Made by a program: the position numbers and the translations under genes. From positions 372,001 to 436,000 of the IMG/VR virus record IMGVR_UViG_3300009545_000018: a DNA stretch of 64,000 bases; one strand, written 5' to 3'. Below, piece by piece: positions 1 through 64,000 of the stretch; within the stretch, counting starts at the first letter, position 1, and each line of letters starts with the position of its first letter. The notes below the pieces were generated by a model. It was not told the origin of the DNA. It made no database searches and was given only the letters and a program-made list of their open reading frames with translations.

Positions 1-699
1 GTTAGTTATTTAAATTCATTAAATGATGACAAGATAAAATGTATTGCTTATAAAAATAATTTGCAAAATTTTGCAACTGGTATGAACTATTTGTTTGCTG
101 AAGCTGCTCCGAATGATGAAGACTTAATAGTGTTACTTAATAATGATGTTATTTTTAATGATAGTAATTCATTAAAATACATGATGTCAATCATTAATAA
201 TGATCCAAATGTTGGTGTAGTGGGCGCCCGTCTGTTATATACTGGTACAAAAAAAATACAACATGCTGGAGTAGTAATTGATAATAAGCATAAGATGCCA
301 ATGCATTATCGAGCACATCAGGAAATAGATAAAGATTCTGAAAAGAATAGAGAATTTCAGTCCGTAACAGCTGCAGTTGTATTAACTAAAGCTAAATATT
401 TTAAAAACATATGTACTACTAATAAGTCTGGAATTAATGGAATGGATGAAAACTTTCATTGGGCATTTGAAGATGTCTCTATGTGTTTATCTATCAAATA
501 TAATATGAATAAGAAAATTGTATATTGTGGTAATACTAATATTTATCATGAGGAAAGCGCTTCATTAAAAAAAGTACCATCGAATAAATTGTTTATGCCA
601 CATAACACCAATTATTTTCTTAAATTATGGGCTGATAGATATACTTTAGATCATGATGCTTATAAGAATAATAGTAAGTATCAATTGTATGAGAAATAA
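1..699 (+). CDS. Glycosyltransferase family 2 protein, C-terminal part (frame is open to the window edge)
   Basis: LLNNDV (DxD-like), VGVVGARLLY, VTAAVVL and FEDVSMCL segments typical of GT2; no stop in frame from position 1. Confidence 0.75.
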   Translation, partial: VSYLNSLNDDKIKCIAYKNNLQNFATGMNYLFAEAAPNDEDLIVLLNNDVIFNDSNSLKYMMSIINNDPNVGVVGARLLYTGTKKIQHAGVVIDNKHKMPMHYRAHQEIDKDSEKNREFQSVTAAVVLTKAKYFKNICTTNKSGINGMDENFHWAFEDVSMCLSIKYNMNKKIVYCGNTNIYHEESASLKKVPSNKLFMPHNTNYFLKLWADRYTLDHDAYKNNSKYQLYEK

Positions 700-702
700 A
701 AT

Positions 703-1665
703 ATGAAGAAGAAATTACTAGTTACTGGAAGTTGTGGATTTATTTTTGGTAATTTTATCAGAAAAGTAATTTATAATTATAAAGAAAAATATGATGTAGT
801 TAGCGTTGATAAGGTACAAAATAATGCTATCAATTCTATTTATAATAATAAAAATCATGTGTTTCATATCGCTGATATTACCGATCAACATGTTATGGAT
901 GTTATCTTTCAATTTGAAAGACCAGATATTGTAATTCATGGCGCCGCAGAGAGTCACGTTGATACTTCATTAAAAACCCCTAATGCTTTTGTGAATTCTA
1001 ATGTATTAGGAACGCAAAATATTATTAATTCTTGCGTTAAACATAATGTAGAAAAATTAATTTATATATCAACTGATGAGGTATATGGATCTTTAACATC
1101 GGAAAATGATGTAGCTTGGGATGAAACTGCTCCCCTAAACCCTAAAAACCCTTATGCCGCCACTAAAGCTGCCGGAGAACTCTTAGTAAAAGCCGCTCAC
1201 CAAGCTCATGGGTTAATTTATAATATTACCAGAAGCTCTAATAACTATGGACCCCGCCAATTCCCCGAAAAGCTTATCCCAAAGGCGATAAAATGCATTT
1301 TGGAAAATAAAAAAATACCTATTTATGGTCAGGGATTACAAATTAGAGATTGGACCCACGTCTTTGATAATTGTCAAGCTTTAATAAATATTTTAGAGAA
1401 TGGTAAAGATAATGAGGTTTATAATATTTCTGCTAATCAAGAGTTTACCAATATTGAAGTGATACAAAAAATTTGTAATACTTTAAATAAAGGACATGAG
1501 TTAGTCGAATTTATTAAAGACCCTCGTGGAAACTCTCATGATTTTAGATATTCTGTTAACTCAAGTAAATTAAGAAGTCTAGGGTGGAAACCATCTTACA
1601 AATTTAAGGATGGAATTGTTGATACCATCGAATGGTATACCACCAATAGTTGGTTTTTAAAATGA
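703..1665 (+). CDS. rmlB: dTDP-glucose 4,6-dehydratase (extended SDR)
   Basis: VTGSCGFIFG NAD-binding loop, AAESHVD, STDEVYG, YAATK (YxxxK), SNNYGPRQFPEKLIP. Confidence 0.9.
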   Translation: MKKKLLVTGSCGFIFGNFIRKVIYNYKEKYDVVSVDKVQNNAINSIYNNKNHVFHIADITDQHVMDVIFQFERPDIVIHGAAESHVDTSLKTPNAFVNSNVLGTQNIINSCVKHNVEKLIYISTDEVYGSLTSENDVAWDETAPLNPKNPYAATKAAGELLVKAAHQAHGLIYNITRSSNNYGPRQFPEKLIPKAIKCILENKKIPIYGQGLQIRDWTHVFDNCQALINILENGKDNEVYNISANQEFTNIEVIQKICNTLNKGHELVEFIKDPRGNSHDFRYSVNSSKLRSLGWKPSYKFKDGIVDTIEWYTTNSWFLK

Positions 1666-1868
1666 CTTTATCAGAAGCTGCTTCTGCATTAAATATACAA
1701 TATAAAAATTTATTTACATCTAATTATCATAATACTATGATGGTTGGTATTGATGAATTTAATATAATAGTTTATCTGAATAATAAAAATAATATAAATG
1801 AACTACCGACCGAGTTTGAAGGCTATCCAGTGGATATAAAAGTTATCGGTGAAATTGTTCCAGCGTAA
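1662..1868 (+). CDS. Small hypothetical protein
   Basis: ATGA overlap with the rmlB stop suggests start 1662; ends LPTEFEGYPVDIKVIGEIVPA. Confidence 0.55.
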   Translation: MTLSEAASALNIQYKNLFTSNYHNTMMVGIDEFNIIVYLNNKNNINELPTEFEGYPVDIKVIGEIVPA

Positions 1869-3226
1869 TGGAGAAAAGTATGTCAGCTACATCAATAACA
1901 GAAGAAGACAAAAAAGAAGAAATTGTAGATAATATTTCAAATGAAGAAGCTGTTGATATGAACAAGTTAGCAGCTCTCAAAGCAAAAAATCAAGCCAAAC
2001 AAGAGGAAAAGAAAATGGCATCCAAAATTGTTGCAAAAAAAGAAAGAAGTTTAGTATTAGGTGTTTTAGGCTCTGGTCAAGCAGGATCTAGAATTGCTGA
2101 ATCATTTTATAAATTAGGTTATGACGCTGTAGTTGTTAATACTGCTGCACAAGATTTAAAATTTATCGAGGTTCCAGATTCTTGTAAATTATTATTAGAG
2201 TACGGAGTAGGCGGGGCTTCTAAAGAATTATCAATTGGTGCTGCCGCTGCGGAAGCTCATAAAGAAGAAATTGCTGAGTTAGTCCACAATAAGTTAGGTC
2301 ATACTCAAGTTAATTTATTAACTTTATCATTAGGTGGTGGTTCTGGTGCCGGCTCTTGTGAAACATTAGTTGAATTAATGGCAGCTACTGGTAAACCATT
2401 AGTTGTTATGACCGTTTTACCAATGGATACAGAAGATGCTCAAACAAAAGCTAACGCATTAGAAACATTATCTAAATTAACAGAGTATGCTAAGAGCAAG
2501 AAGATTGCCAATTTACTAGTAGTTGATAATGCCAAGATTGAAGCTATTTATCACAATGTAAGTCAAATGGAATTCTTTGGTGTGGCAAATAAAGCCATCG
2601 TAGAAACTATTGAAGCATTTAACGTATTTTCTTCAATGCCATCATCTACTAAAGCTTTAGATCCAATGGAATTTACTAAAATATTTATTGATGGTGAAGG
2701 CTTAAGCGTTTATGGAGAGTTAACAGTTGAAAATTATTCTGAAGATACTGCTATAGCTGAAGCTGTAGTAAATAATTTAGATGGTAACTTATTATCTGGC
2801 GGGTTTGATTTAAAGCAATCAAAATATGTTGGTTTCATTGTTGCCGCTAATAAAGAAGTTTGGTCTAAGATTCCTGCAGCTAGTGTTAATTATGCTTCAG
2901 CCATGATTAACGATTTGTGTGGAAGTCCTAAGGGTGTATTTAAGGGAATGTATGTTACTGAATCTACAGATGATGTAGTTAAAGTATATTCTATGTTTAG
3001 TGGACTTGGATTACCATCTAGTAGAGTTGATCAGTTAAAGAAAGATACTAAAGAGTTACAATCTAAGGTGAAAGAAAAAGATGAACAACGTAATCTTAGT
3101 TTAAATTTAGATACTGGTACAAATGAGACAGTATCTGCCGCACAAAAGATTAAGGCACAAATTGCAGCTAAGAATTCAACTTTTGGAAAATTTGTGGGTG
3201 GTACAGTTGATCGTAGAAATAAATAA
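1868..3226 (+). CDS. Tubulin/FtsZ-family GTPase (PhuZ/TubZ-like)
   Basis: GSGQAGSRIA loop, VVNTAAQDL, LGGGSGAG tubulin signature variant, LVVDN, LDPMEF; extended N- and C-terminal tails. Confidence 0.88.
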   Translation: MEKSMSATSITEEDKKEEIVDNISNEEAVDMNKLAALKAKNQAKQEEKKMASKIVAKKERSLVLGVLGSGQAGSRIAESFYKLGYDAVVVNTAAQDLKFIEVPDSCKLLLEYGVGGASKELSIGAAAAEAHKEEIAELVHNKLGHTQVNLLTLSLGGGSGAGSCETLVELMAATGKPLVVMTVLPMDTEDAQTKANALETLSKLTEYAKSKKIANLLVVDNAKIEAIYHNVSQMEFFGVANKAIVETIEAFNVFSSMPSSTKALDPMEFTKIFIDGEGLSVYGELTVENYSEDTAIAEAVVNNLDGNLLSGGFDLKQSKYVGFIVAANKEVWSKIPAASVNYASAMINDLCGSPKGVFKGMYVTESTDDVVKVYSMFSGLGLPSSRVDQLKKDTKELQSKVKEKDEQRNLSLNLDTGTNETVSAAQKIKAQIAAKNSTFGKFVGGTVDRRNK

Positions 3227-3233
3227 TATTTAA

Positions 3234-3473
3234 ATGAATATTAGAGACTTTTATGAAAATTACCGAAAAATAAATGAAATAAAGTCTTTTCTAGCCTTAT
3301 TACAAAATACTGCAGATGATATTGATCTTATGAAAAGTTTTGTAGAAGCTCTTGATTTAAGAATTCAAGAATGTGAAGCGCTTGGTACTGAAAAAGCTAT
3401 CGAACGCGCTCAAATTTTAAGACAAATCTCTAATGTCTTGCAAAAACGATTAGATTTAGAGATTTTTTCTTAA
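3234..3473 (+). CDS. Hypothetical helical protein
   Basis: 79-aa ORF, co-oriented and tightly packed. Confidence 0.55.
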   Translation: MNIRDFYENYRKINEIKSFLALLQNTADDIDLMKSFVEALDLRIQECEALGTEKAIERAQILRQISNVLQKRLDLEIFS

Positions 3474-3490
3474 TTATATTTATTAATAAA

Positions 3491-3530
3491 TTACACCTAG
3501 TTATATTATAAGTTGTATAACTAGGTGTAA
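3491..3530. promoter_or_regulatory. Perfect 15-bp inverted repeat ending 2 nt before the helicase ATG
   Basis: TTACACCTAGTTATA-ttataagttg-TATAACTAGGTGTAA; the 3' arm contains the RBS-like AGGTG. Confidence 0.7.
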
Positions 3531-3532
3531 CT

Positions 3533-5038
3533 ATGGCAAAAATCATAATTAAAAATACTACTGCACAACTTCATAATGAAACTGATCTAGATCATATCTT
3601 GGCGCTTGATAAACATTTATCTTTTTATGTGATTGGAGCTGAGCACACACCTCAATTTCGCGGATACTTTAATAAAGACGGAGACTTTATTAAATGGGAT
3701 GGCTTCAGAAAACTATTAACTCCTACTCTACAGTTTCCTATTGGATTAGTAGATAGAGTAAAAGATTTTTATGCTGGTGCTAATAAACAATTAGATATTG
3801 AAGATAAACGACCACCAAAATCAACAGGCATACCTAAAGACATTTTGGTTAATTTACAGAAATTAAATAAAAATCCTTATCCATATCAATTAGAAATATT
3901 AGATGTCATTGACAAAAATGATCGTGGAATTATTAAAGTAGCTACTGGGGGTGGTAAAAGTTTAATTGCGGCATTAATTGCTGCAAAATTAGGAAAGAAA
4001 ACAATTATCTATGTTATTGGCAAAGACTTACTTTACCAATTTCATGATTTTTTTTCGCAAGCTTTTGATGAAAAAATAGGAATTGTTGGTGATGGTAAAT
4101 GTGAAATTCATGATATTAATATAGTGAGCATCTGGACGGTAGGACAAGCTTTAGGTATAGAAAAGAAAAACATTTTACTAGAAAGTGATAATGACGAAGA
4201 AGATGTTTCCAAAAATAAATATACTGACATTCTAAATATGTTACATGACACTAAAGTTCATATTATTGATGAGTGTCATATGTCTGCTTGTGAAACAATT
4301 CAACAAGTATTTAAGAAAACTAAAGCTGAACACTTATACGGATTGAGCGGCAGTCCGTGGAGGGACGATGGCGCTGATTTATTAATTGAATCTGTTCTTG
4401 GGCGCTATATAGTTAATATTCCAGCGTCTTATTTAATTAAGAATGACTTTTTAGCACAACCTTTAATTAGATTTAGGGTAGTTCCATCATATCCATATGA
4501 GCTGGAAAAACAGTATCAATCTATTTATAAAAAATATGTAGTAGAAAATGATGTTCGGAATGGATTAGTTCTAGATGCTACTAAGGCTTTAGTTAGTAAA
4601 GGATACCAAACCTTAGTATTGTTTAGTAGTTTAAAACATGGAAAATTGTTATATAATGTTTTTAAACAACATATGAAATGTGCTTTGCTAGACGGAAGCA
4701 ATTCTAAAGAAGAACGAGAGCAAGTTAAGAAGGATTTATTAGATCATAAAATAGACTGTATTTTAGCCTCCAAGATATTTGACATTGGTATAGATATCCC
4801 ATCTCTTTCTGGACTAGTATTAGCTTGTGGCGGAAAATCAACTGTTAAAGCTTTGCAAAGGGTGGGTAGAGTAATTAGAAAATATAAAGGTAAAAAATAT
4901 GCAGTAGTTATAGACTTTATAGATCAGGCTACTTACTTAAAGGAGCACTCTAAAATAAGATATAAAATATATTGCTCAGAAGATGGTTTTGATGTAAATG
5001 TACCTAAATCCATAAAGTGGAAAAGAAAAGGGCTTTAG
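3533..5038 (+). CDS. Superfamily 2 helicase (UvsW/XPB-like)
   Basis: VATGGGKS (I), IIDECH (II), SGSP (III), LQRVGRVIR (VI). Confidence 0.9.
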   Translation: MAKIIIKNTTAQLHNETDLDHILALDKHLSFYVIGAEHTPQFRGYFNKDGDFIKWDGFRKLLTPTLQFPIGLVDRVKDFYAGANKQLDIEDKRPPKSTGIPKDILVNLQKLNKNPYPYQLEILDVIDKNDRGIIKVATGGGKSLIAALIAAKLGKKTIIYVIGKDLLYQFHDFFSQAFDEKIGIVGDGKCEIHDINIVSIWTVGQALGIEKKNILLESDNDEEDVSKNKYTDILNMLHDTKVHIIDECHMSACETIQQVFKKTKAEHLYGLSGSPWRDDGADLLIESVLGRYIVNIPASYLIKNDFLAQPLIRFRVVPSYPYELEKQYQSIYKKYVVENDVRNGLVLDATKALVSKGYQTLVLFSSLKHGKLLYNVFKQHMKCALLDGSNSKEEREQVKKDLLDHKIDCILASKIFDIGIDIPSLSGLVLACGGKSTVKALQRVGRVIRKYKGKKYAVVIDFIDQATYLKEHSKIRYKIYCSEDGFDVNVPKSIKWKRKGL

Positions 5039-5093
5039 CTAAATTTTTTAATGTTTCTAGATCTGTAATTAATAGTATAAAAAGAGGAATCAC

Positions 5094-5441
5094 TTGGAAG
5101 CAACAAAAGAAGAGCTAAGAAATTTTTCTGAATTATCAGATGATATTTATAAGGTTCTTGAAAAACATAATATTACTGGTAAGAATGTTAAAGAGTTTTT
5201 GTTTGAAGTTGCTAAATTTCTAGGAAAAGAGCCCAACTACCAAAGTGAAAGTGGTGCTCATTTTGCAATACCAATATATGTTAAGAGATTACGAGAACAT
5301 ATAGGGAATAAGCCAGGCACTATTATAGTGCTTCCATCAGCTTATGGAAGATCCATAACTGGATTGGCACATCATGTTAGCTATATAAATTTGCTTCCGT
5401 CAGAAATAGAGCGTGTACTTAAATTAAAGTCATTTATGTAA
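5094..5441 (+). CDS. Hypothetical protein with the shared C-terminal tail
   Basis: ends EIERVLKLKSFM. Confidence 0.65.
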   Translation: MEATKEELRNFSELSDDIYKVLEKHNITGKNVKEFLFEVAKFLGKEPNYQSESGAHFAIPIYVKRLREHIGNKPGTIIVLPSAYGRSITGLAHHVSYINLLPSEIERVLKLKSFM

Positions 5442-5452
5442 ATAGGAAAGAA

Positions 5453-6046
5453 ATGAAAGACGATTTGAATATTTCCTTATCAGGCGCCCCAAATACAAAG
5501 TATGAAAAGTTTTTTGAAAAGTTTTCAGAAATAAATACATTAGATGTTAATAGCTGGAATGTTACACATCTCTTAGGATATTTTTGCAAAAAGTATCAAG
5601 AGACATATAAAACTCCGTATAAATTTAAATTCAATAGTCCCTCTCCAACTAAGTGTTTTGAGGTTTTTCAAATGAAAAAACTTGCTAGTTTATTAACTAG
5701 TCAACCCAAATTACTTAGAGATTATATTGATTGGGTTTATGAAACTAAAGTAGTAAAAGCCAAGAAAAAATTAACTTCTATTTCTTTTATGACACATGAA
5801 GGTTTAATTTTAGAATATCGGGACTCAGTTTTAATGGCTGGTCAAAAGGGAGAAGCTTTAGATCGTTCCAAGAACTTGCCAGATAATTATAAAGCTATTT
5901 TTGCTAAAGCAGGCGTTACATTATCTACTTATGGTGAATTGGCATTCTTATCACAAATGACAGAACAGTCCAATGAAATAGTTAATGCATTTAATGAATT
6001 AGTTGGTGCCGGCTTTAACAAAGATATTTTAAGTAAAATTGTATGA
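5453..6046 (+). CDS. Hypothetical protein in the replication cluster
   Basis: 197-aa ORF with AGGAAAG RBS. Confidence 0.7.
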   Translation: MKDDLNISLSGAPNTKYEKFFEKFSEINTLDVNSWNVTHLLGYFCKKYQETYKTPYKFKFNSPSPTKCFEVFQMKKLASLLTSQPKLLRDYIDWVYETKVVKAKKKLTSISFMTHEGLILEYRDSVLMAGQKGEALDRSKNLPDNYKAIFAKAGVTLSTYGELAFLSQMTEQSNEIVNAFNELVGAGFNKDILSKIV

Positions 6047-6357
6047 AAATAATATCTTCTTCAGATTTTGAAAAAGAATTTGGAATTAAAGTTTCTGAAG
6101 CAAAATCTTTAAATATTTTTAAAGAAATAGTTGGCAATCATTTTGTTGCCGGGCATAATACTTTTGTTAAAAAGTCTTCATATGAAATAGAATTGCAGGA
6201 ATTATCTAGACAAATTAATTTACCAATTATCATTTATCATGATTTAAATAAAAAGCATGACAAATATTCATATTATTATATTTTAGGATTTACTTCAGAG
6301 GATCCTGTAAAAATTAAAAAAATAATTAAAGCTAGCAAATTAAAGGCGTTTTTATGA
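6043..6357 (+). CDS. Hypothetical protein with the shared C-terminal tail
   Basis: ends KKIIKASKLKAFL; ATGA overlaps. Confidence 0.7.
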   Translation: MKIISSSDFEKEFGIKVSEAKSLNIFKEIVGNHFVAGHNTFVKKSSYEIELQELSRQINLPIIIYHDLNKKHDKYSYYYILGFTSEDPVKIKKIIKASKLKAFL

Positions 6358-6674
6358 CACAATTATTTTCATCAGAAGAAATATTTTCTAATAAAAATGG
6401 TTTAAAAAATAATTTAAATCATTATAATAATATGGCTAACGACGCTCAATTAAGTTTTGAAATTGAAAATAATATTATATTAACTGGAGGTAGCCATATT
6501 TCTTTAAATAAAGAAGATGAGTGTAGATATCTTAGAAAAGTTTCTATGGGAATGTCATTTGTAATTTATGATAGAGATAACTCTAAAAACTTTATATTAA
6601 TTCGACTAGATCAAGTTCAGATTAACAATTTATATAAAATACTTAAATTAGAAAAGTTAAAGGCATTCTTATGA
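6354..6674 (+). CDS. Hypothetical protein with the shared C-terminal tail
   Basis: ends YKILKLEKLKAFL; ATGA overlaps. Confidence 0.7.
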   Translation: MTQLFSSEEIFSNKNGLKNNLNHYNNMANDAQLSFEIENNIILTGGSHISLNKEDECRYLRKVSMGMSFVIYDRDNSKNFILIRLDQVQINNLYKILKLEKLKAFL

Positions 6675-7084
6675 TTGAAGTTCCAACTGGATCTCAAGTA
6701 ACAATAAGTCTAAGTAATGGTCAACTGCTCACTGGAAAAGTAGAAAATTGGTCCTCCGAAAATATTTCATTACGAACTTCACCCGAAGCTGGTATAACGA
6801 TCATAACACATCCAGAACGCGATATTGTTTTTGTTTATTATAAAGAAAATATCGAAAAAAATATTCAGCCTGTTGAGAAAATTTTAGACCAATCTAATCA
6901 AGAGTTTGAAAAAGTACTTAATGAACCCTTTTCTGAAATAAAAACTAAAAAGTTAGCTGAACTTAGAATATTAAAATCTAAAGCAGAAAAAGAAATTGTT
7001 GCTAGTCAACTTAAGAGTCATACAATTTCAGATGTAAAGAAAGTGAATTATGGAATCCCAAATATCAAGAAGCCGGGCACTTAA
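6671..7084 (+). CDS. Hypothetical protein (beta-rich N-terminus, possibly Sm-like)
   Basis: GSQVTISLSNGQLLTGKV pattern; fold is a guess. Confidence 0.5.
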   Translation: MIEVPTGSQVTISLSNGQLLTGKVENWSSENISLRTSPEAGITIITHPERDIVFVYYKENIEKNIQPVEKILDQSNQEFEKVLNEPFSEIKTKKLAELRILKSKAEKEIVASQLKSHTISDVKKVNYGIPNIKKPGT

Positions 7085-7754
7085 TAATATTCCAAATCAA
7101 AAGATCCAAGATTACTTAGATAATATTAATAAATCTACTGATACAGATCAAGCTAAATCTCTTAAAGTAATAGTAGCCAATAGATACGCTGAAAGCAACA
7201 TTCCAATAGAATATTGGTCTTTAAAAATGGACAAAGACTTTTATGGAGATCCTAGGCTATTGGAAAAATATAATAATTATGTGTCTGATTTAAAATCAGC
7301 TTATATGAGCGGAACGTCGCTATGTTTTGCTGGCAACCATGGTTTAGGTAAAACTATGACTATGGCATGTATTTTAAAGAAGACTTGTCAGAAAGGTTAT
7401 ACGGCATTGTATACTACTCTTTCAGATGTGGTTGTAGCTTTGACTCAAAGTGATGATAAATATAATGCAAAAAAAGAATTATTAATGGTAGATTTTTTAG
7501 TTATTGACGAGTTTGATAATAGATTCATGCCTTCAGATAATGCTGCAGATTTATATGCAAGAACATTAGAAAGTGTTTTTAGAACCAGAAGCCAAAATAA
7601 ATTACCAACACTAATGGCAACAAATAGCCCTAATGTTGTTGAGAGTTTTAATGGTCCCCTAAAACAAAGTATTAGTTCTTTGATGAGTGGATATATTAAA
7701 ACATTTGCAGTCTTCGGCAATGATTTTAGAAAAAGAGTTGGAGATAGTAAATGA
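7050..7754 (+). CDS. DnaC/IstB-like AAA+ ATPase (helicase loader-like)
   Basis: GNHGLGKT Walker A, DFLVIDE Walker B, LMATN; directly upstream of dnaB. Confidence 0.82.
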   Translation: MESQISRSRALNNIPNQKIQDYLDNINKSTDTDQAKSLKVIVANRYAESNIPIEYWSLKMDKDFYGDPRLLEKYNNYVSDLKSAYMSGTSLCFAGNHGLGKTMTMACILKKTCQKGYTALYTTLSDVVVALTQSDDKYNAKKELLMVDFLVIDEFDNRFMPSDNAADLYARTLESVFRTRSQNKLPTLMATNSPNVVESFNGPLKQSISSLMSGYIKTFAVFGNDFRKRVGDSK

Positions 7755-9172
7755 ATTTTGAAACATTAGATTTAAATATACTAAAAACCTTGGTTTCAAA
7801 TAAGAAAAATGCATTAGATTTTGCTAATGAATATGATACTTCTTTATTTTCTCCCGAAGTATGGAATTTTTCCAATATTCTACTTACACATTTAAAAACC
7901 TACAAAGAGATTCCGACGCTTAGAGTTATTACTGAAAAAATATCTAAAGGAAATAATCAAGCATTGGTTGCTAATGTTAAGCAAATATGGGGAGAACTTG
8001 ATAGGCATGTTTACGACGATAAAGAGTATAAACATGATTTAGAAAAAATCAAGAAGCGTTTTGCCGAAAAACAGCTTGTTGCTATGCGCGACAATTTAGC
8101 CAAAATAAATCCTGGAACTATGGATGTTAATAAAGCTGTATTGGATATGCAAAAGACCGTTCAAAGCATTAAAAACCTTAATCAGGCAAAAGCTTATGAA
8201 CGTCGTACTCTAAAAGAAGCAGTACCTATCTTTAGAGAAGAATACAATGCAAAAATGGAAGATCCTACTTTTGATGCTGGAATCAAAACAGGATATTCAG
8301 TTTTAGATTTCGCTACTGACGGCTTTAGACCTGGCGAATTAATCTTGATAGGTGCCGAATCAGGTGGTGGCAAATCTATGTTACTAATGAATATGGCAAT
8401 TCAAATGTGGCTAGGAGCCAATCAAGTAAATGGAAACGCCACTGAGTTTACACCAGGAAACAATATTTTGTATTTTTCTTTGGAGATGCCATTTAAACCA
8501 TGTTTAAATAGAGTATTATCCAGATTATCTGGATGCCCCTCTAAATCAATTAGAAATGCTAGTTTAAATAATGATGATGCTGTAAAATTAAAAAATGTAT
8601 TAAAGTTTATTAATAAGTACCCAAATCAATTTGAAATTGTAGATTTGCCACGTAATGCTACAATGGAAAGTATGGAACTTATTTTTGAAGATGCTAAAGC
8701 AAATTATGATCCAAAGATAGTTGTAATTGATTATTTGGGTCTAATGGATTATGATGGAGCCGATATGGATGATTGGCTTAAATTAGGTAAGATTGCAGAA
8801 AAAATTCATGAGTTTGCCCGCGTGCATGGATTAATCGTATTAAGTGCAGTACAATTAAATAGAGCTAAAGGTGGCAAAGACGTTGAAGAAAAAATAGGTT
8901 TACATCGTATTGGTCGTTCAGCTTTAATTTTACAAAATGCAAACATTGCTATTCAAATTGAAACAAGAGCTAAAGAAAAAAGTTATCCAGATATGATTTA
9001 TCATTTGATCAAGAATAGAGATGGTGAATTATGTCATGGTAGAATTATTAAAAATCTTGCTTGTGGTACATTAATTGATGATCCTATGGAAATGCAAGAA
9101 AGTGATGCACAATTCGAGATGAGGGATCCAGATGACTTATCTCATAAGATTGAAGCATTAGATTTAGAATAA
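7751..9172 (+). CDS. dnaB: DnaB-like replicative helicase
   Basis: GAESGGGKS, FSLEM, VVIDYLGLM, AVQLNR, KNRDG. Confidence 0.9.
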   Translation: MNFETLDLNILKTLVSNKKNALDFANEYDTSLFSPEVWNFSNILLTHLKTYKEIPTLRVITEKISKGNNQALVANVKQIWGELDRHVYDDKEYKHDLEKIKKRFAEKQLVAMRDNLAKINPGTMDVNKAVLDMQKTVQSIKNLNQAKAYERRTLKEAVPIFREEYNAKMEDPTFDAGIKTGYSVLDFATDGFRPGELILIGAESGGGKSMLLMNMAIQMWLGANQVNGNATEFTPGNNILYFSLEMPFKPCLNRVLSRLSGCPSKSIRNASLNNDDAVKLKNVLKFINKYPNQFEIVDLPRNATMESMELIFEDAKANYDPKIVVIDYLGLMDYDGADMDDWLKLGKIAEKIHEFARVHGLIVLSAVQLNRAKGGKDVEEKIGLHRIGRSALILQNANIAIQIETRAKEKSYPDMIYHLIKNRDGELCHGRIIKNLACGTLIDDPMEMQESDAQFEMRDPDDLSHKIEALDLE

Positions 9173-9182
9173 GTAGGTAGTT

Positions 9183-9359
9183 ATGTTAGATGAGGTAATT
9201 GCAGAAGCTATCAGAATAGAAGTCGACGAAGATACTGGTAGAATGTTTATAGTATTTGAAGTTAAAAGTGAAAAACATAAAAGGGACATTAGAAAAAACT
9301 GGGCAGACGATATCGAATATCGTTTAGTTGGAAAGAATTTAGTACTGGATGAAAGATAA
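9183..9359 (+). CDS. Small hypothetical protein (58 aa, below ORF-track cutoff)
   Basis: MLDEVIAEAIRIEVDEDTGRMFIVFEV...; AGGTAG RBS. Confidence 0.6.
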   Translation: MLDEVIAEAIRIEVDEDTGRMFIVFEVKSEKHKRDIRKNWADDIEYRLVGKNLVLDER

Positions 9360-9415
9360 TTTATCAGAAATAATATTTGTTTTATTAGATTATAAAATAT
9401 CAGATATAAGAATTA

Positions 9416-9682
9416 TTGGTAATGTCTAATTATATGAAAAATATTATATATGGTTTAGTATATGATAAATTTGGAATTAGACATTATGTTGAAAATACTA
9501 TATTATATAATGTAAATGATAAAATTTATTATCAAGATGGTTCGCTTGTAAAAGAAAATCTTGTTACAGGATTGTTTGAGCCGCAAAATGGTGGTAAAGT
9601 TTGGTATATAGATGGTATCTTAACAGATGCCACAAGTCAAGAAGAATTTGAAAAGCTTTTAAAATTAAAAGCTTTCTGGTAA
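9416..9682 (+). CDS. Hypothetical protein with the shared C-terminal tail
   Basis: KVWYIDG...SQEEFEKLLKLKAFW; same ending as 36282..36569. Confidence 0.7.
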   Translation: MVMSNYMKNIIYGLVYDKFGIRHYVENTILYNVNDKIYYQDGSLVKENLVTGLFEPQNGGKVWYIDGILTDATSQEEFEKLLKLKAFW

Positions 9683-9691
9683 AGGAAAGTC

Positions 9692-9997
9692 ATGCCAACT
9701 TATGAATATTTTTGCGAGATCCATGGTGAGTTTGAGGAATCACACTCTATTACAATTAAATTAGAATACTGTCCCAAATGTGGGGCAGAAGGTAAAGAGC
9801 AACCAATTAAAAGATTAATATCTTTAGGAGCTAAAGGTGTTGTTGAATTGTCTGGACAAGAGCTTATAGATCAAGTTAAGTCTGATGCTAAAAAATTACA
9901 AAAAGACGCTGCTAAATCTGAAAAAATTTACTCCAATCTTTTGGGCGAGAGTAAATATGAAAAATTACAACAACAAATGGATGCCAGAAAGCGCTAA
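9692..9997 (+). CDS. FmdB-family zinc-ribbon protein
   Basis: MPTYEYFCEIH...CPKC. Confidence 0.75.
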   Translation: MPTYEYFCEIHGEFEESHSITIKLEYCPKCGAEGKEQPIKRLISLGAKGVVELSGQELIDQVKSDAKKLQKDAAKSEKIYSNLLGESKYEKLQQQMDARKR

Positions 9998-10083
9998 TCA
10001 TATATAATATGTAACGTTATGATAATCAAGATCTTTTGAAAAATAAAAGATTGTGTAGAAAAATGAAAAACTTGCTGAACAAA

Positions 10084-10111
10084 TTGACAGCATAAAAAAA
10101 GTAATTATACT
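10084..10111 (+). promoter_or_regulatory. sigma70-type promoter
   Basis: TTGACA-N16-TATACT upstream of 10147. Confidence 0.6.
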
Positions 10112-10146
10112 GTCACTGAAATACGACAGAATTTAAGGATCAACAA

Positions 10147-10341
10147 ATGCCAATTTATCTTTATAAGTGCCCAATTCATAATGAATTTGAAATAGAACAT
10201 TCTGTACATGATCGTTTGGAAGAATGTCCAAAGTGTAAAGAAGAAGGAAAAGAGCATCCAGAAAAAGTCACAAGGCTAATTGCAGGTGGAACACAGTTTA
10301 CTTTAATTGGTGGGTGCTGGTCCAGTGATAATTATAAGTGA
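10147..10341 (+). CDS. FmdB-family zinc-ribbon protein (second copy)
   Basis: MPIYLYKCPIH...CPKC...GGCWSSDNY. Confidence 0.75.
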   Translation: MPIYLYKCPIHNEFEIEHSVHDRLEECPKCKEEGKEHPEKVTRLIAGGTQFTLIGGCWSSDNYK

Positions 10342-10345
10342 TATC

Positions 10346-10486
10346 ATGTCAAACAAAGGTAGCAACAAACAAAAACTTCAACAGGTAATTGATTTGTTAA
10401 AGTTTGTTCTAACTTTAGATGATGAAGAGATTACTAAATCAACAATTGAGTCAGTTGTAGAAATTCTAGAAGAAATCAACAAGTAA
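10346..10486 (+). CDS. Small hypothetical protein (46 aa)
   Basis: MSNKGSNKQKLQQVIDLLKFVL...; fills the gap in the operon. Confidence 0.5.
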   Translation: MSNKGSNKQKLQQVIDLLKFVLTLDDEEITKSTIESVVEILEEINK

Positions 10487-10572
10487 ATTCAGGCATTTAT
10501 AAAAATTTGATTCTTTTTATTTTGTAGTATCAATATTTGTGTATAACATTACTTTAAAATCAAGAGAGAAAT

Positions 10573-11202
10573 ATGATAACAGAACAAGACGCACAAGATT
10601 TGATGATTAGGTTAATTGAGCTTAGAGAACAAGCAAAAAAAAGCGAAGATGTAAAGATAAAAAGTGCTCTAAAAAAGCATGAAGCACAATGTATTGAAAA
10701 ATTTAAATATTTAGTAACCATGAAAACTGGTCGATACAAAATTTTTAGTAATTATGAAGACTTAAATCAAGAGGGATTTGAAGCTTTAATTAAAGCAATG
10801 AATAATTATAATCCAAATAAAGGTTCTTTCTTTTGGTGGGCACATAAATATATTGATACTCGTATTTCACGTAGTGCTAATTTACATACTACTATAAGAT
10901 ATCCACTTAAGGTAGCTAAAGAATCAACACCTCATAAAGAATCTATAATGCCAGTTTTGATTGAAGAAAGATATTGTCCTGACAAAGAATTAGAGTTGGC
11001 TCAAACCTATACTGCCATGGAAAAGGCTTTTGATAAATTATCAAACGAACAAAAAGATATTGTTAATCTTGCTTTTGGTTTTGATAGCGATAAACCAATG
11101 TCTATCAATAAAATTTGTAAGAAATTAAATATTTCAAGATTAAATTGTATTAAAACAATTAATGGTGCTTTATCTATTATGAAGGAGAGCATCAAAGTAT
11201 AA
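10573..11202 (+). CDS. Phage sigma70-family sigma factor
   Basis: Region 2 (EDLNQEGFEALIKAMNNYNPNKG-FFWWA) and region 4 HTH (LSNEQKDIV...MSINKICKKLNIS). Confidence 0.85.
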   Translation: MITEQDAQDLMIRLIELREQAKKSEDVKIKSALKKHEAQCIEKFKYLVTMKTGRYKIFSNYEDLNQEGFEALIKAMNNYNPNKGSFFWWAHKYIDTRISRSANLHTTIRYPLKVAKESTPHKESIMPVLIEERYCPDKELELAQTYTAMEKAFDKLSNEQKDIVNLAFGFDSDKPMSINKICKKLNISRLNCIKTINGALSIMKESIKV

Positions 11203-11267
11203 ACAAGTCTTATAATATAGTTTATTGCTTTAAACTATATTGGTATACTTTTATCTAAAAGGTCTTA

Positions 11268-12230
11268 ATGAGCGTATTAACAAATAAAAATAATGATAGG
11301 TTTGTGTTATTTCCTATAAAACAACACGCTTTATGGAAAGCCTATAAAGATGCAGAAGCCAGTTTTTGGACAGCAGAAGAAATTGATCTTTCTGGCGACT
11401 TAAGTGATTGGGCAAAATTAAACGATAATGAAAGACATTTTATTAGCTATGTGCTTGCATTTTTTGCAGCATCTGATGGTATTGTTGGAGAAAATTTAGC
11501 ATTACGTTTTTATGGTGATGTTGGTTATCCTGAAGCAAGAGTTTTTTATGGCTTTCAATTAATGATGGAAGGTATTCATTCAGAAACTTATTCATTACTA
11601 ATAGACACTTATATAAAAGATGAAGAAGAAAAAACAAAATTATTTAAAGCAATCAATACAATTCCTGTAATTCAAAAAAAGGCTAACTGGGCTTTAAAAT
11701 GGATTGAGTCAGGAGCTTCTTTTGAAGAAAGATTAATTGCCTTTGCAATTGTAGAGGGCATTTTCTTTTCGTCTTCTTTTTGTTCTATTTATTGGCTCAA
11801 AAAACGCGGACTAATGCCTGGACTTGGATTCTCCAATGAACTAATTTCTAGAGATGAAGGTATGCATACTGATTTTGCTTGCTTATTATACTCTTCATCC
11901 GATAACAAATTATCAATTGAACGTATTTATGAAATTCTAACTGAAGCTGTCAATATTGAATGTGAATTTGCAACTGAATCTTTACCTGTAGAATTAATTG
12001 GGATGAATAGTAAGCTTATGTCGCAATATATAAAATTTGTTGCAGATAGATTATTAATATCTCTTGGGTATAATAAGCTCTACAACAGTGCAAATCCATT
12101 TGATTTTATGGAAATGATTTCTTTACAAAATAAAGCTAATTTTTTCGAAAAGCGAGTGGCAGAATATCGTAAGTCTGGTGTGGGCAATTCGGCAACCCAA
12201 AATACAATTTCATTTGATGCAGATTTTTAA
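11268..12230 (+). CDS. nrdB: Ribonucleotide reductase class Ia beta subunit
   Basis: [42 protein letters not shown]. Confidence 0.95.
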
Positions 12231-12239
12231 TGAGGAACG

Positions 12240-14639
12240 ATGTTTGTAGTAAAAAGAGATGGAAGAAAAGAACAAGTAAAGTTAGATAAAATTTCAAAAA
12301 GATTATCTACTGCGTGTAAAGGTTTAAAAAACACAGATCCACTTATTGTTGCACAAAAAGTTATTAATGGATTATATGATGGAGTTTCTACAGAAGAACT
12401 GGATAAGTTAGCTTGTGAAACAGCCTATGCTATGTCTGTAAAACATCCTGAATATGATACGCTTGCAACCAGACTAGTTATATCAAATTTACATAAACAA
12501 ACGCCATCTACTTTTGTTGAAGTAATTGAAAAACTTAATTCTACAATTGATGTATGGGGAAATTCAAAATCTCTAATATCAGATAAGGTTTATAAATTTG
12601 TAAAAAAATATGGTCATGTATTAGATTCTACCATTGATTATAGTAGAGATTATTTATTTGATTATTTCGGTTATAAAACATTAGAAAGGTCATATCTATT
12701 AAAAATCTATGATAAAAATGATTCTGGAAAAATTACTAAAAGGATCATTGAGCGTCCCCAACATATGTGGATGCGTGTAGCAATTGGAATTCACTCAGAT
12801 GATGTCGAAGCTGCAATTAATACTTATCACTTACTTTCTACTAAAAAAGCAACACATGCTACTCCAACATTATTTAACTCAGGCTTAGTTAAGAACCAAT
12901 TAAGTTCTTGCTTCTTGATTGCAATGAAAGATGATAGTATTAGTGGAATTTATGATACACTAACAGAATGCGCTTTAATTTCTCAATCTTCTGGTGGAAT
13001 TGGAGTTCATTTTCATGATATTAGATCTAAAGGATCGCCAATTTATGGGACAGGTGGTGTAAGTAATGGCATTGTGCCCATGTTAAGAAATTTTAATGAA
13101 ACTGCCCGCTACGTTGACCAAGGTGGCGGACGTCGAAAAGGTTCTTTTGCCATGTATTTAGAGCCATGGCATGCTGATGTTTTTGATTTTTTAGATTTAC
13201 GTAAAAATACTGGCAAAGAAGAATTACGTTGTAGAGATTTAAATTTGGCTTTGTGGGTACCAGATCTTTTTTTTAAAAGAGTAGAAGAAGATGGAAATTG
13301 GACCTTAATGGATCCTAATAAATGCAAAGGATTATCAGATTTATATGGAATAGCATTTGAAGATCAATATTTAAAATATGAAGCATCTAATTTTGGAGAA
13401 CGAACAATCAAAGCAAGAGAATTGTGGTCTGCTATTGTGGAGTCTCAAATTGAAACTGGACAACCTTATATTTTAGCCAAAGATGCATGCAATAATAAAT
13501 CTAATCAAAAAAATCTAGGAACTATTAAATCAAGCAATTTGTGTGCAGAAATTATTGAACATACAGATAAAGATCATACAGCTGTATGTAATTTGGCTAG
13601 CATCTCTCTTCCATCTTGTGTTGAAGGTAAAAAATATAAAAAGACATTTAATTTTGATAAGTTATATGAGATTACTAAAACATTAACGGAAAATCTTAAC
13701 AAAATTATTGATACAGAATATTATCCAGTTGAAACAGCTAAAAGATCTAATTTAAAAGACAGACCTATTGGAATTGGTATTCAAGGATTAGCAGATGTAT
13801 TTGCATTAATGAGATATTCGTGGGAAAGCGAATCTGCAACAAATTTAAATAAACAAATTGCGGAAACTATTTACTATGCTTTTTTAGAAACATCATGTGA
13901 CCTTGCAAAAGCAGAAAAACCATATTCTTCTTATGAAAATTCCCCAGTAAGTAAAGGAATTTTACAATTTGAAGAATGGAATGTTAAACCGTCTGATTTA
14001 TGGGACTGGGCATCTCTTAAGAAAAAAATTAAAAAATATGGTGTTAGAAATTCTTTAGGTATTGCATTGATGCCTACAGCCTCAACTTCCCAGATTCTTG
14101 GAAACACAGAATGCTTTGAGCCCATTACTAGTAATATATATAAAAGATCCACTTTATCTGGAGAGTTCATTCAAGTTAACAAATATTTAGTTGATGATTT
14201 AATTGAACAAGGTTTATGGACAGAAGATTTAAGGCAAAAAATTATCTCTAATAATGGTTCTATTCAAAATATTGATGAGATACCAAATGAAATTAAAAAT
14301 TTATATAAAACTGTTTGGGAACTATCGCAAAAGATTATTATAAATATGGCAGCTGATCGTGGACCATATGTTTGTCAGTCGCAAAGTATGAATCTTTATA
14401 TTAAGGATCCCAATGCCGCCAAATTAACTAGTGCTATTTTTCTTGCCTGGAAGAGGGGCTTGAAAACTTTGGTATATTACATGAGAACTAATGCGGCTAA
14501 AGATGCTATTAAAATAACTGTTGAAAAAGAAATTGAAAATAATTCAATTTCTATTACTAATGAAGAGGTGTTAAATAATGAGGAAAGAATTGCTTGTTCT
14601 TTGGATAATCCAGAGGCTTGTGAGATGTGTGGAAGCTAA
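12240..14639 (+). CDS. nrdA: Ribonucleotide reductase class Ia alpha subunit with ATP cone
   Basis: VVKRDG ATP cone, ATPTLFNSG, QLSSC, SNLCAE, MPTASTSQ, C-terminal CEMC. Confidence 0.96.
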   Translation: MFVVKRDGRKEQVKLDKISKRLSTACKGLKNTDPLIVAQKVINGLYDGVSTEELDKLACETAYAMSVKHPEYDTLATRLVISNLHKQTPSTFVEVIEKLNSTIDVWGNSKSLISDKVYKFVKKYGHVLDSTIDYSRDYLFDYFGYKTLERSYLLKIYDKNDSGKITKRIIERPQHMWMRVAIGIHSDDVEAAINTYHLLSTKKATHATPTLFNSGLVKNQLSSCFLIAMKDDSISGIYDTLTECALISQSSGGIGVHFHDIRSKGSPIYGTGGVSNGIVPMLRNFNETARYVDQGGGRRKGSFAMYLEPWHADVFDFLDLRKNTGKEELRCRDLNLALWVPDLFFKRVEEDGNWTLMDPNKCKGLSDLYGIAFEDQYLKYEASNFGERTIKARELWSAIVESQIETGQPYILAKDACNNKSNQKNLGTIKSSNLCAEIIEHTDKDHTAVCNLASISLPSCVEGKKYKKTFNFDKLYEITKTLTENLNKIIDTEYYPVETAKRSNLKDRPIGIGIQGLADVFALMRYSWESESATNLNKQIAETIYYAFLETSCDLAKAEKPYSSYENSPVSKGILQFEEWNVKPSDLWDWASLKKKIKKYGVRNSLGIALMPTASTSQILGNTECFEPITSNIYKRSTLSGEFIQVNKYLVDDLIEQGLWTEDLRQKIISNNGSIQNIDEIPNEIKNLYKTVWELSQKIIINMAADRGPYVCQSQSMNLYIKDPNAAKLTSAIFLAWKRGLKTLVYYMRTNAAKDAIKITVEKEIENNSISITNEEVLNNEERIACSLDNPEACEMCGS

Positions 14640-14680
14640 ATATATTTATATCAATTAACTGATATTGTAATTGAAAGGTT

Positions 14681-15046
14681 ATGAAAGGTACAATACTGCT
14701 TAATTATGACGCCAATGTCAAACAAGTAGAAGAAGAAGAGCAAATGCGTTTTCTTTATAGCTTACTTGAATCGATGGGCGTTCCTATCCAAGATTTTTGG
14801 ATGGGTGAAAATTCATTATCCGTAATTCAGAAAATTAAACTTAGAAACCTTCTGCATTTATACAATATCAAATTAGTTGATGATCGTGATGGTCACCTAG
14901 AAGTATACTGTGAAAATGAGAAAATTGCAGAGTGGCATAAGTGTACCTATAAGATCAAAAAGGATCTACAAGAATTAGATCCAAGAAAACAATTATATTT
15001 AGAAATGTCTGTAGATTGTTTTAGTGTATTTGATGAAAATGAGTAA
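14681..15046 (+). CDS. Hypothetical protein
   Basis: 121-aa ORF with GAAAGG RBS. Confidence 0.65.
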   Translation: MKGTILLNYDANVKQVEEEEQMRFLYSLLESMGVPIQDFWMGENSLSVIQKIKLRNLLHLYNIKLVDDRDGHLEVYCENEKIAEWHKCTYKIKKDLQELDPRKQLYLEMSVDCFSVFDENE

Positions 15047-15152
15047 TAAAATAACTACAAAAATTTTTATTGAAAGAGAAAATTTTCTTAAATCTTCTGG
15101 ATTTAATTTTGTAAGTATCTGGGAAGATGATTACAAAAAAGGTAATGAATGA
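15039..15152 (+). pseudogene. Possible remnant of a Vsr/DUF559-like endonuclease C-terminus (37 aa)
   Basis: MSNKITTKIFIERENFLKSSGFNFVSIWEDDYKKGNE; overlaps both neighbours. Confidence 0.4.
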
Positions 15153-16456
15153 AAAAATATATACTAGATACTTCAACGTTAATTTCTGATCCACAAAGCT
15201 TTAAATTTTATCAAGATAGTGAAGTTATCATTCCAATTACTGTGCTTAATGAATTAGATAAATTAAAAAAACAACCAGGAGAAGCTGGAAGAAATGCTAG
15301 AGTTTCCATTAAACTTATTGATGAAATAAGTTTATTAGGGGATATAAGTACGGGTGTGTTAATTGATAATAATATTTTAATTAAAGTAGATGCTACCTAT
15401 TATGATATAAAAAATGATCCAAAATTTTTGGGGTTTGGTGACCCGACATATGGTGATACTCAGATTTTAGCATCTCTTTATACTCATTTTCTTGAGTTTA
15501 TAAATGATGATGTTATTCTAATTAGTAATGATATTAATTTAAGAATTAAAGCAAAAGCCCGAGGCATTGATGCATGTGGTTATGAAGGAAATAAATTTTC
15601 CATTTCTGACTTATATTCTGGTAATCAATCATTTGTAGATGAAGGAACTGGTAATTTTTTATTAAAAAATGGATTTATTGATCCTGAAGTTTTTGGTTTA
15701 GAATTAAATCAAAATGAGTTTGTAAGTTTCGAAACTAAAAATAATGATTTAATTTCTTTTGGTAGAAAAATTGATGTTAATAGAGTAGAATTAGTTAAAA
15801 AAGTTTATCCCTGGGGAATTACTCCTAAAAATAAAGAACAAGCCTATTCTATAGATTTAATTATGGATCCAAATATAGATCTTGTAACTTTAATTGGTAA
15901 AGCTGGTACTGGTAAAAGTTTAATGGTGCTGGCAAGTGCTTTGCAATTAGTTTTAAGTAAAAAATATTATGAAAAATTTGTTATCTATCGACCAATACAA
16001 CCAGTAGGTAATGATATTGGATTTTTGCCTGGAACTTTAGAAGAAAAATTAAGTCCTTGGTTTCAAGCAATTATGGATAACTTTGAGTTTTTATTAGGTG
16101 CCAAAAATCGTGAATGGAAAAAAGATTTTGAAATGTGGCAAAAAAAGGGATTAATAGAAATGGAAGCTATAACTTACATTCGAGGTAGAAGTATTCCTAA
16201 TTCTATTATTCTTGTAGATGAATGTCAAAATTTATCAAAAGAAGAAGTTAAAACTATTCTCACTAGAGCTGGAGAAAACACTAAAATAATATTAACAGGC
16301 GATCTTGATCAAATTGATAGATCTGATTTAGATGCAACTAACAATGGATTAATATATGTTATAGAAAAACTAAAAAACTCTGGTATTTCTGGGCATGTAA
16401 CCCTAACAAAAGGTGAACGTAGTAAATTAGCTACAATAGCATCAGAATTATTATGA
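15149..16456 (+). CDS. phoH: PIN-domain plus PhoH-family ATPase
   Basis: YILDTS PIN start, ISNDINLRIKA, GKAGTGKS, YIRGRS, VDECQN, GDLDQID. Confidence 0.9.
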   Translation: MKKYILDTSTLISDPQSFKFYQDSEVIIPITVLNELDKLKKQPGEAGRNARVSIKLIDEISLLGDISTGVLIDNNILIKVDATYYDIKNDPKFLGFGDPTYGDTQILASLYTHFLEFINDDVILISNDINLRIKAKARGIDACGYEGNKFSISDLYSGNQSFVDEGTGNFLLKNGFIDPEVFGLELNQNEFVSFETKNNDLISFGRKIDVNRVELVKKVYPWGITPKNKEQAYSIDLIMDPNIDLVTLIGKAGTGKSLMVLASALQLVLSKKYYEKFVIYRPIQPVGNDIGFLPGTLEEKLSPWFQAIMDNFEFLLGAKNREWKKDFEMWQKKGLIEMEAITYIRGRSIPNSIILVDECQNLSKEEVKTILTRAGENTKIILTGDLDQIDRSDLDATNNGLIYVIEKLKNSGISGHVTLTKGERSKLATIASELL

Positions 16457-16617
16457 TAATATCAATACCTAATTCTCTTTTACAAACCGAACAAAATATT
16501 GAAAAATTTAAAGCTGCCCGTGAATTTGTTAAAATGTCTGATATAGATGAATTTGTTATTATAACGGAAAATCATTTAAATAATGATATGTTAAATATAT
16601 TTTGTAAGGCGTTATGA
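16453..16617 (+). pseudogene. Possible remnant of a TnsA/T4 gp4-like endonuclease C-terminus (54 aa)
   Basis: EKFKAAREFV...FVIITENHL; ATGA overlaps at both ends. Confidence 0.35.
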
Positions 16618-16967
16618 GCATTCAAATAGGGCTTGGCACACAAATAGGACCTAACGTACAAATAGGGACTTATTCTCAAAAGTCTAGTATTATTGATAAT
16701 AAAGGTGTTGAAATGAGTGAAGAAAATAAAAAGACAAAATTAGATGAAGTAGATCGTTTAGTTCTTGAGTTGGCAAAATCCCAAAGACAAGTTTCTTTAG
16801 CGGATGCTAAGACAGCTCTAGCCAATAATGAAAAATCAGAATTACAATATAAATATGTTGTACTTCAAATTTATATGAAATATAATTTAACTGAAAATGA
16901 TTCCATAACTGAATCTGGTGATATTAATTATGGTGGAGCTATAACTCAACAAGAAAATAAGGCGTAA
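16614..16967 (+). CDS. Hypothetical protein
   Basis: N-terminal QIG repeats followed by a coiled-coil-like part; may start at the internal Met. Confidence 0.55.
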   Translation: MSIQIGLGTQIGPNVQIGTYSQKSSIIDNKGVEMSEENKKTKLDEVDRLVLELAKSQRQVSLADAKTALANNEKSELQYKYVVLQIYMKYNLTENDSITESGDINYGGAITQQENKA

Positions 16968-16971
16968 TTAT

Positions 16972-17148
16972 ATGACCGCCGAATTGTCCAGTGAGATATC
17001 TAATTTAATTGTTATTCGCAATTATATTGATACTAATATAAATAGCGATACCATTTCTAGAGAAGAAGTAAATCAATTATATATTATAATGAAGAAAATA
17101 GATCGTAAAATAATTGATTTACTTCTATCTAAAGATCTGAAAATATAA
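16972..17148 (+). CDS. Small hypothetical protein (58 aa)
   Basis: MTAELSSEISNLIVIRNYI...; fills the intergenic gap. Confidence 0.5.
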   Translation: MTAELSSEISNLIVIRNYIDTNINSDTISREEVNQLYIIMKKIDRKIIDLLLSKDLKI

Positions 17149-17170
17149 TTCTACATTAAGGTAAGTTACA

Positions 17171-17980
17171 ATGAGAATTCAAACTAAAAATACTTTTAGT
17201 GATAATTGTATTATTAATTTAAAAAATGATGACTGGTTACATAAACAAAGAGTGGCTGGTAAAGTTGTAGCAAAAACTCTAACATTTCTTAAAAACGAGG
17301 TTGCTAATAAAACAACCTCTACAATGTTAGATCTAAATGCTTTAGCGGAAGAAATAATTATTTCTTCCGGATGTACTCCAACCTTTAAAAATTATAAAGG
17401 ATTTCCATCTGGCGTTTGTATTTCCATTAATAAACAATTAGTCCATGGAATTCCAACTGATTATAAATTACAAGAAGGTGATGTAGTAAGTTTTGATCTA
17501 GGGGCAACTTACCAAGGTGCTATAGCAGATAGTGCAATAACTTGTATTTATGGTGAACCTAAGTCATTAGATCATGTTCGTTTAATTGAAGCAACTGAAG
17601 AATCTCTAATGAAAGGCATAGAGTCTATTAAAGTAGGCAATAGATTGGGTTGTATTGGTAGCGCCATTTCTAAATGTGCTAAATATCATGGATTTGGTTT
17701 AGTATCTAATTATGGTGGTCATGGATTAGATTGGGATGTTCCTCATGCTGCGCCCTTTGTTGCTAATAAATCTGAAATAAATGAAGGTATTAGAATAGCA
17801 GCAGGATTATCAATTGCTATTGAACCTATGTTAACAATTGGTAGCCCAACAACTAAGGTGTTAGATGATGGTTGGACTGTAGTTACTGATAATATTGGAT
17901 CTCATTTTGAACACTCTGTTTATGTTCATGAAGATTATGTAGAAATTATTACAGACAGAACACAATACAAGATGGCTTAA
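17171..17980 (+). CDS. map: Type I methionine aminopeptidase
   Basis: CISIN..LVHGIP, DLG..YQGAIADSA, GHG, IEPM, HFEHSV metal ligands. Confidence 0.93.
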   Translation: MRIQTKNTFSDNCIINLKNDDWLHKQRVAGKVVAKTLTFLKNEVANKTTSTMLDLNALAEEIIISSGCTPTFKNYKGFPSGVCISINKQLVHGIPTDYKLQEGDVVSFDLGATYQGAIADSAITCIYGEPKSLDHVRLIEATEESLMKGIESIKVGNRLGCIGSAISKCAKYHGFGLVSNYGGHGLDWDVPHAAPFVANKSEINEGIRIAAGLSIAIEPMLTIGSPTTKVLDDGWTVVTDNIGSHFEHSVYVHEDYVEIITDRTQYKMA

Positions 17981-17983
17981 ATT

Positions 17984-18235
17984 ATGACATTACATGCCAC
18001 TGAATATGAAAAACAAAAAATTAATAAAATGGTTACAGAAATAGCCAAAATGTCTTTGTCTGAATGGCAATCTTTTAAAAAACTTTTTAAATACAAAGGA
18101 TTGCGTGCAGTTGAAATACATATTAATACTAGTATTAAATATTCAAGTCATTATGTTGAATTTTTTTCTTATGATACAGTTGATAAATTTTGGGCAGATT
18201 TATACAAATTTAGGCATTTAAAAGCTTTCTTATAA
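17984..18235 (+). CDS. Hypothetical protein with the shared C-terminal tail
   Basis: ends LYKFRHLKAFL. Confidence 0.7.
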   Translation: MTLHATEYEKQKINKMVTEIAKMSLSEWQSFKKLFKYKGLRAVEIHINTSIKYSSHYVEFFSYDTVDKFWADLYKFRHLKAFL

Positions 18236-18245
18236 TAAGGTTTAC

Positions 18246-18413
18246 ATGAAAATAGAATTTGAGGATAAATCTTACATTGAATGTAAAAAATCTTCTGACG
18301 GGAAGATAATTATAATTATTTCAGCAAAAGATCATAATAATGCTCTAAAAAAAATTACAAATGCTGTTGAGATATCTATTGATGATTTTAAAAGACTAAT
18401 TGAAGATGTTTAA
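18246..18413 (+). CDS. Small hypothetical protein (55 aa)
   Basis: MKIEFEDKSYIECKKS...; AAGG RBS. Confidence 0.55.
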   Translation: MKIEFEDKSYIECKKSSDGKIIIIISAKDHNNALKKITNAVEISIDDFKRLIEDV

Positions 18414-18780
18414 CGTTGAAGAATTTAATGATTATATAAAAAAGAATTATAATAAAAATATTATATTTATATATAATGAACAAATACAAAATATAATAAA
18501 TAATAATACAGTTTGTAATTGTGAAAATATTGAAAAGTTGATAATTAATGTTATGAAAAATGAGTTTTTTGTAGAAAACTTAGTTAATATTCCGGATTAT
18601 AAACAGAGTTATGATGATTTTTTAAAAACTTTTACCCAATATAGTTATAATAGATTTAATTATTTTTATTGTACACTAGCATCAACAAATAGTAGAGTAG
18701 TTGTTATTTTTCCACTTAAATATAGATCAGAATTTCATAAAAGATTGTCTAAAATAAATAATTTGAAAGTATTTTTATAA
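18406..18780 (+). CDS. Hypothetical protein with the shared C-terminal tail
   Basis: ends RLSKINNLKVFL; probable ATG at 18406. Confidence 0.65.
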   Translation: MFNVEEFNDYIKKNYNKNIIFIYNEQIQNIINNNTVCNCENIEKLIINVMKNEFFVENLVNIPDYKQSYDDFLKTFTQYSYNRFNYFYCTLASTNSRVVVIFPLKYRSEFHKRLSKINNLKVFL

Positions 18781-18792
18781 TAAAGGATTAAT

Positions 18793-19344
18793 ATGAAAGT
18801 TTATTTTGTAGGATCACATTCAACGGGTAAAACAACTTGTGCTCGTTATATTTCTGAAACATATCAGCTCCCAATGATTACTGAGGTTGCCAGAATGATT
18901 TTATCAGAAAAAGAGCTACAAATTGACTCTATGAGACATGATTTAAATTTAGTTGACGAATATCAACAACAGATATTTTCTAGACAATTAGAAGAAGAAT
19001 CTAAATATGTTTCATTTGTGTCTGATAGGAGCTTTGATCACTTAGCCTATGCTGCTCAACATACAAGAATCCTATCTAAATTAATAAATTCTTCCGAGCT
19101 TCGGGACTACCTGACCACCTTGCAGGCGCCGGATTCTTTTATTTTCTTTGTACGTCCCTCTAAAGCCACCCTTAAAGATGATGGTGTAAGAGAAAGTTTG
19201 AGTTGGGATGGCGTAATTGCTATTGACTCTAAAATTCATTTATTATTAGAAATGTTTTCTTTAAGATATTTTCAAATTAATACTGATAATATGCAAGAAA
19301 GAGTTAGACTTATGGATTCTGTTTTAAGTCTTTCTAATGAATAA
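18793..19344 (+). CDS. P-loop nucleotide kinase-like ATPase (AAA_28/NadR-type)
   Basis: GSHSTGKTT, EVAR, SDRSFDHLAY. Confidence 0.75.
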   Translation: MKVYFVGSHSTGKTTCARYISETYQLPMITEVARMILSEKELQIDSMRHDLNLVDEYQQQIFSRQLEEESKYVSFVSDRSFDHLAYAAQHTRILSKLINSSELRDYLTTLQAPDSFIFFVRPSKATLKDDGVRESLSWDGVIAIDSKIHLLLEMFSLRYFQINTDNMQERVRLMDSVLSLSNE

Positions 19345-19359
19345 TTTATTATATTAAAT

Positions 19360-19524
19360 ATGAGCAAATCTATATTTATAACCGGATATCTCAAATGGGA
19401 TGGCAAAAAATATATTATTAGAAATAATACTGAAAATATAGATGGAGAAATTACTGTTACATTAGATGATGAAAAAGTTGTATATTTTGTAAATGGAAAA
19501 TGTAAAATTGTAAATAAAAATTAA
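19360..19524 (+). CDS. Small hypothetical protein (54 aa)
   Basis: MSKSIFITGYLKWDGKKYII... Confidence 0.45.
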   Translation: MSKSIFITGYLKWDGKKYIIRNNTENIDGEITVTLDDEKVVYFVNGKCKIVNKN

Positions 19525-19628
19525 AATATACGTCTTTTTACTATAAATCCTGATTATTTAAAATATATGTAAGCTGCCTGCTAAAATTATCATATAATAT
19601 TAGTACTTAATGTTATGGTGGGTAATTA

Positions 19629-21236
19629 ATGGCAGATTGTTCAGACGCAATTAACGCACTAGTAGAAGCTGTAGAAGCTATTGAATTTGAATTGGGAGTT
19701 ACCCCAAGTACAGTCTATGCAAATGTTAGAGCTAGATTAGATATTCTAGAGGCTCGTATAAATAATCCATTTGCTCCAGCTCCAGATGTGGAAAATCCAT
19801 TTTTTATTGGAAATACTGGTGTTACCATTAGAGTTGGAGATGGTTATCCTGGACCTGCTGATGCGCCTGGTTCTTTATACTTAAGAACTGATGGATATGG
19901 TGGGCTTGGTGGTCTTTTCACCAGAGGAGCTGATAATTTATGGTGGGAAATAGGAGCTGGAGGTGGAGGTGGTGGAGGTGGGGGCGCGCCTTCAGGTCCT
20001 GCTGGAGGTGATTTAACTGGCACTTACCCTAATCCTACTATTCAGCTGAATACTATAACATTTGCTAAAATGCAAACTATAGCTACTGATAGCTTATTAG
20101 GCAGAGATACTACAGGTACTGGCAACATTGAGAATATTTTATTAAATACCACATTATCAATGGATGGATCTGGTAATTTACAGAGATCTGCATTAACTGG
20201 CGATGTAACTGCTTCTGCAGGATCAAATACTACTACAATTGTTAGTGATGCAATTACCACTTCGAAAATTTTAAATTCAAATGTAACATTTGCTAAAATG
20301 CAAACTATAGCTACTGATAGCTTATTAGGTAGAGATACTGCAGGTACTGGTAACGTTGAGAATATATTGTTGAATACTACTTTAAGTATGGATGGGTCCG
20401 GCAATCTACAACGTTCTGCTATTTCTGGAGATATTACTATTGCAGCAGGATCTAATACTGCAGACATTTCTTCTAATGTTATTGTAAATGCTGATATTAA
20501 TTCTTCTGCCGCCATTGATTTTAGCAAATTAGCCAATATAGCTACTGATAGTTTATTGGGTAGAGATACTGCAGGTACTGGAGTTTTAGAGACCATTGGT
20601 ATTAATAGTACTTTAATTATGAATGGTTCACAAGTTTTGGGTAGAGCAGCTATTAGTGGTGATGTAACTATTGCTACAGGATCTAATTCTGCCACAGTAA
20701 CAGATTTAACTATTACCTCAGAACAACAAGGTTCCATATTATATAACAATGGAAGTAATTGGGTACAATTATCACCAGCAACTGATGGTTATGTATTAAC
20801 TACACACTCAACTGGAAATAATCCTACTTGGGCTACTCCATATGCAACAATAACAACTTTACCAACTGGCTCTCAAAATGTAGAAGTAGATTTTTTGCCC
20901 TCTACAATTGCTAGCGGAACTGTTAATACAGGAGGTAACGTTACATATGATGTAGCTTTGACTAGTGGTAAACGTTATATTATATCTTCTGATGTTTATG
21001 TAGATAACGGCTCTGGCGGATGTGCATATCAAAAGGGTTTAAGAATTACGGCACATAATACAAGTGGAACAGCTACCATTGACATAAATGCAACATTGGG
21101 AGACAATGGAGGTTCTGGATTTACCTTTACAGCAGCTATTTCTACTACAAATGTTAGATTTACTCTGGCTAACACATCTGGTTCAAATAGAAATTATAAT
21201 ATAATTATTTCTAGAGTAATATTGGATAGACCATGA
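19629..21236 (+). CDS. Virion fibre-like protein with three ~76-aa repeats
   Basis: AIEFELG N-terminal segment shared with 27307; poly-Gly; [11 protein letters not shown]; 3x [12 protein letters not shown] modules. Confidence 0.75.
   Translation: MADCSDAINALVEAVEAIEFELGVTPSTVYANVRARLDILEARINNPFAPAPDVENPFFIGNTGVTIRVGDGYPGPADAPGSLYLRTDGYGGLGGLFTRGADNLWWEIGAGGGGGGGGGAPSGPAGGDLTGTYPNPTIQLNTITFAKMQTIATDSLLGRDTTGTGNIENILLNTTLSMDGSGNLQRSALTGDVTASAGSNTTTIVSDAITTSKILNSNVTFAKMQTIATDSLLGRDTAGTGNVENILLNTTLSMDGSGNLQRSAISGDITIAAGSNTADISSNVIVNADINSSAAIDFSKLANIATDSLLGRDTAGTGVLETIGINSTLIMNGSQVLGRAAISGDVTIATGSNSATVTDLTITSEQQGSILYNNGSNWVQLSPATDGYVLTTHSTGNNPTWATPYATITTLPTGSQNVEVDFLPSTIASGTVNTGGNVTYDVALTSGKRYIISSDVYVDNGSGGCAYQKGLRITAHNTSGTATIDINATLGDNGGSGFTFTAAISTTNVRFTLANTSGSNRNYNIIISRVILDRP
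20282..20350 (+). repeat. 69-bp perfect inverted repeat, left arm (partner 25436-25504)
   Basis: TGTAACATTTGCTAAAATGCAAAC...GCAGGTACTGG; a near-identical direct copy lies 228 bp upstream. Confidence 0.9.
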
Positions 21237-22003
21237 TAACTGGACCTATGGGGATACGTGCAGTTGGTAATATTACATTTAATCCATTTTTAATTGGAGG
21301 CTTAGTAGGTTGGTTTGATATGCAAGACACCACTAAGTTTACTCAAAGTGGAGGCTTTGTTCAAAGTATTACTAACAAGGCAACATCAGTCACTTGGAAT
21401 ACAGCCAATACTGTTTTACCAACCTATAATGCTACTGGTATTAATTCTTTTCCAGCAATGTCTTTTAATGGATCTAGTCAAGGAATAAAATCAACAACCG
21501 ATACTACTTTATTAAATGCTATTGGTGGAGATTTTGGCTATACTTTATTAGCTGTTATCAATATGTCAAACATCTCCAATAGAATGTTTTTTGGAGTTGC
21601 TAATAGTGCATCAGCAAACGGATTTAAATGTTGGGGAGCTAATACTAATGGAAGTGTAAAGTGGTCTATTAATGGAAATACTACTGGTGGCACACAGGCA
21701 AATGTTTTCTCAACTGCCAATGCAGATTCCAATAATAATGTTTATGCTGCTTGGGCACCATCTACTACCACAGCTTCTCTAAGAATAAATAATGGCTCCG
21801 AAGATCCTAGTGGAACTGCCGAATCAGTTGGAACTTTAACTTGTAATAATTTATGCATTGGATGTAGACCACGTTCTACAAATGATCTTAAATGGCAAGG
21901 CTTTGTAGGAGAAATTATTATATATAATAATTCTTTATCTACAGCCGATATTACTGTATTAACTAGATATTTAGGTAATAAGTGGAATATTTCTGTTTCA
22001 TAA
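21233..22003 (+). CDS. LamG/concanavalin A-like domain protein (probably structural)
   Basis: LVGWFD, FNGSSQG, GEIIIYNNSLSTADI...YLGNKW. Confidence 0.7.
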   Translation: MITGPMGIRAVGNITFNPFLIGGLVGWFDMQDTTKFTQSGGFVQSITNKATSVTWNTANTVLPTYNATGINSFPAMSFNGSSQGIKSTTDTTLLNAIGGDFGYTLLAVINMSNISNRMFFGVANSASANGFKCWGANTNGSVKWSINGNTTGGTQANVFSTANADSNNNVYAAWAPSTTTASLRINNGSEDPSGTAESVGTLTCNNLCIGCRPRSTNDLKWQGFVGEIIIYNNSLSTADITVLTRYLGNKWNISVS

Positions 22004-23116
22004 ATATTTTTTACATAATAACATTTTACTAAAAATATCTTCTCTTTCTTCTTTATTAACATTATAGTTATTCAATATAAATTTAAACATATCATATGAT
22101 TCTTGAAATTTATTAGTACAAAATGCCGCTAAAGCTAATTCATATTTTATTAACCATAAATAACAATTTGTATATATAAATAAACCATCTTCTGGTAATT
22201 GTAAATTAATACCTAATTTAGCATAAAAATAACTTAATTGAAACAATTTTTTTCTTCTAAAAAAAATTGATAAAGCTAATAAAGATTCTGCTCTATGTGG
22301 CAAAAGATTATAAGCCATAGTATAGGCATTTATGATACTGTTAGTATCATTAGGAGACATTTCTTCTAATACGTTTCCTAATCTATAAGCTGCAAAAAAT
22401 TTTTCTTCAATCCATCCATTTTCCATTAAAGCTCTTTTTTGATATGCTTCTGCAGATTTAGTAAAATACTCTGCAGATTTTAATATATTTTTTTGTTCTT
22501 TATAAATATAAGCAGAATCATAACAACTCTGTGCATAATAAAAAACATTTCTAGGATTAGATGGATTTTTTTCTATTTCTTTTTGTAAAATATTAGAATC
22601 CTTTACATATTTTAGTGGATCTTGAGATCTAGCACCATCTCCACCAAAAATAATATAGCAACCCTGTAATAATTTGGCTGTTATATTATTAACATCAATA
22701 TATTCATGCAAAACTCCTATATATTGAGACTGTATTGTGCTAGATATTAAAGCAATTCTTGGATATATTGCACCACTATGATGAATGTTTAAATTATATA
22801 CTGGATAATCTAAATTATTAAAACATAAATTATCATCAATTTGTAAGTAATCATCGGCATCAATAAATAGTAGGTAATCTGCTTTGGGTTTAGCTAAATC
22901 TAAAGAAATATTTCTATTGGTAGAAAAATCTACCCACTCATTTTTATGAAATTCTCCCGGTACATCTTTTAAAACTTCTTTAATAATTTGCTCAGTGTTA
23001 TCTGTGGATCCTGTATCACAAATAATCCAATAATCAATGTAATTTTTAACTGACTCTAAGCACCGAGCAATACAATGGGCTTCATTTTTTACAATCATAG
23101 ATAAACATATTGTCAT
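21998..23116 (-). CDS. GT2 glycosyltransferase with TPR-like C-terminus
   Basis: ICLSMIVKNEA, DTGSTD, FIDAD, LHEY; helical YYAQ/YRLG repeats. Confidence 0.88.
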   Translation of the reverse strand: MTICLSMIVKNEAHCIARCLESVKNYIDYWIICDTGSTDNTEQIIKEVLKDVPGEFHKNEWVDFSTNRNISLDLAKPKADYLLFIDADDYLQIDDNLCFNNLDYPVYNLNIHHSGAIYPRIALISSTIQSQYIGVLHEYIDVNNITAKLLQGCYIIFGGDGARSQDPLKYVKDSNILQKEIEKNPSNPRNVFYYAQSCYDSAYIYKEQKNILKSAEYFTKSAEAYQKRALMENGWIEEKFFAAYRLGNVLEEMSPNDTNSIINAYTMAYNLLPHRAESLLALSIFFRRKKLFQLSYFYAKLGINLQLPEDGLFIYTNCYLWLIKYELALAAFCTNKFQESYDMFKFILNNYNVNKEEREDIFSKMLLCKKYL

Positions 23117-23169
23117 AATAGTCTTTATAACCTATAATCGTTTTTATTAAATTATAATATTAACTAAAA

Positions 23170-23559
23170 TTAAAAAGTGCTAGTACGAATGTCGAGCCAA
23201 CCATTCCAAGCAATAGTGGTGGCAGCCACTCCATTAGCTCTAATTCTAATAATATTAGAAGAAGTATCTAAAGTAATAGTTGACGATGTTAAAGCGGCTG
23301 ATCCTTCTGACGCCACAATTGAAGTTTGAGATCCTAGCAAAGAAACAGTTCCTGAACTAATTAAAAAAGTAGCAGAGGCTTTAATACTAACTCCATTACT
23401 TGATTGTTTTCCAATAAGGGTACCTTCCACTACAACTATACAATTATCAACAACTGGAGTGTGCGAACCTGGTGTCCATGTATGAATGGTTGTCGCCGTA
23501 GTAGCATCAGTAGTATTAACAGTTGCAGAATTAACGGTAAAGTGATTAATTAAAGTCAT
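23170..23559 (-). CDS. Small Thr/Ser-rich beta protein, probably a virion component
   Basis: Composition and position downstream of a fibre gene. Confidence 0.55.
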   Translation of the reverse strand: MTLINHFTVNSATVNTTDATTATTIHTWTPGSHTPVVDNCIVVVEGTLIGKQSSNGVSIKASATFLISSGTVSLLGSQTSIVASEGSAALTSSTITLDTSSNIIRIRANGVAATTIAWNGWLDIRTSTF

Positions 23560-23562
23560 GAT

Positions 23563-26500
23563 TTAACCTATTGTAGTAATGACATCTGAAGTATTTCTTG
23601 CATAAAGCTGTCCGCCACTAGCATAGACAATAACACCACTAACAGGAGATGCTGATGGTGCTGTCGTTGCATTTCCGATATAAACAACTCCATCTCCAGA
23701 GTTTGTTGGCATTTGAGTGGAAGTTACTGCAGTGGTGCGAGCTAAGCCTATAACCATTCCGCTACTTGGATTAACTATTTGAATGCCAATATTAGATCCT
23801 CTTTGTATTTTAACATCACCATCAGCACTGGTTCCAACTCCAGATTTAATAATAATATTGCCACCAGTTCTTGTTCCGCTGGCACCACTAGATGCACCAG
23901 CAGCAAGGGTAAGAATGCCACCAGTACCACCAGCTAATGTGGTAGCCTGTGCTGTAATTGACATTGCAGCACCATCAGCCGCTGGTTGGTTAGCTTGATT
24001 TATAACTGCAGATGTTTGTGAGGCGTCCCATTGAAATGTGCTTGTTAGTATTGTAATTTGAGATCCAATTCTAAATACATCAGATCCATTTGATAAACAT
24101 CTAATTGAATTAGCTCCTGAAGGACCTGAAATAACAGTGTTAATAGTGCTATTACCTACAATAACAGCATCGCCATTATTAAGTTCTATCATTTTGGCAT
24201 CAGCCCCTACTGTAGTTCTACCATAAATGCCTTGTGCATTTGATAATCTAATTGCACCAGTAGTTGCTGGAGAAGATCCAAAAGTAATATAATCTGCTGT
24301 GCCAGTAGTCCATTGCGCCACAATAGTGTTACCTTTTTGAATAGTAACATAACCATCAGCACTAGCACCAGTACCAGAACGTATGGTGATATTACCACCA
24401 GTACGAGTTCCTGATCCTCCTGTAGCGTCACCTCCACGAAAAGTTGCTGCACCACCAACAACTGTTGTTGTTCCGCTACCATCTTGAGCCGCAAATAATG
24501 TGGACTGACAAGTGACTGTATTAGAAGCATCGGTTTCTTGCTGATATCTTGGGCTAGCAACACTTGATTTGTGTTGTATTTTTGGAGCATAAGATGTTAC
24601 ATCTGTACCAACAGTAAATTTTAAAGTACCACTTGCAAGAATTGAAATTGTAGATAATCCATGTATAGATGTTGAAAAAGAATCATCACCTATATTTAAG
24701 GTATCTGTAGTGGTATTTCCCCAATCAATAATTAAAGAATTATTACTATTAGTACTATTTCTTCCATAAATAGTAGTTCCATGAGCTAAACGAATAGTTC
24801 CAGTATTAGATGGATTAGTGCCAACTTTAAGACCTATTGAGTTTGTAGTAACAATAGTTTGTGAGCCAAAATCTGGATTTATTTTTGTACCAGCAATAGC
24901 AGCAGCGGCATCAACGTTAATATCTTTAATAAAATCAGTAGTTAGTGATGTGCCAGTTCTTAAGAAAACATATCCATCAGTACCCGCAACAATGTCAACA
25001 ACATTTGCAGTTGCATTAGTTGGATTACCAACAACTGATAATGCTGCAGATTGTCTAAATTTAGATCCGCTAACAACATTAGATGCAATTGTTGTTGCAT
25101 TACTTCCAGCAGGAGCGGTTACATCACCAGTTAATGCAGATCTCTGTAACCCTCCAGCTCCAGTAAATTCTATTCCACCACCAATAGTTATTTCTTCAAT
25201 TGGACCAGTTCCAGCAGTATCTCTACCTAATATTCTATCTGTAGTAATATCAGCAAGCTTACTAATAGCAATAGCAGCCGAAGCATTAATGTCAGAATTT
25301 ATAATTACACCCGCGGCAATAGCTGTTGTATTAGAGCCTGCAGAAGCAGTAATGTCTCCAGTTAAAGCTGCCCTCTGTAAAGAGCCCGAACCAGTCATAC
25401 TTAAAGTTGCATTTAATGTAATATTTTCTATATTGCCAGTACCTGCAGTATCTCTACCTAATAAGCTATCAGTAGCTATAGTTTGCATTTTAGCAAATGT
25501 TACAACATTATTAGCTATAGTGGGATTAGGATAAGTACCAGTTAAATCTCCTCCGGCTGCTCCACCAGGTATAGCTACATCCCAAGTAGGATTATTTCCA
25601 GTAGAATGTGTAGTTAACACATAACCATCAGTATTTGCGGCTAATCTAACCCAATTACTTCCATTAAAATATAGTATATCACCCTGTTGTTGTCCAGAAA
25701 TAGTTAAATCTGTTACTGTGGGGTTTGGATAAGTTCCTGAAAGATTACCACCAGCTGGACCAATAGGTACAGCCCCACCATTGACTAATCCCCAAGTAGG
25801 ATTATTTCCAGTAGAATGTGTAATTAAAGCATAACCATCAGTACCAGGAGGTAATTGTACCCAATTAGTGCCATTAAAATATAGTACAGATCCTTGAGTT
25901 TCTCCAGTAATAGTTAAATCTGTTACAATAGATGTAGTTGATCCTGCTGTTATAGTTACATCACCACTAATAGCTGATCTTTGTAGTCCACCAGAACCTG
26001 TAAATTCTAATCCTCCAGATACGGAAATTGTCTCTAAAGTTCCAGTACCCGCAGTATCTCTACCCAATAAACTATCAGTAGTTATAGTGGCTAATTTAGT
26101 AAAACTAATATTAGCATTACTATCAATGTATCCATCTACAATTTTAGAAAAGAAATTGGAATAACCATCACTTACATATGCTGTATTAACTAATCCTGTT
26201 GGTATGCTTCCAGAACCACCCATTGGTATCCATGATGAAGTACCCACTCCATCTTTACTTAAAACATATCCATTTGGAACACTGCTTAAATTGCCAATCA
26301 TGTTGGCGCCATACACATTTAAAGTAGATATTAAATTAGTTTGTGTAGTATTAAAATAAGCAGCTTGACCACCAATATGAATATTAACAACCACACCAGC
26401 AATATTTAATACATCGTTTTCAATAATACTTAAATCATTTAAATAAAAATTAAAATTACCACCAGCCACGTTTTCAAATGGAGCATATCCAAGACTTTTT

Positions 26501-27234
26501 TCTATTCTAGCATATCCATCCATAGTAATATTGCCAGAAGGAGAACTAATTAATGGTGCTGTAGCAGAGTTTAATGTTCTAAATATAGCATTGTTTAACT
26601 TAATATCTGTTGAAACAAATGGCAAACTAGCTATTATATTTGGAGTAGATGTTGCAGCTCCCAATACTCTTAGATTTCTAAATTCATAAGAGTTTCTTAA
26701 AACTGCACCTTCTGGTAATTGCATAGAAGGTAATATAGATGTATCTCCAGCATAACCTTGAATAATAGTATTTTTACTTAAATTCCATGTGCCAGCTGGA
26801 ATACTAGCTGGTGAAGATAATGAATCATCAATAACAATAGTGGCTAATCCATTTACAGCATTTCTTGCAGCCATTAATAATGACCAAGAGGTATAAATAT
26901 TTCCAGTAGCAACACCTGCTGGTTTATAAATAAAAACTTGTCCACCTTGAGGACCAGTTGGACCAGTAGGTCCGGTTGGACCAGTAGGTCCAGCAGGTCC
27001 TGTTAGTCCTGCAGGTCCTGTAGGTCCTGTTGGACCTGTTGGTCCTGTAATTCCATTTGCTCCATTAGTACCATTAGTTCCAGGTGTGCCTGGAGCCCCA
27101 GGAGGTCCAACAGGACCTGTTGGTCCCGTTGGTCCAGTGGGTCCAACACCACCTCCACCACCACCACCACATCCTCCTGGATCTACTGTTGGTAAAGAAT
27201 CTGGATCATCATATGCATTAGGATATTTAGTCAT
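23563..27234 (-). CDS. Large fibre-like protein with collagen-like and repeated modules
   Basis: (GPT)n collagen tract; [24 protein letters not shown] and [10 protein letters not shown] modules shared with 19629. Confidence 0.8.
25436..25504 (-). repeat. 69-bp perfect inverted repeat, right arm
   Basis: Reverse complement identical to 20282-20350, same codon phase ([23 protein letters not shown]). Confidence 0.9.
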
Positions 27235-27306
27235 ATTTAGTACCTACACGTTATACTTTAGTATACTAAATTTTTAGTATATAATAATATTAGAGGTATA
27301 AAACTT

Positions 27307-30300
27307 ATGACTAAATATCCCGCTCAATTAGACAACTCTTCAAGTCTACCTATTATTTTAGATGATTCTCTTATTAATGGAAGCATTTATAATACATTGA
27401 GAGGGGCTGTTATTGCAATAGAACAAGAATTAGGGGTTAAACCAAGTGGAGTTTATTCTACTTTAAGAAATAGAATTGAAGTTTTAGAAGCAAGTATAGG
27501 GCAATCTTCAGGAGTTCAATTAAATAAGGATTTAGGTGGTACTCTTGAACTTCCGACAGTAATAGGATTACAAGGAAGACCCATAAGCGAAACAGATCCT
27601 TCAATAAATGATATTTTAACTTGGAATGGAGTTGCTTGGATACCTCAAGCTGGAACTGGAGGTCCTACAGGACCAACAGGACCTGCTGGCGCAGATGGAG
27701 CAATAGGACCTACAGGTCCCACAGGTCCTGCTGGAGCAAATGGAATTACAGGACCTACTGGACCTACAGGACCTATAGGTCCTACAGGACCCGCTGGTGT
27801 AAATGGAGATCCAGGACCAATTGGTGCTACAGGACCCGCCGGACCAATTGGTCCCATTGGTCCCGTTGGTCCAGGAGGACCAGGTGTTGATGAAAGATCT
27901 CCAAGAACTAGTGTTAGAGTTAAAGCAACAACTAATTTAAATATAGCTGGTTTGGTTAGTAGAACGCAAGATGGTGTTACTTGTACTGAAAATCAAACTA
28001 TTTTATTAGGATCACAAACAAATCAAAGTGAAAATGGTATTTATATATTTGGAACAGCTTCTGCTGGCAATGCTCCTCTTATAAGAATTGATAGTCCATT
28101 TTCTAGTTGTTATGCTACTGGTTCTGGTTTTAGAATTATGGTAAGAGAAGGTACCGTTAATGCAAATACTCAATGGACAATAAATAGTAGTAAACTCGTA
28201 TCTAGTGCAACTCCAGTTGGATTATCAGCTACTGACGTAGATATTGAAGATTTTTATATTACAACTGATGGAAATGATTATTCGCCTGCCTGGCATAGAA
28301 TGCAAGGAGCAATGCGTTGTAATAATGCTATAGGTACATGTTTTATAAGAAGAAAATCTTCTTATAGATTTGCGACACCATTATTATTAACACAAGCTAT
28401 TGCCATAAAGAGTAATGGTGGTACATTAAAGAACGGACCTCAATTAAATTTTGCTAAATCTGGTATTTGGGTAATTGGTGGAAATAGAGAAAGTGATGGC
28501 GGATTAACTAATGCTGGCGGCACTGTAATGGATGAATTGCTTTTGCTTGGTCCAGGCTATAATACAGCAAATTTTTGGTGTGGTATTAATGCCACTTGTC
28601 AAATTTTTGCAAACAATGTATCAGTGCAAAGTTTTCCTGGACGAGGGGTTAATTTATATGGATCAACAAGTCATGATTATGACAGTATAAATACAACTAC
28701 ATCAGCTAATTTTACTGTTCCAAGTGCTGGAACTACAGTATCCATTTCTTTTACAAATGGTGCTTCCATAAATACTGGAACAACTTTAAAAATTGCTGGT
28801 GCTGGATATTATTATGTTGAAGCCGTTTTAGGTGGCGGAACATTTACGTGTCAAAATATTGGATTTGCTAGCGATACAGCATATGCAGTTGCTAATGCTG
28901 TAGCTGGAACCGTAATATCATCAGGGGCAGTTACACGTGGCGTATTCGGAAATGTTGATATCTCAAGTATAACTGGTGGAGCTATGTTACAAAATGGATT
29001 ATCTGGATTATACATATCTGGTGATAATTCTAATGCCAGCTATTTTCTTGGTGTAAATATTACAGATAATGGGAAAAGACAGATAAAAGATGATAATCAT
29101 GGTGCAGTTGATGCATCATTTTTAGGTAACACCTGGATTATGATGCAAGCAGCCTCAAATACTGATCATGTTCCTTTAGGAATTCAAACTGCAGCTAATT
29201 TTAATTTGCCAGCAGAATCATATGGTACTACTGATTATGATAACACAAACTCACTTGGGGCGGCGGGATTACCAACTGTTACCTTAACTTTAACTAGTGT
29301 TGCTGGAATATCAGTTGGTGATAGAATAGCTATTGCTGCTGCAGGAACCATAGCAGTAGTTGCTACCCCGAGCACAAACGTACATCTTGCATCTAATCAA
29401 ATTAAAGCTAATTTTTTGAGACATACATTGGCAGATGGTTATTTAATCACTAGCGGTAAAGATTTATTATGGCCAGCATATGCTTACTTATGTGAAGGAT
29501 CTGGAGCTGACTCTGCTTATGTGGGATGTTATTCAGAATCTTCCGATGTTAGTAAAATTGATTTACCTTCTCAAGTTTTAAGCGGAAGAGTCGGAAATAT
29601 AGGAACTGCTGGTCGAATAACTTCTACTACTGCAGCTACTGAACCTAATACTATGTTTTGGAGAACTAGGGGCAAACAACAACCATATTTTGGAACTGGT
29701 TTATTAGGATCTAATCAAGTCTTTTCATTTGGTTGTGATGCTGGAAGTGATGGAGGTAATGGATATACATTTGAGTGGGATGAAACAAATAAGTTTTATA
29801 ACTTTTTATATGCTGGCAAAATAGCATCTTATTTTACAGGCAATAGTTTTGCTCCTAGTGGAAAAGCTTATGGAGCTGGTTTTACTAGTTTTCCTAGAGG
29901 TCACCTATTCGGATCACATCGCTTTCATTCTTCAACTGTTGCTAACGTACCAACAGTAAGTTCAGCATCTGATAATTGGGAAGTTGGAGATGTTATTATT
30001 AATAGAGATGCTACAGGACCATGGATGTATCGTTGTACATCTAAAGTTTCTAATAATTTAACATTTGCTTCTGATAGAATATCTTTAAAAAATCAAACTT
30101 GTAATTTAGGATCTTCTGTTGCAGCATCTACAGCTGGAACCACAGTTACTAAAACTTTAACTGGAGCGGAAGTTGGAGATAATGTTATTTGGAATTTAAG
30201 AGGAGCCCCTATAGCTGGAGTAACTTTTTATGTTCGTATTTCAACTACAGATACTGTAGAAATTATTGCATGGAATGGAACAAGCTCACCTCAGGACTTA

Positions 30301-30339
30301 TCAGCCACCATTTTTGATTTTACTGTTATAAAAACATAA
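27307..30339 (+). CDS. Fibre/tailspike-like protein with collagen tract
   Basis: MTKYP..LD N-terminus, AIEQELGV, Gly-X-Y repeats, Gly/Asn/Ser-rich beta-helix-like body. Confidence 0.75.
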
Positions 30340-30460
30340 TACATTAAATTTGTAATAATATCATTGCAAGTCATGTTAAATCTATTAAAACTAATTTTAT
30401 TGATTTAAGTTTGATTTTAATTGATATAATATTCGATGCTAACTAAATATTAGGAAAAGC

Positions 30461-31672
30461 ATGAATAATTTTGATGTTGGAATCATAGGTGCCGGAGTAG
30501 CAGGAGCATTTGCGGCTTTAAAAATTTCTAAAGATTATAAAGATGTAAAAACTATTTTATTTGATTTAGGTCGCCCCCCAATGAAACGTCGACGCCAGCT
30601 TGAAGGTTGGTTAGGTTGTCTTCCAAATAGTGATGGAAAATTTTATCAAACAGATGTAGATAAAGTTGCCACCTTAGTTGGAAATAAAAAAATTAAATCT
30701 GCCAAAACCTTTGTTAACAAAGCACTATTGGATGTAAATGACTTTAACCTTTATAAAGATAAAGGTCCAACACAATCAGCTATTAAAAAAATTAATAAAA
30801 ATGGCTTTAATGTTATTTTAAATGATTATATTCAATTATATCCAAAAGATATTCATTTGTTATCTAAATTAATGGCTGAATTTATTGAAAGTAATTCTAA
30901 TATATCATTTAGTTTTGATAATGAAGTTAGAAGAATACATAAACAAAAAAATATGTTCGTTATTACTACAGATGAGCAAGAATATCGCTGTAAAAAGATT
31001 ATTTTTGCTGTAGGTAGAAGTGGATGGCGCTGGGCGCATGATGTTTATTCTAATTTTGGAATTATTGATGATAACAATACCGCTCGATTTGGAGTAAGAG
31101 TAGAGGTCAATGCGGCTAATTTAAAAGATTTTAATAAATCTAATTGTACTATATTAAAAGATGATGATTTAGAAATTGGACCATTATCTTGGAATGGTAC
31201 AATTATTCCGGAAGATCATGTAGACTTAGCAATATCTGCATTTAGATCAAATGAAAATAGATGGAAAAGTGATAAAGTAAGTTTTCAATTAATTAAAAAT
31301 ATTAATTTTCCCAATGAAGGATTTCAGCAAACAGATCGAATTGGAAAATTAACATTTGTTTTATCAAATGATAGAATTATTAAAGAAAAAGTTTCTACTA
31401 TTTTATCAGATAAAAGTAAAATATCTATTATTCCTGAATATGATTGGTTAAAAGATAGTTTTAATCAATTAGAAACAATTATGCCAGATATTTCAAACAA
31501 ATCATACTTTCATGTTCCTACTATTGTGCCAATGGCGCCTAAAATATTATTAGGTCAAAATTTAGAAAGTGAAATAGAAGGAATGTTTGTTGCAGGTGAG
31601 AGTGCAGGAATAACAGGAATATTATCTGCCGCTTTAATGGGAGTTATAGCAGGAGAATCTGCTTGTAAATAA
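30461..31672 (+). CDS. FAD/NAD(P)-dependent oxidoreductase
   Basis: IIGAGVAG Rossmann motif, FAVGRSG, AGESAGITGILSAA. Confidence 0.75.
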   Translation: MNNFDVGIIGAGVAGAFAALKISKDYKDVKTILFDLGRPPMKRRRQLEGWLGCLPNSDGKFYQTDVDKVATLVGNKKIKSAKTFVNKALLDVNDFNLYKDKGPTQSAIKKINKNGFNVILNDYIQLYPKDIHLLSKLMAEFIESNSNISFSFDNEVRRIHKQKNMFVITTDEQEYRCKKIIFAVGRSGWRWAHDVYSNFGIIDDNNTARFGVRVEVNAANLKDFNKSNCTILKDDDLEIGPLSWNGTIIPEDHVDLAISAFRSNENRWKSDKVSFQLIKNINFPNEGFQQTDRIGKLTFVLSNDRIIKEKVSTILSDKSKISIIPEYDWLKDSFNQLETIMPDISNKSYFHVPTIVPMAPKILLGQNLESEIEGMFVAGESAGITGILSAALMGVIAGESACK

Positions 31673-31682
31673 TGAGGATAAC

Positions 31683-32030
31683 ATGTCAGACAAAGGTAGT
31701 GATTCTAATCAAACAATATCTGAGGAATTTAAGGATCAATCATCTAAACATACGTTAAATAAATTTGAATATGATTTATATCATGAAGAAGATGATGTTG
31801 CTTTCAAAGTAATTAGAGTTAAACATATAGGTCTTCCTAATAAAGGTGATAAATGGAAGATTATGGAAGATAATAAAAGTATTTTTATAATTGAAGGAAA
31901 CAAATTAACAAAAAAAGAAAAAGATTTTTTAAAAACAGTTGATGGCATGAACTTTCTTATTTCACAATATAAGACTGGATTAAAATCTCTCAATTATTTA
32001 AAAAATGAAATGAAGAAAATTTTAAAATAA
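31683..32030 (+). CDS. Hypothetical protein
   Basis: 115-aa ORF with GAGGA RBS. Confidence 0.65.
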   Translation: MSDKGSDSNQTISEEFKDQSSKHTLNKFEYDLYHEEDDVAFKVIRVKHIGLPNKGDKWKIMEDNKSIFIIEGNKLTKKEKDFLKTVDGMNFLISQYKTGLKSLNYLKNEMKKILK

Positions 32031-32036
32031 TAAAGC

Positions 32037-32064
32037 TTGACATAAATATTTTCATGTTTAAACT
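32037..32064 (+). promoter_or_regulatory. sigma70-type promoter
   Basis: TTGACA-N16-TAAACT, then AGGAGG RBS before 32088. Confidence 0.55.
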
Positions 32065-32087
32065 AAAGCAGCTAAAATTTAGGAGGC

Positions 32088-32708
32088 ATGATGAATAATT
32101 ACGTTATTTACGTAGCAGATACTGAAACTACTGGTCTTGATGATAGAGTTTATGATATTATTGAGTTATCTCTTTATCGATTATCTGATGAAACTCAAAA
32201 AACTTGGTTTCTTAAGCCAACAAATGTAGATCATATTGATGATGGCGCATTAAGAATTAATGGTCATAAAAAAGAAGATCTATTACATCAAACTAAATAT
32301 GGGAGAGATACTTATTTAGATTCTAGTAAAGTTATTGTGGATATTGAAAATTGGATGATGGAAGATGGCGTTCCACACACTAATAGAATTTTAGTTGGTC
32401 ATAATGTTTCATTTGATCGTTCTTTTATGGAACAATTATGGATTAAATGTCAATCAAAAGATTCTTTTCCATTTGGTAGAAGATTTTTAGACACTATGAC
32501 CGTTGAACTATTTTTAGACTTTTGCAAAGGAGAAATGGCAGAAGGTTATAGCTTAAATAATTTAACTAAAAAATATGGTGTAAAAAATGAAAAAGCACAT
32601 AGTGCAGCAGCAGATACTAAAGCAACTAGAGAAACTTTTGGTAAACAAGTAGATTATTTTAAAAAGATTTTAAATGTACATAATAAAAATTTAAGTTTAG
32701 ATGTATAA
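32088..32708 (+). CDS. DEDDh 3'-5' exonuclease (DnaQ-like)
   Basis: ADTETTGL, GHNVSFD, HSAAADT. Confidence 0.88.
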   Translation: MMNNYVIYVADTETTGLDDRVYDIIELSLYRLSDETQKTWFLKPTNVDHIDDGALRINGHKKEDLLHQTKYGRDTYLDSSKVIVDIENWMMEDGVPHTNRILVGHNVSFDRSFMEQLWIKCQSKDSFPFGRRFLDTMTVELFLDFCKGEMAEGYSLNNLTKKYGVKNEKAHSAAADTKATRETFGKQVDYFKKILNVHNKNLSLDV

Positions 32709-33675
32709 AATATTATATGCTGCTAATAATACGCTTAATTCTATAATTCAATTAAATAGATTTTTAAAGGCTATTGAAAATAAACCATTTACTATAAAAA
32801 TAGCAGCATATAAAAACTCTATTAAATCATCTAATGTGGATTGGACATTAAATTGTTTGCATAATTACTTTGATAAAGATAAATTAAGTTTAGATAATGA
32901 ATATTTTATAAATTATTACAATAGCATTAAATCATTTAATCCAGATTTAATTATTAGTGATTTAGAATATTTTACATCTTTTGCTGCCACCGATTTAGGA
33001 ATACCACTTTGGCAGTGTAGCTCATCTTTATTGAACTATGCTTTGCCATGGAGAGAAAAATATAGTTTAAATGTATTTTCTAATTATTCATATTTATTAT
33101 ATAGAAGATCTAATCAAAAATATGTAAACATAATAAATAATTCAGATCTAAATTTAGTTTATTCTCATTTTGGTGATACAAAAGATCCTCCAAAGCTCAA
33201 ACAAAATTTTGAATGGATTAGACCATATGCTTATATTGGTAACAAATCTGTTCCCTGTAAACATAATATTGTAGGGGCACTTTTATCTAATAATAAAAAA
33301 ATATTTAAAAATTTAAATAATATTTATGATACTATTGCCTTTACGCCCCATATAAATGAAAAATATTCAAATTTAAAATTAAAAGATATAGATGATAATG
33401 AAGAATATCAGTGTAACGTGAAAAATTGTAATTTATTTTTGTGTGAAGGACAAACTAGTTTTTTAGCGGATGCATTTTATAATAATAAATTTGCTTTAGT
33501 TGTACCGAATTTGCATGATACTGAATGTATTGTAAATAGTATGTATTCTGAAAAAATCGGATTAAGTAAAAATATCTATAATGATATAAATCTATCTAAA
33601 ATAGATTATCAAGAAATTAATTATTCTTTAAATGATAAAGTTTATTACCTTCATGAAAGGTTAGATCAAATATGA
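32701..33675 (+). CDS. Divergent GT-B glycosyltransferase-like protein
   Basis: FNPDLIISDLE, EGQTSFLADA, ALVVP. Confidence 0.5.
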   Translation: MYKILYAANNTLNSIIQLNRFLKAIENKPFTIKIAAYKNSIKSSNVDWTLNCLHNYFDKDKLSLDNEYFINYYNSIKSFNPDLIISDLEYFTSFAATDLGIPLWQCSSSLLNYALPWREKYSLNVFSNYSYLLYRRSNQKYVNIINNSDLNLVYSHFGDTKDPPKLKQNFEWIRPYAYIGNKSVPCKHNIVGALLSNNKKIFKNLNNIYDTIAFTPHINEKYSNLKLKDIDDNEEYQCNVKNCNLFLCEGQTSFLADAFYNNKFALVVPNLHDTECIVNSMYSEKIGLSKNIYNDINLSKIDYQEINYSLNDKVYYLHERLDQI

Positions 33676-34361
33676 AATATGTAGCGTTTGATATTGGTGA
33701 CGTTTTATGTCATTGTTTCGAAGACAAATTTTTAAATGCAGTTTCAGAAAGCGCCAATATATCTATTGATGATGCTTTGAGATTTTTTAAAAGATTTTGG
33801 GAGCATCATGACTTAGGATTTACAACTATTGAAGATGAACTCAAAGACAAATTGAATATCAAATCAGAAATAACTATTAAAAAACTTACTGATATTTGGA
33901 TGGATACCTTAGTTCCTAATAGGGAGATGTTTCAATTTTTAATACAAAAAATGTATACATATAAATCTATTTCTTGTAGTAAAAGAACTGATTTACAAGT
34001 AGCTTTATTATCTAATATTGGTAAGGAACATGCCGCTACTCTAAAAGAAAAGTTTGATAATCAAACGTATACTTGTAGTTTTGGGTTATTTGATGATTGT
34101 ATAAAGCATTTAAGTTTTGAGGTAGGGGCTAGAAAACCATCTTTAATATATTATCAAAGTTTCTTATCTCTACATCCAGAATTTACTGGGTGTGTATATG
34201 TAGATGATAGAGAAGAAAACCTTATAACTGCTGAAAAACTAGGATTTCATCCATTTAAATTTAGCTTAAAAAATTATACAAAAGATAATTATGTTAATTT
34301 TAATGATGAAAATAAAATGAAGGCAAAATTACTTGAACTCGATAAACTTATTTCAGCTTGA
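33672..34361 (+). CDS. HAD-superfamily hydrolase
   Basis: AFDIGDVL, LLSN, RKP, YVDDREEN. Confidence 0.8.
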   Translation: MKYVAFDIGDVLCHCFEDKFLNAVSESANISIDDALRFFKRFWEHHDLGFTTIEDELKDKLNIKSEITIKKLTDIWMDTLVPNREMFQFLIQKMYTYKSISCSKRTDLQVALLSNIGKEHAATLKEKFDNQTYTCSFGLFDDCIKHLSFEVGARKPSLIYYQSFLSLHPEFTGCVYVDDREENLITAEKLGFHPFKFSLKNYTKDNYVNFNDENKMKAKLLELDKLISA

Positions 34362-34399
34362 TATATAATCGTTTGTACTTCACATAACTAGGAAAATAG

Positions 34400-34876
34400 A
34401 TGGAAACCACAAACAAATTTCAAGCTCACGGGAATATAAAAGTAATTAATGGATCTATTTTAAATCCACATAATGCCGGATTAAGATTTGTATTATCTTT
34501 CAATAATCTAGCTGGCAAGCCTGAAGGAAACCCACTCTTACCTGTTTTTGATAAAAAATGGAAAAAAGTTAGAGAAGAAAGTCGTGGCTGGTTTACCAAT
34601 AAAACTGGCGCTTATAAGTTAGGCGCTATTAATACTACAGCTGTACAGTCAGACGTTTGGGTAGTTCATTTGCTTTGTCAAGATGATGCGCTTAAAGTAG
34701 ATTTAAGGGGATTAAAAAACGCCTTAAAAGCCACAGCTAAATTAGCTAAATATGAAAAAGCTACAATTCATGTTTCTGATATTTTAATTAAAACTGTTCC
34801 AGAATTATCTCAATTATTAGAAAGTACTGTTATATCAAATGGTATTTCTGTATCTTTTTATCAAGAGCCAGTGTAA
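34400..34876 (+). CDS. Macrodomain-like protein
   Basis: IKVINGSIL, G-x-N, LGAINTT..VWVVHLLCQ topology; motifs degenerate. Confidence 0.5.
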   Translation: METTNKFQAHGNIKVINGSILNPHNAGLRFVLSFNNLAGKPEGNPLLPVFDKKWKKVREESRGWFTNKTGAYKLGAINTTAVQSDVWVVHLLCQDDALKVDLRGLKNALKATAKLAKYEKATIHVSDILIKTVPELSQLLESTVISNGISVSFYQEPV

Positions 34877-34893
34877 TAATCTAGTATTATTGA

Positions 34894-35277
34894 ATGGCAA
34901 GACTGAAAGCTGGAGATCGTGTAAGCTGTAAGTTGAAAGAATCTAAAATCACAAGTCCATATGCTGACTTTGATGATATTAAAACATTTGAAATTATAGG
35001 TATTGATGAACATCTAAATGGATATTATTTATATATTCCATCTTATATTTTTGTTAAAGACTGTTTAAAAGTTGATAATTATAATTATAAAAAATTTAAT
35101 GTAGCCGCCAAATATATTGGTGATGACTATGTTTTTATCGAAGAAAAATTAGTACATCAGGTTGTTTTTATTCTCGAAGGTACCTGTTGTTTCCGTTGCA
35201 AAGAATTTTTTGATTATGTACAAAACACTGATGAAAAGTGGCTTTGTTATTCTTGCAATAAAGACCCTTATAGATAA
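34894..35277 (+). CDS. Hypothetical protein with C-terminal Cys cluster
   Basis: CCFRC...CYSC. Confidence 0.6.
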   Translation: MARLKAGDRVSCKLKESKITSPYADFDDIKTFEIIGIDEHLNGYYLYIPSYIFVKDCLKVDNYNYKKFNVAAKYIGDDYVFIEEKLVHQVVFILEGTCCFRCKEFFDYVQNTDEKWLCYSCNKDPYR

Positions 35278-35294
35278 TAATTTGTCATAATTAC

Positions 35295-35972
35295 ATGGCA
35301 TACTCTAACGATATGGATTTGCAAGGTTTGTTGCATGAAATGGTTGATCTTATTAAAGGAAATAAGAGTCAATCAGTTACATCAATAAATCCAGCTTCTC
35401 CAGTTATTGGATTTCAATCACCTATTAAAGGTAACTATTATAATTCTGGTAATTTTTCACCAAATACAGCCACTGATGCTAGACATGCGGGCGGGCACCA
35501 AGGCATAGATTTGAGAGCTAGTGGTGGTACACCAATTTATTCTATTGGACCAGGCATCGTTACATCTGTTGGTACCGACCCCAAAGGTGGTAATGTTATA
35601 AATATTTCTCATCCCCAGGGCATCAAATCATACTATGCTCACTTAGGAACGGTTAAAGTTCATAAAGGAGATAGAGTTGGGATGGATACTCAAATTGCTA
35701 CTATTGGAAATTCTGGAAATGCTAAAGGCACTTTTCCTCATTTACATATTCAAGTGTGGAAAGACGGTCAATTAATTGACCCTGGCACATTATTTCATGT
35801 TCCAAAGTATTCTAAAGTTGATTCAACTAAAGAAAAAGTATGGTTATCGGATCAAGCAAAAATACAAGCTGCTAATTTTGATATGAAATCTCATAAAGAA
35901 CAAAAGCTTGCATATCATCAACATGGTGAACTGATGGCTCTAGCTGATATGTTTGAAAATTTAACTAAATAA
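35295..35972 (+). CDS. M23-family (LytM) peptidase
   Basis: HQGID (HxxxD), YYAHL, PHLH (HxH). Confidence 0.9.
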   Translation: MAYSNDMDLQGLLHEMVDLIKGNKSQSVTSINPASPVIGFQSPIKGNYYNSGNFSPNTATDARHAGGHQGIDLRASGGTPIYSIGPGIVTSVGTDPKGGNVINISHPQGIKSYYAHLGTVKVHKGDRVGMDTQIATIGNSGNAKGTFPHLHIQVWKDGQLIDPGTLFHVPKYSKVDSTKEKVWLSDQAKIQAANFDMKSHKEQKLAYHQHGELMALADMFENLTK

Positions 35973-36288
35973 AAGATAATAATTTTATTTTTCTTTTAAA
36001 TTCTTCAGTATTTTTACATTCTATCTTCTTGCCTTCATACCAGTATTCATAAATACTATTTTGTCTATTAAGATAGAATTCATCAATGACAGCTGGACCA
36101 TCTATTCTGTGTCTTTTGCCATTTGAATAAAATTCAACTCTACCACTATTCCAAATAACTGCAGGAGCATCATCTCTATGAATTTTACCTTTATATAAAT
36201 AAATGTATTTAAAGTCTAAATCTTCTCTTGAAGTATACCACCATTTCTTTATAATACTAAAAAGAGTATAAATTTTCATAGTTACCAA
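35965..36288 (-). CDS. HRxDGPA-repeat protein with the shared tail
   Basis: HRDDAPAV, HRIDGPAV; ends EEFKRKIKLLSFI. Confidence 0.7.
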   Translation of the reverse strand: MVTMKIYTLFSIIKKWWYTSREDLDFKYIYLYKGKIHRDDAPAVIWNSGRVEFYSNGKRHRIDGPAVIDEFYLNRQNSIYEYWYEGKKIECKNTEEFKRKIKLLSFI

Positions 36289-36569
36289 AATGCTTTTAAT
36301 TTTAAAAGTTTTTCAAACTCTTCTTGAGAAGAACAATTTAATTTATTTCCTTCAATCCACCATTCTTTTTTATAACTATAACTAACGGCAGGACCAACCA
36401 AACTATGTTTGTAAGAGTCCTTAATGCCATTCTCATATGTTATGATTTTTGCACAAATAAAATCACCATTTGAATACTCAAACTTTTGAGTATCATCGTC
36501 ATAATTAATTAGTACAAATCCATTACCATTTGGATTAGTATAATCTCTTACATCAGAAATCTGTTTCAT
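36282..36569 (-). CDS. HRxDGPA-type protein with the shared tail
   Basis: HSLVGPAV, EWWIEG; ends SQEEFEKLLKLKAFW. Confidence 0.7.
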   Translation of the reverse strand: MKQISDVRDYTNPNGNGFVLINYDDDTQKFEYSNGDFICAKIITYENGIKDSYKHSLVGPAVSYSYKKEWWIEGNKLNCSSQEEFEKLLKLKAFW

Positions 36570-36572
36570 TTA

Positions 36573-37040
36573 TTATATTCTTTTATATATACAATATTTT
36601 AATGTAGGAGCATCATAAAGATATTCCCAAGAATCTAACTTAAAAACTGTTGGATCTATCCATGGAAACTTGACTGAATTAGAATTTTTTTCTTCATCTG
36701 GAGTAATAGTTAAATGAATCTCTTGTGCATATTTCATGCCTTCTTGATATATCTGAGCTCCACCAATTAACCAAATTTCTGCACTATGATTTAAATTATC
36801 TAATGCTGTAAATAAAGATGGATATACTTCTATATTTTCAATAGGTGTCGAACTAACAACTATATTTCTTCTTTTAGGCAGAGGCTTTCCTATACTCTCA
36901 AAAGTTTTTCTACCCATAACTACTATAGAATTAATAGTAAGACTTTTAAAAAGTTTCATGTCAGCAGGATAATTGAAGGGAATTTTACCATCCACACCAA
37001 TTACTCCATTACTAGTTACAGCAGCAATCATTTTAATCAT
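36573..37040 (-). CDS. folA: Dihydrofolate reductase
   Basis: IAAV..NGVIG...IP, DMKLFK, VVMGRKTFESIGKPLPKRRNIV, IGGAQIY. Confidence 0.95.
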   Translation of the reverse strand: MIKMIAAVTSNGVIGVDGKIPFNYPADMKLFKSLTINSIVVMGRKTFESIGKPLPKRRNIVVSSTPIENIEVYPSLFTALDNLNHSAEIWLIGGAQIYQEGMKYAQEIHLTITPDEEKNSNSVKFPWIDPTVFKLDSWEYLYDAPTLKYCIYKRI

Positions 37041-37046
37041 ATTAGC

Positions 37047-37376
37047 TCACATAAATATTAAAAGTTTTCTATATTTTTCTACTTTTTCTTGAAATTCATC
37101 CCACCATTCAGGGCATTCACTTCTACATTTTACAGTATAGTTTTTTAAATTTAAAACAAGGTTATTATAAATAATTACTTCAGGATTTATATTATGTCTT
37201 GCTTTATTGGCGGATTCACTTAAAAAGAAATATTTAAATAACAGTTCAACAAAGTTTTGAACTGTGCCTTTACATATAATTATTTTATCTTTATAAACAT
37301 TCACTTCAGCAGATTCATCAGAAGAAAGTATAGTAAGATATTCATTATGTGCTGAATATAATATAACTGACTTCAT
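37047..37376 (-). CDS. Hypothetical protein with the shared tail, between thyA and folA
   Basis: ends KVEKYRKLLIFM. Confidence 0.7.
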   Translation of the reverse strand: MKSVILYSAHNEYLTILSSDESAEVNVYKDKIIICKGTVQNFVELLFKYFFLSESANKARHNINPEVIIYNNLVLNLKNYTVKCRSECPEWWDEFQEKVEKYRKLLIFM

Positions 37377-38278
37377 ATTGCCATAACTGCTTTAATGGCT
37401 GGATGGCTTATATATCCGTTTATTTTAAAATCTTCAAAAGACAATAATTCAATATCTGCTACTGAATTTAAATCTTTATTAATTTCTAACATAGGAAACG
37501 CATAAGGCTCCCTAGATATTTGTTCATTTACTTGTTCTTGATGGTTTAAATAAATATGAGTATCACCGCCACTAAATATTAATTCTTTAGATATTAAGCC
37601 TACTGTTTTGGCTATAATATGATTCATTATAGCATAGCTCATAATATTAAATGGTAAACCTAAAAAGGTATCAACTGAACGCATATAAAAATGAGATGAT
37701 AGTTGTCCATTATCTACATAGTATTGAGCGAGGATATGACATGGCGGAAGTGCCATTTGTTCTAATTGGTTTGGATTCCAAGCAGAGATAATGTGACGCC
37801 GTCCGTTTGGATCTTTTTTAAGACCATCTATTAGATTAGCTAATTGATCAGTTCCATCAAAAGACACAGCTGTGTAATGTTTGTTGCCTTCAAAACATAC
37901 TTTGTGGGCGCCTCCATCAAAATTACGCCATTGATATCCATAACCTTTACCCATATCACCTTCTGGTAAGTGAGTTAGCCCACGCTTATCTAAAAATTCT
38001 CTGGTAGTATTACCTTTCCAAATATTAACTCCCTTAGCCTCTAATTGCTTGGTGTCTGTATCGCCCCGTAAGAAAAATAATAGTTCCTCAATAACTCCCT
38101 TAGAAAACATTTTCTTGGTAGTTAACATTGGAATTTTATTATTTTTTAAAGAGAAGCGCAATTGAGTTCCAAAGATAGAACGAGTTCCAATGCCCGTTCT
38201 ATCTTTTCTCTCAGAACCATTCTCAACAATATTTTTTAATAATTTTAAATATTCTTTTTCTTCAAAGCAATCTTGCAT
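37373..38278 (-). CDS. thyA: Thymidylate synthase
   Basis: DRTGIGT, YGYQWR, ALPPCH, RSVD..LGLPFN, DTHIYLNH. Confidence 0.96.
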   Translation of the reverse strand: MQDCFEEKEYLKLLKNIVENGSERKDRTGIGTRSIFGTQLRFSLKNNKIPMLTTKKMFSKGVIEELLFFLRGDTDTKQLEAKGVNIWKGNTTREFLDKRGLTHLPEGDMGKGYGYQWRNFDGGAHKVCFEGNKHYTAVSFDGTDQLANLIDGLKKDPNGRRHIISAWNPNQLEQMALPPCHILAQYYVDNGQLSSHFYMRSVDTFLGLPFNIMSYAIMNHIIAKTVGLISKELIFSGGDTHIYLNHQEQVNEQISREPYAFPMLEINKDLNSVADIELLSFEDFKINGYISHPAIKAVMAI

Positions 38279-38484
38279 TATCTTTCTCTTTCTTTACTCA
38301 AAGAATCTGAATAAACAGAAGCAAAGGAAATTAAAGCCGTAGCAAAAGCACAAATAATTAATGTTACAATCCAATCAGCCCCAAATGATCTAGCGGCACC
38401 TGCAACTATTACATTAATACCAGCATGATATGCAAAAATTATTAAAAATAATATTAAGTATTTAGTTAACTTACTCTTTATCAT
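38278..38484 (-). CDS. Small membrane protein (2 TM)
   Basis: Two hydrophobic stretches; probable ATG at 38484. Confidence 0.55.
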   Translation of the reverse strand: MIKSKLTKYLILFLIIFAYHAGINVIVAGAARSFGADWIVTLIICAFATALISFASVYSDSLSKERER

Positions 38485-38668
38485 TATTTTTACCGAAAAA
38501 ATACAAAAAATCTTTGTAAACAAAAACACTAGTTCCTAGTGCAATCATAAAACAAACCAAAACCATAATTGGAATTTTAACTACTATTCCCCAGACAAAA
38601 CCAGCTACTAGGGCAAGAAAAGTGATAAGTGTCAATATAGCTAATACTACTCTAAAATATGTATTCAT
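38471..38668 (-). CDS. Small membrane protein (2 TM)
   Basis: Hydrophobic 65-aa ORF. Confidence 0.55.
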   Translation of the reverse strand: MNTYFRVVLAILTLITFLALVAGFVWGIVVKIPIMVLVCFMIALGTSVFVYKDFLYFFGKNNDKE

Positions 38669-38677
38669 TTTTATACC

Positions 38678-39745
38678 TCATAATTTAACATCGTGTGGAA
38701 GAGATTCTCTCAAACCAGCATTCGTAATTCTAACAAACTGTGGATCTTCTTTTAATTGTGTCAAGTTGGAAGATCCTTGATAAGAGCATCCGGAACGAAC
38801 ACCCTCTAACAACTTATTTAAAACATCTTTAAATTTACCCTTACAATCAACAAAAGCCGCCACCCCCTCTATATGGTTGGCTTTGTGAGTTGAGCTTCCC
38901 ACATATTGTTTGTGTGGAGTTCCATTAACCAATATAATTTCTCCTGGAGTTTCTTCACAGCCTGCAAAAAGATTCCCAGACATTACCATATCTGCAAAAC
39001 ATAATGCTTTGGTGAGATCTCCGGAATTTTTAATTCCACCATCAGCAATAAAAGGAAAATCTCTATTTAATCCAGCAGCCCTAGCACGAACAATCATTTG
39101 TTTTTTAACTTCAGCCACTTCCATAATAGCTGTTAATTGAGGCACACCATTACCTGTTTCAATTCTTGTAGTACAAAGTGAACCTGGACCCACCCCAATT
39201 TTTATTACATCAGCTCCAGCTTCCCATAAATTTCTAGCCCCAGAACCAGTAGCAACATTTCCTGCAATTACAATAGTATCGGAATATTTATTTTTAATCC
39301 AAGAAATCATTTCCACACAATGAGAAGAATCTCCATGAGCAATATCAATGCAAATGATCTTAACTCCAACCTCACTAAACATATCAACAATCTCTCTGTC
39401 ATTACTTTTAACGCCAACCGAAACTCCGATATATTGCGGTCCATAACGATGGATTAAATCTTTTGTTATTCTTATTTGATCTTCTAACGGCATGAATCTA
39501 TGAAGAATGGCTAATCCTTTAGTTTCAGCAATTTGTGCTGCCATTTCCATTCCAGTGATGGTTTTCATATTAGCTGGAATAATTGGATGTTCGTAAGTAT
39601 AATTACCAATTTTAACTGATATGTCTACCTGTGAACGACTTTTTAATGTTGAATGTTTAGGGACCATTAAAACATCATCAAATACAAGACCGTCTTTAAT
39701 CATTAAACTCTCCGAATTGTGACACCAGGAAAGATATATCATCAT
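38678..39745 (-). CDS. IMP dehydrogenase / GMP reductase family, without CBS pair
   Basis: [36 protein letters not shown]; IMPDH versus GMPR not resolvable by eye. Confidence 0.88.
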
Positions 39746-39834
39746 CTTATTTTTGCAATAGATTCAATATATTATAAAATATCTAACTATAATTTAAAAT
39801 AATTAATTAACAAAAATTAATTATATGGCTTTCA

Positions 39835-40185
39835 TTGCATTTTTATGAGGTTATTATGATAAAAGGAACCATTATATTATTATCTTTATTTGCTCTGCAT
39901 GATTGTACTCCAACAATTGGATCAGATCCTGTACCGCCTAAACCAACTCCAATTCCTACAGATACCGGAATGTGTCAATCAGCAGAAGATCATTTAACAC
40001 AAATGTGTAAATCTGACCCACAAACAAATTCATATTGTTGTGCAGTAGTTGCTCCAACTAAAAAGGGTAAATCTTTTAGTCAATTTTGTCAAGATAAACA
40101 AAATGATGGCGTATCATTAAATCCAAAATGTTTATCTGAAGTTAAATCTTGTGGGGAAATAGATTCTTGTACTGGATCAAAGTGA
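39835..40185 (+). CDS. Cys-rich secreted/lipoprotein-like protein
   Basis: Signal-like MIKGTIILLSLFALHDC, Pro-rich linker, 8 further Cys. Confidence 0.6.
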   Translation: MHFYEVIMIKGTIILLSLFALHDCTPTIGSDPVPPKPTPIPTDTGMCQSAEDHLTQMCKSDPQTNSYCCAVVAPTKKGKSFSQFCQDKQNDGVSLNPKCLSEVKSCGEIDSCTGSK

Positions 40186-40192
40186 GGATAAC

Positions 40193-41014
40193 ATGATGAA
40201 ATTAAATGGCTGCATATTTGTAAAAGACCACACTAACCCACATCACCCTCTAGCTGTTCAAAGAGATGCTAAAATAGAGACTTTTGTACCCAGTGATACT
40301 TTAAAGAAATTAGGGGCAAGTAATACATCAGATTTATATATGATTCCCGAGTATACTCCAATTAGTGATCAAGGACCCCTTAGCTCTTGTGTTGCCAATG
40401 CTACCGCAGATGCTTTTGAAATTATCAAAGGTTTAGAAAATCCAAATAAAGTAAAACAATTAAGCAGATTGTTTATCTATTGGAATGCTCGCTTATATAG
40501 CAAAGATACAGATAAAGATGAAGGCACATACGTTATGTATGCCATGGATTCTTTATCTCAATATGGTGTTTGCGAAGAAACAACTTGGGGATATGATCCT
40601 AACAAAGTATTTGCTCAACCTAATATTGTGTCTTATAAAGAAGCAGATGATAATACATTAAAGATCGATAATTATTATAAAATAAGAACCTTAGATCAAT
40701 ACAGATTAAATGATATTGAAACTGCTTTACGAGCAAATCATCCAGTTATTTTTGGAACTAAAGTAAATCAAGATTTTGCTAACTTTGGTGGCGGCGACGA
40801 TGCTTTTCCTGAACCTACCAATTATGTAGGTGGGCACGCAATGGTTATCGTAGGAGTTAGAACCAAGAACAATAATAAAGAGTTTTGTATTAGAAATTCT
40901 TGGAGCAGTAGCTGGGGAAATAGTGGTCATGCATGGTTAAGTAGCAATTATATTACTTCTAATTATACAGATGACCTTTATGTTCCTACAATAATGCCAG
41001 ATTTGTTAAAGTGA
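40193..41014 (+). CDS. Papain-like (C1A) cysteine peptidase
   Basis: DQGPLSSCVANA (Q, C), GGHAM (H), RNSWSSSWG (N). Confidence 0.9.
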   Translation: MMKLNGCIFVKDHTNPHHPLAVQRDAKIETFVPSDTLKKLGASNTSDLYMIPEYTPISDQGPLSSCVANATADAFEIIKGLENPNKVKQLSRLFIYWNARLYSKDTDKDEGTYVMYAMDSLSQYGVCEETTWGYDPNKVFAQPNIVSYKEADDNTLKIDNYYKIRTLDQYRLNDIETALRANHPVIFGTKVNQDFANFGGGDDAFPEPTNYVGGHAMVIVGVRTKNNNKEFCIRNSWSSSWGNSGHAWLSSNYITSNYTDDLYVPTIMPDLLK

Positions 41015-41021
41015 GATAATT

Positions 41022-41780
41022 ATGGGTCACTTAATACCAGATAGAGATATCAACTGTGTTGGCGGTAAACAATTTATCACTGATAACATTAATGATAATG
41101 GACAAAATAGAGAAGATAATATTATAAAAGAGGCATTGAAAGGAAATATACCTTCCTTTTTAAGAAATTTTGTTAGCATATCTATTGTTGAAAATACTGA
41201 TAATATAACTTATTTGGTTATGCCTGATGTCTTTTCTATTGGTAGTGATGATGATTTTGTTAGAATGCCAATGAACCCATTAACTGCTAAAAAAATATGT
41301 GATAAATATAATTGTATTTTGCCAACTAAGAAAATGTGTGATCAGATTTGGAAGGCAGCCACTATTAAAATAGAGCCACAACCAAAAGGTCCACCTTATG
41401 ATATGAGTATGTTAGCCAGCCAAACTTATTTAGATCATAATAATAAAATTGAAAAACAATTAATTGGCAAACCACGTGGCGAATTAGTATCTGGACATAA
41501 AAAAGACGTTATCTTTGATAAAATTTTATTGACAAAAAAAGATAATGTTGTTATTTATGGATGGTTTCATCTTAATGGAACCCCCATTCAAGGACCATTA
41601 CCTAATAGTTCGAGTCATAATGTACACTACCGCGACTATTCTCATGGAATAAGATTAATTGCTCAAGATGTAATTGTTAATGGTCAGGTTAAAAATATTT
41701 ATGATGTGCTAAATGATCCTAGTTTATGTCATTTAATCAGTCATGAAGGCTCTTATGATGCGAAAGGGTTTTATCAATAA
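41022..41780 (+). CDS. Hypothetical enzyme-like protein
   Basis: LPTKKMCDQIW, SGHKKD, IYGW, YRDYSHGIRL look like conserved catalytic segments; function unknown. Confidence 0.6.
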   Translation: MGHLIPDRDINCVGGKQFITDNINDNGQNREDNIIKEALKGNIPSFLRNFVSISIVENTDNITYLVMPDVFSIGSDDDFVRMPMNPLTAKKICDKYNCILPTKKMCDQIWKAATIKIEPQPKGPPYDMSMLASQTYLDHNNKIEKQLIGKPRGELVSGHKKDVIFDKILLTKKDNVVIYGWFHLNGTPIQGPLPNSSSHNVHYRDYSHGIRLIAQDVIVNGQVKNIYDVLNDPSLCHLISHEGSYDAKGFYQ

Positions 41781-42172
41781 TGTCTAATGAAAATGTTATT
41801 ATGGGTAATCCTTATTTACCATCGGATAACCAAATTGGTCCTGGACCTAATGGTGCTCCTAAAGGTCCACCAGCAGGATTTAAGCCTTTAACAGCCCCTT
41901 CAGCTGAAGTTGCAAGAATAGCCAAATCATTATTAGGAAATGATTTTGGAACGCTTATCCCTTTTAGCATAGAAGGTATTAAGTATATGGCTAGGTTAGA
42001 GCCACACTATCATCCACCAGGATTTAAAGGTGGACCAAATGGATGGCATAAGGGAGTTACTGTTTATCAGATCAATGATTCTATAAAAGAACCAAATAAT
42101 AAAAAAGTTGATCGTCAAAAGCTTTACGATAGAATTGATGCTTTTTTAAATGAATTTGGTGATTTTACGTAA
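41780..42172 (+). CDS. Hypothetical protein
   Basis: Pro/Gly-rich start; EPHYHPPG...GWHKGVTVY. Confidence 0.6.
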   Translation: MSNENVIMGNPYLPSDNQIGPGPNGAPKGPPAGFKPLTAPSAEVARIAKSLLGNDFGTLIPFSIEGIKYMARLEPHYHPPGFKGGPNGWHKGVTVYQINDSIKEPNNKKVDRQKLYDRIDAFLNEFGDFT

Positions 42173-42452
42173 ACACTAGTAGTTTGGCGTATTTTTTAAT
42201 TATCCTTCCCATATCTGATACATTAAAATCAGGAACTTTAATATAGTTATTTGAGCTATCTAACGTAGAAAATATACAAGAATTCGATGAAGTCTTCATT
42301 AAGCAAAATTTTTGGTTTTTAGAATACAAATAAAGAGTATGTTCTTGGGAAGATTTAAATCTCTCAATAACAAAACAATGATGCTTATCCTTACATATAA
42401 ATCCCTCAAAATACTTTATAGTAAGTTCATTATTACAATATGGGCAATTCAT
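42165..42452 (-). CDS. CxxC Zn-finger-like protein with the shared tail
   Basis: MNCPYC start (ATGA overlap), C..KHH; ends IIKKYAKLLVFT. Confidence 0.7.
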   Translation of the reverse strand: MNCPYCNNELTIKYFEGFICKDKHHCFVIERFKSSQEHTLYLYSKNQKFCLMKTSSNSCIFSTLDSSNNYIKVPDFNVSDMGRIIKKYAKLLVFT

Positions 42453-42751
42453 GTAAATGCTAAAAGCTTTAAATATTTTTCCATATTTCTTTTGCATATT
42501 AAAAACGAATCACTAACCTCAAATTTTTCTAATTTCATTTCCAAGATGGGTAGATTTTTCTCCCATATAGTAAAATAATTATAACGCCCACTAGTTTCTA
42601 CAGAAAATTCTAAATTTTTACAAAATAAACTTAATACATAATCATTTTTTTTAGCATATAGAAAATTATGATTGCTATTTTTACATTCAAGACATTCTAT
42701 GTTGCTATACATCACTGGTTTCATTTCCGATCCACATACCACACAAATCAC
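42449..42751 (-). CDS. CxxC Zn-finger-like protein with the shared tail
   Basis: MICVVC...C..C..SNH; ends MEKYLKLLAFT. Confidence 0.7.
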   Translation of the reverse strand: MICVVCGSEMKPVMYSNIECLECKNSNHNFLYAKKNDYVLSLFCKNLEFSVETSGRYNYFTIWEKNLPILEMKLEKFEVSDSFLICKRNMEKYLKLLAFT

Positions 42752-42753
42752 TA

Positions 42754-42978
42754 TTAATTGCCTTTTATTCTATAAACAATACGACCCATAGTCATATCAT
42801 ACTCAGAAACCTCAATTTTAACAGAGTCTCCTACTAAAATTCTAACTGAATTTTGTCTTATTTTACCAGATAAGGTACAAAGCACAATATTATTATCTCC
42901 AACATCTACTTTGAATCTGCCTTTATTTGAATCAACAACAACACCTTCAAGCTCAAGACGTTCTCTTTCAATATTCAT
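42754..42978 (-). CDS. infA: Translation initiation factor IF-1
   Basis: LEGVVV...FKV...LCTLSGKIRQNSVRILVGDSVKIEVSEYD...GRIVYR. Confidence 0.93.
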   Translation of the reverse strand: MNIERERLELEGVVVDSNKGRFKVDVGDNNIVLCTLSGKIRQNSVRILVGDSVKIEVSEYDMTMGRIVYRIKGN

Positions 42979-43598
42979 ATTACTTCCTTATATGTTTGTT
43001 TTTTAATAATTCTTCTAATAACTTCCGTCCGTTTAATCTTAAATTTCATAGCCAATTCTTTATAAGATAATCCTAGATTAAAGTCAATTCTTATTTGTCT
43101 TATTTCATCATTTGATAATAGCGCCCGTGGATTATCCTCTCCTTGATGTGATAATTTTGCGATATTAGACATTTTAATTTTCGCTTCATCTGAGTGATTT
43201 TTTCCAAACATTACATTTCCGCTGCCTGATCTCTGTTCTGACATTTTTATTTTTGCTTCAGGTGTATGTGTTTTTCCATACATTGGATTTTTATTTCCAC
43301 TTAATGCTCCTCTACCACCAAAATCTTCATTATATCCTTCAATTTTCGAACGGAAAAATTCTATCCAAAACATTTCAGCTTCAATCATATCATTTTCTTC
43401 AGAAAATGACTCTATTACCATAAATTTGAAATTTTCAATACCATACTTATTTATAGCGGCATGAATACTACTATAATTTTTAGATTTTGTATTTTTAACA
43501 ATTGACCTATGATCACTCCATCGTCTGGCGGAGTCATTAGTTCTTCCTACATATAATTTATAATTAATTAAATTTTGAATGATATATACATAAAACAT
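42975..43598 (-). mobile_element. Free-standing GIY-YIG homing endonuclease with NUMOD3 repeats
   Basis: VYIIQNLINYKLYVGRT, RRWSDH, GYN, NPMYGKTHTPEAKIKMS x2. Confidence 0.88.
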
Positions 43599-44255
43599 TT
43601 ATTTAAAAACACTTGATAAATTAGGATAATCCTTTTTTATCAGATCAATACAAGTTTGGTTTGGTGGTAGTAATGTTAGCCATTGGCTGGCTCGAAGACA
43701 AGGGAATGGTATATTTTTTAAATTGTCTAAACTTAAAAAATATTTAATGTCTGTTTTTGCTGCTATAAACTTTAAATTATTAATACCTAAATGAAGAGTA
43801 GAAATTTGATTCCATTCTCCGTCAAAAAAATAAGTTCTAAAATAATTATCTATTCCTAATAAACAAATATAATTTCTCTCTTCCAAAGTATCATCATCAA
43901 ATCCGGCACACAAATAGGCTAATTTACTTATCTTTATCATATTTGATAAAGATAAACCATAGTATAAGTCTGTACAATTAATCTTATCTCTATCCAAAGA
44001 TAGATCATTATAAATGATTTTGATTTTTTTATTCTTTGTAATAATGAATGAATTACCAAATTCATCTATCCAATGTCTTTTTAAAACTATTTTTGGATTC
44101 CGGTCTTTTAGATAATCAATAGGTACTAATCTACAAGATTTAATAATAAATGACAAACCTTTACATTCTGTATAAGATTCAGCGAGTAGTATTTGTTTTT
44201 GTATATTATGGTGAATTGATTCCAGACTTAAGCTTTTCATTAAATTTATCTTCAT
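43599..44255 (-). CDS. Hypothetical protein
   Basis: 218-aa ORF. Confidence 0.6.
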   Translation of the reverse strand: MKINLMKSLSLESIHHNIQKQILLAESYTECKGLSFIIKSCRLVPIDYLKDRNPKIVLKRHWIDEFGNSFIITKNKKIKIIYNDLSLDRDKINCTDLYYGLSLSNMIKISKLAYLCAGFDDDTLEERNYICLLGIDNYFRTYFFDGEWNQISTLHLGINNLKFIAAKTDIKYFLSLDNLKNIPFPCLRASQWLTLLPPNQTCIDLIKKDYPNLSSVFK

Positions 44256-44589
44256 TTACTAAATAGTAAACTAGGAATGCTAAAAAGTGTGCCCAACCAA
44301 AAGATAATAAAATTGAAAACACTACCCTTCTAGTTATGGTAAAATATGGAGATGAAGATAAACCAGCTGTTATAAACCATACCACTATAGCAACTAATAA
44401 TCCTATTATAAAAAATCCAAAAGGATTTATAAAAGTTGCCTTCATTATAATAAATAATATTATTGCGCCCAGCAAAAAATATGGTAAATTATGAATTGAT
44501 AATTTATTACCAATTACTTGGTTTCCTTGAATGATAGTGTTTACTAAAATTAATGAACTTATGACGTGTAATAATAGAAGATAGTGCAT
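44206..44589 (-). CDS. Multi-TM membrane protein
   Basis: 3-4 hydrophobic segments. Confidence 0.55.
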   Translation of the reverse strand: MHYLLLLHVISSLILVNTIIQGNQVIGNKLSIHNLPYFLLGAIILFIIMKATFINPFGFFIIGLLVAIVVWFITAGLSSSPYFTITRRVVFSILLSFGWAHFLAFLVYYLVNEDKFNEKLKSGINSP

Positions 44590-44590
44590 G

Positions 44591-45229
44591 TTACTCTAAT
44601 AAAGAAAGATCTAAACCTTCTTCATCAGTTGAAGAGTCTAAGTTAATTGTATGAATTGCTGTTTTAATAAATGGTAAGTAATCTACCTTTTTATTTTCAA
44701 CTAAATCTTTGTGTAATAGATATGTATTCCTACTGTCCACTTTTGCGTTATGGGCGTCCGAAAACTTTTTTATCCCCGCAATTTCACAACTTGCATGTAA
44801 ATTTACTTTGGGTTTAACTAAACCAATTTTTTTAGCATATTCTCTAGTCAAAGACATAGTGTCTAACCAAAGATCTGCTGGAAATCTTTTTCCCATTTGT
44901 TCCCATAAAGCATGAAGGAATTTTCTGTCGAATGGCGCATTATGAGCTATAATAATGCGATGCGCCGAAGTCAAGCCATCTTCATTAAAAAATTTTTCAC
45001 ATTCTTCTACTACTTCTCCTTTTGTATGTCCCTTTTCTAAATCAGCTAATGTTTTCTTCGTTATGGCTAAAGCATCAAAATTGGCTCGTTCAGGATATTC
45101 TGCTTTAATCTGTCTCCATAATTGTACACGATCAGTACATCTAATAATACCAATTTCAGTCATTTCGTGATAACCAGATTTTAGCCCTGTTGTTTCCGTA
45201 TCGATCACATAATATTGTAAATTACTCAT
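44591..45229 (-). CDS. DEDDh 3'-5' exonuclease (second paralogue)
   Basis: IDTETTGL, AHNAPFD, HNAKVD. Confidence 0.88.
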   Translation of the reverse strand: MSNLQYYVIDTETTGLKSGYHEMTEIGIIRCTDRVQLWRQIKAEYPERANFDALAITKKTLADLEKGHTKGEVVEECEKFFNEDGLTSAHRIIIAHNAPFDRKFLHALWEQMGKRFPADLWLDTMSLTREYAKKIGLVKPKVNLHASCEIAGIKKFSDAHNAKVDSRNTYLLHKDLVENKKVDYLPFIKTAIHTINLDSSTDEEGLDLSLLE

Positions 45230-45251
45230 ATTTAATTCCTTATTACTTTTT

Positions 45252-45539
45252 CTATTTTATTCTTCTAATGGTGGAAAAACTTAAATTACCTTCACTATAA
45301 ATAAATGTGATAGTATCTTTATATTTAGATAAATGTGAGGAAATATAATTTTTAACTTCTTCTAAACTTTCTTTATCTGCTAAAGAAACAAAATCTGTAG
45401 GTAACACATCAGTAATTATAGTCCATTTGCAAGTATACCAGCAATATGTCTCCCAATTTATTTCATTTTTATTATTCCAATATTCTTTAGGAATGAGAGA
45501 TCCGTTTCTTACACCAATAAATGTGGTCATATTTACCAA
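45252..45539 (-). CDS. Hypothetical protein
   Basis: 95-aa ORF. Confidence 0.55.
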   Translation of the reverse strand: MVNMTTFIGVRNGSLIPKEYWNNKNEINWETYCWYTCKWTIITDVLPTDFVSLADKESLEEVKNYISSHLSKYKDTITFIYSEGNLSFSTIRRIK

Positions 45540-45796
45540 AATACTTTATTTTTACAAGCTCTTTTCATCTCTTCTTCCGAAAAAAATCTTTGTCCATAAG
45601 CCCAAAATTGCACTTCATTAATTTTATCTAAACAAATAACTAATTCATATCCTGCATAAATGACATTGTCAAGCCTGCAGATTTGATATCCATCCTCATA
45701 TATATCTAATATATAAGCTTTCCAGTGTGGATAATAAGAGGAATGATCGGGATAAAAATAAGTACCTATTTTAATTAAATTAATTATTTCATTCAT
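45533..45796 (-). CDS. Hypothetical protein with the shared tail
   Basis: ends FSEEEMKRACKNKVFW. Confidence 0.65.
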   Translation of the reverse strand: MNEIINLIKIGTYFYPDHSSYYPHWKAYILDIYEDGYQICRLDNVIYAGYELVICLDKINEVQFWAYGQRFFSEEEMKRACKNKVFW

Positions 45797-46182
45797 AAAA
45801 ATGCTTTTAATTTAAATTTCTTATATTCAATTGAATTTAATAGTTCTTCATTAGATTCAACGAGCACCCTATTTCCATCAATATACCATAATTTATTATA
45901 TGGTTCTATTGTAAATTCCACTGCCGGACCATTCTCATTATGCAGCTTTGTGTCTCTATACCACTCAACGTAATGTGCATATTTTACACAATAATTTCTA
46001 ATTATTTTTTCTTTATAGGGAGGATGATATCTCATCTGACGGCTCCCACAACCTAAACAAATATAATGAAAATTATCATATAGGCAAATACATTTATATT
46101 GTATTTTACAACTATGACATTCAATTATCTTAGGAAAATAATATTCAATTAAATAGGCTTCTTTATTTAAATCTACACTCAT
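45793..46182 (-). CDS. Zn-finger plus HRxDGPA-type protein with the shared tail
   Basis: CHSC...CLGC, LHNENGPAVEF, LWYIDG; ends YKKFKLKAFL. Confidence 0.7.
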   Translation of the reverse strand: MSVDLNKEAYLIEYYFPKIIECHSCKIQYKCICLYDNFHYICLGCGSRQMRYHPPYKEKIIRNYCVKYAHYVEWYRDTKLHNENGPAVEFTIEPYNKLWYIDGNRVLVESNEELLNSIEYKKFKLKAFL

Positions 46183-46658
46183 TTTTTCATAAAAATATTT
46201 GTTATCATAAAAAGCGGAATAATGCCCTTTTGTTTATATTCCTCTTGTAGTAGAGGGTCTAGATATTGTAAGCCACTAATAACTTTTCTACAATTAAATG
46301 AACCACAATTGCATTGCATGGTCCAACTATCTAACGTATCAGTAGAACTAGTGGAATAATCAAATGTGATTTCTGTATTTGGCTCAATAACATATGTTGA
46401 ATATAAAAAGGCTCGTTTGCCTACTATATGTAGATAGCAATTGGGGTTACAATTATGTCTAACAGCATCTCCAATATTTCCTGAAGGAGATAAATAATAA
46501 TTTGGACCTATTTGTAATACTTCTGGTTGAGGTATTTTTTTATTATCATGTAAGTCGCCACCAAACTCTAAAACAATTGAATTTGCAGGAATTTTAATAT
46601 TAGTAAAAACTCCAACACCAGTTTTGGTAAGAACTAAAGATAAATTTTGATTATACAT
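46179..46658 (-). CDS. SET-domain protein with post-SET motif
   Basis: GVGVFT, RHNCNPN, EITFDY, CNCGSFNCR. Confidence 0.9.
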   Translation of the reverse strand: MYNQNLSLVLTKTGVGVFTNIKIPANSIVLEFGGDLHDNKKIPQPEVLQIGPNYYLSPSGNIGDAVRHNCNPNCYLHIVGKRAFLYSTYVIEPNTEITFDYSTSSTDTLDSWTMQCNCGSFNCRKVISGLQYLDPLLQEEYKQKGIIPLFMITNIFMKK

Positions 46659-46898
46659 TTAAAATAGTTTCCTAATGAATTTAATTAAATTACTACCTGC
46701 TGAGTAAACAGCTAATTTTAATTCTTTTTTTCCAGCTAATTTGTGTTTAACTCCTACTGGGGAGTGATGTTTATATAATTCAGCTGCTTGCTCTGGTGTT
46801 TCTGCTAAAACTCTATAAGTAACAGTGGCTGGTAGCATACATTCAACTTTTACATCAAAATAGAACTTTTGGGGAGGTTGTAATTTATCTTGTTTCAT
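46659..46898 (-). CDS. Hypothetical protein
   Basis: 79-aa ORF. Confidence 0.6.
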   Translation of the reverse strand: MKQDKLQPPQKFYFDVKVECMLPATVTYRVLAETPEQAAELYKHHSPVGVKHKLAGKKELKLAVYSAGSNLIKFIRKLF

Positions 46899-48460
46899 CT
46901 ATTATTTATATCATTATACTCATACTTTAAATAATGATTATAATAAGTCTCGGGTGTACCCGTTAATTCGTAAAATCTCTTCATAAATAGATCTTTTGCT
47001 TGTTGAGGAGGCAATGGATCTATTATAAATGGGTAGGCTTCTTTTTTTATTTCCCAATCTGAACGAAGAGTTTTAAATAAATCTCTAGCTTCAGTGTATA
47101 ACATTTTTGTATCGGCAAATTTAACGCTTTGTGGTTCATTTTGTGATAAACCAAATTTCTTATAAATAGTTTCTTGTAAAGAGTTTTCATATTCTTTAAA
47201 TATATTAAACTTACCAGATCTTTTTAATGGGCTCGGTAAATCTATTAAATATGCTTCAGAAGCATCATGCAACAAACCGTGTAATGCATGTGCACTATCA
47301 CATAAATGACTGACTAAAACAGAATGTTGAGCTACAGAGTTATGTGCACCGTAACCTTCAGCAAAATATGTTTTAGAGCTTGTTTCTAAAGCTACTACTT
47401 CTTGAACACCAAGATCTTCTATTTTTAGAATCTCGGACATATTAATGCTATCAAATTCTTTACGCCAATCACCATTTTTTAAACTATTTTTAAAGTTATT
47501 TATTAATCTTTTACTTTTAATTTTTCCAAGAGATTGTAATTTAGTAAACCATTTACCAGTTAAAGTAATATTTTTACAATTTTTATTTGTTTTATATTGT
47601 GAATTGGGCACTTTATTATTATCTAATAATTTTTTTATTTTGTTTAAAATTTCTCCCTCATTTTGAGCAATTGAAATAACAAAACCTTTCTTTTTTGCTG
47701 AAATAGTTGCTTCACCATCAAATATTCCTTCTAAATAAGCTAACTCATAATTTAGGGGATCTTCTTTCCACACATCAATAAATTTAAGCATAAATCTTTG
47801 TTTGCCTGACTTTACTGCTTTTACAATTCCTTCGGTTGTTTCCCAAAATTGATTTCTAGATTTTTTAGAACAAATAAGCCAAGGATGTTCAGCAGATGAT
47901 TTTAAAATAGTTCCATCTGATAAATGAAGGGCAAATACATGTCTTTTTATTATGCCTGTATGTAGAACATATGAGTTATCTAATTTTCTACGACTCTCCC
48001 TATTATTTTTTTTTAAACCATCAACTCCAGTATTTTCATCAAATCCAATTAATTGTTCAAAATTTTTAAGTTCGCCCGCCGGCTTCCAAGTTAAATCTGC
48101 CGTTAAAACTTTTGTATCTGGAGTAACACAATAAAATTTTTTAATATGACCAGAAAATCGACATGTCATGGCAAGAGCATGAGCTATATCTTGAATTACA
48201 ATTGTATCAGGATTTGGATTCAAAGGTGTAAATCTTAAACCCGTATAAGTTTGAATCCAAGGCTCAGATGGATCATAGTTGAAAGGATCTTGTTCTTTAT
48301 TTTTTAAATCTGTATTATCATTATAAAACTGTTTAATTACATCTAATTCTTCTGGTTGAACCAACGGAGAATTTAAATCTTGTGATGCTGTTGATTCCCA
48401 TTTTATTTTAACTTCGTCAAATTGGGATGGATTATTAATTATATCTTGTTTATCTTTCAT
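46895..48460 (-). CDS. HD-domain phosphohydrolase (YfbR-like) interrupted by an intein
   Basis: DIAHALA..CRFSGH..FY|intein|SVAQHS...LLHDASEAY..D; start MKDKQ 1 nt after the dut stop. Confidence 0.85.
   Translation of the reverse strand: MKDKQDIINNPSQFDEVKIKWESTASQDLNSPLVQPEELDVIKQFYNDNTDLKNKEQDPFNYDPSEPWIQTYTGLRFTPLNPNPDTIVIQDIAHALAMTCRFSGHIKKFYCVTPDTKVLTADLTWKPAGELKNFEQLIGFDENTGVDGLKKNNRESRRKLDNSYVLHTGIIKRHVFALHLSDGTILKSSAEHPWLICSKKSRNQFWETTEGIVKAVKSGKQRFMLKFIDVWKEDPLNYELAYLEGIFDGEATISAKKKGFVISIAQNEGEILNKIKKLLDNNKVPNSQYKTNKNCKNITLTGKWFTKLQSLGKIKSKRLINNFKNSLKNGDWRKEFDSINMSEILKIEDLGVQEVVALETSSKTYFAEGYGAHNSVAQHSVLVSHLCDSAHALHGLLHDASEAYLIDLPSPLKRSGKFNIFKEYENSLQETIYKKFGLSQNEPQSVKFADTKMLYTEARDLFKTLRSDWEIKKEAYPFIIDPLPPQQAKDLFMKRFYELTGTPETYYNHYLKYEYNDINNR
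47339..48130 (-). mobile_element. Intein (264 aa) with LAGLIDADG-type endonuclease motif
   Basis: Starts CVTPDTKVLTAD, block B SAEHPW, LAYLEGIFDGEA, ends TYFAEGYGAHN, +1 Ser. Confidence 0.9.
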
Positions 48461-48461
48461 T

Positions 48462-48974
48462 TTACTTTCCTGTACTACCAAATCCACTAGCTCCACGACT
48501 AGCATTCCTATTTTTACACAAGACATCATATTCTTCATTTGATATTTCTTCAACAATCATTTCTTTTCTTTTGACAGGAATAATTTGCCCCAAGGCATCC
48601 CCAAAATTAATTTCTAACTTTTTACTATTACTAAATGAAGTTTCATTATTAGTACAAATAATAGCTTCAGGTATATATTGGCAAGCTAATAATAATTCTC
48701 CTTCATAGGTTTCATCGATTGTACCATATAAACAGTGCAATCGTTTTTTACCAAATGTTGAAGATCTTGGCTTTAATTCAAACCACCAACCCTCTGGGCA
48801 AAAAGTTCTAAAACCTAATGGAATAATAGCTTTCTCAAAAGGAGAAAGCGATAAACTTGTGGCTGCTCTTACATCCCATCCTGTGGCATGTGGCTCTGCT
48901 TTTGTTGGTAAAAACTCTTTATTATTTTTTAGATCTTCTCTTAATGCAAACTTAAAATTTGGAATTTCTGACAT
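48462..48974 (-). CDS. dut: Trimeric dUTPase
   Basis: ATGWDV, PRSS, GTIDETYEGE, LGQII, RGASGFGSTG. Confidence 0.92.
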   Translation of the reverse strand: MSEIPNFKFALREDLKNNKEFLPTKAEPHATGWDVRAATSLSLSPFEKAIIPLGFRTFCPEGWWFELKPRSSTFGKKRLHCLYGTIDETYEGELLLACQYIPEAIICTNNETSFSNSKKLEINFGDALGQIIPVKRKEMIVEEISNEEYDVLCKNRNASRGASGFGSTGK

Positions 48975-49034
48975 TAATACTTTCCTGTTAATTTGATTCG
49001 ATCGTCTATATCCTATGAAATTTTTAATTAATTA

Positions 49035-49310
49035 TTACCAAAATGCTTTTAATTCCAAAGGTTTAAACATATTTTGTACAATTATTTGAAAATCATTCAA
49101 AGAATTAACATCTATTAAATATCCTTTATAATAGAATTTAATTTCATCATCTAATTCAATTGCAGGACCATTTATTCTATGTTTTTTGCCTTTTACCCAA
49201 TATTCTTTTCCACCATCTTTATATTCTACTGCTGGACCATCTAAACGATGTAATAAGTCATTCTCATAATAATAATCTCCATATTCATCTGTAACTATTC
49301 CATTTTTCAT
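49035..49310 (-). CDS. HRxDGPA-repeat protein with the shared tail
   Basis: HRLDGPAVE, HRINGPAIE; ends KPLELKAFW. Confidence 0.72.
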   Translation of the reverse strand: MKNGIVTDEYGDYYYENDLLHRLDGPAVEYKDGGKEYWVKGKKHRINGPAIELDDEIKFYYKGYLIDVNSLNDFQIIVQNMFKPLELKAFW

Positions 49311-49338
49311 AATTATCCTAATATTTACACATTAATTT

Positions 49339-49872
49339 ATGCAATTGCCACCTGCCATCATATTTATAAATTCTGATTTAAATGACACCTCTAAGGCGAC
49401 ATTACGCTCACAACTTTATATTAATCAAATAATTACTGGAAAACAATTTGATGATGTAGTAGCAATTGATCCTACTTTTCCAGATCAAATTCATTTAAAT
49501 GGTGCCAGGGTTCTAGTCATCCGAGATGAATTCTACCCTTATCCTAACTATAACCTTGCTGACGTGGTTGTATTTTTAAAACAAAGGCTAGCTACTGTTG
49601 AAAAAAATAATTTAGGTCCTCCCAAATTAACTTTATCATTAGATAGATTAAATATTTATGCTCTTTTACGTGGAGCTAATTCTCAATATGTTACTATTTT
49701 GCCACAATTACCTTGCGGTCCAAGATTAAATTGTGGATGTTTTTGCCATCAACATTGTAATGGATTTAGAGGAATTATTGGTATTGAATGGTATGCTAAT
49801 GATACTACTGGCGTACATTGTAAAAATCCTGACAATATTTTTAATAATCAAGCCTTTATAAATAGAAAATAA
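49339..49872 (+). CDS. Hypothetical protein with Cys/His-rich C-terminus
   Basis: CGPRLNCGCFCHQHC. Confidence 0.6.
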   Translation: MQLPPAIIFINSDLNDTSKATLRSQLYINQIITGKQFDDVVAIDPTFPDQIHLNGARVLVIRDEFYPYPNYNLADVVVFLKQRLATVEKNNLGPPKLTLSLDRLNIYALLRGANSQYVTILPQLPCGPRLNCGCFCHQHCNGFRGIIGIEWYANDTTGVHCKNPDNIFNNQAFINRK

Positions 49873-49928
49873 AATTTATTTATGGCATAATAAAGTATGT
49901 TTTATAAGTTTCATCATAAAGGTGTTTT

Positions 49929-50771
49929 ATGTCAAAGTTTGATGCATTGTTTAGTAAAGTAGACGTTTATGAAAAATTGTCTATCTATGGAGATAGATTA
50001 GACTTTTTACAATCTTTATCTCAAGATTATCAATCTGTTTCAGATAAGGATTTAACTGCTAATATCAATTCTGTTAAAAATGCAGTACAAAATTGGATTA
50101 ATAATGATGCTGAAAAACAAGAAGATCTTCCGGGTGGTCAAATTCGTGGATTACCTCCAGGGCTACGAAGTCCTTATCAAGTAATTAGATCTATTAATAC
50201 TTTTGATGCAGATACTTTACCACAAGTATATCAAGCTTTGCTTCAATTATCAACTGTAAATAATTTAGGTAATATGGGAGGTGATGCTAAATCTGCTTGG
50301 TTACAATCAGTATTCCCAGTACTTGGAACAGCTATGAAAGTTGTAAAACAACAAATAGATTATATAAAAGCTTGGTCAAATAAATTTCCAGTAGATGATG
50401 CACCAACAGAAAATGCAAATTATCATACTAACTCAGAGCCTACTCCAGTAGCTAATACAAAACATATGGTAAAATCAAAAAATGAAGAAGCAAAGTCATT
50501 ATCTAAAATATTGAATAATAAAATAGAAAAATTACCAAATAGTCCAAATAGAGCTGCTGAACTAAAAAATATTAATGAATATGTAAAATCATTGCAAAAT
50601 CATTTTAAAGCATTACAACACAACAATGATTTACAAAGTTATTTCGCCAGAATGGAAATTGCAAAATCATTACAAAATGCCTACAATACACTCGATTATA
50701 ATGATCTAGACTTAGTAAGTGCTCTTAATTCTGGACGTGGAGTTCCAGAAAATCCTGACTCAAAAATATAA
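49929..50771 (+). CDS. Hypothetical helical protein
   Basis: 280-aa ORF with AAGGTG RBS. Confidence 0.65.
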   Translation: MSKFDALFSKVDVYEKLSIYGDRLDFLQSLSQDYQSVSDKDLTANINSVKNAVQNWINNDAEKQEDLPGGQIRGLPPGLRSPYQVIRSINTFDADTLPQVYQALLQLSTVNNLGNMGGDAKSAWLQSVFPVLGTAMKVVKQQIDYIKAWSNKFPVDDAPTENANYHTNSEPTPVANTKHMVKSKNEEAKSLSKILNNKIEKLPNSPNRAAELKNINEYVKSLQNHFKALQHNNDLQSYFARMEIAKSLQNAYNTLDYNDLDLVSALNSGRGVPENPDSKI

Positions 50772-50843
50772 AAACATAGAGAATTAGGTTAGTCTCACTA
50801 TCATATTAGGTTTGATGATAGTTGTTTAATAAATACTTATCTT

Positions 50844-50878
50844 AAAGGCGTTATTTAATCATAGCGCCTTTTTCTTTT
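50844..50878 (+). terminator. Intrinsic terminator
   Basis: AAAGGCGTTAT-ttaatc-ATAGCGCCTTT followed by a T-run. Confidence 0.75.
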
Positions 50879-50984
50879 AATTAAACGAACTTTTTCTCGA
50901 CATGTGTTGAGGGGATCTATAGGGGAGTAGACATTGATACTGATCATAATAATTTATAAATTATTAATAACCTAGTATCTATTT

Positions 50985-51632
50985 ATGAATTCAAAGAAAC
51001 TTCTAAGATTTGCTATAGCATTCTATTCAATAGCAATGAAAGAAAAACTACCAGAAAATTCTAAAGATACTTCTAAAATACTTAAAAACTTAGAGGCATT
51101 AGAATCATTTAATGCTCGCAAAAGATATGCCAACGCCAATTTAAAAAATTTATCTTCCGGCTCATCCAGGATTGTGTACTTGACACCTGATAAAACTATC
51201 CTTAAGTTAGCAAAAAATGAAAAAGGATTGGCTCAAAATGAAGCAGAGTCTAATCCTAAAATGAAATCTAAGTATATTAATAAAGTACTTAAACGAGCTA
51301 AAAATGATGCTTGGATAGAGGTTCCATATTTAGATAAGATTACTGAAAGAGATTTTAAAAAGATGACAACATTATCTTTTAATGATTTTAGTAATTGTAT
51401 TAGGTATGGTTTAAAATCAGTATCAGGAAATACTGATAAAGATAAACCTGACTGTTTTGATAAGGTGTCCAAACATCCTTTGTATGTAGAAATGTTAGAA
51501 ATAGGTAAAAAATTTAAATTAATGCCCGGTGATTTATCCAAAATATCATCTTGGGGATCTAAAGATAATAAACCTATTCTTATAGATGCTGGATTGACAC
51601 AAAAAGTATATGAAGAATTTTATGAATCATGA
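50985..51632 (+). CDS. Protein-kinase-like fold protein
   Basis: SSGSSRIVY loop, ILKLAK, AQNEAE, GDL...SWG, LIDAG in kinase order. Confidence 0.55.
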   Translation: MNSKKLLRFAIAFYSIAMKEKLPENSKDTSKILKNLEALESFNARKRYANANLKNLSSGSSRIVYLTPDKTILKLAKNEKGLAQNEAESNPKMKSKYINKVLKRAKNDAWIEVPYLDKITERDFKKMTTLSFNDFSNCIRYGLKSVSGNTDKDKPDCFDKVSKHPLYVEMLEIGKKFKLMPGDLSKISSWGSKDNKPILIDAGLTQKVYEEFYES

Positions 51633-52177
51633 TATTTAATAAAATCTTGGATGGATTATATTATTACGGAACATGTATTTTATGTGATGGTAATATGTCT
51701 ATAAATAATGATGGATTTAATTACCAACCAGCTTATAATAATTGTGGTTTCAATTTAGTATTTAATCTTGACAAGATGGATAGACTTGTTGTAGATCCAA
51801 TTTCAGAGTCTGTATATATAAATTATGAACCGGAAGAGTTACTTTTTTATAATAATGATGTTGATGATTTTAAAAATATATATGGATATAATGATTGTTT
51901 TACAACTATAATAAAATGTAAGAATTGTGATAAGTTTGCGTACTCTATAGATATTCATATTGATTTATATGATCAAAAAATATTACATAGTAATTTAAAT
52001 GATATTACTTGTAATTATAAAGAAAAATATTGGATAATGAATAATTATTATCAAAATACAACAACATTATTAAATGATGTTAATGATGAATTGATTAAAG
52101 TGCCATTAATTACACTAGAAAAACAAAATATTAATTATATTTTTAATCGTTTACAAAAATTAATTATTTTCTCCTAA
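51629..52177 (+). CDS. Array member: CxxC protein with the shared tail
   Basis: CILC, CKNC; ends FNRLQKLIIFS. Confidence 0.7.
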   Translation: MIFNKILDGLYYYGTCILCDGNMSINNDGFNYQPAYNNCGFNLVFNLDKMDRLVVDPISESVYINYEPEELLFYNNDVDDFKNIYGYNDCFTTIIKCKNCDKFAYSIDIHIDLYDQKILHSNLNDITCNYKEKYWIMNNYYQNTTTLLNDVNDELIKVPLITLEKQNINYIFNRLQKLIIFS

Positions 52178-52193
52178 TGCTATATGTAGTGGC

Positions 52194-52868
52194 ATGTTAT
52201 CTTCAAATTTTTTAGAGCATGGTAAAACGTGCCCAATTTGTAATAAAAAATTGTCTTTATATGCAATAGTAGGTGAAATAGGAACTTTTAAATGCAATAA
52301 CAATTATGTTGCAAATAAAAAAAGAAAACTTAATTTTTATCCATTAAGAGATAAAATGTTTTTATTACACTCAAGTGTGAATAAAACTGACAATTTTGTA
52401 ATTAAATTAATGGATGATAATAAATTTGATTTTACTTTCTCTTCTGAGAATTTATTTAAAACTATAATTAAATCTAATATAAGTTTTTTTTATATTTGTA
52501 ATCTATCTTCATTTTATAATGAAACAAGCTATTCTATTAATAGCTATAATGTTGACGGGTTTAATGCATGTTATTATAAATTATCCAGTATTCTTTCTTT
52601 TAATTATAAAGACGATAATTTAACCCTAACAAATTATAATTCAAGTTCATGTCATTTAGAAATGTTCTCTCTATTAGAAGATAATAATAAATATTCTTTG
52701 ATTTATAATTATGGAACTCAAAAAACTCTATTTTATTTTAATGACTCTAAAGAAAACAATATAGAACCATCCTTCTTTAAAGAATTTGATATTTTAGAAT
52801 ATTATCCTGATTTTACTAATCATTCTAAAGTTTTGAATAAATTTAAATCTTGGGTTCTATTATCATAA
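52194..52868 (+). CDS. Array member: CxxC protein, variant tail
   Basis: CPIC; ends VLNKFKSWVLLS. Confidence 0.7.
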   Translation: MLSSNFLEHGKTCPICNKKLSLYAIVGEIGTFKCNNNYVANKKRKLNFYPLRDKMFLLHSSVNKTDNFVIKLMDDNKFDFTFSSENLFKTIIKSNISFFYICNLSSFYNETSYSINSYNVDGFNACYYKLSSILSFNYKDDNLTLTNYNSSSCHLEMFSLLEDNNKYSLIYNYGTQKTLFYFNDSKENNIEPSFFKEFDILEYYPDFTNHSKVLNKFKSWVLLS

Positions 52869-53363
52869 ATGATTACTATTAATGATTTTATAAATAGCCG
52901 AAATCATTGTTTCTGTTGTGGTTCAAATTTAGAAATCTGTATAGAAAGTTTTTCTTTACAAAAAACACCTTCTTTATTATTAAAAAACAATATATTATTA
53001 ATTAATTCATCTTACTTTGATATACATATAGATTTATTAAATAATTATGTAATAAAAGGTTGCGATAAATCACATTGGGAATTTAAACTGGTATTATTTT
53101 GTCCTTTACATAAAGAGTTGCCAAAAGATATATATAAGTATGAACTTATTTTTGATATTTATTGTGGAAAAATAGCCAATGAAACGCCTATAGAATACCT
53201 AATGACTGATAATTTTATTTTACAGTCATTTCCATCTCTAGATGAGATGGAATATGTTAGTTTAAAATCCAACAAAAAAATTACATTTCCTTACTTTGAT
53301 TATAGTCAGATGTCACTACCAAAGTTAAAGAGTAAACTAAAGACATATTTGTTAATGCAATGA
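52869..53363 (+). CDS. Array member: CxxC protein, variant tail
   Basis: CFCCGS; ends LKSKLKTYLLMQ. Confidence 0.7.
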   Translation: MITINDFINSRNHCFCCGSNLEICIESFSLQKTPSLLLKNNILLINSSYFDIHIDLLNNYVIKGCDKSHWEFKLVLFCPLHKELPKDIYKYELIFDIYCGKIANETPIEYLMTDNFILQSFPSLDEMEYVSLKSNKKITFPYFDYSQMSLPKLKSKLKTYLLMQ

Positions 53364-54439
53364 ATACATATCAAAAAATAATGGCTTGTGAAGATAAATT
53401 TCAAGCTATCCAAAAAATTATCTCAATAGATGAATTTACAAGAAGACTTTCAGAAATTGATCATATTTGTAACGATCCTACTACATGGAATGATCATAAA
53501 GCTGCCGCACGTATCATGAAAGAACGGCAAAAAATATCTGATGTAATAAGTAAATATACTTACTTTAAAAATTGGGTTCTCTTTTTTAAAGAGATAGTAA
53601 ATGAACTTCCAGAAGAAATACAATCGTTTAGCCAAGAATCTTCTACTCTGCTATCAGAATTGTCTGCATTTGAGATTAGTCAGATTTTTAAAGAAGAGTC
53701 TGATGATTTGCCTGCTATCCTCTCTATCAATGCCGGGGCTGGTGGTTTAGAGGCAGCAAATTGGGTTACTATGCTCTTACGTATGTATGCTAGATATGCC
53801 AGTAATAATAATTTCAAAGTAGAAATTTTAGACACCAAACCATCTGAAGAGCATAGTTCTATTTGTACTGATTCAGTATCTATTAGAATAGAAGGTACTT
53901 ATGCTTATGGTTTTTTTAAAAGTGAGTCTGGTGTACATAGGTTAATACGTAACTCTCCATTTAGTTCAAATGATACTAGACATACATCCTTTGCTGCCGT
54001 GTCTGTTATGCCAGATATAGAAGACACTATTGATATTAATATTTTAGATAAGGATTTAGAAATAACTGCAATGCGGGCGGGCGGTAGTGGAGGACAACAT
54101 CAAAATAAAACTAATAGTGCCGTTAGATTAAAACACTTGCCAACAGGGATTAATATTGCTGTTAGAGGTGAGAGAGATTATCATCAAAATAAAAGAACAG
54201 CTATGAAGATGTTGAAAGCTAAATTATATGAAATTGAGTTAAAGAAGCAACAAGAAGAAAAGAATAAACATTTAGATGCTATGCAAGATGTAGCTTTTGG
54301 TTCTCAAATAAGAACTTATACTATGAGTCCCACTCAAATAGTAAAAGATCATAGAACAGATTTTGAATGTAATAATACTAATAATGTTTTAGATGGAGAA
54401 ATTGATGATTTTATTAGTGCCTATTTGCATATGATGTAA
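53360..54439 (+). CDS. prfB: Peptide chain release factor 2, single uninterrupted ORF
   Basis: GAGGLEAANW, ESGVHRLIRNSPF (SPF = RF2 specificity), RHTSFA, GGSGGQHQNKT (GGQ), GSQIRTY. Confidence 0.95.
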   Translation: MNTYQKIMACEDKFQAIQKIISIDEFTRRLSEIDHICNDPTTWNDHKAAARIMKERQKISDVISKYTYFKNWVLFFKEIVNELPEEIQSFSQESSTLLSELSAFEISQIFKEESDDLPAILSINAGAGGLEAANWVTMLLRMYARYASNNNFKVEILDTKPSEEHSSICTDSVSIRIEGTYAYGFFKSESGVHRLIRNSPFSSNDTRHTSFAAVSVMPDIEDTIDINILDKDLEITAMRAGGSGGQHQNKTNSAVRLKHLPTGINIAVRGERDYHQNKRTAMKMLKAKLYEIELKKQQEEKNKHLDAMQDVAFGSQIRTYTMSPTQIVKDHRTDFECNNTNNVLDGEIDDFISAYLHMM

Positions 54440-54440
54440 T

Positions 54441-55013
54441 ATGAATAAGCTTTTATTAAAAGATTTTATAAAATATAATAGTCCTTGTTTTGTCTGCAAT
54501 AGTAATATTGAATTAATTGTTAATAATTATGATAATTTAACTCAACATAACTCTAGACTACATTGTCATGTTTCATCTAAACAAACTGTTATACCAATTA
54601 AAATTAAGTATAGTAATTCTCTAGAGTTAATCATTCATCATAAAGATAATAGATTTAGCACTAACAATATAGATGAGTTACTAAAGTATTTTCAAACAAA
54701 CATTTTGTGGTTAACTAGCCAATGTTCAAATTTAAAATGTAATTCTGTTATTGTATCCTCTCAAATTGTATTAAATACTAAATTTTTTAGACTTGATCCT
54801 CTAACCATACAATATGAACATTTTTACTTAAAAAATTCTAATAAAATATCAGCTATAGTAATGACTGATTATAGAAATAATAGTACAGTCATATCTTTAG
54901 CTGATGAATTTAATATTATTCTTAATCTATCACTAACCGCAATGAGTTTGAAAAAATATAAAACTAAAGAACAATTCTTTAAAAAAATGAAAACGTATAT
55001 TACATTTTCATAA
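54441..55013 (+). CDS. Array member: CxxC protein with the shared tail
   Basis: FIKYNSPCFVC (parallels FINSRNHCFCC in 52869); ends FKKMKTYITFS. Confidence 0.7.
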   Translation: MNKLLLKDFIKYNSPCFVCNSNIELIVNNYDNLTQHNSRLHCHVSSKQTVIPIKIKYSNSLELIIHHKDNRFSTNNIDELLKYFQTNILWLTSQCSNLKCNSVIVSSQIVLNTKFFRLDPLTIQYEHFYLKNSNKISAIVMTDYRNNSTVISLADEFNIILNLSLTAMSLKKYKTKEQFFKKMKTYITFS

Positions 55014-55466
55014 AAAAATCTTAAGATTATTAAGCCTTTTACAGTATAGAATGGTTTCTACTAAATCACGTATCTTTAATTGATGTTCATTGTTGTCTTT
55101 AATCCATTTTTGTTTTTTAAATCTGTAATCTGTTTTAATATTTATCTCTTTACCTAATTCAAATAATCTAATTTGAAAATGACTAAACTCTCTAAGTTTT
55201 TTAGGTTTACAATCGTAAGCGTCGTCAAGAACTAATTGTATATTATAATCGCCTACCTTAATAAAGTTATCAAAAATAATCCTTTTATTCTTATTGTAGT
55301 AGGTATATAATATAATGTTGTCTCTTAGAGATTCTTTTATTTTATTTTTAGTAACTTTATTACTAAAATCTAAAATTACGGTTGTTTGTCTAGTTGCTTT
55401 AATTAAACTCATAATGTATGTTTGTAATGCAGGTATATTAATATGTTTGATGTAAATGATCCACAT
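55008..55466 (-). CDS. Inverted unrelated gene inside the array, also with the shared tail
   Basis: No CxxC start; ends CKRLNNLKIFL. Confidence 0.65.
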   Translation of the reverse strand: MWIIYIKHINIPALQTYIMSLIKATRQTTVILDFSNKVTKNKIKESLRDNIILYTYYNKNKRIIFDNFIKVGDYNIQLVLDDAYDCKPKKLREFSHFQIRLFELGKEINIKTDYRFKKQKWIKDNNEHQLKIRDLVETILYCKRLNNLKIFL

Positions 55467-55763
55467 TGCTTAATTTGTAATAGACAATGTCGTGCTTTTA
55501 TAGAAAACTTTTACTCCTGTGATCTTATGCCAGCTCATTATTTTTCAATAATGATCAAAGATAATGTAATTAAACATATTCAAATTAGATTGGAAAATTT
55601 TTGCGCAACTTCCAATTATTCTTTGAATAAAACTTTTATTTGGAAGCATTGTGATAATAATTTAAATTGTTCCAAAATTATTATGTCTCCGGCAATGGAA
55701 TTTGATTTTAATAATTATATTAAGATGTTAAATAAATTGAAAACCATAATTAATTTTAGTTGA
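55443..55763 (+). CDS. Array member
   Basis: CLIC..C....H; ends LNKLKTIINFS. Confidence 0.7.
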   Translation: MFDVNDPHCLICNRQCRAFIENFYSCDLMPAHYFSIMIKDNVIKHIQIRLENFCATSNYSLNKTFIWKHCDNNLNCSKIIMSPAMEFDFNNYIKMLNKLKTIINFS

Positions 55764-56158
55764 TAATGTTACATATAAAAGTGATATTAAAACAAATGCC
55801 AATTAATTGTCCAATATGTAATGGACCCTTAGTCAATAACTTTAAAGAATATCCCAAAGGTAATACATATGCAATGGATAAAAATTGTTTTCAAGCCAGC
55901 CATTACTTTTATTGTGCTTCTACAAAAGGTAAGGAAGATGAAGTTGCTTTTATTTGTATCGGACTTGATCCATATAAAAAAGTAACGGCAAATTGGTTAG
56001 TCTTAGAAAAGAAATTATATATTTATGGTAATGAGTCTACCAATAATCGAAAAAATATCTCAGAAGTAAAAACGACATATATTCCATATGTTGAACCAGA
56101 TTTTTCGGATCCTTTTAAATTAATTGACAAAATAAGATTATATTGTAAATTAATATAA
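55760..56158 (+). CDS. Array member, variant tail
   Basis: NCPIC...C...SH; ends IDKIRLYCKLI. Confidence 0.7.
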   Translation: MIMLHIKVILKQMPINCPICNGPLVNNFKEYPKGNTYAMDKNCFQASHYFYCASTKGKEDEVAFICIGLDPYKKVTANWLVLEKKLYIYGNESTNNRKNISEVKTTYIPYVEPDFSDPFKLIDKIRLYCKLI

Positions 56159-56160
56159 TC

Positions 56161-56544
56161 GTGTTATATGTCCATCATATGGATGATACTTTGCTGTGTC
56201 CTATCTGTGGCAGCAAGATGAGAAACCTTATTATGAATGATAAGTTTTGTTATCAAATTGGTAAAGTTCTCTCTTACATAGAGAGATCTTGTCATAATAA
56301 AGTAAATCATTATGTTCAAATGATTGTAGACAAGAGTTCTAAAAAAGTTTTTTGTGTAAAACTTCCTTTGAATCCACAATATTCTAAAACAATAGAAATA
56401 AATTTCTATAAAAGTGAATGTATTTTAAATCTTCTTAAAGATAAAATAAGTTATACTTTAAATATTCCTAAAATAATTGTGCCTGACTTTCCAAATCTAA
56501 TTAAATTGAAACAACAAGTTAACTTATATTCTCTATTTTCATGA
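56161..56544 (+). CDS. Array member
   Basis: CPICGS...CH...NH; ends LKQQVNLYSLFS. Confidence 0.7.
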   Translation: MLYVHHMDDTLLCPICGSKMRNLIMNDKFCYQIGKVLSYIERSCHNKVNHYVQMIVDKSSKKVFCVKLPLNPQYSKTIEINFYKSECILNLLKDKISYTLNIPKIIVPDFPNLIKLKQQVNLYSLFS

Positions 56545-56561
56545 GGTGATATATATAAAGT

Positions 56562-56942
56562 ATGATAAATTGTCAAGTCTGCGGACAAAATCTAGTGAGA
56601 TCAGGCAATGCAGAAATATATACTTGTATGTCTTCTTTCCATTGGATTGAAACTTATAATAAATATATAGAATATAAACACTTTGCTTGTCATTTTAAAG
56701 ATAGTAAAATATTATATAAGGTTGTAACAATCTATCCATATTGTTTCAAAATGTTTTATGAAGATAATAAAACTAGAATATCTAAATCCATTGTCAGGTC
56801 TGAAATTAAGAAAAATGGTAAAGAGACCGCTTACTCTTCTGAAGAAGTTAATATTTTAGAAATTGATTCTATCATAGAATTTCCTTGGTCTAATAAAGAT
56901 CAAGTGCTTGATAAATTAAAATTATATTCTATCTTTTCATGA
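56562..56942 (+). CDS. Array member
   Basis: CQVCG...C; ends LDKLKLYSIFS. Confidence 0.7.
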   Translation: MINCQVCGQNLVRSGNAEIYTCMSSFHWIETYNKYIEYKHFACHFKDSKILYKVVTIYPYCFKMFYEDNKTRISKSIVRSEIKKNGKETAYSSEEVNILEIDSIIEFPWSNKDQVLDKLKLYSIFS

Positions 56943-57259
56943 ACTATCAATGTCATTATTGTAATAAAAATTTAGAAAGAACCTCAACTGTTACATTGTC
57001 TTGTATTGGAACAGGAAATTACATTATTAAATGTTTAAATTGTTTTAAAACTAAAATAAAATTTAAGGATTATAATATTTTTGATGTAATTCTAGTTGGT
57101 AATAATTATAGTTGTCTAAAATTTTCTAATAGTTTTGATAGTAATAAAAGTTGTATAGAGGTAAATTCTTCCGAACATTTATATTTAAATAAGTGTTTAT
57201 CTTATGAAGATTGTATATTAATCTTTAAAAAATTTAACAAAATATCTGCTTTCTTATGA
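56939..57259 (+). CDS. Array member
   Basis: CHYC...C...CLNC; ends KKFNKISAFL. Confidence 0.7.
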   Translation: MNYQCHYCNKNLERTSTVTLSCIGTGNYIIKCLNCFKTKIKFKDYNIFDVILVGNNYSCLKFSNSFDSNKSCIEVNSSEHLYLNKCLSYEDCILIFKKFNKISAFL

Positions 57260-57558
57260 TTTGTCCTATTTGTAACTATAATTTATCTAAAAGTGACCTT
57301 CATGAAGGCGTCTTTATTTGTCAACAAGAAAAGAAAGTAAAACATATTTTTATGTGTTATTTTTCTTTATCTGAACCAGATATTCTAGAAGATTATTATA
57401 TAGAAGTTTCTTCTCTTAATTTAAATATTGATGGTTACCCCACTGACAATGAAACTCATATAACTTTTAATAAGAATACAATAATTTTCTCATATATAGA
57501 TTATTGTGACGCCTTAGAACTCTTTAATAAAATAAAGAAAATGTATATATTTACTTAA
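57256..57558 (+). CDS. Array member
   Basis: MICPIC...C...KH; ends NKIKKMYIFT. Confidence 0.72.
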   Translation: MICPICNYNLSKSDLHEGVFICQQEKKVKHIFMCYFSLSEPDILEDYYIEVSSLNLNIDGYPTDNETHITFNKNTIIFSYIDYCDALELFNKIKKMYIFT

Positions 57559-57560
57559 TT

Positions 57561-57881
57561 ATGTTATGTCCCATCTGTAATAATCCATGTTCTCCTAAAT
57601 TAACTACTAAAAATAATATTATTGGTGTATCTTGTGAAATAATTACAATTAGTAATTATTATCATATATTTATTTATGCTTCTGAAGACAATTTTATGCT
57701 GGCAATATATTACACTACCCTTGAAGAAGAACAATTTATAATTGTTGGCTGTTACAATGATAGTAATTCTGTAAATTTTATTTTTTCTATAAAAAATAAA
57801 ACCTTTTTAATACCACAATTTAATCCCTGTTCTTCTTTAGAAGTAATAGATAAATATTTAAATATGAAGGCATTTATATAA
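57561..57881 (+). CDS. Array member
   Basis: MLCPIC; ends IDKYLNMKAFI. Confidence 0.72.
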   Translation: MLCPICNNPCSPKLTTKNNIIGVSCEIITISNYYHIFIYASEDNFMLAIYYTTLEEEQFIIVGCYNDSNSVNFIFSIKNKTFLIPQFNPCSSLEVIDKYLNMKAFI

Positions 57882-58150
57882 TGTGTCCTATTTGTTTTGA
57901 ACCTCATCCTTCTCATAAAGTTAGATTTAATCATAGGTTTGTTTATATAAATGACTTTCATTGGTCTCTTTCTATACATTATAAAAATACTACTATAGAA
58001 ATTAGCAGAGAATGTCCTAGTAATGGTTTTAATTATAATTATTATGTTTATTTACAGATCGGCTCAAACGAATACCAATTACCAGAATTTGAATTGTGTA
58101 ATACTTTAGAAGTATTAAATAAATTTATGAAAATTAAATCATTTGCATAA
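57881..58150 (+). CDS. Array member
   Basis: MCPIC; ends LNKFMKIKSFA. Confidence 0.7.
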   Translation: MCPICFEPHPSHKVRFNHRFVYINDFHWSLSIHYKNTTIEISRECPSNGFNYNYYVYLQIGSNEYQLPEFELCNTLEVLNKFMKIKSFA

Positions 58151-58209
58151 TTATTTTTAATTGCTTTATCGATTATCATGATTATAGTAGTGCTGATATA
58201 AAATTTTCA

Positions 58210-58488
58210 ATGCATTGTCCAATTTGTAATAAATTTATAACGCCTGACGCCGATGCCATCAGAGTATGTCGAGGTAATAATCCAGAGGGATTTCATCATT
58301 TTTATTTTGAAAACCCAACTAATTTTAGTTTATTTTTTGAAAATGTAGAACTCCATGCCCTTAATAATAAATATACTTTTATAGTCGAAGAGCCCCGCCA
58401 AATAATAAAAATTAATTTAGATAAAATTGAATATTGTGAAATTATGGAAATTATAGATAGATATATGAAAATGTTGGTTTTTTCATGA
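58210..58488 (+). CDS. Array member
   Basis: MHCPIC...C...HH; ends IDRYMKMLVFS. Confidence 0.72.
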   Translation: MHCPICNKFITPDADAIRVCRGNNPEGFHHFYFENPTNFSLFFENVELHALNNKYTFIVEEPRQIIKINLDKIEYCEIMEIIDRYMKMLVFS

Positions 58489-58766
58489 ATTGTCCCATTT
58501 GTCAGCTATCTATGACACTTATTAAAATAAATAATAAAGATGAAAGATTTCGCTGTGAATCAAATAAGCAACATTATTGTGTTTATTATTTAAATGGACT
58601 TACTTGGTGGGTGCAACATAATAACATGGAAATTGAATATGATCATCTATTTGGTTGTAGTTTAATTGTAAATGATGAATCAGGTATAGAACACTATTAC
58701 AGAATAGATTATAATGTGTCTTTTCAAGATGCACCAAAACTTTTAAAATTGAAAGCTTTTTTATGA
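58485..58766 (+). CDS. Array member
   Basis: MNCPIC...C...QH; ends APKLLKLKAFL. Confidence 0.72.
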   Translation: MNCPICQLSMTLIKINNKDERFRCESNKQHYCVYYLNGLTWWVQHNNMEIEYDHLFGCSLIVNDESGIEHYYRIDYNVSFQDAPKLLKLKAFL

Positions 58767-59071
58767 ATTGTCCAGTTTGTAATCAACCTATGATTTATGT
58801 AAAAGAAGATGAAGGTGGTCCGCAAACCTTTAATAGAAATAAATGTAACTATCGTCCTGACCATGATACTAGGCATTATGATGATGGTGCCTGGTTTACA
58901 AAATTAAATAATATTCAAATAGGACATAATCTAGATGATCCTAATCTTTCCAACTTCTATGTAAGAATAATTGGCGAACATGAAACCTCCTTTTTAAATA
59001 TTGATGCAATATCTTTTGAAGATAGTTATAATTATCTTATTAAATTTTCGAAATTGAAAGCCTTTCTATGA
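58763..59071 (+). CDS. Array member
   Basis: MNCPVC...C...DH; ends LIKFSKLKAFL. Confidence 0.72.
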   Translation: MNCPVCNQPMIYVKEDEGGPQTFNRNKCNYRPDHDTRHYDDGAWFTKLNNIQIGHNLDDPNLSNFYVRIIGEHETSFLNIDAISFEDSYNYLIKFSKLKAFL

Positions 59072-59352
59072 ATTGCCCCATCTGTAACCATCAAATGGAA
59101 GAAAGATATAAATATTTAGCTCCCACAGGAATTTTCTTTAGATGTATCCAATTCTCACAACAGCATGATACCGTTTTTATTAACGAAAAAGAATGGACCG
59201 TTAGATATAACAGTATCATTTTGTTTACAATAAATAGTTTGTTTTATTTAAAATTTTCCACCAATAGTCAAAGCATTAATATTCCCAATATTCCTTTTAA
59301 TGAATCTTTTAAATGTATACAAAAATATCTTAAATTACAAAGCTTTACATGA
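59068..59352 (+). CDS. Array member
   Basis: MNCPIC...C...QH; ends IQKYLKLQSFT. Confidence 0.72.
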   Translation: MNCPICNHQMEERYKYLAPTGIFFRCIQFSQQHDTVFINEKEWTVRYNSIILFTINSLFYLKFSTNSQSINIPNIPFNESFKCIQKYLKLQSFT

Positions 59353-59405
59353 TCTGCCCCTTTAATATTCTGCAACGTTATATTAATTTATCAGCTTTCT
59401 TATGA
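59349..59405 (+). CDS. 18-aa tail-only mini-ORF MICPFNILQRYINLSAFL
   Basis: Family start (MICP) fused in frame to the tail; ATGA overlaps on both sides. Confidence 0.6.
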   Translation: MICPFNILQRYINLSAFL

Positions 59406-59772
59406 TTATTCTTTATACTTTTCTCTTGTCTTTAATATTAGCAGCTTGGCTTACAGCTACCCCCAAATTACAGCTAATCCCAACTAAACATCTTCTTATA
59501 TGTCCATTTTGTCTAAAACAATTGGATAAGTATGCTGTTATGTTTAGAGACTGTAATAATTTCCCTCCCCTGGAAAAATTAATCATGCTTTCTCTATGTT
59601 TGCAGAAAATTTCTATCTGATTGTTTATGCTGATGTTACTATTAAATTAGAAAAATATTATAATTCATATTTTATCACAATCAATGATAAAATATTTACA
59701 ATCCCTCCCTTCCAAGTGTGTAATAGTTTAGAGGTAATGCATAAATATTTAAAATTATTGCCCTTTTCTTAA
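59402..59772 (+). pseudogene. Frameshifted array member
   Basis: ICPFC...C in one frame; from the C-rich run near 59561-59570 the -1 frame continues NHAF...MHKYLKLLPFS stop. Confidence 0.6.
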
Positions 59773-59816
59773 CAACATACAATATCTCGATCGCAACTTC
59801 CCTCGCGCATAAAATT

Positions 59817-60071
59817 ATGAAATGTCCCCTCTGTTATGATAGCTGTCAAACTCTCTATTCTAATGAATTTAGATGTACTAAGTTTGATCATAGTTTCGTT
59901 TTTTCTCATCATGATTGGGCTCTCTATCATATACCATCGGATATAATTACTACAACTTATGGGCTATCGTATTATACCAGTAATAATATTATCTCCTTTG
60001 AAACGCTAAAATCCCCTGATGCTGCTATTAAAATTTTGTTAAAATTCTTAAAAATATCCGCCTTTGCCTAA
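59817..60071 (+). CDS. Array member
   Basis: MKCPLC...C..FDH; ends LLKFLKISAFA. Confidence 0.72.
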   Translation: MKCPLCYDSCQTLYSNEFRCTKFDHSFVFSHHDWALYHIPSDIITTTYGLSYYTSNNIISFETLKSPDAAIKILLKFLKISAFA

Positions 60072-60072
60072 A

Positions 60073-60218
60073 ATGAATTGTCCCATTTGTCAAGCTAAAC
60101 TTATAAAATATCTAAGAATCCATTAGAAGAATTGTCTTGCTATAAAATGAAAATTATCCCGTTTTCAGAGTGTTATCAAACGTTACAACGCTATATCAAG
60201 ATGTCTGCCTTCCTATGA
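60073..60218 (+). pseudogene. Frameshifted and shortened array member
   Basis: MNCPICQAKLIK, then the -1 frame at an A-run gives ISKNPLEE...LQRYIKMSAFL stop; internal 23-aa ORF 60147-60218. Confidence 0.6.
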
Positions 60219-60514
60219 AAATTTGTCCCGTTTGTCATCAGCCACTAATAAAAGAAAAATTAGGTAGTCCCATATTTACTTCTTATTATTGTACCGAATT
60301 TGGTCATGTTGCTTCTTGGTCTTCTTCTAACAGTTGGTCATTATACTGCTATGTTAATGATTATTTATATGCTATTATCGGCTCGGAAGATAAATGTAGT
60401 TTTATCACCTTTACTGATAATACAACAAAAGTAACAACAACGAATATTTATACTTCTTTTGAAGAGTCTTATCTGTCTATCCAACGAATGGTTAAATTAT
60501 TAACTTTTATTTAA
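60215..60514 (+). CDS. Array member
   Basis: MKICPVC start via ATGA overlap; ends IQRMVKLLTFI. Confidence 0.72.
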   Translation: MKICPVCHQPLIKEKLGSPIFTSYYCTEFGHVASWSSSNSWSLYCYVNDYLYAIIGSEDKCSFITFTDNTTKVTTTNIYTSFEESYLSIQRMVKLLTFI

Positions 60515-60515
60515 A

Positions 60516-60821
60516 ATGAATTGCCCCCACTGTAATATAATGTGTTCTAAATCTGATCATACTTATGATTGTTTTAAAGATTTTAAACATACTTTTATCT
60601 TTTCTAACAAAAACTCTTGGTGGCTTATTATTAAATATGATAGTCTAATAGAATATCGTTTGGAAATTCATAATTCTCTTCCTACTTTTTATGTCTTTGC
60701 TAATCCTCCCTTTTCTATAGTCTTTGAATATGTAATACATGAACCCGTAATAGCAGCAAATGCTAAATCTATAATAGAAAAATATATTAATCATTATAAT
60801 AAAATGAAAGCCTTTATATGA
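60516..60821 (+). CDS. Array member
   Basis: MNCPHC...C...KH; ends HYNKMKAFI. Confidence 0.72.
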   Translation: MNCPHCNIMCSKSDHTYDCFKDFKHTFIFSNKNSWWLIIKYDSLIEYRLEIHNSLPTFYVFANPPFSIVFEYVIHEPVIAANAKSIIEKYINHYNKMKAFI

Positions 60822-61054
60822 AAGAATTACCTGTTAAAAATGATAGTTATTTCTATAATGATAATAATTGGTCTGTTTATTATGTTTTCTGTAATAAATA
60901 TAAGGTAAGAATTTGCTGCATCTTAGAAAAATGTTATGTCCATATGTTGAATGAACAATACGTAACGGTAAAATGTATGCCAATTAATTCTTTAAAGTTT
61001 GATGATGCAGATTCTTTTGTTAATAGATATTTTAATTTAATGGCTTTTTATTAA
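60818..61054 (+). CDS. Last array member (N-terminal CxxC missing)
   Basis: ends VNRYFNLMAFY. Confidence 0.65.
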   Translation: MKELPVKNDSYFYNDNNWSVYYVFCNKYKVRICCILEKCYVHMLNEQYVTVKCMPINSLKFDDADSFVNRYFNLMAFY

Positions 61055-61361
61055 AATATAATGTCATAGGATGCTGTCAAAGGGAGCAAAGTGTTAGAAA
61101 GTGGGAGGGTGTGGGAAGATAGCTGAATTAATGTCTTTTAATGTTTTGGCTGTCATTTGGGGTGGAATAGGATAGAAAGAGAAGATAAGTTATACTTTGA
61201 TTTAGAAGGTTTAAGGAGGAAAGTAAGATTTTGGATTGGTTTGAACTGTATTATAGAGCTTATAGATGGTTTGATGTGTTTAAAATAGCTGTAGACCGGG
61301 TCCCCAGCCGCCTCGGACCGTCAAACTCCCCACCTTTTCACTGCTGCTACAATACAGGGTT

Positions 61362-61396
61362 TGGCATACTCTCTGCATTATTCAATTAACATACCA
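61362..61396. promoter_or_regulatory. Head-to-head sigma54-type element pair 1 (right half degenerate)
   Basis: TGGCATACTCTCTGCA ... reverse TGGTATGTTAATTGA. Confidence 0.55.
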
Positions 61397-61470
61397 ATTA
61401 TTCTTTTATAAGTCTTATTAATTAATTATACTTACATTACAATCATTTAATAAACATTATTAATCATTTA

Positions 61471-61504
61471 TGGCATCTTTCTTGCTTTCGCTGTTATTTT
61501 GCCT
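61471..61504. promoter_or_regulatory. Head-to-head sigma54-type pair 2
   Basis: TGGCATCTTTCTTGCT; reverse AGGCAAAATAACAGC; 4-nt centre. Confidence 0.55.
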
Positions 61505-61537
61505 CACTGAACAGCTTTTCAGCCCTTTTAGTAGTCT

Positions 61538-61572
61538 TGGTACAGTAACTGCAAGATGCAAAGCCTATACCA
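61538..61572. promoter_or_regulatory. Head-to-head sigma54-type pair 3
   Basis: GG-N10-GC-N5-GC-N10-CC; reverse TGGTATAGGCTTTGCA. Confidence 0.65.
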
Positions 61573-61667
61573 TGCCATAGCAGTCATTCCAGTTACACTG
61601 CACTTACCCATCTTTTAACGGTTAGTACCTGATTAATGTAGCGGGTAGCTGAGATAAGGAGATTACT

Positions 61668-61859
61668 ATGGCACAATTCAAGATTTTGTCTCAAGTCAAT
61701 GGTTCTTGGTTGGAGCAGGGGAAAGATCTCGGCGGTACTACTGTTATGAATCAAGCTGCTCAATTGGAAAAGCAGGGATTGAATGTTCGAGTTTTCCGAA
61801 CTGATATTCCCAAGTTCATTTATGAAACGGGAGCAGGATACCACGGAATCTGGTACTGA
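61668..61859 (+). CDS. Small hypothetical (putative early) protein
   Basis: AAGGAG RBS; followed by a terminator. Confidence 0.7.
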   Translation: MAQFKILSQVNGSWLEQGKDLGGTTVMNQAAQLEKQGLNVRVFRTDIPKFIYETGAGYHGIWY

Positions 61860-61865
61860 AAGAAT

Positions 61866-61893
61866 AAAGGAGCCTAAGGCTCCTTTTCTTTTT
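61866..61893 (+). terminator. Intrinsic terminator
   Basis: AAAGGAGCC-taa-GGCTCCTTT plus T-run. Confidence 0.8.
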
Positions 61894-61900
61894 ATCTTTG

Positions 61901-61935
61901 TGGTATAGGATTTGCTTATTGCAATTAATATACCA
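61901..61935. promoter_or_regulatory. Head-to-head sigma54-type pair 4
   Basis: TGGTATAGGATTTGCT-TAT-TGCAATTAATATACCA. Confidence 0.72.
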
Positions 61936-62007
61936 AGACTTTTTAGATAAAAGAGCTCTACCCATCCTATAACGGAATCAAAGCAGCTATTGTAAGGTAG
62001 GTATCAT

Positions 62008-62379
62008 ATGGAATTCACCTATGAGAATGATGAAGGGGAAGACATTACAGTCACCTTCCCTAGTGTTAAGGTAGTTTGCCCAAGGTGTAAAGGGCACGGA
62101 ACCCACCTTCACAATGATATTGGTAGCTATGCTTACAGCGTAGAAGAATTCCAAGATTCCTTTGATGAAGAAGAACAGGCAGAGTATTTTCGCCATGGTG
62201 GAAGATATGACGTTCTCTGCGAACGCTGTCACGGTAAAAACGTGGTGGATGAGATTGACGAAGAGAAGTGTCAGCAGGATCCGGCTTTGACAGAAGCCTG
62301 GCAAGCTTTTTGTCAGAAAGAAAAGGATGATGCTGATTATGAAAGACTCTGTGAATCAGAGCGGCGCTTTGGTTGCTGA
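62008..62379 (+). CDS. Hypothetical protein with DnaJ-type CxxCxGxG Zn motifs
   Basis: CPRCKGHG, CERCHGKN. Confidence 0.72.
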   Translation: MEFTYENDEGEDITVTFPSVKVVCPRCKGHGTHLHNDIGSYAYSVEEFQDSFDEEEQAEYFRHGGRYDVLCERCHGKNVVDEIDEEKCQQDPALTEAWQAFCQKEKDDADYERLCESERRFGC

Positions 62380-62416
62380 TTGAGATCCCATCCTATAACG
62401 GATTACTGCTAATAGT

Positions 62417-62629
62417 ATGACAACCCTGCAGAATCTCAAGAAGCGTGACTTGTCTTTTGCTTACCAGATTGCAGTGGCAGACTGGAAAAAACTTTCTGCT
62501 ATGTGTTCTGGGCAGTCAGCTGACGATCTGGCTAATGGCTTTCATGGTAAGTCATTGGCTGGAGTGCTGTTTGATTCGGAATTGGCAGTGGATCAGATTG
62601 CAGCTAAGCTGGATCGGTTGAATCCTTAA
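62417..62629 (+). CDS. Small hypothetical protein
   Basis: ATG 14 nt after a box. Confidence 0.65.
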   Translation: MTTLQNLKKRDLSFAYQIAVADWKKLSAMCSGQSADDLANGFHGKSLAGVLFDSELAVDQIAAKLDRLNP

Positions 62630-62635
62630 GGGATT

Positions 62636-62665
62636 GAAAGGGAGGTTTACCTCCCTTTCTTTTTA
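62636..62665 (+). terminator. Intrinsic terminator
   Basis: GAAAGGGAGG-ttta-CCTCCCTTTC plus T-run. Confidence 0.85.
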
Positions 62666-62673
62666 ATTGATGC

Positions 62674-62708
62674 TGGTATGCCGTTTGCATATTGCAATGT
62701 TCGAGCCA
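62674..62708. promoter_or_regulatory. Head-to-head sigma54-type pair 5
   Basis: TGGTATGCCGTTTGCA-TAT-TGCAATGTTCGAGCCA. Confidence 0.72.
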
Positions 62709-62871
62709 ACCGTCATAAAGTTTGCTTTAAACTTGTTCCCATCTGATAACGGATAGATCCTAATAGTATAGTTTTTCTGAGGGTTCTGACTAAAAGTAAA
62801 ACCCTCCCCCTTTACGTTGCAAACAGTAACTGTAGTAGGCAATAAGCTTCCAGTTATATTGTAACAAAGTT

Positions 62872-62902
62872 TGGCGGTATCTTAAAACCGCCACATTTTT
62901 TA
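62872..62902 (+). terminator. Intrinsic terminator
   Basis: TGGCGGT-atcttaaa-ACCGCCA plus T-run. Confidence 0.7.
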
Positions 62903-62934
62903 ATCCCATCATTTAACGGAAAGGTCTAAGTAAT

Positions 62935-63129
62935 ATGAATACTCTTTTTAAGTTGGTTGTTGTGATGTTGGCATTGTTTGCCGTGACTTTCTTGATTCAA
63001 ACCTATGCCAATTCTTGGTTTCATCAAGTGGCATTCACGGCTCCTATCATTGGAACCATGAGCTATGCAGCTTGTACCATTGTGGCAGTAGGTTGTGTGT
63101 TGCTGTCAAAGCTGCATTGGGGCAAGTAA
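62935..63129 (+). CDS. Small membrane protein (2 TM)
   Basis: Hydrophobic; ATG 14 nt after a box. Confidence 0.65.
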   Translation: MNTLFKLVVVMLALFAVTFLIQTYANSWFHQVAFTAPIIGTMSYAACTIVAVGCVLLSKLHWGK

Positions 63130-63227
63130 TGTTAGGTTTCGTGGTGTTTTGCCTGGTAGGTTTTTTTACTGGGCATTGGGTAGTGGGTGGTATTATTGGA
63201 ATTGTAGTATACGCCCTAAATAAGTAA
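63129..63227 (+). CDS. 32-aa hydrophobic peptide
   Basis: TAATG overlap; MLGFVVFCLVGFFTGHWVVGGIIGIVVYALNK. Confidence 0.55.
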   Translation: MLGFVVFCLVGFFTGHWVVGGIIGIVVYALNK

Positions 63228-63259
63228 CTCCCATCAATAAACGGTTGAATGTTATTGAT

Positions 63260-63436
63260 ATGACATATCATCCCAGTTACCGAGCAGTAGATTCTGTTGG
63301 TACTGAATGTGAAACTTTTGAACATGAGTATCAAGCGGTAGACTATTGGACTGGTGCTCCTACTGGAATTGATATTCAATATTGGAATGGTTCTGAATGG
63401 GAAGAATATAATCCTAGGACTTTCACTAAAGATTAA
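63260..63436 (+). CDS. Small acidic hypothetical protein
   Basis: ATG 14 nt after a box; stop 2 nt before the next box. Confidence 0.65.
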   Translation: MTYHPSYRAVDSVGTECETFEHEYQAVDYWTGAPTGIDIQYWNGSEWEEYNPRTFTKD

Positions 63437-63472
63437 TTCCCATCAATTAACGGATTGTACCTAGTTATTGAG

Positions 63473-63652
63473 ATGCAAAACCTAAAAGACCGATTGGAAA
63501 AGTTAGCAGATTCTTTTAAGGGTACTACCAATTCTTTTGGTAGGTTTACCGTCACCAATGTAGGTTGCGGGATTCTGAGAGTTGATGGTGAAGGTGTGCA
63601 GTATACTCCCGATGTAATATTGGGTTTTCTCAATCGACACGGCATTAAGTAA
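63473..63652 (+). CDS. Small hypothetical protein
   Basis: MQNLKDRLEKLAD...; stop 2 nt before the next box. Confidence 0.62.
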   Translation: MQNLKDRLEKLADSFKGTTNSFGRFTVTNVGCGILRVDGEGVQYTPDVILGFLNRHGIK

Positions 63653-63697
63653 TTCCCATCAATAAACGGATTAGATCTATTAGAAAGGATAAAAAAG

Positions 63698-63802
63698 ATG
63701 AAAGCATTCAATTGTTATATTGTCAAGCGCAAGGGCAAAGTCATCAAGGGTGAGAGTCGCAAGCTGCGCAATGCAGCCAAGCGACAACGTCAAGGTCGCT
63801 AA
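63698..63802 (+). CDS. 34-aa basic peptide resembling ribosomal protein bL36
   Basis: MKAFNCYIVKRKGKVIKGESRKLRNAAKRQRQGR; AAAGGA RBS; terminator follows. Confidence 0.55.
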   Translation: MKAFNCYIVKRKGKVIKGESRKLRNAAKRQRQGR

Positions 63803-63805
63803 ACC

Positions 63806-63841
63806 AAAAGAATGAGAGCTTAATTGTTCTCATTCTTTTTT
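63806..63841 (+). terminator. Intrinsic, possibly bidirectional terminator
   Basis: AAAAGAATGAGAGC-ttaatt-GTTCTCATTCTTTT. Confidence 0.85.
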
Positions 63842-63850
63842 AATTGGTCT

Positions 63851-63885
63851 TGGCATATGCTTTGCAACTTGCAATAAGCTTGCCA
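63851..63885. promoter_or_regulatory. Head-to-head sigma54-type pair 6
   Basis: TGGCATATGCTTTGCA-ACT-TGCAATAAGCTTGCCA. Confidence 0.78.
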
Positions 63886-63944
63886 GGCGTTATATTTTTA
63901 TATCCCATCTATTAACGGAAAGACATACTAAGTGGAGGCTGGTA

Positions 63945-64000
63945 ATGTTCATTAAGATTAAAGCTTTGTTCAAGCTGTATGATCTGGGAATCATTAGCAG
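63945..64000 (+). CDS. Start of a gene truncated by the window edge
   Basis: GGAGG RBS; MFIKIKALFKLYDLGIIS... Confidence 0.5.
   Translation, partial: MFIKIKALFKLYDLGIIS

Follow-up and report, generated by a model that had tools for sequence, protein, structure and literature searches.

Facing sigma-54-type -24/-12 sites head operons of small genes in a large uncultured phage

The locus

The window analyzed here is a stretch of 64,000 nucleotides (64 kb) from an uncultured phage genome of roughly 448 kb (IMG/VR record IMGVR_UViG_3300009545_000018). At 61362-63885 of the window, small genes on the + strand are arranged in operons. Each operon starts with a 35-bp element made of two facing copies of the sequence read by bacterial sigma-54 RNA polymerase (the -24/-12 sequence, GG-N10-GC). 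The features are the following.

61362..61396, no strand: pair 1; the forward half TGGCATACTCTCTGCA is strong (17.7 bits), the reverse half is degenerate (TTGAA in place of TTGCA)
61471..61505, + strand: site 2, in effect a single forward half-site (61471-61486, 16.9 bits); the mirrored half keeps only GG-N10-GC
61538..61572, no strand: pair 3, an exact match to the pattern (14.7 and 14.4 bits), the last of three forward-facing sites ahead of the first box and gene of the array
61866..61900, + strand: intrinsic terminator (9-bp stem and T-run) ending the gene 61668-61859; it also scores as a terminator on the minus strand
61901..61935, no strand: pair 4, an exact match on both strands (16.5 and 16.2 bits), 14 nt after the terminator hairpin 61866-61886
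62636..62673, + strand: intrinsic terminator (10-bp stem and T-run) ending the operon 62008-62629
62674..62708, no strand: pair 5 (15.8 and 11.7 bits), 14 nt after the terminator hairpin 62636-62659
63811..63842, + strand: hairpin and T-run ending the operon that finishes at 63802
63851..63885, no strand: pair 6 (17.7 and 12.5 bits), 16 nt after the hairpin 63811-63834 and its T-run
61607..63918, + strand: nine per-gene boxes T-CCCATC-NNN-TAACGG, starting at 61607, 61961, 62387, 62738, 62905, 63230, 63439, 63655 and 63904; the start codon usually lies about 15 nt after AACGG
61668..63802, + strand: small ORFs of 34-123 aa served, in our reading, by the pairs and boxes (61668-61859, 62008-62379, 62417-62629, 62935-63129, 63260-63436, 63473-63652, 63698-63802)

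The box is the second motif of the same gene class. The nine boxes (CCCATC-N4-AACGG) are all on the + strand, against 0.16 expected, and a box follows each pair within 19-35 nt. Six of the small ORFs were searched in PHROGs and gave no match. Only 62008-62379 was searched in Pfam, where it gave a sub-threshold zinc-ribbon hit, and this protein has no relative in the phage collection that we searched.

The initial annotation described six head-to-head pairs here, and this observation is confirmed. The pattern TGGYAY-N5-YTGCW-N3-WGCAA-N5-RTRCCA matches at 61362, 61538, 61901, 62674 and 63851 with 0-2 mismatches on both strands. These are 10 strand-matches against 0.01 expected from 100 dinucleotide shuffles, which rules out chance; the sequences were also read directly. 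The copy at 61471 has a strong forward half (TGGCATCTTTCTTGCT), but its reverse half scores below 8 bits. There are hence five strong mirrored pairs plus one site with only a good forward half. The reverse half of 61362 has GA in place of GC, so the annotation's statement that 11 of 12 half-sites keep GG-N10-GC holds. Its statement that five of six pairs have a 5-nt center could not be reproduced as worded: all six copies, 61471 included, have 5 nt between TTGC and GCAA.

Whether such sites are confined to this region had been set as a test beforehand. We scanned both strands of the 64 kb with a position weight matrix (PWM) built from the half-sites of other phages. Of the 12 hits scoring 11.5 bits or more, 11 lie in 61362-63885, and the exception is one single site at 51117-51132 on the minus strand. 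All six forward halves and four of six reverse halves score 11.7-17.7 bits. Nevertheless, the pairs are not limited to the six copies of the initial annotation. The series continues for 12 kb to the contig end, and the array runs to the contig end and beyond.

Distribution among phages and bacteria

The same mirrored design occurs in hundreds of other virus contigs. An exact scan of IMG/VR returned at least 120 loci, and we estimate the total at about 170. In 596 Gb of bacterial genomes there were only 16 loci, about the chance number and mostly chance hits inside genes. The annotation's claim that the arrangement is unusual is therefore strongly supported: it is virtually absent from these bacterial genomes and common in virus contigs. 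Literature searches found no description of it, and it appears to be undescribed.

In this phage and five related large phages (GC 42-56%) the order is terminator, pair, CCCAT-type box, genes, with one pair per operon. The pairs lie 15-60 nt upstream of the first box and gene. Terminator hairpins end 14-17 nt before the pairs at 61901, 62674 and 63851, and the hairpin-to-element gap is 14-17 nt in eight copies. The close link to a terminator is, however, specific to this lineage and not general. It holds for 10 of 130 pairs against 17 of 650 random positions, and most of those are from this lineage. The per-gene box also differs between relatives (CCCATC..TAACGG, CTCCCATTCAC, CCCATCATGAAACA, CCCATCGCCAAACGG), while the pair stays the same. 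In other lineages the pairs lie upstream of ordinary sigma-70-like promoters, or in arrays of 3-4 with 41-47 bp periods in regulatory hubs. An analysis of gene orientation around the pairs with a crude ORF caller was too noisy to use.

By DNA, no close relatives were found among cultured phages, and two further array queries gave nothing useful. Phage T5 (first 50 kb) has no half-site. The huge-phage records LR756502 and LR745208 have no pairs in the 42 kb and 29 kb examined.

The half-site is the unit

Calling the halves sigma-54-type elements, as the initial annotation did, is well supported. In 252 half-sites from unrelated virus contigs of 27-66% GC, the positions left free in the search follow the RpoN consensus (YTGGCAYR-N4-TTGCW): T before TGG, C at position 4, a purine at position 7 and T at position 12. 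The sites are A/T-rich just past the GC and lie in intergenic regions upstream of genes.

The gap between the two -12 elements varies: 3 bp (10 cases), 4 (47), 5 (22), 6 (10) and 7 (25). The spacers of the two arms are not complementary and agree no more than expected by chance (mean 1.08 of 4 positions). About 394 of 905 strict half-sites (about 44%) in these phages have no partner. So the 16-bp half-site is the unit, rather than a hairpin or a rigid dimer site. Single half-sites in pair-bearing phages show no orientation bias towards gene starts (39 against 40), although this test is crude. An excess of CA/TG arm combinations may reflect related arrays.

In this phage's lineage the two halves are not equivalent. 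Oriented by gene direction, the forward arm scores 15.95 bits and the reverse arm 12.72, and the forward arm wins in 26 of 34 pairs (Wilcoxon p=0.0014). In the window all six forward halves beat their partners. In the other lineages the asymmetry is not significant (n=24, p=0.11).

The element is not an intrinsic terminator or a stable hairpin. Folding as single strands gives only weak structures (-0.7 to -7.5 kcal/mol; z-scores mostly above -1.3), the true terminators are separate hairpins upstream, and Rfam finds nothing in the window. Nor does it look like a sigma-70-type promoter. TTGCAA could serve as a -35, but no -10 element is conserved at the required, fixed distance downstream in the ten copies compared. 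Promoter-like hits in the array region are no more frequent than in shuffles (37 against 35.6). A Bacteroidota-type -7 element (TAnnTTTG), judged by eye, was not seen consistently downstream.

Searches for an activator

Sigma-54 promoters depend on a bEBP AAA+ activator, usually bound at an upstream enhancer, and our searches found neither. There is no GAFTGA or RpoN-box signature in 3,602 ORFs. A bEBP AAA+ profile finds nothing in 12,124 ORF segments from the window and about 2 Mb of pair-bearing loci, and no activator or sigma-54 gene was found there, nor a bEBP in the 12 kb beyond the window. These searches left out about 360 kb of this genome and hence do not show absence. No shared enhancer-like motif lies upstream of the pairs beyond what is seen in controls. 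The phage does encode a sigma-70-family factor at 10573-11202, which fits dependence on host core polymerase. This protein and the sigma-like protein of another pair-bearing lineage are not detectably related to each other.

Phages do use sigma-54. IMG/VR holds 162 stretches encoding bEBP relatives, and short forms without a DNA-binding domain are each followed within about 25-60 nt by one forward sigma-54 site. The sites next to these phage bEBP genes are single and not mirrored: 28 single sites and 0 pairs in 80 loci. Among the contigs listed, none carries both a bEBP gene and pairs.

Discussion

Our tentative explanation is that the elements are docking sites for the host's sigma-54 RNA polymerase holoenzyme, each at the head of a transcription unit of small genes. 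In this view the gene-facing half (GG at about -24, GC at about -12) is the operon's promoter. Transcription would start roughly 12 nt past the GC, inside the right arm, and run through the CCCATC box into the genes. The opposite half would be a second, weaker docking site that overlaps the first, so that only one polymerase could sit there at a time. It would either compete with the productive site as a built-in brake or fire a short transcript into the adjacent upstream terminator. Like all sigma-54 promoters, the site would hold polymerase in a closed complex until an ATPase activator opens it. That activator would be encoded elsewhere in the 448-kb genome or supplied by the host, and would act from solution.

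What our analysis shows is the motif, its statistics, its position in the operon, its restriction to viruses, its match to the RpoN consensus and the forward/reverse asymmetry. That sigma-54 (presumably of a host that has rpoN) is the reader, that transcription starts at these sites and what the mirrored half does are all inferred.

The match to the consensus at unconstrained positions, the variable gap and the many single half-sites fit a monomeric reader such as sigma-54. A pair that stays the same while the box diverges is expected if its reader is a conserved host protein. The phage's dependence on host core polymerase and the use of sigma-54 by other phages also speak for this reading. 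The sites also lie upstream of, and are oriented towards, the genes, and no rival promoter is visible for these operons, unless the per-gene box is one. On the other hand, no activator or enhancer was found, the sites beside phage bEBP genes are single, and single half-sites lack an orientation bias. In other lineages the pairs lie upstream of sigma-70-like promoters or in arrays, without a significant asymmetry, and this too counts against it. A promoter model also gives no reason why the mirrored half is conserved.

The interpretation in the initial annotation is partly supported. It offered two readings, early promoters driven by host sigma-54 or decoys that trap holoenzyme, and these cannot be separated by sequence alone. 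The operon-head position and the better-conserved gene-facing half favor a promoter. That the genes are early is an inference from gene size only.

It is not excluded, although we consider it unlikely, that the sites are non-productive traps or insulators. They would bind holoenzyme (or free sigma-54) in stable closed complexes that never fire. The phage could use them to separate neighboring transcription units, to occlude nearby promoters or, once its genome has replicated, to soak up sigma-54 and shut down host sigma-54-dependent responses. A mirrored site would capture polymerase from either direction. The symmetry of the element, the unbiased single half-sites, the arrays of 3-4 pairs and the lack of an activator or enhancer speak for this view. 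In several lineages, sequences resembling other host-protein sites also lie close to the pairs: Fur-like 7-1-7 boxes within about 40 nt in some 12 loci, SlmA-like GTGAGTACTCAC, and DnaA boxes in Vibrio phage D419. However, in this phage there is exactly one pair per operon, in the promoter position, and the gene-facing half is better conserved. A handful of sites cannot titrate a cell's sigma-54 before the genome replicates. From the geometry we would also infer that a roadblock 14-17 nt past the hairpin stalls an incoming polymerase before it finishes the terminator.

About as unlikely is an operator for a DNA-binding protein encoded by the phage, a possibility the initial annotation also raised as a dimeric mimic of RpoN recognition. 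Such a protein would recognize T(G/T)GCA-type blocks spaced one helical turn apart and would switch the operons on or off, and its site would only happen to resemble two facing RpoN sites. The motif is palindromic and restricted to viruses, and the four blocks TGGCA, TTGCA, TGCAA and TGCCA are related pentamers. In one lineage, extra CTGCCA-N3-TGGCAG palindromes lie next to the pairs, and in several lineages the pairs lie upstream of sigma-70-like promoters, like operators. Yet no protein family is shared across the lineages in the sampled flanks, where the largest cluster covers 22 of 117 loci. The site is the same in phages of 27-66% GC, while phage-specific motifs such as the box diverge. 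A gap that varies by 4 bp and the large share of single half-sites do not fit the fixed, obligatory pairing of a rigid dimer, and reproducing the fine detail of the RpoN consensus would be a striking coincidence. A structure-dependent signal is very unlikely. The central TTGCW-N3-WGCAA can form a small hairpin (5-bp stem, 3-nt loop) of the kind used as a promoter by the virion RNA polymerase of phage N4. Alternatively, the element could be a site for recombination or replication (a cassette junction or an iteron). The modules of terminator plus element flank small, variable ORFs, like the shuffling cassettes of T4-type phages, and arrays of 3-4 palindromes resemble origin iterons. Against this, folding is weak, the loop or gap varies from 3 to 7 nt, and the conserved outer arms, 11 bp away, play no part in such a hairpin. 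In this phage the elements are spread one per operon over more than 25 kb, unlike an origin.

A wider reading is possible, though less likely than not. Several hundred uncultured virulent phages, including genomes of 200-480 kb, and one cultured family of T5-like Vibrio phages (the D419 family) would carry a cis-element found only in viruses. In it, facing sigma-54 promoter sequences whose -12 elements nearly touch would capture host sigma-54 RNA polymerase at the heads of early-type operons and in regulatory hubs. The mirrored geometry would be a new way of using sigma-54. It might make a self-limiting or activator-gated promoter, possibly one that needs no classical enhancer. Or it might be a landing pad that holds host polymerase, or diverts it from host sigma-54 stress responses, during infection.

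Sigma-54 is the one bacterial sigma factor that holds polymerase silent until an ATPase opens the complex, and its role in phage infection is almost unexplored. If the elements are read by sigma-54, a large and diverse set of virulent phages wires part of its program to this machinery, through an arrangement that bacteria themselves do not use. This would raise the questions of how, and by what, a mirrored site is opened, whether it is a gated early promoter, an insulator or a sponge, and whether it links phage development to host stress or nitrogen signals. It would also give a simple sequence marker for phage regulatory regions in metagenomes and a compact, possibly orthogonal, control element for synthetic biology. 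The D419 family provides a cultured system, and the element is short enough to be tested in E. coli K-12.

Bacterial sigma-54-dependent promoters share the half-site, with its invariant GG-N10-GC, and the intergenic position. The mirrored half, only 3-7 bp away between the -12 elements, has no counterpart in that family. In E. coli, sigma-54 holoenzyme is known to occupy many sites without transcribing (PMC4591121) and can sit so at consensus sites, which is the precedent for a trap or insulator. Those are single chromosomal sites, often inside genes, and not mirrored intergenic pairs specific to viruses. In the promoter-early/stem-loop (PeSL) cassettes of T4-type phages, a terminator stem-loop is followed at once by the promoter of the next small, variable early gene, and the module repeats many times in a region of small ORFs. 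The order of hairpin and element here, with its gap of 14-17 nt, matches this architecture, but PeSL promoters are sigma-70 early promoters, whereas here the promoter position is taken by a mirrored sigma-54-type element and a separate per-gene box is also present.

For Htm, a bEBP-like protein from a T4-like coliphage, it has been proposed that a virulent phage engages sigma-54 polymerase through an AAA+ protein that lacks a DNA-binding domain (preprint 10.64898/2026.10.06.757011). This proposal is a hypothesis; Htm lacks the GAFTGA loop, and no cis-element in the phage genome is described. The phage modules in which a short bEBP without a DNA-binding domain is followed by one sigma-54 site, for example in a 65.6-kb marine phage contig, show that phages do plug into host sigma-54. 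Those sites face forwards, with the activator gene next to them, and there are no mirrored partners in the 80 loci and none in 20.7 kb around the activator gene. Their half-site sequence is the same as the one described here (TGGCACGAAGGTTGCT) and lies directly upstream of the next gene.

Mirrored pairs and their context

Our direct reading of the region and a search with the pattern TGGYAY-N5-YTGCW-N3-WGCAA-N5-RTRCCA, taken from the initial annotation, show that mirrored sites recur at one end of the window. The pattern matches at 61362, 61538, 61901, 62674 and 63851 with 0–2 mismatches on both strands, where dinucleotide shuffles predict 0.01 matches. The initial annotation had counted six head-to-head pairs. 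Its observation holds, although the sixth copy, at 61471, has a strong forward half and only a degenerate partner, and the reverse half of 61362 has GA where GC is expected. A strict half-site pattern occurs nowhere else in the 64 kb. The initial annotation had also asked for a genome-wide RpoN-type score as a test. When we scanned both strands of the window with a position weight matrix built from half-sites of unrelated phages, the outcome was clearly positive: 11 of the 12 hits scoring 11.5 bits or more fall in 61362–63885. The exception is one single site far from the array. The features of the window that are relevant here are:

1868–3226, 42975–43598 and 46895–48556: a TubZ/PhuZ-type tubulin, and two homing-endonuclease-like genes (GIY-YIG with NUMOD3, and LAGLIDADG)
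10573–11202: a sigma-70-family factor of 209 aa (Pfam Sigma70_r2; PHROG sigma factor)
51117–51132, minus strand: the single high-scoring sigma-54-type half-site (GTTGGCATATCTTTTGCGAG, 17.2 bits), inside the + strand ORF 50985–51632
61362–63885: the mirrored sites
61607–63918, + strand: per-gene boxes, T-CCCATC-NNN-TAACGG, continuing in locus L030 (see below)
62738–62893: a box not followed by an ORF, then about 120 nt of structured sequence ending in the terminator 62872–62893

The window is part of a large uncultured phage that also encodes ribonucleotide reductase, DnaB, PhoH and collagen-like fibre proteins. The phage has no close DNA relative among deposited phages. Its relatives are the IMG/VR records 3300028558_000791, 3300010938_000950, 3300028735_000003, 3300049215_000223 and 3300048502_000185. 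The window covers positions 372,001–436,000 of a 447,763-bp metagenome contig (JGI 3300009545, Ga0105237_10000004). Locus L030, which overlaps the window and runs to the contig end, holds four more pairs at window-equivalent positions 65012, 66786, 68661 and 71693. Another pair lies in locus L008, about 8.1 kb from the contig start. The array of pairs and boxes runs to the last base of the contig, and it probably spans the junction of a circular or terminally redundant genome. Many pair-bearing loci in other contigs also lie at contig ends.

Every pair from 61901 onwards, including the one in L008, follows a hairpin, usually with a T-run, and the distance from the hairpin end to TGG is a constant 14–17 nt. 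A CCCATC-N4-AACGG box then follows 15–60 nt later. This box occurs as 43 exact copies (plus near-matches), always on the + strand and only in this array (L030 570–14491; window-equivalent 61607–75528), where it precedes most of the small ORFs in 14.7 kb. The start codon usually lies about 15 nt after AACGG. The picture is therefore one pair per operon and one box per gene. The box may be a promoter for the phage's own sigma factor, or an RNA processing or translation signal. The sigma-70-family factor, through which the phage redirects host core RNA polymerase, is a candidate reader of the box. The box at 62738, with its structured sequence and terminator, may mark a small RNA gene, and a second box (L030 3917) is followed directly by a terminator, but a search with Rfam finds nothing. 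No sigma-70-like −10 element is conserved downstream of the pairs, and no common motif lies upstream of them.

Distribution of the element

An exact scan of IMG/VR for the 35-bp pattern found at least 120 loci. A much stricter version of the pattern found 7 loci in all, 5 of which were among those 120, which suggests about 170 loci for the canonical pattern. The same pattern in 596 Gb of bacterial and archaeal genomes gave 16 loci, where we estimate about 9 matches by chance from the information content of the pattern. Most of the 16 lie inside genes and have no second site. The convincing ones, with several sites each, are small MAG contigs (loci L123, L129 and L133). Hence, the mirrored arrangement belongs to viruses and is not a feature of bacterial chromosomes or of integrated prophages.

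The viral loci span 27–66% GC and several unrelated phage groups. Positions that our search left free reproduce the sigma-54 consensus: T before TGG in 55% of half-sites, C at position 4 in 92%, a purine at position 7 in 95% (G 59%, A 36%) and T at position 12 in 93%.

The half-site as the functional unit

In a scan that allowed any gap between the inner TTGC and GCAA, the gaps cluster at 3, 4, 5, 6 and 7 bp with 10, 47, 22, 10 and 25 cases, respectively, and larger gaps are only scattered. The four variable bases in each arm agree between the arms at chance level (mean 1.08 of 4), and single-strand folding is weak. Of 905 distinct strict half-sites in about 2 Mb of these loci, 401 have a perfect facing partner, 106 have a near-perfect one and about 394 have none. 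By our estimate only a handful would be expected by chance. The functional unit is therefore the 16-bp half-site, read by something that does not need a fixed dimer geometry. The half-sites have a strong tendency to sit head to head with their −12 elements almost touching. Among 199 pairs from all loci, the two arms rarely carry the same dinucleotide after TGGCA: CA/TG combinations number 60 against 30 expected, and TG/TG 2 against 18. This could be true asymmetry between the arms, or an effect of related arrays being counted several times.

Evidence for direction

Five other large phage contigs (loci L026, L066, L003, L015 and L091; GC 42–56%) share the scheme of terminator, pair, box and genes. 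Their per-gene box differs (CTCCCATTCAC, CCCATCATGAAACA, CCCATCGCCAAACGG) but has the same CCCAT core, while the pair is unchanged. This is what one expects if the box is read by a fast-evolving phage factor and the pair by a conserved host factor.

We oriented all 34 pairs of this lineage by gene direction. The gene-facing arm scores 15.95 bits and the opposite arm 12.72, and the gene-facing arm wins in 26 of 34 pairs (Wilcoxon p=0.0014). In the window all six forward halves beat their partners, and at the start of the array three forward-facing sites (61362, 61471 and 61538) stand in tandem. In another lineage (locus L170), five half-sites point towards one operon and three of them have partners. 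A similar test in lineages where a sigma-70-like promoter marks the direction gave only a weak trend (14 against 10, p=0.11), and single half-sites show no orientation bias in a crude test (39 against 40).

The missing activator

Sigma-54 promoters need an AAA+ activator. We found none, either by signature or by a profile built from four E. coli activators, in the window, the 12 kb beyond it and all pair-bearing loci, a search that leaves out about 360 kb of the present phage. The same profile did find 162 activator-encoding stretches in IMG/VR. Many of them encode short proteins without a DNA-binding domain. Each is followed within about 25–60 nt by one forward sigma-54 site, with 28 single sites and no pairs in 80 loci. 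One example, on a 65.6-kb marine phage contig, is a 235-aa protein with a Sigma54_activat domain, no DNA-binding domain and the loop sequence GSFTGA (L324 3004–3711; L326 10001–10708). A perfect single sigma-54 site follows immediately (L324 3734–3749; L326 10731), about 40 nt before the next gene. We found no paper describing such modules. These loci show that phages do exploit sigma-54, but also that mirrored pairs are a separate phenomenon. None of the contigs examined carries both.

Interpretation

We tentatively read the pairs as docking sites for host sigma-54 polymerase. In this view, the forward half would act in this phage as the activator-dependent promoter of each operon, and the mirrored half would be a weaker competing site, or one that fires into the upstream terminator. 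The motif, its statistics, its place at operon heads, its restriction to viruses and the asymmetry of its arms are direct results of the analysis. That sigma-54 binds the sites, that transcription starts there and what the mirrored half does are inferred from sequence alone. The main rivals are a non-firing trap or insulator and an operator for a phage protein. We consider each less likely than docking sites, but neither is excluded. The initial annotation had proposed that the phage drives early genes from host sigma-54 or that the sites are decoys for the holoenzyme, with a phage protein mimicking RpoN recognition as an alternative. Its interpretation is supported in part. Our literature searches found no description of paired sigma-54-type sites in phages. 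The nearest item is a 2026 preprint proposing, as a hypothesis, that a phage AAA+ protein acts on sigma-54 polymerase.

Other contexts of the pairs

Outside this lineage the pairs occur in different surroundings, all of which point to early regulatory regions, where the sites may fire, block or merely bind. In one group the pairs lie about 35–60 nt upstream of clear sigma-70-like promoters. In another group, arrays of pairs fill the long non-coding region between the terminase side and the first small genes, with a Fur-like 7-1-7 box next to them. Fur-family-like 7-1-7 palindromes (AATGAGAATGATTCTCATT, GCGAATGATTATCATTATC) lie within about 40 nt of the pairs in roughly a dozen loci from a few lineages (L035 4099, L012 539, L088 7040, L076 7600, L108 4550, L067 26, L116 107 and others). 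SlmA-like GTGAGTACTCAC occurs in loci L037 and L118.

A cultured family of T5-like Vibrio phages (D419 and 285 similar records, 286 in all) has one 33-bp mirrored pair (L137 6002–6034; Vibrio phage D419, OZ195672.1 103218–103251) beside two DnaA boxes (6069 and 6121), plus three single half-sites, in its pre-early region. The pair lies in what corresponds to the pre-early divergent promoter region, and in the record it lies under an annotated 46-aa hypothetical ORF. Phage T5 itself has no half-site in its first 50 kb. Finally, in one lineage (L100 4527–4575; also L025, L047, L090 and L119) two CTGCCA-N3-TGGCAG mini-palindromes lie directly beside each pair. They share the TGGCA block and could be hairpins or further protein sites.

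What the first reader, a model, noticed from the sequence alone, without database searches (positions are those of the whole stretch)
61607..63919. Nine CCCATC-N4-AACGG(A/T) boxes punctuate a cassette-like array of tiny genes
Seen: an invariant 6+5-bp bipartite box with a variable 4-nt core, one per unit, in front of nearly every gene from 61668 on; I found no copy in the first 61 kb. It is pseudo-palindromic as DNA (YCCRTY half-sites) but cannot pair as an RNA stem. Three consecutive genes stop exactly 2 nt before the next box (63227/63230, 63436/63439, 63652/63655). Three ATGs lie exactly 14 nt after a box with no SD. YTA occurs at +7..+9 in 5 of 9 copies. The 62905 box follows a terminator with no sigma54 pair, so it may itself be a promoter. 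Known analogy: PeSL regulatory cassettes that shuffle genes in T4-type phages. Inference: a phage-specific promoter (virion RNAP or the sigma at 10573), an operator, or the joint at which gene cassettes are added and excised.
Basis: partly seen in the sequence, partly recalled or inferred. Interest (0 to 1): 0.8.

Follow-up and report, generated by a model that had tools for sequence, protein, structure and literature searches.

The report
Strand-specific promoter-like box of a megaphage
The nine boxes are real and are the first of about 90 one-directional copies that mark gene starts in the fast-evolving, probably first-expressed block of a 448-kb soil phage. They most likely act as a phage-specific promoter whose reading enzyme is still unknown.

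Summary
CCCATC-N4-AACGG occurs 9 times in the window, against 0 expected. The whole 447,763-bp phage record holds 83 exact and about 92 relaxed copies, all on the + strand. They lie in one block (genome 433,607 → record end → 76,021) that is GC-richer than the rest and made of tiny ORFan genes.

- **Position:** copies sit at gene boundaries. About 37 lie exactly 15 nt before an ATG, three precede tRNA genes, and 10 of 12 strong terminators are followed by a box within 100 nt.
- **Conservation:** a sister phage keeps boxes at orthologous intergenic sites. A distant relative has an invariant TTCCCATCGCCTAACGGCA. Other lineages use CTCCCATTCACGG or the bare word CCCATC (360:7 strand bias genome-wide).
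- **Other promoters:** genes outside the block carry TGATATA/TATAAT-type -10 motifs instead.

My best reading is a class-specific, non-sigma70 transcription start signal of the first-expressed block, organised like T4-type PeSL cassettes (confidence about 0.55). No start-site data exist, and I found no phage RNA polymerase. The phage sigma is too conserved to track the changes in the box. I found no evidence for excision or joint activity. The reading fits a new variant of a known kind, with moderately high interest.

The parts
61607..61621 (+). Box 1 (CCCATCTTTTAACGG). It is the first box of the whole genomic array. A 46-nt leader with an AAGGAG SD leads to the ATG at 61668.
61961..61975 (+). 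Box 2. It follows a terminator and a palindrome, and a 32-nt leader leads to the ATG at 62008.
62387..62401 (+). Box 3. It lies 7 nt after the stop of the upstream gene, and the ATG at 62417 lies exactly 15 nt after the box.
62738..62752 (+). Box 4, an 'empty' unit. The usual TAATAGTATG is TAATAGTATA here, and no ORF follows.
62905..62919 (+). Box 5. It lies 11 nt after the stem of an intrinsic terminator, with no palindrome between. The ATG at 62935 lies 15 nt after the box.
63230..63244 (+). Box 6. It starts 2 nt after the upstream stop codon, and the ATG at 63260 lies 15 nt after the box.
63439..63453 (+). Box 7. It starts 2 nt after the upstream stop codon, and the ATG at 63473 lies 19 nt after the box.
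63655..63669 (+). Box 8. It starts 2 nt after the upstream stop codon, and the ATG at 63698 lies 28 nt after the box, with an AAAGGA SD.
63904..63918 (+). Box 9. It follows a terminator and a palindrome, and the ATG at 63945 lies 26 nt after the box, with a GGAGG SD.
61538..61572 (.). A 35-bp palindrome (TGGYA-N6-TTGCA-N3-TGCAA-N6-TRCCA), 34 nt upstream of box 1. Each arm resembles a sigma54 -24/-12 promoter.
61901..61935 (.). The same palindrome, lying between the terminator at 61866-61886 and box 2.
62672..62706 (.). A degenerate copy of the palindrome, lying between the terminator at 62636-62659 and box 4.
   Evidence: (read from the sequence)
63851..63885 (.). The same palindrome, lying between the terminator at 63808-63837 and box 9.
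61866..61886 (+). Intrinsic terminator that ends the first unit. The scan also flags it on the - strand.
62636..62659 (+). Intrinsic terminator.
62872..62893 (+). Intrinsic terminator followed directly by box 5.
63808..63837 (+). Intrinsic terminator (12-bp stem followed by a T run).
61668..63802 (+). Eight small box-led or translationally coupled ORFs of 32-123 aa: 61668-61859, 62008-62379, 62417-62629, 62935-63129, 63129-63227, 63260-63436, 63473-63652 and 63698-63802. Seven were scanned and have no significant Pfam family. One of them shows a weak zinc-ribbon (DnaJ CXXCXGXG-like) match below the curated cut-off. The 32-aa ORF at 63129-63227 was not scanned.
61055..61606 (.). A roughly 550-nt non-coding boundary between the tightly packed box-less genes upstream and the start of the box array.

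Best explanation
The box is the core of a class-specific transcription start signal, that is, a promoter. It is read on DNA in one orientation and drives the hypervariable, GC-richer and probably first-expressed gene block of this 448-kb phage.

**Proposed organisation.** A transcription unit runs: intrinsic terminator, then often a 35-bp palindrome (probably an operator or enhancer), then a box, then genes. Most internal genes carry their own box.

**Start site.** Transcription most likely starts at or just after the 3' end of the box. This would give a leader of about 15 nt holding a weak SD. The fixed 15-nt spacing would then reflect this minimal leader, together with copying of a box-leader-ATG module.

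The motif does not fit sigma70 geometry. Its flanks differ between phage lineages around a shared CCCAT core.

**Shown and inferred.** The anatomy, distribution, orientation and conservation are shown. As a side effect, the repeated boxes make each small gene an autonomous cassette, as in PeSLs or morons.
For: 1. **Distribution.** There are 83 exact and about 92 relaxed copies, all on the + strand and none reversed, confined to one contiguous block. Nearly all genes of the genome are on the + strand, so the box marks a gene class rather than genes in general.
2. **Position.** Copies lie at gene boundaries. Boxes precede tRNA-Leu, tRNA-Arg and tRNA-Leu, so the box is not a translation signal.
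3. **Terminators.** 10 of 12 strong terminators are followed by a box within 100 nt (median 71 nt against 288 nt for random positions). Three of these have no other motif between terminator and box.
4. **No sigma70 promoters in the block.** Sigma70-type sites there are at chance level, 37 found against 36.9 expected.
5. **Complementary class.** The rest of the genome carries TGATATA/TATAAT -10-like motifs in intergenic DNA, in territories that complement the box block. This holds in G001 and G003 too.
6. **Sister phage (about 72% nt identity).** Boxes are conserved islands at orthologous intergenic sites (G000 76021, 53241, 57130). One orthologous gene has a box in the sister phage and TGATATA in G000.
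7. **Deep conservation with lineage-specific flanks.** G009 and L130 have an invariant TTCCCATCGCCTAACGGCA with 16-17 nt to the ATG. G002 has CTCCCATTCACGG (60:1 strand bias). G001, G003, G004 and G007 have bare CCCATC.
8. **Purging where it would misfire.** In the hexamer subclade the word is nearly absent from the antisense strand genome-wide (7 found against about 70 expected). It is also absent in both orientations from the late region. This is what I would expect if a stray copy fires transcription.
9. **Composition.** The block is GC-richer than the rest: 42% against 30% here, and 60% against 32% in G003.
Against: - There is no transcript 5'-end evidence. No RNA run was listed, and the DNA contigs were uninformative.
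- No cognate polymerase was found. The PF00940 and PF00562 searches were negative, there is no NADFDGD-type motif, and the single HDSF hit has no supporting homology.
- The box does not fit sigma70-family geometry with the observed ATG position (reasoned).
- The phage sigma is conserved while the box varies.
- In the hexamer subclade about 84% of copies in G003 1-60 kb lie inside ORFs, in all three frames. Many intergenic copies directly abut an SD that a downstream start site would exclude. This fits a polar along-the-DNA signal as well as it fits a promoter.
- The palindromes, whose arms resemble sigma54 promoters, could be the real unit promoters.
- One box (genome 436954) is followed by a terminator with no gene.
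Confidence: 0.55

Rival explanations
1. The box is a polar DNA signal read during elongation or DNA handling, not an initiation site. Candidates are a loading or pause site for an antitermination or processivity factor (ops-like, read on the non-template strand), a Chi-like anti-exonuclease word, or a strand-specific nicking site. Real initiation would then occur at the palindromes or elsewhere.
For: - In G001, G003, G004 and G007 the bare hexamer is spread at about 1 per kb inside ORFs in all frames. Its density falls off from the GC-rich block, and it is almost absent in reverse: 246:4, 360:7, 4:352 and 7:273.
- Palindromes with sigma54-like arms sit at unit heads upstream of the first box, and they are conserved across lineages.
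Against: - In G000, G009, G015 and G002 the element is long (13-19 nt) and lies at gene boundaries, after terminators and before tRNA genes, not along genes.
- A Chi-like or ops-like role does not explain why forward copies are also missing from the late region (0 found against about 8.5 expected in G003 240-400 kb). It also does not explain why reverse copies should be harmful.
- Three terminator-to-box junctions leave no room for another promoter.
Confidence: 0.15
2. The box acts in RNA. It would be a cleavage site for a phage or host endoribonuclease that cuts polycistronic early RNA into short-leader mRNAs and tRNA precursors, or a binding site for a translational regulator of the early class (RegA- or RegB-like logic).
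For: - The box is strand-specific, lies just upstream of the RBS and ATG at a fixed distance, sits between nearly all genes of an operon, and precedes tRNA genes.
- Depletion of the complementary word could reflect avoidance of pairing within the RNA.
Against: - There is no RNA structure.
- Boxes directly after strong terminators would have little RNA to act on.
- Enrichment of the hexamer inside coding regions in a subclade would destroy mRNAs if it were a cleavage site.
- The reverse word is also depleted in the late region, which lacks the forward word.
- Copies before tRNA genes argue against a translational role.
Confidence: 0.1
3. The box is an operator: an array of binding sites for a regulator (repressor, activator or decoy for a host protein) that switches the whole early block on or off. 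It would overlap promoters of some other kind.
For: - The sequence is highly invariant across about 90 sites in one regulon.
- There is a weak dyad, YCCRTY-N3-RAYGGR.
- The genome encodes a stand-alone Sigma70_r4-like HTH protein (genome 258534-258710).
Against: - The dyad matches at only 3 of 6 positions and is absent from the G002 and hexamer variants.
- No second conserved promoter element accompanies the box upstream or downstream.
- Sigma70-like sites are at chance level in the block.
- All copies share one orientation, which a symmetric operator would not require.
Confidence: 0.1
4. The primary role of the box is as a recombination joint, where gene cassettes are inserted or excised (integron-like, or PeSL mini-circles).
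For: - Gene content between boxes is almost entirely unshared with relatives that share about 250 core ORFs.
- There are 'empty' or decayed units at genome 434738 and 436954.
- Box-plus-leader modules are duplicated (39 nt at 92% identity).
- A sister phage has a box-led 65-aa gene where G000 has none.
Against: - There is no tyrosine integrase.
- The box has no attC-like inverted repeats or fold.
- A 48.6-kb contig of the same phage from another sample is collinear at 99.985% identity.
- No genuine joints appear in the contigs.
- In the one replacement that could be examined, the breakpoints lie at the flanking gene ends and not at the box.
- Boxes before tRNA genes and conserved operons are kept in place.
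Confidence: 0.03

Closest known systems
PeSL (promoter-early stem-loop) regulatory cassettes of T4-type phages (PMC2839356, PMC4122927)
   Same: [quoted passage not shown]
- They flank small ORFan genes in a hyperplastic region.
- They combine terminator stem-loops with restart signals.
- They make each small gene an autonomous unit.
   Different: - PeSLs carry a consensus sigma70 -35/-10 promoter with an upstream AT-rich tract. This box has no sigma70 geometry, and sigma70-like sites are at chance level.
- Most boxes have no stem-loop.
- No recombination products were seen.
- An additional 35-bp palindrome marks the unit heads.
Phage-polymerase promoter sets (T7, T3 and SP6 class promoters; phiKZ and AR9 non-canonical promoters). 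This comparison rests on my own knowledge.
   Same: - There are many near-identical copies of a 13-19-nt motif.
- All copies have one orientation.
- Specificity positions vary between lineages around a shared core.
- The motif is restricted to one temporal class.
   Different: - No single-subunit or multisubunit phage RNA polymerase gene was detectable.
- The start site is unknown.
- In one subclade the motif shrinks to 6-7 nt.
T4 middle (MotA box) and late (TATAAATA) promoters. This comparison rests on my own knowledge, and PMC2988021 appeared in the search results but was not read.
   Same: Host polymerase would be redirected by phage factors to short non-sigma70 elements that define a gene class.
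   Different: - Those classes keep a sigma70-type -10 element or replace it at the canonical distance from the start site. Here the ATG position excludes such spacing.
- The class looks like the first-expressed one, not middle or late.
Halovirus HF2 intergenic repeats that carry promoters (PMC8707807, abstract only)
   Same: Repeated intergenic sequence classes in a virus genome were shown to be promoters.
   Different: The HF2 repeats are archaeal AT-rich promoter motifs in 29-58-bp repeats. There is no sequence relation to this box.
Strand-polarised words: Chi, KOPS, and single-orientation Type III restriction sites in T7. This comparison rests on my own knowledge.
   Same: In G001, G003, G004 and G007 the CCCATC word shows an extreme genome-wide orientation bias.
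   Different: - In the window's own genome the element is 15 nt long and confined to gene boundaries.
- These models do not predict enrichment at gene starts together with absence from the late region.

Membership tests
T4-type PeSL cassette | Contains a sigma70-consensus early promoter (-35, -10 and an upstream AT-rich tract) | tested here: not met
   The sigma70-type scan of the 14.8-kb dense block found 37 sites against 36.9 expected. The window's 3.5 kb gave 15 against 11.8. No -35/-10 pair is conserved around the box.
T4-type PeSL cassette | Contains a stem-loop that acts as terminator or attenuator | tested here: inconclusive
   12 strong terminators lie in the 44.8-kb dense domain, and 10 of them are within 100 nt upstream of a box. 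However, about 75 boxes have no adjacent stem-loop.
T4-type PeSL cassette | Lies in a hyperplastic region and flanks ORFans | tested here: met
   The small proteins have no significant Pfam family. Almost none of the dense-block ORFs have homologues in G001 or G003, against about 250 shared ORFs elsewhere.
T4-type PeSL cassette | Recombination between copies causes indels, replacements and mini-circles | tested here: inconclusive
   No polymorphism appears against a copy at 99.985% identity. No genuine joints appear in the contigs. One replacement against the sister phage has its breakpoints away from the box. Mini-circles cannot be tested with these tools.
Phage-RNA-polymerase promoter set (T7-like) | A cognate single-subunit polymerase is encoded by the phage | tested here: not met
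   The PF00940 search found nothing, though its controls did not ring either. Only one weak HDSF motif hit was found, in a 669-aa ORF with no PHROG or PDB support.
Phage-RNA-polymerase promoter set (T7-like) | Many near-identical copies in one orientation, intergenic, with a conserved core and lineage-specific positions | tested here: met
Phage-RNA-polymerase promoter set (T7-like) | Transcription starts at a fixed position relative to the motif | not testable with these tools
   No RNA run was listed.
Multisubunit virion or non-virion polymerase promoters (phiKZ type) | Split beta/beta' genes carrying the NADFDGD catalytic motif | tested here: not met
   The PF00562 search was negative, with its controls positive. 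No D[FY]DGD motif occurs in a plausible context.
Integron attC cassette array | Tyrosine integrase plus imperfect inverted-repeat sites that fold as single strands | tested here: not met
   The PF00589 search was negative, with its controls positive. The box does not fold (MFE 0) and shows no excess structure.
Sigma70-family promoter read by the phage sigma (window 10573-11199) | The specificity of the sigma co-varies with the motif across lineages | tested here: not met
   The sigma is 76% and 67% identical to its G001 and G003 orthologues, against median ORF identities of 55% and 53%, while the box differs between these lineages. Neither motif lies upstream of the sigma gene.
Chi-like or other polar genome word | Oriented over-representation along the DNA, independent of gene boundaries | tested here: not met
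   This holds for the window's genome: 95 of 111 forward CCCATC words lie in the box block, 92 of them in the relaxed boxes, and the boxes lie at gene boundaries. The feature is met only in the G001, G003, G004 and G007 subclade.

The most novel reading that the evidence does not exclude
The CCCAT-core element is the recognition word of a transcription system that current profiles cannot see. This would be a virion-delivered or immediate-early factor or polymerase. It would start transcription at a non-sigma70 signal in a clade of soil phages of about 320-480 kb. In one subclade the signal has shrunk to a 6-7-nt polar word that saturates the leading, GC-rich end of the genome (8 per kb). That word is purged from the antisense strand and from the late genes. 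All genes are co-oriented and site density falls along the genome, so this machinery might also pull the genome into the cell, as T7 does on a smaller scale.
Probability: 0.2. Interest if true: 0.85.

Novelty: new variant of a known kind. Interest (0 to 1): 0.6.

Why it matters
Very large uncultivated phages are known almost only from their gene content. How they schedule expression is largely unknown. This clade offers a sharply defined cis-element that can be scored by computer. The element marks the hypervariable block, which probably holds host-takeover or anti-defence genes.

The element has no sigma70 geometry, and the genome has no recognisable polymerase of its own. The element also changes between lineages around a fixed CCCAT core. 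It therefore gives a direct handle for three things:
The factor could be sought by DNA pull-down or virion proteomics.
- **Annotating relatives.** The first-expressed genes of related metagenomic phages could be marked by motif alone.
- **Testing the cassette idea.** One could test whether repeated promoter cassettes drive ORFan turnover outside the T4 group.

Tried and rejected
- **RNA evidence.** No RNA run was listed for a 1.5-kb query. Only one DNA run holds the region. Laying its contigs gave only cross-matches between boxes, so the 'joints' are repeat artefacts.
- **Phage polymerase hunt.**
  - PF00940 and PF00562 were negative.
  - PHROG and Pfam scans of 18 ORFs of 669 aa or more gave RIIA, SbcC, a DnaE-like polymerase, sheath, baseplate, ribonucleotide reductase and collagen-like fibres. 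None gave a polymerase for RNA.
  - The 1785-aa ORF with a DYDAD motif resembles beta-helix tail proteins by language-model features, and this is a weak lead.
  - PDB sequence searches were empty.
- **Sigma54 system.** The phage encodes no Sigma54 DNA-binding domain and no bEBP ATPase.
- **Sigma70 geometries.** I tried every way of fitting the box to sigma70 spacing, using CCCATC or TAACGG as -35 with TAATAT or TCTAAT as -10. All place the start site downstream of the ATG, so I rejected them (reasoning).
- **RNA hairpin.** Rejected.
- **Relatives in cultured phages.** There is no DNA match for the region. The nearest DnaE homologues are at most 34% identical.
- **Early-gene homologue search.** A search of IMG/VR with an early-block protein found only the same phage.
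- **Literature.** Nothing was found on this motif or clade.
- I repeated it with one more base.


Full report
**Observation.**
The pattern CCCATC-N4-AACGG occurs nine times in the window, at exactly the reported coordinates, all on the + strand. It occurs nowhere else in the 64 kb, and 100 dinucleotide-preserving shuffles gave none. The stop-to-box distances of 2 nt and the three ATGs 15 nt after the final GG are as described. The box at 62905 lies 11 nt after the terminator stem at 62872-62893.

Three details need correcting:
- Position 10 of the box is T in 79 of 83 genomic copies, so the variable core is 3 nt.
- The 15-nt spacers are purine-rich just after the box, so 'no SD' is only partly true.
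- The dyad symmetry is weak, at 3 of 6 positions.

**Genomic setting.**
The window is positions 372,001-436,000 of a 447,763-bp virus record from a rhizosphere metagenome. The record has 31% GC, about 91% coding density under the standard code, and almost all genes on the + strand.

It encodes the following proteins:
- RIIA
- an SbcC-like nuclease
- a DnaE-like polymerase
- tail sheath and a baseplate wedge protein
- ribonucleotide reductase
- one sigma70-family protein with regions 2 and 4 (window 10573-11199)

I found no T7-like or multisubunit RNA polymerase by Pfam or by catalytic-motif scans.

**Whole-genome distribution.**
The record has 83 exact boxes, or about 92 when one mismatch is allowed. 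Every copy is on the + strand. All lie in one stretch from 433,607 to the record end and on from position 1 to 76,021. The stretch is dense (about one box per 330 nt) up to roughly 15 kb and sparse after that.

A 508-aa ORF reads across the record junction and ends right at the box at 1338, so the stretch is contiguous. The dense part is GC-richer than the rest, at about 42% against 30%. Because nearly all genes share the + strand, the box marks one class of genes, not gene starts in general.

**Fine anatomy.**
The extended consensus is tCCCATC-nnn-TAACGG-a.
- The ATG lies exactly 15 nt after the box in 33 copies by the ORF scan (37 by the position count) and 16 nt after it in about 7 more.
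- In that class the spacer reads roughly (a)TGAAgrTAtCTAAT. Copies with longer leaders carry ordinary SDs.
- Boxes sit at gene boundaries. 56 are fully intergenic and 23 overlap only the last codons of the upstream gene. In about 14 of those the box's own TAA is the stop codon. Most of the 13 'inside' cases are artefacts of crude ORF calling.
- Three boxes precede tRNA genes: 12015 before tRNA-Leu, 71737 before tRNA-Arg, and 76021 before tRNA-Leu.
- The region has no excess RNA structure.

**Transcription-unit context.**
The 44.8-kb dense domain has 12 strong intrinsic terminators. Ten are followed by a box within 100 nt, with a median of 71 nt against 288 nt from random positions. In seven or eight cases a conserved 35-bp palindrome lies between terminator and box. 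Its form is TGGYA-N6-TTGCA-N3-TGCAA-N6-TRCCA, and each arm resembles a sigma54 -24/-12 element. In three cases nothing lies between them.

Sigma70-type promoter matches in the block are at chance level, 37 found against 36.9 expected. The phage encodes no sigma54 and no bEBP.

**A second, complementary motif class.**
Outside the box block, intergenic regions on the + strand are enriched for TGATATA(w). This reads as an extended -10, TGnTATAAT-like. Late-region upstream sequences carry TATAAT(A)-like elements. This class also precedes tRNA genes. It is found in relatives G001 and G003, again outside their early blocks.

The sigma gene has neither motif upstream, but it has a sigma70-like arrangement.

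**Relatives.**
The DnaE-like polymerase retrieves a clade of IMG/VR phages of about 320-480 kb at 52-87% identity (tree). Motif states are as follows:

| Genome(s) | DnaE identity to G000 | Motif state |
|---|---|---|
| G009 and fragment L130 | 61% | Invariant TTCCCATCGCCTAACGGCA, + strand, intergenic; 16-17 nt to the ATG in the dense array; palindrome at the head of the array |
| G015 (67-kb sister fragment, about 72% nt identity, syntenic to G000 30-95 kb) | not measured | Nine exact boxes |
| G002 (clade without the G000 box) | 73% | CTCCCATTCACGG, 60 forward to 1 reverse, intergenic, after terminators, tRNAs and palindromes |
| G001, G003, G004, G007 | 72-77% | Bare CCCATC only: 246:4, 360:7, 4:352, 7:273 genome-wide |

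In G015, three or four boxes lie at orthologous intergenic positions (G000 76021, 53241, 57130). They are conserved islands in otherwise diverged spacers. One orthologous gene carries a box in G015 and TGATATA in G000.

In the hexamer subclade the word is densest (about 8 per kb) in a 45-60% GC block. Its density then declines over the next 200-300 kb. It is absent in both orientations from the late region, and it often lies inside ORFs.

The palindrome is conserved at unit heads in G000, G001, G002, G003, G004 and L130.

**Gene content between boxes.**
The small proteins have no significant family assignment. Almost none of the dense-block ORFs have homologues in G001 or G003, although about 250 other ORFs do. 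The block is therefore a hyperplastic region of ORFans.

Signs of module copying and decay:
- 39-nt box-plus-leader duplicates at 92% identity.
- A unit whose ATG has become ATA (window 62738).
- A box followed directly by a terminator (genome 436954).

I saw no active rearrangement:
- A 48.6-kb contig of the same phage from another sample is collinear at 99.985% identity.
- There is no integrase.
- In a 1.5-kb replacement relative to G015, the box-led gene lies inside the insert while the breakpoints are at the flanking gene ends.

**Interpretation.**
The element is asymmetric and class-restricted. It lies at gene and tRNA 5' sides and follows terminators. It is conserved at orthologous intergenic sites, and in one case it is interchangeable with a -10-type motif. 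Where 6 nt suffice, the word is purged from places where firing would be harmful. Together these features fit a promoter best.

The ATG position means the start site must lie within about 9-15 nt after the box, so the box occupies the region just upstream of the start. No sigma70 -35/-10 assignment is compatible with this.

The shared CCCAT core recalls the CCCCAT -10 of sigma32 promoters. This is from my own knowledge and is a lead only. No -35 partner is conserved, and the phage sigma does not resemble RpoH in particular.

The flanks change between phage lineages while the phage sigma is unusually conserved. The higher GC content of the block would fit genes that must be translated before the phage tRNAs are made, or genes recently acquired. 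Either way, the timing is inferred and not shown.

**Rivals.**
- **A polar elongation or DNA-handling signal.** This is supported mainly by the intragenic hexamers of one subclade. It does not explain the gene-boundary anatomy in G000, G009, G015 and G002, nor the avoidance of the word in the late region.
- **An RNA-level cleavage or regulator site.** This fits the position near the RBS. It fits poorly with boxes placed right after terminators, and with enrichment of the word inside coding regions.
- **A symmetric operator.** This is weakened because the dyad is not conserved.
- **A primary recombination joint.** No evidence supports it, although recombination between repeated boxes remains a plausible side effect, as in PeSLs (PMC2839356, PMC4122927).

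**Verdict.**
It is the edge of a genome-scale regulon conserved across a clade of uncultivated soil megaphages. It most likely represents a non-canonical, phage-specific promoter organised in PeSL-like cassettes. That makes it a new variant of a known kind, with an unidentified reader. Start-site mapping is the decisive missing experiment.

Noticed in passing
window 61538-61572, 61901-61935, 63851-63885 (degenerate copies at 61357-61394 and 62672-62706); genome-wide 9 copies, all in the box block: A 35-bp palindrome, TGGYA-N6-TTGCA-N3-TGCAA-N6-TRCCA, in which each arm matches the sigma54 -24/-12 spacing. It sits between a terminator and the first box of a unit, 14-58 nt upstream of the box. 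It is conserved in G001, G002, G003, G004 and L130. The N6 parts are not complementary, so it looks like a protein-binding site rather than a hairpin. The phage encodes no sigma54 and no bEBP.
   Followed up: partly
genome 48-430 kb, e.g. window 30422 (genome 402422) and window 58194 (genome 430194): A second promoter-like class, TGATATA(w), reads as an extended -10. It is enriched on the + strand in intergenic DNA (45 forward against 12 reverse), upstream of genes and tRNAs. Its territory complements the box block, and it is conserved in G001 and G003. Late-gene upstream regions carry TATAAT(A)-like elements.
   Followed up: partly
G001, G003, G004 and G007 (loci L080-L126): The bare hexamer CCCATC is extremely polarised genome-wide: 246:4, 360:7, 4:352 and 7:273. 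Its density falls off from a GC-rich block. It is absent in both orientations from about 140-160 kb of late genes. Many copies lie inside ORFs in all three frames.
   Followed up: partly
genome 433.6 kb to about 20 kb (window 61600-64000 is its start); G003 412-436 kb; G001 250-280 kb; G002 420-480 kb: The motif-dense block is compositionally distinct from the rest of each genome: 42% against 30% GC here, about 60% against 32% in G003, and 45-52% against 30% in G001. This may reflect host-like codon usage for genes expressed before the phage tRNAs are made, or recent gene acquisition.
   Followed up: partly
L238-L243 (G002): A related 481-kb phage uses a different strand-specific intergenic box, gC-TCCCATTCAC-GG (60 forward, 1 reverse). 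It shares only the CCCAT core and a terminal ACGG with the box in this window.
   Followed up: partly
genome 447574 through the record end to 1337: A 508-aa ORF reads in frame across the end and start of the 'linear' record and stops right at a box. The record is therefore probably a closed or permuted genome. A 48.6-kb contig from another sample ends at the same point.
   Followed up: partly
about 14 boxes, e.g. genome 5263, 437536, 447528: The TAA inside the box (positions 10-12) serves as the stop codon of the upstream gene, so those proteins end in Pro-Ile-Xaa. In three more copies the variable triplet itself is the stop codon.
   Followed up: yes
window 62738-62850; genome 436954-437000 (L001 3954-4000): Two 'empty' units. 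In the first, the box is followed by TAATAGTATA (ATG decayed to ATA) and no ORF. In the second, the box is followed 5 nt later by an intrinsic terminator with no gene. The second would give a hairpin transcript of about 35 nt if the box is a promoter.
   Followed up: no
genome 437100-437212 (L001 4100-4212): A tRNA-like 3' end (GGTTCGATTCCTTAG T-arm) lies just upstream of the box at 437213. Neither ARAGORN nor Rfam calls it. It may be a decayed tRNA or another small RNA downstream of the box at 437061.
   Followed up: no
L061 (G009), L048 (G014) and L069: The DnaE-like polymerase gene is about 1.4-1.7 kb longer in these relatives. In G009 the extra part is in frame (1624 aa, possibly an intein). 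In G014 and L069 it carries many stop codons (possibly an intron or an inserted homing gene).
   Followed up: no
genome 258534-258710 (L245): A 152-aa ORF has a stand-alone Sigma70_r4-like HTH (E = 5e-6). It lies just downstream of a TGATATA site at 258293. It may be a transcription regulator.
   Followed up: no
window 56939-61054: Immediately upstream of the box array lies a run of about 100-aa + strand ORFs with overlapping stops and starts and no boxes. A roughly 550-nt non-coding gap follows, containing a GC-rich stretch (CCGGGTCCCCAGCCGCCTCGGACCG). This is a sharp module boundary.
   Followed up: no
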